A stretch of DNA of 28,444 nucleotides. Origin: an uncultured Clostridia bacterium. GTDB lineage: Bacteria > Bacillota > Desulfotomaculia > Desulfotomaculales > CAZKPV01. Of the stretch, positions 1 through 28,444 are shown one piece after another. Position 1 is the first letter of the stretch. Each line of letters starts with the position of its first letter. The stretch lies in NCBI GenBank assembly GCA_964554735.1, contig CAZKPV010000005.1, positions 1 to 28,444 on the forward strand. Reading direction: 5' to 3'. The notes under the pieces were generated by a model. It worked only from the letters and a program-made list of their open reading frames with translations, had not been told where the DNA came from and did no database searches. A program made the translations under genes and the position numbers.

Positions 1-6
1 AAAAAG

Positions 7-438
7 ATGGGATTTGGCAAAAAAGTTGTGATACTTTTGCTAGCCTTGGCGGTGGCTTTCATGGGTTATCATTTTGTTAGCAGTGCAAGTGAAGGCGGGG
101 CCCTTGCTTTCCTGAACGGTAAGGACAAGGAAAATTATGAAACCTTGGATATGGGTTCAATGGTGGTAAACCTTAAGGATCATGGTTTTGGCCGTTACCT
201 GCGTATCAGCCCTATATTGCAATACACGAAAAACGCAAAATTAACCGAGGAGCTAAATGCCAAAAAACACTTACTTGAGGACTCTATGATCACTTGCCTG
301 AGGAACAAAACCTTCAGTGAAGTTCGCGAGGTTGAGGGTGTCGAGGAGCTCAAAGAAGATTTGCGACAAATTATCAACTCCAACTTATCGCAGGGCGAAG
401 TCCAGGACATTTATTTTGTGGAGTACCTGTTAAACTAA
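7..438 (+). CDS. fliL: Flagellar basal body-associated protein FliL
   Basis: N-terminal TM helix, then the FliL-type C-terminal domain (MVVNLKD...YLRISPIL...LKEDLRQIINSNL...VQDIYFVEYLLN); lies upstream of fliO/fliP. Confidence 0.85.
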   Translation: MGFGKKVVILLLALAVAFMGYHFVSSASEGGALAFLNGKDKENYETLDMGSMVVNLKDHGFGRYLRISPILQYTKNAKLTEELNAKKHLLEDSMITCLRNKTFSEVREVEGVEELKEDLRQIINSNLSQGEVQDIYFVEYLLN

Positions 439-465
439 TTCCGGACACAATGGGGGTGTAGGACC

Positions 466-858
466 ATGATGAGGGAAGACGAAATCAAGGATTTCCTGTC
501 GAATTTAAATGATAATAAGGTCAAAAAAAGAGCACCGGTTATAAAGAAAATTCAATTTCAGCCCTTTAAAGAAAACAAGGGGGCGGCCTTTGTTAAAACC
601 AGCATGAGCCATCTGGAAGATGTAACAGTGGACGTGGAAGCAGTTTTGGGAAACAGCGAAATTAAAGTCGAAGGGTTTTTGAATATAACCGAGGGTTCGT
701 TGATACGACTTGACACCCCCATTGGTGAAAACGCGACAGTATATATAAACGAGCAAAGGTTTGCCAAGGGCGAGATTATCGTCATCAATGATAGTTTTGC
801 CGTACGTATCACCGAAATCAACCATTTGCCCAATTTAAGAAAACTGGAGGAAATCTAA
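466..858 (+). CDS. fliN: FliN-like flagellar switch protein (FliM/FliN C-terminal SpoA domain)
   Basis: LEDVTVDVEAVLGNSEIKV...GSLIRLD...VYINEQRFAKGEIIVINDSFAVRITEI matches the FliN/SpoA pattern. Confidence 0.75.
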   Translation: MMREDEIKDFLSNLNDNKVKKRAPVIKKIQFQPFKENKGAAFVKTSMSHLEDVTVDVEAVLGNSEIKVEGFLNITEGSLIRLDTPIGENATVYINEQRFAKGEIIVINDSFAVRITEINHLPNLRKLEEI

Positions 859-1205
859 TGTCCGGTGAAGTGCTGGAGCTGTTTATCCGGCTTCTGATAG
901 TTCTGCCAATAATCCTGATACTGATGTTCCTGGTGTTCAAGTTTGGCATTTCGCGTAAACTGGCCGGTACGGATGGAGTTAAAAGGATGCGTTTGGTGGA
1001 GCATCTGCCCTTGGGCACAAAGTCCGTTTTGTCCATAGTCGAAGTGGGTGAAAAGTACTATCTGATCGCCCACAACGACAGAGGGTTTGAATTGATAAAG
1101 GAGTTGGATGAAATCCCTGGATCGGTTGGGGAGGCTACTCCGCCCAGTTTTTCGAAGATATTTAGCAACCTGACCGGCGGGGGTGGGAAAAAGCGTGAGG
1201 GGTAA
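858..1205 (+). CDS. fliO: Flagellar biogenesis protein FliO/FliZ
   Basis: N-terminal TM helix, then MRLVEHLPLGTKSVLSIVEVGEKYYLI, typical of FliO; directly upstream of fliP; 1-nt stop/start overlap with the previous gene. Confidence 0.85.
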   Translation: MSGEVLELFIRLLIVLPIILILMFLVFKFGISRKLAGTDGVKRMRLVEHLPLGTKSVLSIVEVGEKYYLIAHNDRGFELIKELDEIPGSVGEATPPSFSKIFSNLTGGGGKKREG

Positions 1206-1968
1206 ATGGTATTTACCGTTGACTGGACTGATTACTTCACTAGTTATACTATTGGTTGCAATGCCACAGGGGGCCTGGGCACAACCGGTTGAGGTGCCAA
1301 GCATAGGACTGAACATATCTCCGGCAGACGGTCCGGAGGAAGTGGTGGACAGTCTAAGGATTCTGATACTGCTGACCGTGTTGGCCCTGGCGCCGGCCTT
1401 TATGATAATGATGACATCGTTCACGCGTATAATCGTGGTCCTTTCACTTTTACGCAGCGCGCTTGGTTTTCACCAATCGCCGCCGAACCAGGTCTTGATT
1501 GGGCTGGCACTTTTCCTGACGATCTTTATAATGCTTCCGGTGTGGCACCAGGTTAACGAAAGTGCCGTACAGCCTTTTGTTAACGGCGAAATATCCCAGG
1601 CGGAAGCACAGGAACTGGGGGCGGGGCCGCTTCGCGAATTCATGCTCAAGCAGACGCGGGAAAAGGATCTGGCACTGTTTGTGGATATGTCGGGCGAGGG
1701 GCGGCCGGAGAACCAGGACGACCTGTCGATGGCGGTAATAATACCGGCCTTTGTCATCAGCGAGTTGAAGACGGCCTTTCAAATGGGATTTTTACTCTAT
1801 GTACCGTTTTTGATTATTGACATGGTGGTGGCCAGTACCCTGATGTCCATGGGAATGTTCATGTTGCCCCCGGTAATGATTTCGCTGCCGTTCAAATTAT
1901 TGCTGTTTGTAATGGTGGACGGCTGGTACCTTGTAGTTAAATCACTGGTAGAAAGCTTCGGCGGGTAG
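1195..1968 (+). CDS. fliP: Flagellar type III export protein FliP
   Basis: LLLTVLALAPAFMIMMTSFTRIIVVLSLLRSALG, PPNQVLIGLALFLT, PAFVISELKTAF, PFKLLLFVMVDGW. GTG at 1195 is preferred over 1183 because of the G-rich RBS just upstream. Confidence 0.97.
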   Translation: MRGKWYLPLTGLITSLVILLVAMPQGAWAQPVEVPSIGLNISPADGPEEVVDSLRILILLTVLALAPAFMIMMTSFTRIIVVLSLLRSALGFHQSPPNQVLIGLALFLTIFIMLPVWHQVNESAVQPFVNGEISQAEAQELGAGPLREFMLKQTREKDLALFVDMSGEGRPENQDDLSMAVIIPAFVISELKTAFQMGFLLYVPFLIIDMVVASTLMSMGMFMLPPVMISLPFKLLLFVMVDGWYLVVKSLVESFGG

Positions 1969-1984
1969 AACACAAGAGGAAGAA

Positions 1985-2009
1985 CACAGAGGGACGTTCC
2001 TTTTGTGCA
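1985..2009. repeat. REP-like imperfect hairpin CACAGAGGGA-CGT-TCCTTTTGTG, copy 1
   Basis: 10-bp stem with two G.T pairs and a 3-nt loop; 24/25 identical to the reverse complement of 2644-2668. Confidence 0.75.
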
Positions 2010-2055
2010 GTTTAAGCTCTCTTTGTTGCAAAAATTGCCCCTTGGCGCGTGTCGG

Positions 2056-2205
2056 TGGCCAAAAAAGCAGGTAATGTGTTGATTGTGAAAAATTAATGTA
2101 AGTTTCACCCAGATAATCAACACATTAGTTAACATTTTGGCCAATTATATCCGTTATGTAACATTGATGTCAATCTTACCCAAACATTAGTTGAAATTTT
2201 GGCCA
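2056..2205. repeat. Palindromic/direct repeat array in the fliP-fliQ spacer
   Basis: TGGCCAAAA-N7-TAATGTGTTGATT (2056-2084) is inverted against AATCAACACATTA-N7-TTTTGGCCA (2115-2143). An inner GTGAAA/TTTCAC pair sits at 2085-2090/2103-2108. Direct repeat ACATTAGTTaAcATTTTGGCCA (2122-2143) / ACATTAGTTgAaATTTTGGCCA (2184-2205), period 62. Confidence 0.8.
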
Positions 2206-2214
2206 GTCGACTTC

Positions 2215-2265
2215 CAAACATGGGAGCGGCGTACAAACATGGGAGCGGCGTACAAACATGGGAGC
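2215..2265. repeat. 19-bp tandem repeat (CAAACATGGGAGCGGCGTA) x2.7
   Basis: Perfect copies at 2215-2233 and 2234-2252; partial copy at 2253-2265. Confidence 0.95.
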
Positions 2266-2343
2266 AATGTAGAGGTATGTCATTGCAATGAAGTTTTGGC
2301 GGGTGACATGGTGGCATAGAGGGTGGCCCTGGAGGGATGCTAA

Positions 2344-2613
2344 ATGACGGAAACTTTTGCAGTAAATGTAGCCCGAGAGGCTCTAATGATGGTTTTGGTC
2401 CTGGCCCTACCCGGCTTAGGCGTGAGCCTCATTGTAGGGCTTGCGATCAGTATCCTCCAGGCAACTACGCAAATACAGGAGCAGACACTGACATTTGTGC
2501 CTAAAATTGTGGCGGTATATCTTACCTTGTTGATTTTAGCCGGTTGGCTGTTGCGGGTAGCAGTGAACTTTACCGTAAAACTCTACTCACACCTTCCAAC
2601 GCTAGTGCGATGA
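2344..2613 (+). CDS. fliQ: Flagellar export protein FliQ
   Basis: GLAISILQATTQIQEQTLTFVPKI signature; 89 aa; GGAGGG RBS upstream. Confidence 0.97.
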   Translation: MTETFAVNVAREALMMVLVLALPGLGVSLIVGLAISILQATTQIQEQTLTFVPKIVAVYLTLLILAGWLLRVAVNFTVKLYSHLPTLVR

Positions 2614-2643
2614 GGGGCCGGGGCCGCGGTGAAACGGGCCAAG

Positions 2644-2691
2644 TGCGCAAAAGGAACGTCCCTCTGTGCCAAAGGAACGCCCCTCTGTGTT
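2644..2691. repeat. Two tandem REP-like copies (AAAGGAACG[T/C]CCCTCTGTG), inverted relative to 1985-2009
   Basis: Copies at 2644-2668 and 2671-2691 (21-bp period), in the fliQ-fliR spacer. Confidence 0.75.
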
Positions 2692-2713
2692 GGGCGGAAA
2701 GGTTGGAGGCTAA

Positions 2714-3481
2714 TTGTTGGATTATGTTCAGCTTGGGACGTTTTTCTTAGTGCTTACACGGGCGACTGCATTTGCAGCGACAGCGCCGTTTTTCGCACTG
2801 GGGAACATTCCCAATATGGCCAAAATTGTACTGGGATTTGTCCTGGCCCTGGTGCTGACACCTACGCTGGCAGTTTCCGACCCGGCCCTGTTTGCAAATT
2901 TTTTGAGCTTCATGCTGGCCGCACTGTTCGAAACAGGTATTGGCCTGTGTTTGGGGCTGTTGGCAACGCTGGTGCTGTCGGCGGTCAGGGTAACCGGGCA
3001 GTTTATGGATTTTCAGGTAGGACTCATAGTCTCGGGAACCTTTGACCCCCTGTCCGCTGACCAGGCCACGATTTTGTCCAGGTTTCTGTTCCTGCTGAGC
3101 ATACTTGTTTTTCTGATACTGGACGGCCATCACATGCTAATCAACGGATTGAGCGACAGCTACAGGCTAGTGCCGCCGGGCGGGGTTACTTTTCAACAGG
3201 CCCAGGTCTTCATCGGTATCAGGGCATTCGCACAGATGTTTACCATTGCCTTACAGATGGCCCTGCCGATAATTGCAGTTGTGGTCATTACCGATATATC
3301 CCTCGGGTTTATCGGGCGCACGGCACCGCAGATGAACATATTTATGCTTGGTTTTCCAATGAAAATCGCCGTGGGCTTTCTGACCTTGGTGATAGTGGTA
3401 CCTTTTTTGGGAGTTATCTTCCGAACACTGTTTCAACTAATACAAACAAACATGAACAACTTTCTTAGGGGTTTTATCTGA
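2714..3481 (+). CDS. fliR: Flagellar export protein FliR
   Basis: FFLVLTRATAF...APFF, GQFMDFQVGL, FLILDGHHMLI, GRTAPQMNIFMLGFPMKI. TTG start at 2714 or 2717 after GGAGG. Confidence 0.96.
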   Translation: MLDYVQLGTFFLVLTRATAFAATAPFFALGNIPNMAKIVLGFVLALVLTPTLAVSDPALFANFLSFMLAALFETGIGLCLGLLATLVLSAVRVTGQFMDFQVGLIVSGTFDPLSADQATILSRFLFLLSILVFLILDGHHMLINGLSDSYRLVPPGGVTFQQAQVFIGIRAFAQMFTIALQMALPIIAVVVITDISLGFIGRTAPQMNIFMLGFPMKIAVGFLTLVIVVPFLGVIFRTLFQLIQTNMNNFLRGFI

Positions 3482-4545
3482 TGTCCGAGAATACCGGGGC
3501 GCAAGAAAAAACTGAAGAGGCGACTCCACGACGAATCAGGGAAGCCCGCCGCAAAGGCCAGGTTGGCAAGAGCAGCGATTTAAATGGGGCCCTGATCCTG
3601 ACAAGTGCCGTCCTGTTGTTTTACGCCACCAAGGAAACAATGCTTCACTCCATGGAAAGATGGCTATCTGCACATTTTTCCAACAACGTACTTTATCAGG
3701 TTGAAACAGATGTGCTGTACGTAATAAAAAGTTGTGTTTGGTTCTTTTTGCAGTTTACTTGGCCGGTATTTCTTTTGGTCTTCCTGGTGGCCCTCTTGGT
3801 TAACTTGATGCAGGTGGGCTTCCTATTTGCACCGGATGTACTCACCCCGAAGCCGGAAAGATTGAACCCGGTAAATGGCTTCAAGCGGATATTTTCCACC
3901 CGGAGCCTAGTAGAGTTTGGGAAAACGATTGTCAAGGTGGTTGTGGTCGGACTTGTGATTTACGGTCTGGTCAAAAGCCGTTTGGAAAGCCTCATCCTCC
4001 TCTACAATGAATCGCCGGCCGGGGCCTTGCACGGAGTGACGAGTTTAATCCTCTTCGTATTACTGGTGGGATGCGCCACCTATCTGGCACTCGCGGCGTT
4101 GGACTTTTTCTACCAGAAATACGAATACAAGAAGAGCCTGCGCATGTCCAAGCAAGAGGTAAAGGACGAAATGAAACACACTGAGGGGGACCCGCTCATA
4201 AAAAGCATGATGCGGGAGCGAAGGCGTCAAATATCAATGAATTTGCTCATCAGCGATGTCCCGGATGCAACAGTTGTCGTGACCAACCCGATTCACTATG
4301 CAGTGGCCCTTCGCTACGAAGAAGATGAAACAGAAGCACCCATAGTACAGGCAAAAGGGGCGGGCTATTTTGCCGAAAGGATCAAAGATATCGCGCGGGA
4401 ACACGGGATACCCGTTATAGAAAAACCGGAAATAGCACGCTTCCTCTTCCGGCGGGTGGAAGTCGGGGAGGCCATACCGATTGAGCTTTACCAGGCGGTG
4501 GCGGAAATCCTGGCAATGGTTTATCGGATGAAAGAAAACAGCTAG
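3481..4545 (+). CDS. flhB: Flagellar export switch protein FlhB
   Basis: EKTEEATPRRIREARRKGQV, MSKQEVKDEMKHTEGDP and the autocleavage motif VVTNPIHYAVAL (NPIH variant of NPTH). Confidence 0.97.
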   Translation: MSENTGAQEKTEEATPRRIREARRKGQVGKSSDLNGALILTSAVLLFYATKETMLHSMERWLSAHFSNNVLYQVETDVLYVIKSCVWFFLQFTWPVFLLVFLVALLVNLMQVGFLFAPDVLTPKPERLNPVNGFKRIFSTRSLVEFGKTIVKVVVVGLVIYGLVKSRLESLILLYNESPAGALHGVTSLILFVLLVGCATYLALAALDFFYQKYEYKKSLRMSKQEVKDEMKHTEGDPLIKSMMRERRRQISMNLLISDVPDATVVVTNPIHYAVALRYEEDETEAPIVQAKGAGYFAERIKDIAREHGIPVIEKPEIARFLFRRVEVGEAIPIELYQAVAEILAMVYRMKENS

Positions 4546-4596
4546 CGTATCAAATAGCACACCGAACAGCGTACAAAAAGGAGGCGGACAAACCCA

Positions 4597-6666
4597 TTGG
4601 CAACATCAGCGGCTAGGGCAAACCTAAAAAAATACGGCGATCTCTTGATAGCAGTCATGGTAGTAAGTATTGTCCTGCTGATAATTATACCGCTGACACC
4701 GGGGATGCTCGACTTCCTGTTGACGATAAGCATTGCCCTGAGCATGACCATCTTTTTAATTACGCTCTTTACAACCGAGCCGCTACAGTTTTCCGTTTTC
4801 CCATCGCTACTTTTAGTGGTGACCCTCTACCGGCTGGCACTAAATATTTCCTCGACACGCCTTATCCTGGGGCAGGCCCAGGCGGGCGAGATTATCGCCG
4901 CCTTCGGTAACTTTGTAGTCGGTGGCAACTATGTCGTCGGGATGGTAGTGTTTTTGATTATCACCGTTATCCAGTTCGTGGTGATCACCAACGGTGCCGG
5001 CCGGGTGGCCGAGGTTACCGCCCGATTCACCCTTGATGCCATGCCCGGTAAGCAAATGAGCATTGATGCCGATTTCAATTCCGGCCTTATAACCGAAAAT
5101 GAGGCCCGCAAGCGGCGCAAACACCTCCAGGAGGAAGCGGACTTTTTCGGGGCCATGGACGGGGCCAGCAAATTCGTCCGCGGGGATGCAATTGCCGGTC
5201 TGGTTATCATCATAATCAACATTGTCGGCGGCCTATCCATCGGGGTACTCCAAAGGGGTATGGAAGTGGGAGGAGCCTTACAGCTTTATACCTTACTCAC
5301 TGTCGGGGACGGACTGGTTTCCCAGATACCGGCACTTTTGGTTTCCACCGGAACAGGTATACTGGTAACCCGGGCGGCAACGGGGGAAAGTTTCGGCCAT
5401 GATTTGACTGCACAATTTTTCACCTTTCCAAGGGTACTCTACCTAGTTGGCGGTATGTTGGTCCTGATGGGTTTCATACCCACCATGCCCACCCTGGTAT
5501 TTGCGGTTATGGGGGCCTTGACCGGCTACCTGGCCTATACCCTACAAAAGGAGCAGGCACAAAAGCTTATTGAACGAGAACAAGTAAAATTGCAACAGCA
5601 ACAGAAGGAAAAGCGACAGGAACCGGAGGATGTGTTCAGCTACCTGCAAGTGGATGTCCTGGAAATAGAAATCGGCTACAACCTGATCCCTTTAACCGAT
5701 GAAGCCCAGGGGGGGGACCTCCTGCAAAGGCTGACTAGGGTGCGGAGACAATGCGCCACCGAGATGGGAATCTTCCTGAGGCCGATACGTATCAGGGACA
5801 ACCTGGAGCTGAAACCCAATGCCTACGTTTTCAAAATAAAGGGTGAAGAAATTATACAGGGAGAGGTGATGCCGGGTCATTATCTGGTAATGGATCCGAC
5901 AGGGGAGGCCACCAAGATCAAAGGTATACCGACAGTAGAACCCACCTTCGGGCTTTCCGCCTGGTGGGTGTCGGAAGATGACAAGGAAGAAGCCGAACTG
6001 GCCGATTTAACGGTTGTGGATTGCGCCACGGTGTTAATAACACATTTGACTGAGTTTATAAAAACCCACGCCCACGAGCTGTTGGGCCGCCAGGAGCTAC
6101 AGGAGCTAATCGATGAGGTTAAAAAGCACAGCCCAGCGGTAGTAGAGGAGCTAATTCCCAACCTTTTAACCCTAGGGGAAATACAAAAGGTTATCCAAAA
6201 CCTCCTACGGGAGCGGGTGCCGGTGCGGGATTTGGTTACCGTTTTGGAGGCCATGGCCGATGGGGCCAGGATCAACAAGGAAAGTGATTTTCTTACGGAA
6301 TATGCCCGTAACGCCTTGGCCCGGACTATTTCCCGCCAGTATGCTTCACCCGGAGGGAAAATAGCGGTTATAACCCTACACCCCAAGGTGGAACAATTGC
6401 TGATCGAATCAACGCAGCAGACTCAATTTGGGTCCTATCCGGCACTGGAACCGGGGAAAATGCAACTGTTGTTGACCAATGTAAAGAAAACGGCCGAAAA
6501 GCTGACGCTGAAAGGAATGCCCGCGGTGGTACTTTGTTCTTCCCAAGTGCGGATGCTTTTTAGAAGATTAACGGAACGGTACATGCCGCAGTTGGCCGTG
6601 CTTTCACTAAATGAGATTTCACAAGAGGTTGAAGTCGAAGCTGTAGGGACGGTGATGCTCAATTGA
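4597..6666 (+). CDS. flhA: Flagellar export gate protein FlhA
   Basis: FSVFPSLLLVVTLYRLALNISSTRLIL, GAGRVAEVTARFTLDAMPGKQMSIDAD, FFGAMDGASKFVRGDAIAG; TTG start after AGGAGG. Confidence 0.98.
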   Translation: MATSAARANLKKYGDLLIAVMVVSIVLLIIIPLTPGMLDFLLTISIALSMTIFLITLFTTEPLQFSVFPSLLLVVTLYRLALNISSTRLILGQAQAGEIIAAFGNFVVGGNYVVGMVVFLIITVIQFVVITNGAGRVAEVTARFTLDAMPGKQMSIDADFNSGLITENEARKRRKHLQEEADFFGAMDGASKFVRGDAIAGLVIIIINIVGGLSIGVLQRGMEVGGALQLYTLLTVGDGLVSQIPALLVSTGTGILVTRAATGESFGHDLTAQFFTFPRVLYLVGGMLVLMGFIPTMPTLVFAVMGALTGYLAYTLQKEQAQKLIEREQVKLQQQQKEKRQEPEDVFSYLQVDVLEIEIGYNLIPLTDEAQGGDLLQRLTRVRRQCATEMGIFLRPIRIRDNLELKPNAYVFKIKGEEIIQGEVMPGHYLVMDPTGEATKIKGIPTVEPTFGLSAWWVSEDDKEEAELADLTVVDCATVLITHLTEFIKTHAHELLGRQELQELIDEVKKHSPAVVEELIPNLLTLGEIQKVIQNLLRERVPVRDLVTVLEAMADGARINKESDFLTEYARNALARTISRQYASPGGKIAVITLHPKVEQLLIESTQQTQFGSYPALEPGKMQLLLTNVKKTAEKLTLKGMPAVVLCSSQVRMLFRRLTERYMPQLAVLSLNEISQEVEVEAVGTVMLN

Positions 6667-7775
6667 AAATAAGAAAGTATCTCGCGAAGGATATCCAGGA
6701 AGCCATACGTTTGATTAAGAGCGACCTGGGTCCGGATGCGGTAATAATTAGCAGTAAAAAGGTTTACGGCCGGGGATTCCTGGGCCTCTTTCAAAGGCAA
6801 CTGGAAGTAACCGCGGCCCTAGATGGACAGGCTGCGGCCCGGCAGGCAAAAGCCGAGGAAAAAAGGGCGGACGGCCCCTTCAGGAACATCCAAAGGGAGC
6901 TGTACGAAGTTAAAAACATGCTCAATCGGGTGGTGCAAAGACAGGTGGGGGAGACTCCGGAGGAGACCTTTGCCGGAAAATGGCGGGAGTATTTGGCTGG
7001 GATGGACATAGAGGGGGAAGTTGCCGACAAACTCCTTGACACTTTGGATCCGAACAGCGACGTGGAAATGGCCATCTACAACCGGGTTGCCCGGCTACTG
7101 GATCCAATATATGAGAACAACAGCCAGACCAGGATTATGAGTTTCATAGGTCCAACGGGGGTGGGCAAAACCACCACTCTAGCCAAGTTGGCGGCTAACT
7201 TGAAGGTGTATAAAAAGAAGAGAATAGCCATGATTACCATTGATACCTACCGTATCGGTGCCGTTGAGCAACTAAAAACTTACGCCGAGATTCTGGATGT
7301 GCCCTTCGATGTTGTGATGACGACACAGGAGATGGACAAGGCCCTGGCAAAGCACCGTGACAAGGATCTAATACTGATTGACACGGCCGGCCGGTCACCA
7401 TCGGACACGGAAAAAATTTCGGAACTAAAAACGCTCCTGGCGGGGGTTGGCCCCCACGATGTCTACCTTGTTTTAAGTTGTAATACACGTCGGCAGGATA
7501 TGCAAAAATACATCAGACATTTTCGCGAACTCAAATACAACAAATTTATCTTCACCAAACTTGATGAAACGGACGTCTACGGTTCACTTTTAAGCGTTAT
7601 GTACGGGCATTCCATGCCGGTTTCCTACATAACCAACGGACAAAACGTGCCTGACGATATATTGGAAATGAACCCTCAAACAGTAGCGAATCTTTTATTT
7701 AGGGAGTTGGTCAGCAGTGATGGGGATGGACCAGGCCTCGAAGTTAAGGGAATTGATTGGCAAACCACAGATTAA
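6663..7775 (+). CDS. flhF: Flagellar SRP-type GTPase FlhF
   Basis: MKIRKYLAKDIQEAIRLIKSDLGPDAVIIS; P-loop GPTGVGKTTTLAKLAA; DTYRIGAVEQL; DTAGRS; TKLDET. Confidence 0.96.
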   Translation: MKIRKYLAKDIQEAIRLIKSDLGPDAVIISSKKVYGRGFLGLFQRQLEVTAALDGQAAARQAKAEEKRADGPFRNIQRELYEVKNMLNRVVQRQVGETPEETFAGKWREYLAGMDIEGEVADKLLDTLDPNSDVEMAIYNRVARLLDPIYENNSQTRIMSFIGPTGVGKTTTLAKLAANLKVYKKKRIAMITIDTYRIGAVEQLKTYAEILDVPFDVVMTTQEMDKALAKHRDKDLILIDTAGRSPSDTEKISELKTLLAGVGPHDVYLVLSCNTRRQDMQKYIRHFRELKYNKFIFTKLDETDVYGSLLSVMYGHSMPVSYITNGQNVPDDILEMNPQTVANLLFRELVSSDGDGPGLEVKGIDWQTTD

Positions 7776-8607
7776 GCCCGGCCCCGAACAAGGTCCCACA
7801 CCCTCCGGCTCGCGCATTATAGCAGTCACTAGCGGCAAAGGCGGCGTGGGCAAGACCAGTTTAGTCGTCAATGTGGCGGTTTTGCTGGCAAAAATGGGTA
7901 AAAGAGTTGTGGTTTTTGATGCCGATATGGGGCTGGCTAATGCCGAGGTACTCCTGGGCTTGAATCCCCGTTATACCTTGTACGAAGTAATACGTGGAGA
8001 AAAGACACTGGATGAGGTAATGTTGCAGGGTCCGTACAACCTCAACATTATCTCCGGCGGTTCCGGTATGCAGGAGTTAGTCGATTTGGATGACACCCAG
8101 CTTGACAGATTGCTTTCCTCATTTGTGGGCCTGGAGGCGAAAACAGACTTCGTTTTGGTGGACACGGGTGCCGGAATTTCCAAAAATGTCCTTGGATTTG
8201 TGGCCGCGGCCCGGGAAGTTTTGGTGGTAGTCACACCGGAACCGGCTTCTTTGACGGATGCCTATGCCTTGATCAAGGTCCTGGCAAAATTTAAAACCCA
8301 TACGGAGGTTGGCCTGGTTGTCAATAGGGTGATGGGGGCTAGGGAGGCAATATTCACGGCCAACAAGATGAAGACAGTGGCGGCAAAATTTTTAAACATT
8401 ACCGTTAGAAATATCGGCTACGTTATAGAGGATAAAATAATCAGACAGGCAAGCAAGGCCCAGGAACCTTTTGTTTTGATGAGACCCGGGGCTACTGCTT
8501 CCTGCAATCTTGCGGATATTACCGGGGCCATAGTAAACAAATGCGAACATACGCCGGATACGGGCATAACTTCTTTTATAGGGAAGCTGGTGCGTTTGTT
8601 CAGGTAA
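7717..8607 (+). CDS. flhG: MinD-like ATPase FlhG/FleN
   Basis: MDQASKLRELI N-terminus; deviant Walker A SGKGGVGKT; DADMGLAN; DTGAGIS; TPEPASLTDAYALIK. Confidence 0.95.
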   Translation: MMGMDQASKLRELIGKPQIKPGPEQGPTPSGSRIIAVTSGKGGVGKTSLVVNVAVLLAKMGKRVVVFDADMGLANAEVLLGLNPRYTLYEVIRGEKTLDEVMLQGPYNLNIISGGSGMQELVDLDDTQLDRLLSSFVGLEAKTDFVLVDTGAGISKNVLGFVAAAREVLVVVTPEPASLTDAYALIKVLAKFKTHTEVGLVVNRVMGAREAIFTANKMKTVAAKFLNITVRNIGYVIEDKIIRQASKAQEPFVLMRPGATASCNLADITGAIVNKCEHTPDTGITSFIGKLVRLFR

Positions 8608-8615
8608 GGAGAAAC

Positions 8616-9299
8616 GTGATCGGGATGTCGGACAAGGATAAGATAGTTGGTATTGACAGTAATTTAAGGATTGAAGTTTCGAGGGTTGGGGAATCCGACA
8701 GCTATGTTTCCCGGATTGATGCTTTTGATGAAGACTCCTTTTATATGCCCTTGCCGTATTCCCGGCTCATCCCCCTCGTTCTGAACAAGGGGGATGATGT
8801 GGTCATCAGGTTTCCCGGGGTACAGGAAAGCTACACCTTCCAAACCACCGTTTTGGATGTACAAAGGGACAAGGTTCCCCTATATCGGATGAGGTTGCCG
8901 ACTGAGATAGTCCGGGTACAACAAAGACATTTTGTTAGATTACCAGTGCTGTTGAAGGCACATTATGCACGTCTGCCGGAAGGGAATGAATTGCCCGAGT
9001 ACAATGAGGTCAGGGTCTTGGACATCAGCGGCGGTGGGCTGAAGATAGCAACGGAAAACAGCTTCACAATCGGGGAAATCCTACTGATCAAACTGGAACT
9101 ACCTTCCGTGGCAGGAAGGGAAAACGGCAGATTTATTGCAACCTTGAAAGCCAAGGTTGTGCGGACCGATACAGTTAAAAGGGATGGTATGGTAATTTAC
9201 CATTCGGGGCTAAAATTTCTCGACATTACACAAAAACAGCAGGACAGGATAGTATGTTTTGTTTTTCAGAAAATGACGGAAGCAAACCGTTACAGTTAA
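8616..9299 (+). CDS. PilZ-domain flagellar brake protein (YcgR/MotI-like, c-di-GMP binding)
   Basis: RxxxR motif (QQRHFVRLP) and DxSxxG motif (DISGGG). Start moved to GTG 8616 (or ATG 8625) after AAGGAG; the ORF-track start at 8541 overlaps flhG. Confidence 0.88.
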   Translation: MIGMSDKDKIVGIDSNLRIEVSRVGESDSYVSRIDAFDEDSFYMPLPYSRLIPLVLNKGDDVVIRFPGVQESYTFQTTVLDVQRDKVPLYRMRLPTEIVRVQQRHFVRLPVLLKAHYARLPEGNELPEYNEVRVLDISGGGLKIATENSFTIGEILLIKLELPSVAGRENGRFIATLKAKVVRTDTVKRDGMVIYHSGLKFLDITQKQQDRIVCFVFQKMTEANRYS

Positions 9300-9314
9300 C
9301 ACGGGGTGAATAAG

Positions 9315-10040
9315 ATGGCAATAGAAAGCAATGATTTAAAGCACGAGCTGATTATACGTTACCTACCCCTGGTCAAACATATTGCCGGACGCTTGGCGGT
9401 CCGCCTTCCCCCTGTTATTAGCCAGGATGATTTGGAGGGTTACGGGGTGTTTGGCCTGATTGACGCGGTGGAAAAGTATAATCCCGAAAAGGGTGCAAGT
9501 TTCAAAAGCTATGCATCCAAAAGAATCCATGGCTCAATGGTTGACGAATTGCGCAAATTTAATTGGATTCCGCGTACCCTATACAGTAAACTACGGGAAA
9601 TGAAAAATGCGCACGAAAATTTGGAGAAGAGGAATGGGGGCCCGGTTTCCCCGGAGGAAATAGCCGACGAACTCGGTATCTCTGTTGACCAACTACATGT
9701 GCTTACAACCCACCTTGCCCGTGTAAACGTATTGTCATTGGAAAAAGAAATATCACCGGGGGATGGGGAAAGCACAATCCTCGGGCATTTTTTGGAAGAC
9801 AAAGCCGGCACGGACCCCCTCCAGGAACTAATCGACAAGGAGGACTCCGAGATTCTGGCCAAAATGGTCGGTGAACTGGAAGATAGGGAGCAGCTCATCC
9901 TGGCGCTTTACTACAAGGAAAGGCTTACCTTGAAGGAGATAGGGTGTGTGTTGGATATTACCGAGTCGCGAGTGTGCCAATTGCACGCCCGGGTACTGGA
10001 AAAATTACGCAGGAAAATGAGGGTGGCATACAAATGTTAG
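9315..10040 (+). CDS. fliA: RNA polymerase sigma-28 factor FliA/SigD/WhiG family
   Basis: YLPLVKHIAGRL, DLEGYGVFGLIDAVEKYNPEKGASFKSYASKRIHGSMVDELRKFNW, TLKEIGCVLDITESRVCQLH. ATG 9315 is preferred on RBS spacing (GTG 9306 possible). Confidence 0.96.
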   Translation: MAIESNDLKHELIIRYLPLVKHIAGRLAVRLPPVISQDDLEGYGVFGLIDAVEKYNPEKGASFKSYASKRIHGSMVDELRKFNWIPRTLYSKLREMKNAHENLEKRNGGPVSPEEIADELGISVDQLHVLTTHLARVNVLSLEKEISPGDGESTILGHFLEDKAGTDPLQELIDKEDSEILAKMVGELEDREQLILALYYKERLTLKEIGCVLDITESRVCQLHARVLEKLRRKMRVAYKC

Positions 10041-10429
10041 AAGGATTTGCTTTAGGGGTGTTGGCGGTACTGGTTTTGGCGGCGGGGGTGTACTTCTTTT
10101 GGTATCGCAGGCTGTACGCCGAGGACAAGGAAGGAACCCTATTCGCCGATGAGTTAATGCACATGCAAAATGTTGAACCCCATGAATTGGAGGTTCGTAT
10201 AAGCAACATCGAATCCAAAGTGGAGGCAATCTACATCACAATCAACCAACTGAGCAGACAGATTGATGCACTGGTCTCCAGGGGCGATGCCAACCCGGGC
10301 ATAAACCCCAAATATGCGGAGATATACAACGCCTACGACCGGGGAATAGAGATAACCGAGATCGCCCGTAACACCGGGCGTCACAAGGGTGAAATAGAAC
10401 TCATCCTCAACTTGAGAAAGCTAAACTAG
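10034..10429 (+). CDS. Membrane-anchored SwrB-like protein (TM, coiled coil, C-terminal HTH-like segment)
   Basis: TM LGVLAVLVLAAGVYFFWY; heptad region RISNIESKVEAIYITINQLSRQIDAL; C-terminal GIEITEIARNTGRHKGEIELILNLRK. Sits directly after sigma-28, like B. subtilis swrB. ATG 10034 overlaps the fliA stop. Confidence 0.65.
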   Translation: MLEGFALGVLAVLVLAAGVYFFWYRRLYAEDKEGTLFADELMHMQNVEPHELEVRISNIESKVEAIYITINQLSRQIDALVSRGDANPGINPKYAEIYNAYDRGIEITEIARNTGRHKGEIELILNLRKLN

Positions 10430-10480
10430 CAGGCAACACAGAGGTAAGACAGATGTGTTGAAAAGGAGGTATTAGCCGGA

Positions 10481-11245
10481 ATGAATTGCGGAATATACGC
10501 AGCCGCTTCTGGTATGGCCGTGCAAAGGGACAGGATGGATGTGGTGGCGAATAATATGGAAAACGTTGCCACCACGGGCTACAAGCGCGATCAAGGAACC
10601 ATAAATTCATTCAAGGATGTACTGATTTACGCGCAAAAAGGTGGTAGCGGCAATCGTAGATTGGGTACGAGCGGCTTCGGGGCGAATTTTTATCAGGCGG
10701 CTACCGATTTCAAGCCGGGCCCGATTGCGGAAACGGGCCGCGGCACTGATTTTGCCTTAACCGGTGACGGATTCTTCGTTTTGGAAGGAGAGGACGGGCA
10801 CCTGTATACCCGGGATGGGGCATTTTCCGTGGACAAGGAAGGGTATTTAGTCGGTGCCGGCGGCAGGCGCGTGCTCGGGGAGCGGGGGGCAATCCAGCTG
10901 AGCCGCCGCAACGAACCCGTGTCGGGCATTTTCATGGACAATGAGGGCAATATTAGCTCCGATGGCGGTAGAACGGACAGGTTTATGATCTATGATTTTG
11001 AAAATAAACTGGTCCTGGAAAAACAGGGGGGAAATTGTTTCAAGGACCCGGAAGGGGAGGGACGCAGGGTAAGAGACCGCGGGGGTATGGTCAAGCAAGG
11101 CTTTCTGGAAGGTTCCAACGTTGATTTGGCAACCGAGATTGTGGACATGATGGCCGTGCTGCGCGCTTATGAGGCCGGGCAAAAAGTGCTACACGCCCAG
11201 GACGAACTTACCGAACGCGTATTGCGCGTGGGCAGCACAAGATAG
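10481..11245 (+). CDS. flgF: Flagellar basal-body rod protein FlgF/FlhO family
   Basis: GIYAAASGM...MDVVANNMENVATTGYK, YTRDGAF, QGFLEGSNVD...YEAGQK. Confidence 0.88.
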   Translation: MNCGIYAAASGMAVQRDRMDVVANNMENVATTGYKRDQGTINSFKDVLIYAQKGGSGNRRLGTSGFGANFYQAATDFKPGPIAETGRGTDFALTGDGFFVLEGEDGHLYTRDGAFSVDKEGYLVGAGGRRVLGERGAIQLSRRNEPVSGIFMDNEGNISSDGGRTDRFMIYDFENKLVLEKQGGNCFKDPEGEGRRVRDRGGMVKQGFLEGSNVDLATEIVDMMAVLRAYEAGQKVLHAQDELTERVLRVGSTR

Positions 11246-11273
11246 CTAAACCCACCATAGGGAGGTAAATTTT

Positions 11274-12047
11274 ATGATAGATTTACTGTTTAAAACGGCA
11301 AGCGGGTTGACGGCCCAGCAGACCAAGATGGACGTTACCGCCAACAATATCGCCAACGTCAATACACACTCATTTAAAAGCAGTCGCACTACATTTGCGG
11401 ATCTGCTCTACCAAAAAGCCCATGTCGCCAGTGGGAGTGGCCAACATACGGACATTCCAACCCTTGGCCGCGGTGTCCGCGTTGATGCCATACAGAAGGA
11501 TCCGGCCCAAGGGGTGCCGGACAACACGGGTAGGCCGTTTGATCTGGCTATAAACGGAAATGGATACTTTAGGGTTACATCCCCGGACGGTCAGTATTAT
11601 TATACCCGTGGAGGGGCATTTCAGTTAAATAAAGATGGCCGTCTAGTTTACTCCAACGGTTTTATGCTTTCACCGCGGATAGATATACCGGGGGACGGCA
11701 CGAATGTCAAAATCGCCCCGGATGGCACAGTTACAGCTGTTGATGATGAAGGCAAGCTAACGGAAGTCGGGAGAATCGAACTTTACTCCTTTAGCGGCCC
11801 CGATAGCCTGATCGCCAAAGGGGACAATCTGTTTGCGGAAGCCACGGACAGCAGGCGATCAAGGAGTGGGCGGGCCGGAGAAGGCGGACTAGGGCAAATT
11901 CGCCAGGGCTTCCTGGAAAAATCGAATGTGGATATATTACGGGAGATGAATGATTTAATAGAGGCCCAAAGGGCCTACCAAGTTAGTGCCCGTGCGGTTA
12001 AAACCGCCGAGGAAATGTGGAATATAGCCAACAATCTCTACAGGTAG
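11274..12047 (+). CDS. flgG: Flagellar basal-body distal rod protein FlgG/FlhP family
   Basis: ASGLTAQQTKMDVTANNIANVNT, DLAINGNGYF, YTRGGAF, QGFLEKSNVD...EAQRAYQ. Confidence 0.9.
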   Translation: MIDLLFKTASGLTAQQTKMDVTANNIANVNTHSFKSSRTTFADLLYQKAHVASGSGQHTDIPTLGRGVRVDAIQKDPAQGVPDNTGRPFDLAINGNGYFRVTSPDGQYYYTRGGAFQLNKDGRLVYSNGFMLSPRIDIPGDGTNVKIAPDGTVTAVDDEGKLTEVGRIELYSFSGPDSLIAKGDNLFAEATDSRRSRSGRAGEGGLGQIRQGFLEKSNVDILREMNDLIEAQRAYQVSARAVKTAEEMWNIANNLYR

Positions 12048-12056
12048 GAGTAAAAG

Positions 12057-12566
12057 ATGCTGAAAACTATTGATCTGACAAAAGAAGTTAGCGTCGGTAT
12101 CGCGGATTACAAAATATCTTCCGCACCTGATAAGCTGATCACATTCGGGCTTGGTTCATGCGTAGGTATTGCGCTCTATGACCCCATTTTAAAATTGGGA
12201 GGTTTGTTGCACATTATGTTGCCTGACAGCACCCAGTTCAGCAAAGACAAGGTTACAAACCATGCTAAATTTGCCGACCTGGGCATCCCCCTCTTGGTCC
12301 GGAAAATGAGATCAAAAGGTGCCAAAATCTTGAGGCTACAGGCCAAACTGGTTGGTGGGGCGCAGATGTTTTCGGGTTTTGACAAAAAGCTTCTCTTGAA
12401 CATCGGGGAGCGCAACTCCATAGCGGCCAAAAAAATATTAAAGTCCATGGGCATAAAAATTTTAGCCGAGGACTTGGGGGGGAACACGGGAAGAACCATG
12501 GTATTGGACACGATGAGCGGCCAGGTGCATATCAGGACACTGGGAAAAAACCAAAAGGTGGTTTAA
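12057..12566 (+). CDS. cheD: Chemoreceptor glutamine deamidase CheD
   Basis: VGIADYK, GLGSCVGIALYD (catalytic Cys), GGLLHIMLP, AKLVGGAQMF, EDLGGNTGRT. Confidence 0.96.
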   Translation: MLKTIDLTKEVSVGIADYKISSAPDKLITFGLGSCVGIALYDPILKLGGLLHIMLPDSTQFSKDKVTNHAKFADLGIPLLVRKMRSKGAKILRLQAKLVGGAQMFSGFDKKLLLNIGERNSIAAKKILKSMGIKILAEDLGGNTGRTMVLDTMSGQVHIRTLGKNQKVV

Positions 12567-12567
12567 A

Positions 12568-13335
12568 TTGGAATATCAAATTTTTAAGAGAGAAATGAAA
12601 GAAAGTTTCAACTTGGATCTGAACGGTTACAAGGAAAGGCAGTTGCAGCGGCGTCTGAATGCAATTATGAACAGATTAGAAGTGGACAATTACCGCTCCC
12701 TCTTGTCATTGCTCTTTGAGGATCGCAGCTCTTACGATACTTTTATTGATAATCTGACAATAAACGTAACCGAATTCTTTCGCGACAAAAAACTGTTTGG
12801 CAAACTTGAAGATGAGATGATTCCTGAACTTTTAAAAAGAAACAGAACCTTAAAAATTTGGAGTGCGGCTTGTGCCAATGGTGCCGAACCCTATTCCATA
12901 GCCATGATCCTAAAAGAACTTACCCCGGGTATACGCCACACCATTGATGCTACCGATTTGGACGGCAATATTTTGCAGGTTGCGCAAAGGGGGCTGTACC
13001 CCGCGGATTTGCTGAAAAATGTTACTTCCTCCCGGGTGCGGGATTATTTCGAAAAGCAGGGAGACTTTTATAAATTGGACGCCGGCATTAAACGGATGGT
13101 TACCTTTCGTAAGCATGATTTGCTTTACGAAAGATTCCGCAAGGGTTACGACCTCATCGTCTGCCGTAATGTCATGATTTACTTTACCAAGGAAGCCCAG
13201 ACCAGGATAAACAGGAAATTTGCCCAATCTTTAAACCGCAACGGTATCCTTTTTACCGGCGGCAGTGAAACCATATTCGACTACCGCGAATACGGTCTCG
13301 ACAGATTGAGCCCATGTTTTTACCGAAAACAATAA
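12568..13335 (+). CDS. cheR: Chemotaxis methyltransferase CheR
   Basis: LTINVTEFFRD, IWSAACANGAEPYSIAM, YDLIVCRNVMIYF; TTG start. Confidence 0.96.
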   Translation: MEYQIFKREMKESFNLDLNGYKERQLQRRLNAIMNRLEVDNYRSLLSLLFEDRSSYDTFIDNLTINVTEFFRDKKLFGKLEDEMIPELLKRNRTLKIWSAACANGAEPYSIAMILKELTPGIRHTIDATDLDGNILQVAQRGLYPADLLKNVTSSRVRDYFEKQGDFYKLDAGIKRMVTFRKHDLLYERFRKGYDLIVCRNVMIYFTKEAQTRINRKFAQSLNRNGILFTGGSETIFDYREYGLDRLSPCFYRKQ

Positions 13336-13363
13336 CACATTAGCCATCGCGAGGAGAACAAAG

Positions 13364-13978
13364 ATGAGTACAGCAGGCAATTTTAACGAAGATCAAATTG
13401 ATGTCCTAAAGGAAATAGGCAACATTGGGATAGGCAATGCTCTCAGTAGCCTGTCCGTAATGATCAACAAAAGAATAAATATGGAAGTACCAAGGGCCGG
13501 TTTCTATCATTTGGAGGAAATAATAGAGTCTATCGGCGGCTATGAGGAACTGGTTTCCTGCATAATATTTAGGGTTACCGGTGATACCCCGTGTTCAATT
13601 TTGTTTATTTTCGACTCCAAGAGCACCTACACCATTTTAGATATGATCAAAAAAACATCCGAGGGACCTAAAGACCTTGACGATTATGACGAATCTATTA
13701 TTAAGGAGGTTGGGAACATTCTCGCCGGTTCATATATAACGGCCTTGTGTAGCATGACCCAGCTGAAACAAAAAGTTTCGGTGCCTATGTTCGCCTTTGA
13801 TATGCTTGGGGCAGTACTGTCGGCATCACTGGCGGTTAGCGGCTATGTGCAGGAGAGGGTACTGTCCATCGAAACCAGTCTGACGGGGGACAAGGAAGTC
13901 ATCAAGGGCAATTTTTTGGTGCTTCTTGAGCCGGAATCACTGGGCACTATGTACAAGGCATTAGGCCTAACCGAATAA
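13364..13978 (+). CDS. cheC: CheY-P phosphatase CheC
   Basis: Two ExxN motifs (KEIGNIG, KEVGNIL) and SVPMFAFDMLGAVL. Confidence 0.93.
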   Translation: MSTAGNFNEDQIDVLKEIGNIGIGNALSSLSVMINKRINMEVPRAGFYHLEEIIESIGGYEELVSCIIFRVTGDTPCSILFIFDSKSTYTILDMIKKTSEGPKDLDDYDESIIKEVGNILAGSYITALCSMTQLKQKVSVPMFAFDMLGAVLSASLAVSGYVQERVLSIETSLTGDKEVIKGNFLVLLEPESLGTMYKALGLTE

Positions 13979-14000
13979 CACTTGTAAGGGGGAAGAACAA

Positions 14001-14366
14001 TTGGCCAAGAAAATCTTAATTGTCGACGATGCCGCATTTATGCGCATGATGATCAAAAACATTGTTACCAAACAAAATTATGAGGTGGTAGGGGAGGCTG
14101 AAAACGGTTCCATGGCCATTGAAATGTATAAGGAATTAAAGCCAAACCTGGTCACCATGGATATTACCATGCCGGAAATGGACGGTATCGAAGGGGTAAA
14201 GGGCATAAAAAGCATTGACCCGGATGCAAACATCATTATGTGTAGTGCTATGGGGCAGCAAAGTATGGTAATGGAAGCGATCCAGGCGGGGGCTAAGGAT
14301 TTTATAGTCAAGCCCTTCCAGGAGGACCGTATCCTACAGGCCATCGAACGTGTTCTAGGCAGATAA
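14001..14366 (+). CDS. cheY: Chemotaxis response regulator CheY
   Basis: ILIVDDAAFMRMMIK, DITMPEMDG (phospho-Asp), CSAMGQQ, DFIVKPF; TTG start. Confidence 0.96.
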   Translation: MAKKILIVDDAAFMRMMIKNIVTKQNYEVVGEAENGSMAIEMYKELKPNLVTMDITMPEMDGIEGVKGIKSIDPDANIIMCSAMGQQSMVMEAIQAGAKDFIVKPFQEDRILQAIERVLGR

Positions 14367-14391
14367 GAAAACAACATTGGGGGCAATTAGT

Positions 14392-15387
14392 TTGAAGGAA
14401 GTCCTATCACAAGCCGAAATAGACAATTTATTGGCGGCCGTTTCTTCCGGGGAAGTGACGGTTGAGGAGTTAAAAAAGACGGAGGAAAAGGTACATTACA
14501 AGACCTACGATTTCCGCCGACCCAACAAATTTTCTAAGGAGCATTTGCAGATGCTCCAAATGTTGCATGAAAGTTTTGCCAGGGTCTTGTCCAACTACCT
14601 TTCGGGTTATCTGAGGGCCAATGTCGGTATCAGCTTGGCATCCGTCGACCAGTTAACCTACGAAGATTTCATCCAGTCCCTGCCAAGTCCGACACTGTTG
14701 ACGGCCTTTTCCATGAAACCCTTGAAAGGCTCGGCGGTTATTGAAACTAACCTGCAGTTCTTGTTTCCCATAATAGACTTATTGTTGGGGGGACCGGGTG
14801 AGGCCATTAAAAAGGTGCGCGAGTTGACCGATATTGAGCTGTCGGTGGCCAAAAGGGTCGTATCTCAGATATTGGACAACTTCAACATTGCCTGGGCCGA
14901 TGTCTACAAATTTACGGCGGAAATAGAATCGGTGGAAACAAACCCTCACCTACACCAACTAATCAGCCCCAGTGAAATAGTTGCGGTAATCACTTTTGCG
15001 GCCTCAGTAGAGGGAACAGTGAGGGGTTTGATAAATATATGCTTGCCTAGCGTCCTCCTGGAGCCTATCTTGTCCCAGTTGTCTGCCCATTATATGTTTT
15101 CTGCTTCCGAACCTCACAATGTGGAAAAGGAAATAGGTCGGCTCGAGAACCTGTTGGGTTTTTCTAAAATAGATTTGACCGCGGTCGTGGGGTATGCACA
15201 GGTTAAAATCAAGGATTTCTTACAGCTACAAGAAGGGGATGTTTTGGTTATAGATAAGAGTTATGACGAGGACCTGGATTTGTACGTGGGTGATAATTTA
15301 AAGTTTAAGGTGCAGGCCGGCTCTAGGGGAAGGTTTGTTGCAGTTCAGGTAACATCGCTGGCAGAGGAGGAGAAAATTAATGACTAA
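14392..15387 (+). CDS. fliM: Flagellar motor switch protein FliM
   Basis: N-terminal CheY-binding LSQAEIDNLL, YDFRRPNKFSKE and a C-terminal SpoA domain. TTG 14392 is preferred over 14377 on RBS spacing. Confidence 0.96.
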   Translation: MKEVLSQAEIDNLLAAVSSGEVTVEELKKTEEKVHYKTYDFRRPNKFSKEHLQMLQMLHESFARVLSNYLSGYLRANVGISLASVDQLTYEDFIQSLPSPTLLTAFSMKPLKGSAVIETNLQFLFPIIDLLLGGPGEAIKKVRELTDIELSVAKRVVSQILDNFNIAWADVYKFTAEIESVETNPHLHQLISPSEIVAVITFAASVEGTVRGLINICLPSVLLEPILSQLSAHYMFSASEPHNVEKEIGRLENLLGFSKIDLTAVVGYAQVKIKDFLQLQEGDVLVIDKSYDEDLDLYVGDNLKFKVQAGSRGRFVAVQVTSLAEEEKIND

Positions 15388-16933
15388 CCGATTCCTGGCC
15401 CAGGAGGAAATAGATGCTTTATTGAAAAAAGACGAGGGTGCAGAGGAAGAAGAAAGTTTAGAAAAGGATACAGGTGTGTCCGAAAAGGGCGAAGGCGCGG
15501 CAGGTGACGGTGCCTCCACTGACAGTGCGCTAGCAGGTGACGGTTCAGGCGTGGGAGCCGACAGTAGCGAGGCGGATGACGCCTTGGGTGAAATAGAAAA
15601 GGATGCCCTGGGTGAAATAGGTAACATTTCCATGGGCTCGGCGGCGACAACACTGTCGCAAATTTTGGATAAGGAAGTCCGTATAACCAGCCCCAAAGTG
15701 TCAATTTGTACGGCCCAGGGCCTGTTTGCGAGATTCACAATTCCGAGATTGCTGGTCAAGGTGAAATTTAGGGAAGGTTTGTCCGGTTACAATCTTTTAA
15801 TAATGAAGATAAATGACGCGGCGGTTTTGGCCAACCTTATGATGGGCGGCGATGGGACCAACGTTTCCGAGGAGTTAACGGAAATGGAGATAAGTGCGGC
15901 TTCGGAAGCAATGAATCAAATGATCGGTACGGCCTCGACTTCCTTGGCCTCCATGTTCCAGCGCGCTATAAATATAGAACCGCCGGTTAGCATAGTTTTG
16001 GACACGGAAGATGCCGTGGACTACGATGACGTTGTTGAAACCGATGAGGTCGTGATGGTGGAGTTTAGGATGCTCATCAAAGATTTGCTGGACACACAGA
16101 TCATGCAGATCATGAGTGTTGAAACCGCCAAGGAAAAGGCAACCTTGCTTCTAGGCGGGGTAGCCAACGGCGGCGGTGGCATGGCTTCGGCGGCAACGGC
16201 GGAAGCAGTAACGGCGGAAGCGGCGGCGGAAGCGGCCATGGATGCCTTGGATGCAGCGGCGGCGGAAGCGGCCATGGATGCGGAGATAGCGGCGGGCGCG
16301 GAAACTGTTGCAGGCAGGGAGATTGATACCGCGGATGCGGAGATAGCGGCGGCGGAAGCGGCCATGGATGCGGAGATAGCGGCGGGCGGTACGGTGACAG
16401 GGGAATTTGTGGAGGGCAAATCGGCGGTTATTACCGGGGAGTCCGTGGTTTCGGTGGAAGGAACGCACGATGCCCGCGAGGCGCTAGCGGCCCAGGCGGC
16501 GGCCCAGGTAGCGCATCCGGCACAGACAGCCCTAGGGGCACATCCGGCACAGACAGCCCCGGATGCTTATGCGGCCCAGGCGGCCTATGCCAAACAAGGG
16601 GCCCTAGCCCATCATTCAGTGCAAAATTCAGCCCAGATGCCACCGGCAGTACCGGCAGCTTCATACGATAAGCAGAAGATAGACCTTTTGCTGGACATCC
16701 CTCTTAGGGTAACCGTGGTTTTGGGTCGCACTAGACGTCCAATTAAGGAAGTATTGGGCATGACATCAGGTTCCATAGTGGAACTGGCGGCCTTGGTTGA
16801 CGAACCGGTTGAGGTCCAAGTTAACGGAACATTGGTAGCCAAGGGCGAGGTTGTTGTGGTCAACGAGAATTTTGGCGTTCGTATTACGGAAATCCTAAGC
16901 CCAACGGAAAGGTTGCGGCAGTTAAAACAATAA
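15380..16933 (+). CDS. fliY: Flagellar motor switch phosphatase FliY with a long Ala-rich linker
   Basis: LAQEEIDALL; two CheC-type ExxN motifs (GEIGNISMG, SEAMNQMIG); C-terminal FliN domain LLLDIPLRVTVVLGRT...GEVVVVNENFGVRITEI. Confidence 0.93.
   Translation: MTNRFLAQEEIDALLKKDEGAEEEESLEKDTGVSEKGEGAAGDGASTDSALAGDGSGVGADSSEADDALGEIEKDALGEIGNISMGSAATTLSQILDKEVRITSPKVSICTAQGLFARFTIPRLLVKVKFREGLSGYNLLIMKINDAAVLANLMMGGDGTNVSEELTEMEISAASEAMNQMIGTASTSLASMFQRAINIEPPVSIVLDTEDAVDYDDVVETDEVVMVEFRMLIKDLLDTQIMQIMSVETAKEKATLLLGGVANGGGGMASAATAEAVTAEAAAEAAMDALDAAAAEAAMDAEIAAGAETVAGREIDTADAEIAAAEAAMDAEIAAGGTVTGEFVEGKSAVITGESVVSVEGTHDAREALAAQAAAQVAHPAQTALGAHPAQTAPDAYAAQAAYAKQGALAHHSVQNSAQMPPAVPAASYDKQKIDLLLDIPLRVTVVLGRTRRPIKEVLGMTSGSIVELAALVDEPVEVQVNGTLVAKGEVVVVNENFGVRITEILSPTERLRQLKQ
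16220..16388 (+). repeat. In-frame intragenic repeats in the fliY linker
   Basis: 44-bp perfect repeat at 16255-16298 and 16345-16388 (period 90); 26-bp partial copy at 16220-16245; encodes AAAEAAMDAEIAAG units. Confidence 0.92.
16514..16559 (+). repeat. 19-bp direct repeat CATCCGGCACAGACAGCCC (period 27) in the fliY linker
   Basis: Copies at 16514-16532 and 16541-16559, encoding AHPAQTA twice. Confidence 0.9.
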
Positions 16934-16939
16934 AAAAGA

Positions 16940-16965
16940 AGGAAAAAAGCCTGCTTTTGTCATAT
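16940..16965 (+). promoter_or_regulatory. Putative SigH-like promoter, copy 1 (AGGAAAAA-N7-TTTTGTCATAT)
   Basis: Resembles the motif at 22031 and 26711, but with one extra spacer base and a poorer -10. Confidence 0.35.
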
Positions 16966-17005
16966 TCTTTATTAGAATCTTACAGCAAGGAGAAAAGCAG
17001 GAATA

Positions 17006-19507
17006 ATGGCGAGGAAAAAAACCAAGAAAACTAAAAAAACACAGGCGCGAGCGCAAGTTGAATCACCCACCCGGGTGCAATTGGACACCCAGGCACCGTC
17101 AAGTGCAAACGTGTTATACTGGATTGCTTTTTGGGGTTTGGCTGCAATACTTTTTGTTTCACCCTTTTTTAGGGGACTATTTTTTGCAGCCGATCAGCAA
17201 AAGGCATTGCTGTTTTTAACGGGAGTTTTTTGGCTGATCTGGCTTTGGAAGTGGTATGCCAGGGACTATAAATTTTTATCGGGTCCGCTCGATTACTTGG
17301 CGTTGGGCTTTACCGTTGCCTACATAGTGTCTACTGTTTTTGCCGTAAACACGGGGTTGGCGGTAGATGGGGCGGTTGCCGCCTTGTTGTGTTTTTTTGC
17401 GTACTGGTCATTGGCGCAGTTAGTTCGGGGTGAGGCCGATGCGGTTAGGGTTTTGCACATTTTCTATTTCGCGGCCCTTGTTGTGGCCTTGGCCGGACTC
17501 GCCACGGCAACCGAGGTTATACATATCAAAGACGGCTTCAAAAGTGGGCGGATTTACGGACCGTTTCAATACCCGAACGCCCTAGCCAGTTATTTGGCGG
17601 CTATTTTCTTTTTAGGCGTATATCTCTGGCACAGGTCACTGGCATTTTCTGTTGAAAAAATCGCGGGAAGGGATGGGTCCATGCACGGCGTGCCCAAATG
17701 GTTTCGTGTGGCCAATCCTTATCCTTACTTATACGCGGCCGGGAACCTTTTGATTTTATCTGTTTTTATAGGAGCCCGTTCCAACGGCGGCTTCATAGTT
17801 ATCGCCGGCGCATTACTCTTGTTTATGATCGGATTGCCGCGCTCCCGTGACCGGGTATTTTTACATATTTTATTTACCGGGTCCATTGCCTATTTCACCA
17901 ATTTTAAATTCCTGGCCTACGTCAAGGAAGGCCACCTTGATGGTGCCTGGTTGTGGATATTGTTGGGGATTACCGCTATTGCCGCCGGCCAGTTTCTGAT
18001 CGACTTATACCGAAACAGTGAAAAGTGCAGGGACTTTGTGTCCTCTGTTAACAGCTACAGAAACATCGCCATAATTGTATCGGTTCTCTTGGTTGTAGCG
18101 TTAGTCGCCGGCGGTGCCATGCAGATTGCCGGGGACCAGGACTTGCAGGACCAATTCAAGAAAAAGATCAAGGCCCATAACCTCTACCACCGGGTTTACT
18201 ACATCGGCGATGCAATTGAGATGATTAAGGACAAGCCCGCCTTTGGCTGGGGCGGCGGCGGTTGGGAAGAAGCCTACCGTTCCTACCAAAGTTATGCCTA
18301 TAATTCCAATGAAGTTCACTCATATTACGGCCAGTTGGGTGTGGAGACCGGCCTATTTGGATTGTTTATTACCGCTTTGATTTTGTTTTTCTTCCTGCGG
18401 GCGGGGCATAGGGTTTACTATGGAAGCCGCCGGGGAAGCGTTAGGGGAAGTCCGGAAAAGGAAATCGGGAACATTAAGCGCCAGGAGCTCATTTGGGCGA
18501 TAATTGTGTCAGGTGCCGTTTTGAGTATCCACGCCATTGTGGATTTCGACCTGTCTTTGACCTCAATTGCCTTTGCCTGGTGGGCAATGTTTGCCCTGGC
18601 GGGAAAACTAGAGCGTGTCCAGGATATGGAGCAAAAGATAGCGGCGGGGGAACTGGATAAAAGACCCACCAGGAAACACAAAATATACATGCCGCGTAGG
18701 GGCACGGTTTTGGGTGCCGTAACCGTTGGGGCACTGGCCATAATGGTGATTGGCGGCTCCTTGGTCAAGGCAACTTCCGAATCGGCGGCGGCCTCTGTGG
18801 CCATTCAAGGGCAAAACTTGAATGCGGCGATAGAACACATGGAAGCCGCAACAAAATACAACCCATTAAACCCGGATTACCACTTGCAGCTAGCCCAGTA
18901 CTACAGCCACGCCGGCGAGCCGAGCCTGGCATGGGAAGCCGGGGAAAGGGCTTTGGCCAGGGGGAAACGACTAGCTGATCGCTACAGTGTTTTGGCGGTT
19001 TTGGCCCAATCCGTAGGGGATACCGACAGGGCGATAGCCTATGCGGAAAAGGCGGTGGAACTAGCTCCCTTCCAGCTTAAGTGGTTCGAAGACCTTTCGC
19101 GCATGTATTTTGTCATCGGCATCAATGAGATCGGAAGCGGCGAGAAGGAAGACGCTAGGGAGCACATGTTAAAGGCGGTAGAAATTCCGCAAAGGGTACA
19201 GAAAGTTGCGGATAGCGTGCCGGAGGAAAAGGAGTGGTTGACCAGGTCGGTTAAGGTGACGGCTCCGATTAATTTAAGCGTGGGCATAGCCCAATATTTC
19301 CTGGACCAGCCGGAAGATGCGGAAAAGAATTTAAAAAAGGCAGTCGAGGGCAAGGAAACAAAAGCCGAGGCTTCCTTCTGGATGAGTATATTTTACGATA
19401 GCCGGGGCAACGAAAAAAAGGCCTCGGAGTATTACAAGCAGGCCGAGGAACTGATACCCGAACTGATTGATAGCTACGACGTTCTACGGTCATTACCCTT
19501 GCTATAG
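17006..19507 (+). CDS. O-antigen ligase/Wzy_C family membrane protein with C-terminal TPR repeats
   Basis: Many TM helices; GPFQYPNALASY; RVYYIGDAIEMIKDKPAFGWGGGGW...EVHSYYGQLGVETGLFG (ligase periplasmic-loop motif); TPR-like helices AIEHMEAATKYNP, AIAYAEKAVELAP. Confidence 0.85.
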   Translation: MARKKTKKTKKTQARAQVESPTRVQLDTQAPSSANVLYWIAFWGLAAILFVSPFFRGLFFAADQQKALLFLTGVFWLIWLWKWYARDYKFLSGPLDYLALGFTVAYIVSTVFAVNTGLAVDGAVAALLCFFAYWSLAQLVRGEADAVRVLHIFYFAALVVALAGLATATEVIHIKDGFKSGRIYGPFQYPNALASYLAAIFFLGVYLWHRSLAFSVEKIAGRDGSMHGVPKWFRVANPYPYLYAAGNLLILSVFIGARSNGGFIVIAGALLLFMIGLPRSRDRVFLHILFTGSIAYFTNFKFLAYVKEGHLDGAWLWILLGITAIAAGQFLIDLYRNSEKCRDFVSSVNSYRNIAIIVSVLLVVALVAGGAMQIAGDQDLQDQFKKKIKAHNLYHRVYYIGDAIEMIKDKPAFGWGGGGWEEAYRSYQSYAYNSNEVHSYYGQLGVETGLFGLFITALILFFFLRAGHRVYYGSRRGSVRGSPEKEIGNIKRQELIWAIIVSGAVLSIHAIVDFDLSLTSIAFAWWAMFALAGKLERVQDMEQKIAAGELDKRPTRKHKIYMPRRGTVLGAVTVGALAIMVIGGSLVKATSESAAASVAIQGQNLNAAIEHMEAATKYNPLNPDYHLQLAQYYSHAGEPSLAWEAGERALARGKRLADRYSVLAVLAQSVGDTDRAIAYAEKAVELAPFQLKWFEDLSRMYFVIGINEIGSGEKEDAREHMLKAVEIPQRVQKVADSVPEEKEWLTRSVKVTAPINLSVGIAQYFLDQPEDAEKNLKKAVEGKETKAEASFWMSIFYDSRGNEKKASEYYKQAEELIPELIDSYDVLRSLPLL

Positions 19508-19539
19508 AAAACGGTAAAACGGTAAAACGGTAAAACAGT
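19508..19539. repeat. 8-bp tandem repeat (AAAACGGT)x3 + AAAACAGT
   Basis: Starts immediately after the TAG at 19505-19507. Confidence 0.92.
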
Positions 19540-19616
19540 TAACCGATTAATGGAACAAGTTAGCGAAGTTTGCCTTAATTTGTCGGCAGGACAAAAAATT
19601 TCGCATCGCGGGAAGT

Positions 19617-19859
19617 AATTTCGTGTTTTTTGAGCAAAAATACAACTTTTACAGAAAAAAGATCCAGTCCGCTAGGAAATTTCGTGTTTTCTGAGCAAAA
19701 ATGCAGGTTATTTAGGAACATTATGGATGCGGGGCCATTAAGCGGTAATAGTTTTCATTAAATGGATGAAATTCTCGGTAAAAGCTGTAATTTTGCTCAT
19801 TTTCGTACCTAAATGTGGTTTTCAGGCAAATATCTTTGTAAAAGTTGTAATTTTGCTCA
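19617..19859. repeat. Mirror-symmetric four-copy repeat array, ~60-bp period
   Basis: Forward copies at 19631-19652 (TGAGCAAAAATACAACTTTTAC) and 19692-19713, inside a 24/25-identical 25-mer at 19617 and 19678. Reverse copies at 19778-19799 and 19838-19859 (GTAAAAG[C/T]TGTAATTTTGCTCA). Confidence 0.88.
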
Positions 19860-19986
19860 CCGCGTCGCAGAAAGAAACAATATTACCCCGAGCAGTTAAA
19901 AACACAATAAAAAACTAAAAAGAACAAAAAAAGGATGTAATTTTATTTATCCGACTGTAAAAAGGGCTTGGTGGCGTGGGTGGCGT

Positions 19987-20018
19987 AAAAAAGGCACCTA
20001 ATGGGGGTGTTTGCCTTT
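19987..20018 (-). terminator. Probable Rho-independent terminator of the DUF559-like gene
   Basis: The minus strand reads AAAGGCAAACACC-CCCATTA-GGTGCC-TTTTTT: a GC stem with a 2-nt bulge followed by U6. Confidence 0.6.
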
Positions 20019-20056
20019 CGCCCCTCCTGTGTGTAAAGGGAATAAGGGATGATAAA

Positions 20057-20953
20057 TTAAGTGGAACCTATTTTATCGTCATTGGCGTGTCCACTATCAG
20101 CGCGGATGGAAGGAAGCAATTTTCGAAGAAGATAATTCCTCTGGTAAAACTTGCCTGTGCGGATTTGTATGCGTTTGCCCAAGCGGCGGGCTAGATTGTG
20201 GGCAAAATCAGCAAAATCATCCTTGTTATACAATTGGATTGTGCTTAAATGCATTACATTAATGCCTTGCTTTTCGAGTATTGCCGACCGCATCATATCC
20301 CTACCTTGTTCGGCAGGGCTGTTATGAAAAGCGAAACTATCATATTCTACCGCAAGCCGTTTGGATTGGTAATATAAATCGGCAAGGCATCGTTCCTGCC
20401 TAAGGCGGGTGGCCCCTTTTTTGTCTAGCTTAATTTCTTGGTTAAAAGTTGCTCCGCCTAAGCCAAACCCTCCCAGGTAGTTAGGTAGGGTTAGCAACAT
20501 GTACACTAATGACTCCATAATGGAGGCGGAGCCATCTTGCACATATTTAACCGCCCGCAAGGATTTTCGATGTCCGCGGTGGCCGGATGTTTTAGCAAGA
20601 AATGTTGTAAGTTTCCGCTTTGTTGTAAGTGCCTTTGTGGGATTACCGGGCGGATGTGAGCAAAGCTGCAAGCCAAGCAGTATGTGGCGATGCACGCTTA
20701 GTTTTGATGCCAACTGTAGAAAAACCAACTCGGGCGAGGCAACAACTTCACCGTTTTTCGATACAAGTGCACCCGAAGGAAGATCAACTGTACAGGTAGA
20801 CACAACATGATTGCCCTTGATATGCCCGGTTTTCCTGTCGGGAACAGTGATGTATACGGGTAGGTCTTTATTTTTTTCAAAGCCCAACACCGTTTGTATG
20901 TAAGGAATATTCCAGTAAAATGCGGCTGAGTAACTACTTAGATAACTTTTCAT
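20057..20953 (-). CDS. DUF559/Vsr-like PD-(D/E)xK nuclease-domain protein with an AbiEi-like N-terminal region (298 aa)
   Basis: SPELVFLQLA, SASIMESLVYMLLTLP...GGFGL, ADLYYQSKRLAVEYDSFAFH and DMMRSAILEKQGINV match the pattern of DUF559-family proteins as recalled. Start set at ATG 20953 (MKSYLSSYSAAFYW) from promoter geometry; the upstream extension runs through a tandem repeat. Confidence 0.7.
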   Translation of the reverse strand: MKSYLSSYSAAFYWNIPYIQTVLGFEKNKDLPVYITVPDRKTGHIKGNHVVSTCTVDLPSGALVSKNGEVVASPELVFLQLASKLSVHRHILLGLQLCSHPPGNPTKALTTKRKLTTFLAKTSGHRGHRKSLRAVKYVQDGSASIMESLVYMLLTLPNYLGGFGLGGATFNQEIKLDKKGATRLRQERCLADLYYQSKRLAVEYDSFAFHNSPAEQGRDMMRSAILEKQGINVMHLSTIQLYNKDDFADFAHNLARRLGKRIQIRTGKFYQRNYLLRKLLPSIRADSGHANDDKIGST

Positions 20954-20959
20954 ACTGGA

Positions 20960-20988
20960 ATTATACCCAAAAGTGAGCAAAAGTGCAA
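20960..20988 (-). promoter_or_regulatory. Sigma-A type promoter TTGCAC-N17-TATAAT, probably giving a leaderless mRNA
   Basis: -35 at 20988-20983 and -10 at 20965-20960; only 6 nt to the ATG at 20953; no Shine-Dalgarno. Confidence 0.75.
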
Positions 20989-20995
20989 CTTTTAC
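20974..20995. repeat. Fifth copy of the array motif (TGAGCAAAAGTGCAACTTTTAC)
   Basis: 20/22 identical to the reverse complement of 19838-19859; overlaps the -35 box. Confidence 0.85.
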
Positions 20996-21055
20996 GTTGG
21001 AACCCTGGCCGTGGATAAACAAAATAGCCAGGGAAGCAAGATAAAATGTTCCCCG

Positions 21056-21116
21056 GCAACGACCCGCAACGACCCGCAACGATCGGCAACAGACCCGCAA
21101 CAACCCACAACGAAGG
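21056..21116. repeat. Degenerate 10-bp tandem repeat (GCAACGACCC)x~6
   Basis: GCAACGACCC GCAACGACCC GCAACGATCG GCAACAGACCC GCAACAACCC ACAACGAAGG. Confidence 0.88.
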
Positions 21117-21137
21117 GGTTTCACTCGAATGATTTTC

Positions 21138-21980
21138 CTAAAACTCCACCACCGTGCCCGCGTTATTGTCGAAAAACCTGTCGCCAAACTCCTTGGCCAT
21201 AACCTCGGCGGCCCGCGGCCCGGTACAATGGGAAACTCCTATTCTTTCCACCCCCATGGCCTTGGTTTCAGCGATAGTGTGTCCAATTTGTTCCGCACCG
21301 GCTCGGAAAAGATGGGTTCCGCCCACCACGGCGTGTATCTTGTCGATACCGGTAATCTCTTTTGCCCGGATCAGGGTGTTCACCATTCCGTGATGGGCAC
21401 AGCCCAGTACTACCACGAGCCCCTTTTCGGTTTTAACCACCATGGCCTGGTCATCCCATAGGGGATCGGGCACCATCTTCCCGTCCTTTTTTACATACAA
21501 ATTGCTGACAACGGCTTCAAAGGGCATCTTCAAAGGAACCTCCCCGGTGGTTACCACGCTATCGTTTAGCCAAACAGGACCCTTGGCCATTTTGAAATCA
21601 GCACCGAGTCTCCTCAACTCATCCCTGCTGAAAGGCACGCCGATATAGTGGAAAATCTCCTTGCCGTTATCCGGCCGCCCGGAATACTTTTCTTCCCACA
21701 TGTCCGGGTGACCGTAAATCGGCATATTTTTTTCGGCTACCCCAAGAAAGGCACGCAACCCGCCGGTATGGTCATAGTGGCCGTGACTTATAACCACCTT
21801 GTCCACAGTTTTCAAATCCACCCCACACGCCTCGGCATTGGCCGTGATTAAATTGGAAGCCCCGGTGTCAAACAATATCTTTTCCCCGCCGGCCTCTATC
21901 AGGATACCCAATCCCCATTCACCTGTCACGCCGGAAATGCCCGCAGTATTCTCGCAAATAGTAGTCAATCTCAAAATCAT
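21138..21980 (-). CDS. MBL-fold metallo-hydrolase (COG1237-like)
   Basis: GEWGLGIL, LFDTG, ISHGHYDHTGG (HxHxDH), GCAHHG, GGTHL, SHCTG. ATG 21980 follows a GGTGGAGGTG RBS. Confidence 0.9.
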   Translation of the reverse strand: MILRLTTICENTAGISGVTGEWGLGILIEAGGEKILFDTGASNLITANAEACGVDLKTVDKVVISHGHYDHTGGLRAFLGVAEKNMPIYGHPDMWEEKYSGRPDNGKEIFHYIGVPFSRDELRRLGADFKMAKGPVWLNDSVVTTGEVPLKMPFEAVVSNLYVKKDGKMVPDPLWDDQAMVVKTEKGLVVVLGCAHHGMVNTLIRAKEITGIDKIHAVVGGTHLFRAGAEQIGHTIAETKAMGVERIGVSHCTGPRAAEVMAKEFGDRFFDNNAGTVVEF

Positions 21981-22030
21981 CACCTCCACCCAATCATACC
22001 AAAACAACCCGGCAAATAATAGGGGATTGC

Positions 22031-22055
22031 AGGAAAAATACTACATTTGTCGAAA
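22031..22055 (+). promoter_or_regulatory. Putative SigH-like promoter, copy 2 (AGGAAAAA-TACTAC-ATTTGTCGAAA)
   Basis: AGGA-N17-GAAA spacing, about 12 nt upstream of the GAGGAGG RBS of the dehydratase gene. Confidence 0.55.
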
Positions 22056-22072
22056 TAATCACTGTTGAGGAG

Positions 22073-23944
22073 GTGGGCCCCCTGGTGGTCATCCGACGCA
22101 AAATCCTGCTGATGCTCATAGATGCTGTAATGGTCAACATCGCCCTATTCGGGGCGTTTTACTTGCGTTTCGATGGTAACATACCGGCGCAAAACCTCCA
22201 ATCCGCCTACAATGTTTGGCCCTACCTCACAATAATGTGGCTGGCACTCTTTCTGCTCTTTGGTTTCTACAACCGCCTGTGGAGGTACGCTAGCACGGGG
22301 GATCTCCTGGTCATTGTCCGGGCGATCAGTGCCGGCGTGTTGGCTAGCATTGCCCTTACATATTTCCTACAGGAAACATTACCCAGAAGCGTTTTCATTA
22401 TATATTGGGGAATCAACATCGTCCTAGTCGGTGGCACCCGTCTGGCCTGGCGACTTGTACGGGAACGCCTTGTGACCCCCCAAACAACACCGCGGATACA
22501 GCCCCGAGATGGGCGTAAGGTTTTAATAGTCGGTGCCGGGGATGCCGGGGTGATGGTTCTCAAGGAACTGATGCAAGCCCGGCGGGAGGGCCATGACATG
22601 ACCCCGGTTTGCTTCGTTGACGATGACCCGATTAAACAAAACCAACAACTCCTGGGCATACCTGTTTTGGGCGGCAAGGGGGACATTCCCAGGTTGGCCA
22701 AAAACTTTGGCATCGAGGAAATAGTTATAGCCATGCCCTCGGCACCCGGTAGCGTGATCAGGGAACTTGTAGATATTTGCCGGAGGACGCCGGCCAAGCT
22801 AAAAATAGTACCCAAGCTCTACGAAATAATAGACGGAAGAATAAGCGTCAGTTCCCTTCGGGAAGTCGAAGTGGAAGACCTACTTTGCCGGCAGCCGGTT
22901 AAAGTCAACCTAGAGGAAATAACCGGCTATATAGGCGGAAAATGTGTTCTGGTTACCGGTGCGGGAGGATCCATCGGCTCCGAGCTGTCCCGCCAGGTGG
23001 CCTGCCACGACCCGGCCACCCTCATATTACTAGGCCATGACGAAAATCCGATCTTCGAAATAGAACAGGAACTGGGGCGCATTTTTCCCTATGTTAATCT
23101 CAAACCAGTTATATGCGATGTGAAAGATAAAGCCAAAGTTAACACGGTTTTTAAACAACACAAGCCCCAAGTCATATTCCATGCGGCGGCCCACAAACAC
23201 GTGCCCTTGATGGAAGAAAACCCCGAGGAGGCCATAAAAAACAATGTCCTGGGAACACGAAACGTGGCTGTAGCCGCGGACCGGCACGGTGCCGGCGTCT
23301 TTGTTTTCATTTCGACCGACAAGGCCGTCAACCCAACCAGCGTAATGGGTGCCACCAAACGCATCGCCGAAATGGTAGTACAGTCAATGGCCCGGCAGAG
23401 TGCAACCAGGTTTGCAGCGGTCCGTTTCGGCAATGTTCTGGGAAGCCGGGGAAGCGTATTGCCCACATTTAAGGAGCAGATAGCCCGCGGGGGGCCGCTC
23501 ACGGTAACCCACAGGGAAATGGTGCGCTATTTCATGACCATACCCGAGGCCGTACAACTGGTCATCCAGGCCGGGGCCATGGCCCGGGGGGGAGAAATTT
23601 TCGTCCTGGACATGGGGGAGCCGGTAAAAATACTGCACATGGCGGAGGATTTAATTCGCCTGAGCGGGCTTGAGCCCTACAAGGACATCGACATAAAGAT
23701 CACCGGAATCAGGCCGGGTGAAAAACTGTACGAGGAACTGCTAACCGATGAGGAGGGCACAACCGCCACCAAGCATAAAAAAATATTTATCTCCAAAAAC
23801 AATGATGTCGACACCGAAAAACTAGAGGAATATATAATCCTTTTTGCTGCAAGGAATTGGGCGGACAACAGAGAAGAACTACTAGTAATGCTAAAGGATC
23901 TGGTCCCAACATATCATTTAGAAAATAGCCTGCAAACGGGGTAA
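22073..23944 (+). CDS. UDP-GlcNAc 4,6-dehydratase, membrane-bound CapD/PglF/EpsC family
   Basis: Four N-terminal TM helices; VLIVGAGDAG CoA-binding-like domain; TGAGGSIGSEL, FHAAAHKHVP, ISTDKAVNPTSVMGATKR, RFGNVLGSRGSV. The start may be GTG 22085, since the RBS GAGGAGG spans 22067-22073. Confidence 0.95.
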   Translation: MGPLVVIRRKILLMLIDAVMVNIALFGAFYLRFDGNIPAQNLQSAYNVWPYLTIMWLALFLLFGFYNRLWRYASTGDLLVIVRAISAGVLASIALTYFLQETLPRSVFIIYWGINIVLVGGTRLAWRLVRERLVTPQTTPRIQPRDGRKVLIVGAGDAGVMVLKELMQARREGHDMTPVCFVDDDPIKQNQQLLGIPVLGGKGDIPRLAKNFGIEEIVIAMPSAPGSVIRELVDICRRTPAKLKIVPKLYEIIDGRISVSSLREVEVEDLLCRQPVKVNLEEITGYIGGKCVLVTGAGGSIGSELSRQVACHDPATLILLGHDENPIFEIEQELGRIFPYVNLKPVICDVKDKAKVNTVFKQHKPQVIFHAAAHKHVPLMEENPEEAIKNNVLGTRNVAVAADRHGAGVFVFISTDKAVNPTSVMGATKRIAEMVVQSMARQSATRFAAVRFGNVLGSRGSVLPTFKEQIARGGPLTVTHREMVRYFMTIPEAVQLVIQAGAMARGGEIFVLDMGEPVKILHMAEDLIRLSGLEPYKDIDIKITGIRPGEKLYEELLTDEEGTTATKHKKIFISKNNDVDTEKLEEYIILFAARNWADNREELLVMLKDLVPTYHLENSLQTG

Positions 23945-23962
23945 CATCAGGGGGATAAAAAT

Positions 23963-25513
23963 TTGCCGCCAATCGGAATAGTAGCCCGGGCCACTATAGT
24001 CATTACACTGATATCTGTTTTGTCCAAGATTCTAGGATTCGCCCGGGAAGCAGTTATAGCAAGTGAATTTGGCGCAACCAGTGCCACTGACGCCTATTTG
24101 GTTGTTTTTAATCTAGCCTACATGGCCTACGGGCTTCTAAGCGGTGCCCTCGTGGCCGTTGTAGTCCCGGTGCTGACCGGCAAACTGGTCCGGGGGGAAC
24201 AGCACGAAGTCAACCGGGTTTTCAGCACTGTCGGCGGCATCGTTTTTGTAATCATCGCCGTGGTCGCCGGCTTGAGCGTTTGGAAATCACATTTGATCAT
24301 CGGACTGTTTGCACCCGGATTCAACGAGCCGGTGGCCCGACTAGCAACCCAACTGGCGGTTATCGTACTTCCCTCGGTGGTGTTTATGGGCCTGGGCAGC
24401 CTGTTCATGGGCCTGCTCAATACCTATAACATTTTCGCCCCGTCCGCCTTTGCCGGGCCGGTACTAAACTTGACCATCATCATTGCCGCCCTTACCCTGG
24501 GTAGGATATACGGGATACACGGTTTGGCCTTGGGCGTGCTCCTGGGGTCGATGGCCCTGGCCCTGGTGCAGGTACCTTTTTTGAAAAAAACCGGCTTTTC
24601 CTACCGGCCGTTACTGGATATTGGCAACGATTCAGTGAAAACCATCTTTAAATTGATGGTACCCATACTTTTAAGTAGTGGAATCGGGCAGGTCAACATC
24701 CTGATATACTACTTTTTTGGTTCCTCACTGGTGGAGGGAAGTATTTCCGCCCTGAATTACGCCACGAAACTGGTGCTCTTGCCCCAGGGGATATTTGTTT
24801 TGGCCATAACAACGGCGGTGTTTCCCACCCTCAGCCGCTTTGTCGCGGAAAAAGCACAGGATCGCTTTATAGAAACCATCATCAAGGGAACGAAAATGAT
24901 TTCCCTCATGGCCATACCCGCCGCGGTGGGCCTCCTCGTTTTAAGGGAACCAGTTATCAAGCTCCTCTTTATGCGGGGGGCCTTTGACGAAAGGGCACTG
25001 GCCATGACCTCGGGGATACTGTTCTTCCTGGCCTTTGGTCTGATCGGACAGTGTTTGGGGCCGCTTTTCACCCGAGGATTCTTTGCCCATCAGGACACCA
25101 TCACCCCGGTGAAAATAACCCTTGTGGCGGTGGTCTTGAACGCCCTTTTGAGCTTTCTTTTAATCGGGAGAATGCAGTACATGGGCCTGGCCCTGTCCAA
25201 TACGATCATATCGCTGCTTACCCCGATCCTGCTCGCATTTGTATTGAACAAACGGGTACCGGGGCTACTGGACAAATCACTACTTCACTTTCTGTTCAAG
25301 GTTGGCGTGGCCTCGGTGATCATGGGCGTGGCGGTCTATATTTGCAACAGCCTCCTGCTGATAAGCCTACCGGCCACCGGGATGGCCCTGGCTTTGAGGG
25401 TGGTAATCGACATCACCTTTGGCGGTCTGGTCTACCTGGCACTGGGATTCATGCTGAAAATAGAGGAATTCCACTACCTCACGGGCCTTGCCCGGTCTAT
25501 AATCAAACGGTAA
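23963..25513 (+). CDS. murJ: MurJ/MviN family lipid-linked precursor flippase
   Basis: SVLSKILGFAREAVIASEFGA, LNYATKLVLLPQGIF, TAVFPTLSR, LFMRGAFD, FFAHQDTITP; TTG start. Confidence 0.9.
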   Translation: MPPIGIVARATIVITLISVLSKILGFAREAVIASEFGATSATDAYLVVFNLAYMAYGLLSGALVAVVVPVLTGKLVRGEQHEVNRVFSTVGGIVFVIIAVVAGLSVWKSHLIIGLFAPGFNEPVARLATQLAVIVLPSVVFMGLGSLFMGLLNTYNIFAPSAFAGPVLNLTIIIAALTLGRIYGIHGLALGVLLGSMALALVQVPFLKKTGFSYRPLLDIGNDSVKTIFKLMVPILLSSGIGQVNILIYYFFGSSLVEGSISALNYATKLVLLPQGIFVLAITTAVFPTLSRFVAEKAQDRFIETIIKGTKMISLMAIPAAVGLLVLREPVIKLLFMRGAFDERALAMTSGILFFLAFGLIGQCLGPLFTRGFFAHQDTITPVKITLVAVVLNALLSFLLIGRMQYMGLALSNTIISLLTPILLAFVLNKRVPGLLDKSLLHFLFKVGVASVIMGVAVYICNSLLLISLPATGMALALRVVIDITFGGLVYLALGFMLKIEEFHYLTGLARSIIKR

Positions 25514-25549
25514 TGGGGAAAATCCGGGGGAAAACTTGGGTCAGGCCGG

Positions 25550-25614
25550 CCGTGAGAAAACCGCGGAAACCGTGAGAACTGCGAAAACCGTGGAGACCGT
25601 GAAAACCGTGGGAA
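25550..25614. repeat. Degenerate 9-bp tandem repeat (CCGTG[AG][AG]AA-like)x7
   Basis: CCGTGAGAAAA CCGCGGAAA CCGTGAGAA CTGCGAAAA CCGTGGAGA CCGTGAAAA CCGTGGGAA. Confidence 0.88.
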
Positions 25615-25664
25615 CTAGGGTCGGGTTTGGGTAATCGGTATAGTTAAGTAGGGGGTGTAACATT

Positions 25665-25958
25665 ATGAAATACAAAAATCCCATATACAGAAAAAGACGG
25701 GGCACATTTCCCCTTGAGGTTTCGTGCGGATATTGTAAAACCCCCATGCTTGTTTACGCCAAGGGAAGCAAAGGAAACCTCATAAAGTTGCAGTATCCCC
25801 GCATCATAGCCTCTAAAATGAATCTGCAAAATCACGAAGGCCATTTAATGTGTACCAACTGTCACCGCAAACTGGCCTCGAGAGGCACTTTTGGCGAAAA
25901 TGTAACCTATTGGATCGTTAGAGGCAAGGTCAATACCCGGGCATTACAACGCTATTAA
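25665..25958 (+). CDS. Small basic Zn-ribbon protein of unknown function
   Basis: Two CxxC pairs (CGYC, CTNC); GGGGGTG RBS; 97 aa. Confidence 0.7.
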   Translation: MKYKNPIYRKRRGTFPLEVSCGYCKTPMLVYAKGSKGNLIKLQYPRIIASKMNLQNHEGHLMCTNCHRKLASRGTFGENVTYWIVRGKVNTRALQRY

Positions 25959-25976
25959 AGGGAGGGGTAAACAATT

Positions 25977-26582
25977 TTATTTCCTGACGAAAGATAAGTA
26001 GCCGGGATTTTTGCACCCCGAGGTGGCACATAAGGCTTTAATCAATTTTGCCCGATCCACGAGCTCAACGCCGTTGGATTTCGCCAGCAAACGGGCTTGA
26101 GAGGTGAATGTGTTATTAGTTATAACCATTGCTCGGTGGGCACCGTAGTGCGTAACTGCGGTAGCGGCCTCCTGAACGGCCTGTAGCCCTACTTTTGAAC
26201 TATATCTTTTGCATTGTATAATGATCCGTTCATTTGCTTTATTGGCAATAAGATCCGCCCCAAAATCCCCTGTCACAGGTGTTTTCTTTACCGAATATCC
26301 CATATCTTCAAAAAGAAGTTTAATCCTATCCTCAAATTCGCCACCTTCCATACGATCAATTTGATGAATTCCGGCTACTCTTAGCGATTTTTTCTTGTTG
26401 TGCCGATAGTACCAGATACCGGCCAACACCAGGGCAATAAGGAGCAGGATTTGCCAAAGATAGGTTTGCATTACCTGTAATGCTGCAATCGCCGCAATGA
26501 CATAATAGACGGCCCTGTTGCCGGTCATTTTTCTGAAATATCTTTTGTTGGGAAATCTGAAATAATTTCGCCTACGGGCCAT
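25977..26582 (-). CDS. Membrane-anchored Mrr-family restriction endonuclease-domain protein (201 aa)
   Basis: N-terminal hydrophobic helices, then MEGGEFEDRIKLLFEDMGY...TPVTGDFGADL...IIQCKRY (D...QxK) and TNNTFTSQARLLA. Start set at ATG 26582 (MARRRNYF); the ORF-track extension looks non-coding. Confidence 0.85.
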   Translation of the reverse strand: MARRRNYFRFPNKRYFRKMTGNRAVYYVIAAIAALQVMQTYLWQILLLIALVLAGIWYYRHNKKKSLRVAGIHQIDRMEGGEFEDRIKLLFEDMGYSVKKTPVTGDFGADLIANKANERIIIQCKRYSSKVGLQAVQEAATAVTHYGAHRAMVITNNTFTSQARLLAKSNGVELVDRAKLIKALCATSGCKNPGYLSFVRK

Positions 26583-26710
26583 ACCTACTAACCCCTTTTG
26601 TCTTTTGATTATTATGTGTTGTTTTAAGGATTTATTATACGAAAGGGGGAAGGCAACAGGGTGGCCCGCTTTTTGGGGGACTAACAGGCAACTTACAGGC
26701 AAGTTATGGG

Positions 26711-26735
26711 AGGAAAAACGGTAATTTTGTAGAAA
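26711..26735 (+). promoter_or_regulatory. Putative SigH-like promoter, copy 3 (AGGAAAAA-CGGTAA-TTTTGTAGAAA)
   Basis: Same spacing as the 22031 copy; about 300 nt upstream of the aminotransferase. Confidence 0.5.
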
Positions 26736-27039
26736 AAAGATAAAGGACAAATGTAGCGAGGTGGAACCTACGGGTGCGGCGTTGTCGGGTGGGCTAATAA
26801 TTATGTCACGGAAGGTTTTTATTCCGAAAATCAAATCGCATTAATTAAAATGCTAAATAAAAAGCCCACAAGTGTCTTGGAGCTGGTTTCCGTATTTTTT
26901 TATCTCGAAAATAGCGGTTACAAGGGCTGGGGTGCAATTTTAAGAAAAACAAAGATTTTAAAACCCGAACTACATAGTTACTTAAATGATGCACATTCCC
27001 TTTATTTGGAGGTTAAAAATACAAAGGTTGCTAGCTAAT

Positions 27040-28170
27040 ATGAAAAATGATGTGACCATGAATAACAAAAAAATCTACCTTTCCTCACCACACATGAGCG
27101 AAGAAGGGTACGAATTAGAGTACATACAGGAAGCCTTTGACACCAATTGGATAGCACCACTGGGGCCAAATGTGGACGGATTTGAACAGGAGTTTGCCGC
27201 CAAGGTGGGGGCGAAACATGCTGCCGCGCTGTCATCGGGAACAGCGGCCATTCACATGGCCTTAAAAGCCGCCGGGGTTGGGGAAGGGGATGTTGTCTTT
27301 TGCCAAAGTCTCACATTTTCAGCCACGGCCAATCCCGTTATATACCAAAACGCAATACCTGTATTTATAGATAGTGATTATGAAACTTGGAATATGTGTC
27401 CCGTGGCACTGGAAAAGGCTTTTGCAAAATATCCCGATGTGAAAGCCGTATTGCTTGTCCATCTGTATGGACTGTCGGCAAGCATAGATAAAATCATGGA
27501 AATTTGCCGAAAACACGGCGTACCTGTAATTGAAGATGCCGCCGAATCACTGGGTACATTGTATAAGGGAAAACACACCGGTACATTTGGTGATTATGGA
27601 ATATACAGCTTTAACGGAAACAAAATCATCACCACCTCCGGGGGCGGGATGCTAGTTTCCAACAACAAGGAAAGAATAGAAAAAGTCAGGTTCTGGGCCA
27701 CCCAGGCAAGGGACAAGGCAAGGCACTACCAACACAGCGAATTAGGGTTCAATTACCGAATGAGCAATATAGTGGCAGGAATCGGTAGGGGGCAGCTAAA
27801 AGTATTAGATAAAAGAGTTGCCAAGAAAAGATACATCTTTGATTACTATACACGGGAACTGGGCGGGCTTGATGGAGTTGAATTAATGCCAATTAACGTG
27901 TGGAATGAGCCCAATTGTTGGTTGTCATGCATGACCCTTAAAGGACGGGTGCGGCCACTGGACATTATGGTGGCTCTTGAAAAGGAAAACATCGAATCGC
28001 GGCCGATCTGGAAGCCCATGCACTTACAGCCGTTTTTTGAGCAGTATGACTACATAGGAGGCAATGTCAGCGAAAAACTATTTGAAAACGGAGTCTGTTT
28101 ACCGAGCGACACCAAAATGTTAGATGCTGATTTGGGCCGGGTGTGTGGGATAATCAAAAATTTATTTTAG
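27040..28170 (+). CDS. DegT/DnrJ/EryC1/StrS PLP aminotransferase, EpsN/PglE-like
   Basis: KKIYLSSPHMS...EAFDTNWIAPLGPNV, SSGTAAIHMAL, EDAAESLG, SFNGNKIITTSGGG (PLP Lys), GFNYRMSN. Start uncertain (27019 ATA, 27040 ATG or 27058 ATG). Confidence 0.93.
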   Translation: MKNDVTMNNKKIYLSSPHMSEEGYELEYIQEAFDTNWIAPLGPNVDGFEQEFAAKVGAKHAAALSSGTAAIHMALKAAGVGEGDVVFCQSLTFSATANPVIYQNAIPVFIDSDYETWNMCPVALEKAFAKYPDVKAVLLVHLYGLSASIDKIMEICRKHGVPVIEDAAESLGTLYKGKHTGTFGDYGIYSFNGNKIITTSGGGMLVSNNKERIEKVRFWATQARDKARHYQHSELGFNYRMSNIVAGIGRGQLKVLDKRVAKKRYIFDYYTRELGGLDGVELMPINVWNEPNCWLSCMTLKGRVRPLDIMVALEKENIESRPIWKPMHLQPFFEQYDYIGGNVSEKLFENGVCLPSDTKMLDADLGRVCGIIKNLF

Positions 28171-28222
28171 CGGAAGCCAGAGCACGGCCAAATGGTGGCC
28201 TTTAGTTAAAAGGATGGGAAAA

Positions 28223-28444
28223 ATGGGAGCCGAAAGGGAAGCAGGTTGTTGCACGACTAACTATAAGATTGGCCAACGGGCAAAGAAAAAAGGTATATAT
28301 GAGAGGTATTTTAAACGGCCAATGGACTTTATTTTGTCCCTGTTGGCTTTGGTTGTTTTGTCTCCATTAATGCTCATTATCGCCATACTGGTAAGGATTA
28401 AACTAGGTAGCCCGGTAATATTCAAGCAGCAAAGGCCCGGGCTA
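28223..28444 (+). CDS. Initiating sugar-phosphate transferase, EpsL/PglC/WcaJ-type (5' part, truncated by the window end)
   Basis: Translated by hand: MGAEREAGCCTTNYKIGQRAKKKGIYERYFKRPMDFILSLLALVVLSPLMLIIAILVRIKLGSPVIFKQQRPGL, with KRxxD, a TM helix and GSPVIFKQxRPG. Alternative ATG at 28214. Confidence 0.88.
   Translation, partial: MGAEREAGCCTTNYKIGQRAKKKGIYERYFKRPMDFILSLLALVVLSPLMLIIAILVRIKLGSPVIFKQQRPGL

Follow-up and report, generated by a model that had tools for sequence, protein, structure and literature searches.

A nuclease-like gene with a short site at its -35 box and a mirror-symmetric array of that site in a Clostridia genome: a candidate single-gene selfish cassette

A nuclease-like gene and five copies of a short site

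The window (the whole 28,444-nt stretch of DNA that was analyzed, from an uncultured Clostridia bacterium) carries on its minus strand a gene for a nuclease-like protein of 298 aa (20057-20953) and, on the 3′ side of this gene, an array of a short repeated site. A 22-nt motif is present in five copies: the mirror-symmetric array comprises four, and the fifth overlies the -35 box of the gene. Four copies were located by a pattern search allowing up to 3 mismatches (19631-19652 and 20974-20995 on the minus strand, 19778-19799 and 19838-19859 on the plus strand), a search that gave no matches in dinucleotide-shuffled sequence; the weaker inner-left copy (19692-19713) was recovered as a direct repeat, with 73% identity over 22 nt. 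The left half of the array consists of two minus-strand units, the outer at 19617-19657 (minus-strand core TTGTATTTTTGCTCA) and the inner, with the degenerate site, at 19678-19718; these 41-nt units are 61 bp apart and 80% identical as a direct repeat. The right half consists of two plus-strand units 60 bp apart, the inner at 19773-19799 and the outer at 19833-19859 (core TTGTAATTTTGCTCA). Between the halves lies a centre (19719-19772) that is unlike the centres of other arrays of the same class. The outer copies form an inverted pair of 23 nt with 96% identity and arms 183 nt apart, the inner copies form an inverted pair with 16 of 22 positions identical (counted from the sequence), and both pairs share a centre at 19745. 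When the array is folded as a DNA single strand, a nested hairpin results (z = -3.1). The five copies, their mirror symmetry and their periods had been proposed in a preliminary description of this DNA and were recovered by the pattern search together with searches for direct and inverted repeats.

The site has the core TTGAAAnTTTG-NN-CA and a full length of 22-25 bp. Over 15-25 nt it is asymmetric, its pseudo-palindromic part being the TG-NN-CA hexamer only. Some 80-90 bp outside the array is a short tandem repeat, AAAACGGT in four units (19508-19539), and similar short repeats also adjoin other arrays of the genome.

The promoter of the gene has a -10 box, TATAAT (20960-20965, minus strand), 6 nt before the ATG, a leaderless layout with no Shine-Dalgarno sequence. 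The fifth site copy (20974-20995, minus strand) spans the -35 box and 9 nt of the 17-nt spacer. The -35 box that had been proposed under this copy, TTGCAC at 20983-20988, does lie within it; however, it matches TTGACA at only three of six positions and was not called by a consensus scan. Upstream of the promoter is a 10-bp tandem repeat, GACCCGCAAC-like, at 21051-21113, a position where most homologues have further site copies. The terminator proposed 3′ of the gene likewise stands in part: a short stem followed by U6 is found at 19987-20019 on the minus strand, but its folding energy is ordinary (z = -0.9) and the scan did not call this weak hairpin.

Predicted fold of the 298-aa protein

A structure model built from a 61-sequence alignment had a pLDDT of 94; a model from 20 close homologues reached 63 and gave no match for the N-terminal domain. 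Residues 1-139 of the model align to AbiEi residues 67-195 only (6y8q_A, Z 10.0, Foldseek probability 0.99), and 1zel provides a further match for the AbiEi C-terminal-domain fold (Z 6.5). The nuclease domain, residues 142-260, matches I-Bth0305I (3r3p, Z 10.2), Vsr (1cw0, Z 8.9) and 3hrl (Z 8.5). Its constellation of D192, E203, D205, H210, D219 and R222 is intact; D192, E203 and D219 do not vary among the 61 sequences, and H210 and R222 hardly do. Based on this model, the protein is predicted to join an AbiEi C-terminal-domain fold to an intact Vsr/DUF559-type nuclease.

Pfam matches were restricted to MTES_1575, DUF2726 and DUF559, the last with a score under the curated cut-off. AbiEi_4 matched none of the 61 family members, and PDB and NCBIfam yielded no match by sequence. 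Neither Pfam, sequence searches nor fold comparison revealed a recognizable DNA-binding domain in the 298-aa protein, and no wHTH was found. Of the AbiEi-like DNA-binding region that had been suggested for it, what stands is the AbiEi C-terminal-domain fold, a non-wHTH part of AbiEi. The wider family of proteins of about 300 aa comprises 3068 cluster representatives, and homologues occur in cultured strains such as Syntrophobotulus glycolicus DSM 8271 and Ruminiclostridium cellobioparum subsp. termitidis CT1112. A full-length predicted-fold match was found to M. tuberculosis Rv2248 (E 4.5e-12, TM 0.55-0.60), which has the same two-domain architecture; Rv2248 is uncharacterized and so yields no function.

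Association of the site with the gene across genomes

We fetched 80 homologous loci from Clostridia, Dysgonamonadaceae and Spirochaetales, 79 of which have more than 60 nt of upstream sequence. The site is found at -35 in 41 of the 79, and the commonest upstream layout is -159(-), -97(+), -35(+). The -10 box is exactly 6 nt before the ATG in 59 of 76 loci, and a Shine-Dalgarno-like sequence is present in only 3 loci of this survey; on this layout, the mRNA is predicted to be leaderless across the whole family. All 10 promoter-proximal site copies have a -10 box 16-18 nt away, versus 4 of 75 other copies, which is the random rate, and the array copies are accordingly best read from their sequence as not being promoters. 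A reading of the array as tandem promoters was dropped because array copies lack -10 boxes, as was a Bacteroidetes-type promoter (TAnnTTTG), since the majority of copies have GAAATTTTG and the genome is from Bacillota.

Spacings between tandem copies cluster at 61-63, 50-52, 39-42 and 31 bp, with 62 bp the commonest, and their periodicity gives a circular resultant of 0.70 at a 10.4-bp period (n = 53). These spacings correspond to whole helix turns. The same evidence bears on the idea, raised in the preliminary description, that the array is transcribed as a structured RNA, and on the related idea of a CRISPR-like array. A period of 60-62 bp with partly unrelated intervening sequence is superficially repeat-spacer-like, and the nested inverted repeats could fold. 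However, the array has no Rfam or tRNA match and the ORFs of the region examined include no cas genes; the copies stand in both orientations about one centre, with DNA helical phase in their spacing and no -10 boxes. The intervening sequence, moreover, differs between loci while being kept between arrays of one class. We regard an RNA or CRISPR-like role as barely credible.

In the order to which the window belongs, 2 of 121 genomes carry the gene. Exact motif counts are 30 and 5 in these two genomes, versus 0-3 in the other 119. No conserved neighbor gene was found, no neighbor family occurring in more than 7 of the 80 loci, and no AbiEii (DUF1814) toxin gene, methylase or transposase stood out as a conserved partner. 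A multi-gene form of the defence module envisaged earlier is not supported, as no partner gene was found among the 80 loci. The partnership of motif and gene that had been proposed fared better: when homologues were searched for flanking arrays, these were present (41 of 79 at -35), and the motif does not behave as the site of an unrelated host regulator, being enriched only in gene-bearing genomes and crossing phyla with the gene. We consider it very probable that site and gene are true partners. The NN dinucleotide agrees in 52% of pairs within one locus, versus 17% when shuffled. Placed on the protein tree it has phylogenetic signal, yet it undergoes 25 changes among 50 labeled tips, changes too frequent to prove co-evolution, and NN was rejected as a specificity code. 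Because of these frequent changes, NN may mirror concerted evolution instead of recognition specificity.

The arrays might instead be ordinary transposon ends, MITEs or host-factor sites that lie next to the gene by chance. The site termini read TG...CA, as in many DDE transposons, perfect inverted repeats of 25 bp delimit elements about 165 bp long, and one array has a YhgA-like 'Transposase_31' gene at a distance of 580 bp. A chance neighborhood would nevertheless leave unexplained why distant phyla have an identical site at -35 of the gene and why gene presence predicts motif enrichment. There is also no conserved transposase neighbor and no target-site duplication was seen, and the repeated unit of a complete 4.3-Mb genome, described below, holds just this gene. 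We judge this account highly improbable.

Dispersed copies, a proposed mechanism and known systems

In the 1.9-Mb genome of the window the site occurs about 90 times (allowing up to 1 mismatch), grouped into dozens of arrays, whereas the genes number just four; divergent site pairs and arrays are found at dozens of loci. All four paralogues have intact nuclease residues. Three of their promoters carry the NN dinucleotides CT (contig C5), GC (contig C137) and CA (contig C119), and these are the three most abundant classes of gene-less arrays; the promoter of the paralogue on contig C65, the most divergent of the four, lacks the motif. Within the window, a gene-less array of the GGCCA variant (2056-2205, plus strand) occupies the fliP-fliQ gap. 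Its copies, at 2056-2070 (minus strand, degenerate), 2129-2143 and 2191-2205 (both plus strand, 62 bp apart), have the layout found upstream of the C137 paralogue. The gap measures 375 bp, whereas most of 22 relatives have one of about 10-30 bp.

In the complete 4.3-Mb genome, four copies of a unit of about 1.3 kb are 90-96% identical and have discrete ends. This repeated unit contains the one gene only, and internally deleted derivatives retain both ends. The ends of these recent copies show neither terminal inverted repeats nor a clear target-site duplication, and both junctions have an ambiguous direct repeat, TTCGTT..TTATAT. At the window locus, too, no target-site duplication is seen, as had been noted before. 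A relative at 91% identity retains the gene at the same junction, and the window copy is therefore not freshly moved. No bridging piece, empty site, excision joint or inversion joint was found in Logan contigs from public runs (2-5x depth), and the nearest genomes compared, related at the level of the order only, gave no alignment over the flanks of the locus.

These observations can be weighed against a solitary nuclease with a housekeeping or defence role, restriction- or abortive-infection-like, that regulates itself and moves by ordinary horizontal transfer, its sites being operators and the gene-less arrays decayed remains. Truncated gene fragments that follow arrays in the 4.3-Mb genome and a gene-less promoter remnant on contig C153 are what decay would leave, the fold is akin to those of the AbiEi antitoxin and of restriction-associated nucleases of the Vsr type, and the gene holds a stable position in the relative at 91% identity. 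Set against this, about 90 site copies in dozens of arrays are far out of step with four genes; the array inside the flagellar operon is an unlikely former seat of a whole gene unit; and mirror arrays reach 3+3 copies, more than an operator needs. Nor is there a toxin or methylase partner, and a phage collection gave no homologue and a plasmid collection one weak match only. We consider such a nuclease an unlikely explanation of the region.

A different account would make the mirror arrays invertons, segments that flip between inverted sites to redirect an internal promoter, with the nuclease gene as a passenger or accessory. It draws on contigs C184 and C223, whose flanks are 96% identical and enclose a 150-bp segment that is 100% identical, in opposite orientation, between 25-bp perfect inverted repeats; the segment contains a TGnTATAAT extended -10 box. 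However, C184 and C223 diverge past about 130 bp of flank and so represent separate loci instead of alternative states of a single one. None of the arrays has a recombinase gene in its vicinity, the genome total being one serine and two tyrosine recombinases, no inversion joint over the array of the window was seen in the low-depth contigs (2-5x), and the centre of that array has no clear promoter. Inversion would also leave the promoter of the gene unswitched, because its -35 box is inside the repeat itself. We hold this account to be very unlikely.

We propose that the region comprises one self-contained single-gene selfish cassette and one of its gene-less site arrays, a reading to which we give a probability of roughly one half. 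The leaderless mRNA would be made from a portable sigma-70-type promoter with its -35 box inside the site. Several protein molecules would bind sites on one face of the DNA co-operatively, much as AbiEi-family proteins do on 23-bp promoter repeats, and occupancy of the -35 copy would repress the gene. The nuclease, acting on bound arrays or close to them, would then start recombination or gene conversion, by which gene-bearing units and gene-less arrays could be copied to new places, in a REP/RAYT-like logic with an unrelated enzyme. We infer that the 298-aa protein is probably the binder of the sites, and the balance tips slightly toward its repressing its own gene; spread of the arrays driven by the nuclease is a more tentative suggestion. 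The cassette has most likely spread horizontally. Points against the selfish-cassette reading are the lack of a recognizable DNA-binding domain, of terminal inverted repeats, of a target-site duplication and of an observed empty site, the unchanged junction in the relative at 91% identity, the frequent NN changes on the protein tree, the C65 promoter without the motif, and the weak -35 box of the window copy.

Elements of this proposal have precedents. Proteins of the AbiEi family bind inverted repeats of 23 bp placed across their own promoters, and the AbiEi C-terminal domain adds to DNA binding and co-operativity (PMC7319586). S. agalactiae AbiEi and M. tuberculosis Rv2827c (PMC7319586) resemble the present case in their C-terminal-domain fold and in their multiple sites of about 23 bp, direct and inverted, over the -35 region; here, in contrast, the N-terminal wHTH is absent, no AbiEii (DUF1814) toxin gene adjoins, a nuclease domain is fused instead, and the sites extend into long arrays and distant loci. 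The Vsr-like (EDxHD / DUF559) nucleases I-Bth0305I, E. coli Vsr and YcjD share the fold (Z 8.5-10.2) and the intact D...E-x-D...H. Like free-standing homing endonuclease genes, the gene is solitary, self-promoted and patchily distributed. Gene-less units with both ends occur in the 4.3-Mb genome and would be candidates for a cleavable gene-less allele. In contrast to the known cases, the gene lies outside intron, intein and phage, has no known DNA-binding module such as a zinc ribbon or NUMOD and no nearby cognate methylase, and is linked to site arrays. Insertion sequences and MITEs differ in that the recent copies here lack terminal inverted repeats, a clear duplication and a cognate transposase nearby.

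The closest parallel in logic, and one drawn in the preliminary description, is REP/RAYT (PMC3116915, PMC3337134), in which an enzyme gene is flanked by a short repeat that is dispersed intergenically as inverted doublets, and separate enzyme paralogues are paired with separate repeat variants in one genome. The likeness holds for gene-bearing units, many gene-less arrays and repeat variants matched to paralogues. RAYT, however, is an HUH/Y1 (IS200/IS605-like) transposase, whereas the enzyme here combines a Vsr-type PD-(D/E)xK nuclease with an AbiEi-CTD-like domain; REP is a hairpin-forming palindrome, whereas this site is an asymmetric 22-25-bp duplex in helically phased arrays; and RAYTs are single-copy and mostly vertical, whereas this gene is multi-copy, patchy and horizontal, its mobilization being putative. 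Searches of the literature on DUF559/MTES_1575/Vsr-like proteins with repeats or transposase, and on AbiEi with DUF559, turned up no earlier account of an enzyme paired with repeats in this way.

Repeats scattered between genes are widespread in bacteria, but the maker of few is known, REP/RAYT being the textbook exception. The present case ties a second enzyme family, unrelated to RAYT, to its own repeat population, on evidence that is unusually clean: promoter position across phyla, helical spacing, enrichment with the gene and paralogue-specific variants. We speculate, with less than even confidence, that it represents a new class of prokaryotic selfish DNA, in which a Vsr-type nuclease with an AbiEi-CTD-like domain acts on its own phased arrays and cleavage-triggered recombination multiplies gene and gene-less arrays alike, the 1.3-kb leaderless cassette crossing phyla as the Bacillota branch of a family of about 3000 clusters with lineage-specific repeats. 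Should the arrays indeed be bound and propagated by the nuclease, a class of so far unexplained repeats in anaerobic-digester Clostridia and beyond would be accounted for. In that case many 'DUF559 / hypothetical' proteins, among them those like M. tuberculosis Rv2248, would also gain a function, and a compact sequence-specific DNA-binding nuclease that recognizes 22-25 bp would become available.

The mirror array and the promoter of the nuclease-like gene

A repeat finder and a pattern search agreed on the five-copy layout of the preliminary description: GTAAAAGTTGTAATTTTGCTCA-like copies of a 22-nt site lie at 19631 (-), 19692 (-, degenerate), 19778 (+), 19838 (+) and 20974 (-), and the pattern search gave no matches in shuffled sequence. 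The first four copies form an array (19617-19860) with a period of 61 bp in its left units and 60 bp in its right units. Its mirror symmetry was likewise borne out, since the two inverted pairs share a centre at 19745 (outer arms 23 nt, 96%). Of the terminator proposed beside the array, a short hairpin and U-run are present, but the hairpin is unremarkable. The nuclease-like gene (20057-20953, minus strand, 298 aa) starts 6 nt past a perfect TATAAT and has a -35 box that falls within the fifth copy; the position claimed for this copy stands, although the -35 itself, TTGCAC, is weak and matches consensus at just 3/6 bases. The public gene call (protein P0001, 20057-21187, 355 aa) starts upstream of this promoter. 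Judging from the homologues and the position of the -10 box, the true start is the ATG at 20953. Over 20553-21344, which takes in the 5′ part of the gene, the promoter, a tandem repeat of 10-bp units and the end of a metallo-beta-lactamase-fold gene, the window shares 91% identity with a contig from a manure metagenome (run X4), and thus a related organism carries the cassette at the same junction. Short tandem repeats, with units of 8-19 bp, many of them GC-rich and differing per locus, lie just outside many arrays (19508-19539 and 21051-21113 here; likewise on contigs C137, C144, C205, C19 and C61 of the same genome) and could be scars of an insertion or repair process.

Every motif copy in the window's genome, a 1.88-Mb MAG of 232 contigs, was aligned, yielding a 15-nt core, TTGAAAnTTTG-NN-CA, within a site of ~22-25 nt. 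The core occurs 30 times exactly and 88 times with at most one mismatch (reversed control, 1 and 20), and at the latter threshold the NN dinucleotide defines five main classes (CA 32, CT 19, GC 15, AC 6, TC 5); the window array is an ordinary CT-class member. The copies are clustered between genes, some as tandem runs spaced by 60-62 bp, others as divergent pairs, often 135 bp apart and bordered by 25-bp perfect inverted repeats, with mirror arrays of up to 3+3 copies. A second array, this one of the GC (GGCCA) class and with no nuclease gene alongside, lies at 2056-2205 of the window in the fliP-fliQ gap, which measures 375 bp against ~10-30 bp in most of 22 relatives from the order. This gap also holds a 19-bp tandem repeat (2207-2263). 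In the same region (1985-2691), the fliQ-fliR gap is ~100 bp (about 10-30 bp in most relatives) and fliQ is bracketed by REP-like GGGACGTTCC hairpins.

Association of site and gene

We fetched 80 homologous loci, of which 79 extend for more than 60 nt 5′ of the start codon and were counted. The preliminary description had tied the gene to flanking arrays, and in 41/79 loci a site indeed lies at -35 on the gene's strand. The most frequent layout is -159(-), -97(+), -35(+); mirror arrays of four copies, or arrays flanking the gene on both sides, are seen at some loci. Spacing between neighbouring copies peaks at 62 bp, with smaller peaks at 52, 41, 31 and 21 bp, all of them integral numbers of helix turns (circular resultant 0.70 at 10.4 bp, 53 tandem pairs), and divergent pairs far outnumber convergent ones. 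The NN dinucleotide agrees in 52% of pairs inside a locus, versus 17% when shuffled; on the protein tree it carries signal but changes frequently (25 changes versus a shuffled mean of 32). Among 121 genomes of the order, exact motif counts track the gene: 30 in the window's genome, 5 in the one further carrier, whose locus has the canonical site layout, versus 0-3 in the remaining 119. A general promoter element, or the site of an unrelated host regulator, is thereby excluded.

The arrays were also considered as promoters. A -10 box lies 16-18 nt past the site in 10/10 promoter-proximal copies, whereas other copies have one at random rate (4/75 in homologous loci, 5/87 in the window's genome), and this reading was rejected. 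An array transcribed as a structured RNA, the alternative raised earlier, is disfavoured: no known RNA family or tRNA was found at the sites, and helical phasing together with the use of both orientations favours duplex DNA as the form in which the sites function. We conclude that the arrays are phased duplex-DNA sites, neither promoters nor RNAs.

The promoter itself is conserved. A -10 hexamer lies just 5′ of the ATG in 67/76 loci (TATAAT in 35 of these), ending exactly 6 nt from it in 59 of the 67, and a Shine-Dalgarno-like sequence is found in only 3 of the 76; the mRNA is therefore leaderless and the promoter portable family-wide. Four intact paralogues (48-66% identity) are present in the window's genome. 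The promoters of three, on contigs C5, C137 and C119, bear the CT, GC and CA variants, which are the three largest array classes; no motif was found at the promoter of the fourth, divergent copy (C65, 48% identity). The C65 gene, which may be part of an integrated element, follows a tRNA-Leu gene and is separated by 4.7 kb from the sole serine recombinase encoded in this genome.

Spread of the cassette and inversion between sites

One search returned 584 homologues at 55-65% identity, and the wider family comprises 3068 cluster representatives. They come chiefly from anaerobic-digester Clostridia, plus Dysgonamonadaceae and Spirochaetales, often with several copies per genome. Carriers number 2/121 genomes in the window's order and 2/162 in its class, so the distribution is patchy and horizontal. 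No homologues were found in a phage collection, a plasmid collection gave a single weak match, and no neighbouring gene is conserved across the homologous loci. In a complete 4.3-Mb genome (OW818679.1), four copies are 90-96% identical over ~1.3 kb, starting ~325 bp upstream of the gene and ending ~108 bp past it; three more have internal deletions with both ends kept, one retaining codons 1-103. Neither terminal inverted repeats nor a clear target duplication was seen at these copies; an ambiguous direct repeat, TTCGTT..TTATAT, occurs at both junctions of recent ones. Together, these data establish site and gene as a conserved unit that travels horizontally.

Two paralogous loci of the window's genome (C184:229-378 and C223:1575-1724) have flanks that are both 96% identical, and between them a 150-bp segment that is 100% identical but in opposite orientation; perfect inverted repeats of 25 bp border this segment, which contains a TGGTATAAT extended -10 box. 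The comparison demonstrates that DNA between site copies has inverted, at least over evolutionary time. The flipped segment is one observation in favour of mirror arrays acting as invertons; against this, no recombinase lies near the arrays. On C223 (81-998, minus strand), ~580 bp from the mirror pair, is a gene for a YhgA/Rpn-like 'Transposase_31' PD-(D/E)xK protein with DUF4351, a second nuclease of recombination-promoting type close to the repeats.

The protein and its predicted role

An AlphaFold2 model from a 61-sequence alignment (pLDDT 94) matches Mycobacterium tuberculosis Rv2248 in its entirety. Residues 142-260 resemble Vsr-type nucleases (I-Bth0305I, Z 10.2; Vsr, Z 8.9; NGO0050, Z 8.5), and a D...E-x-D...H...D..R constellation is invariant or almost so and intact in 4/4 paralogues. 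The Vsr-like fold proposed earlier is thus upheld. The AbiEi-like DNA-binding part is revised, because it is the antitoxin's C-terminal domain that residues 1-139 resemble (6y8q residues 67-195, Z 10.0; Rv2827c, Z 6.5), and the protein has neither a wHTH nor any other domain recognisable as DNA-binding. Proteins of the AbiEi family bind inverted repeats of 23 bp that span their own promoters, and the positive face of the C-terminal domain has a part in the binding and bending of DNA and in co-operativity (PMC7319586); the window protein shares this domain's fold but lacks the wHTH.

We predict that the protein is likely to bind the sites and, at its own promoter, to repress its gene. It is plausible that its putative nuclease activity would promote recombination through which gene-bearing and gene-less units multiply, a logic similar to that of REP/RAYT but with an unrelated enzyme (PMC3116915, PMC3337134). 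The main rival is that the arrays are operators and decayed remnants, with a solitary nuclease gene spreading only by ordinary transfer. No published description of such a nuclease-plus-repeat system was found in the literature searched. The features that mark the present case are a Bacillota clade lacking the wHTH, a site conserved across phyla, copies phased on the DNA helix and a leaderless promoter that is itself conserved.
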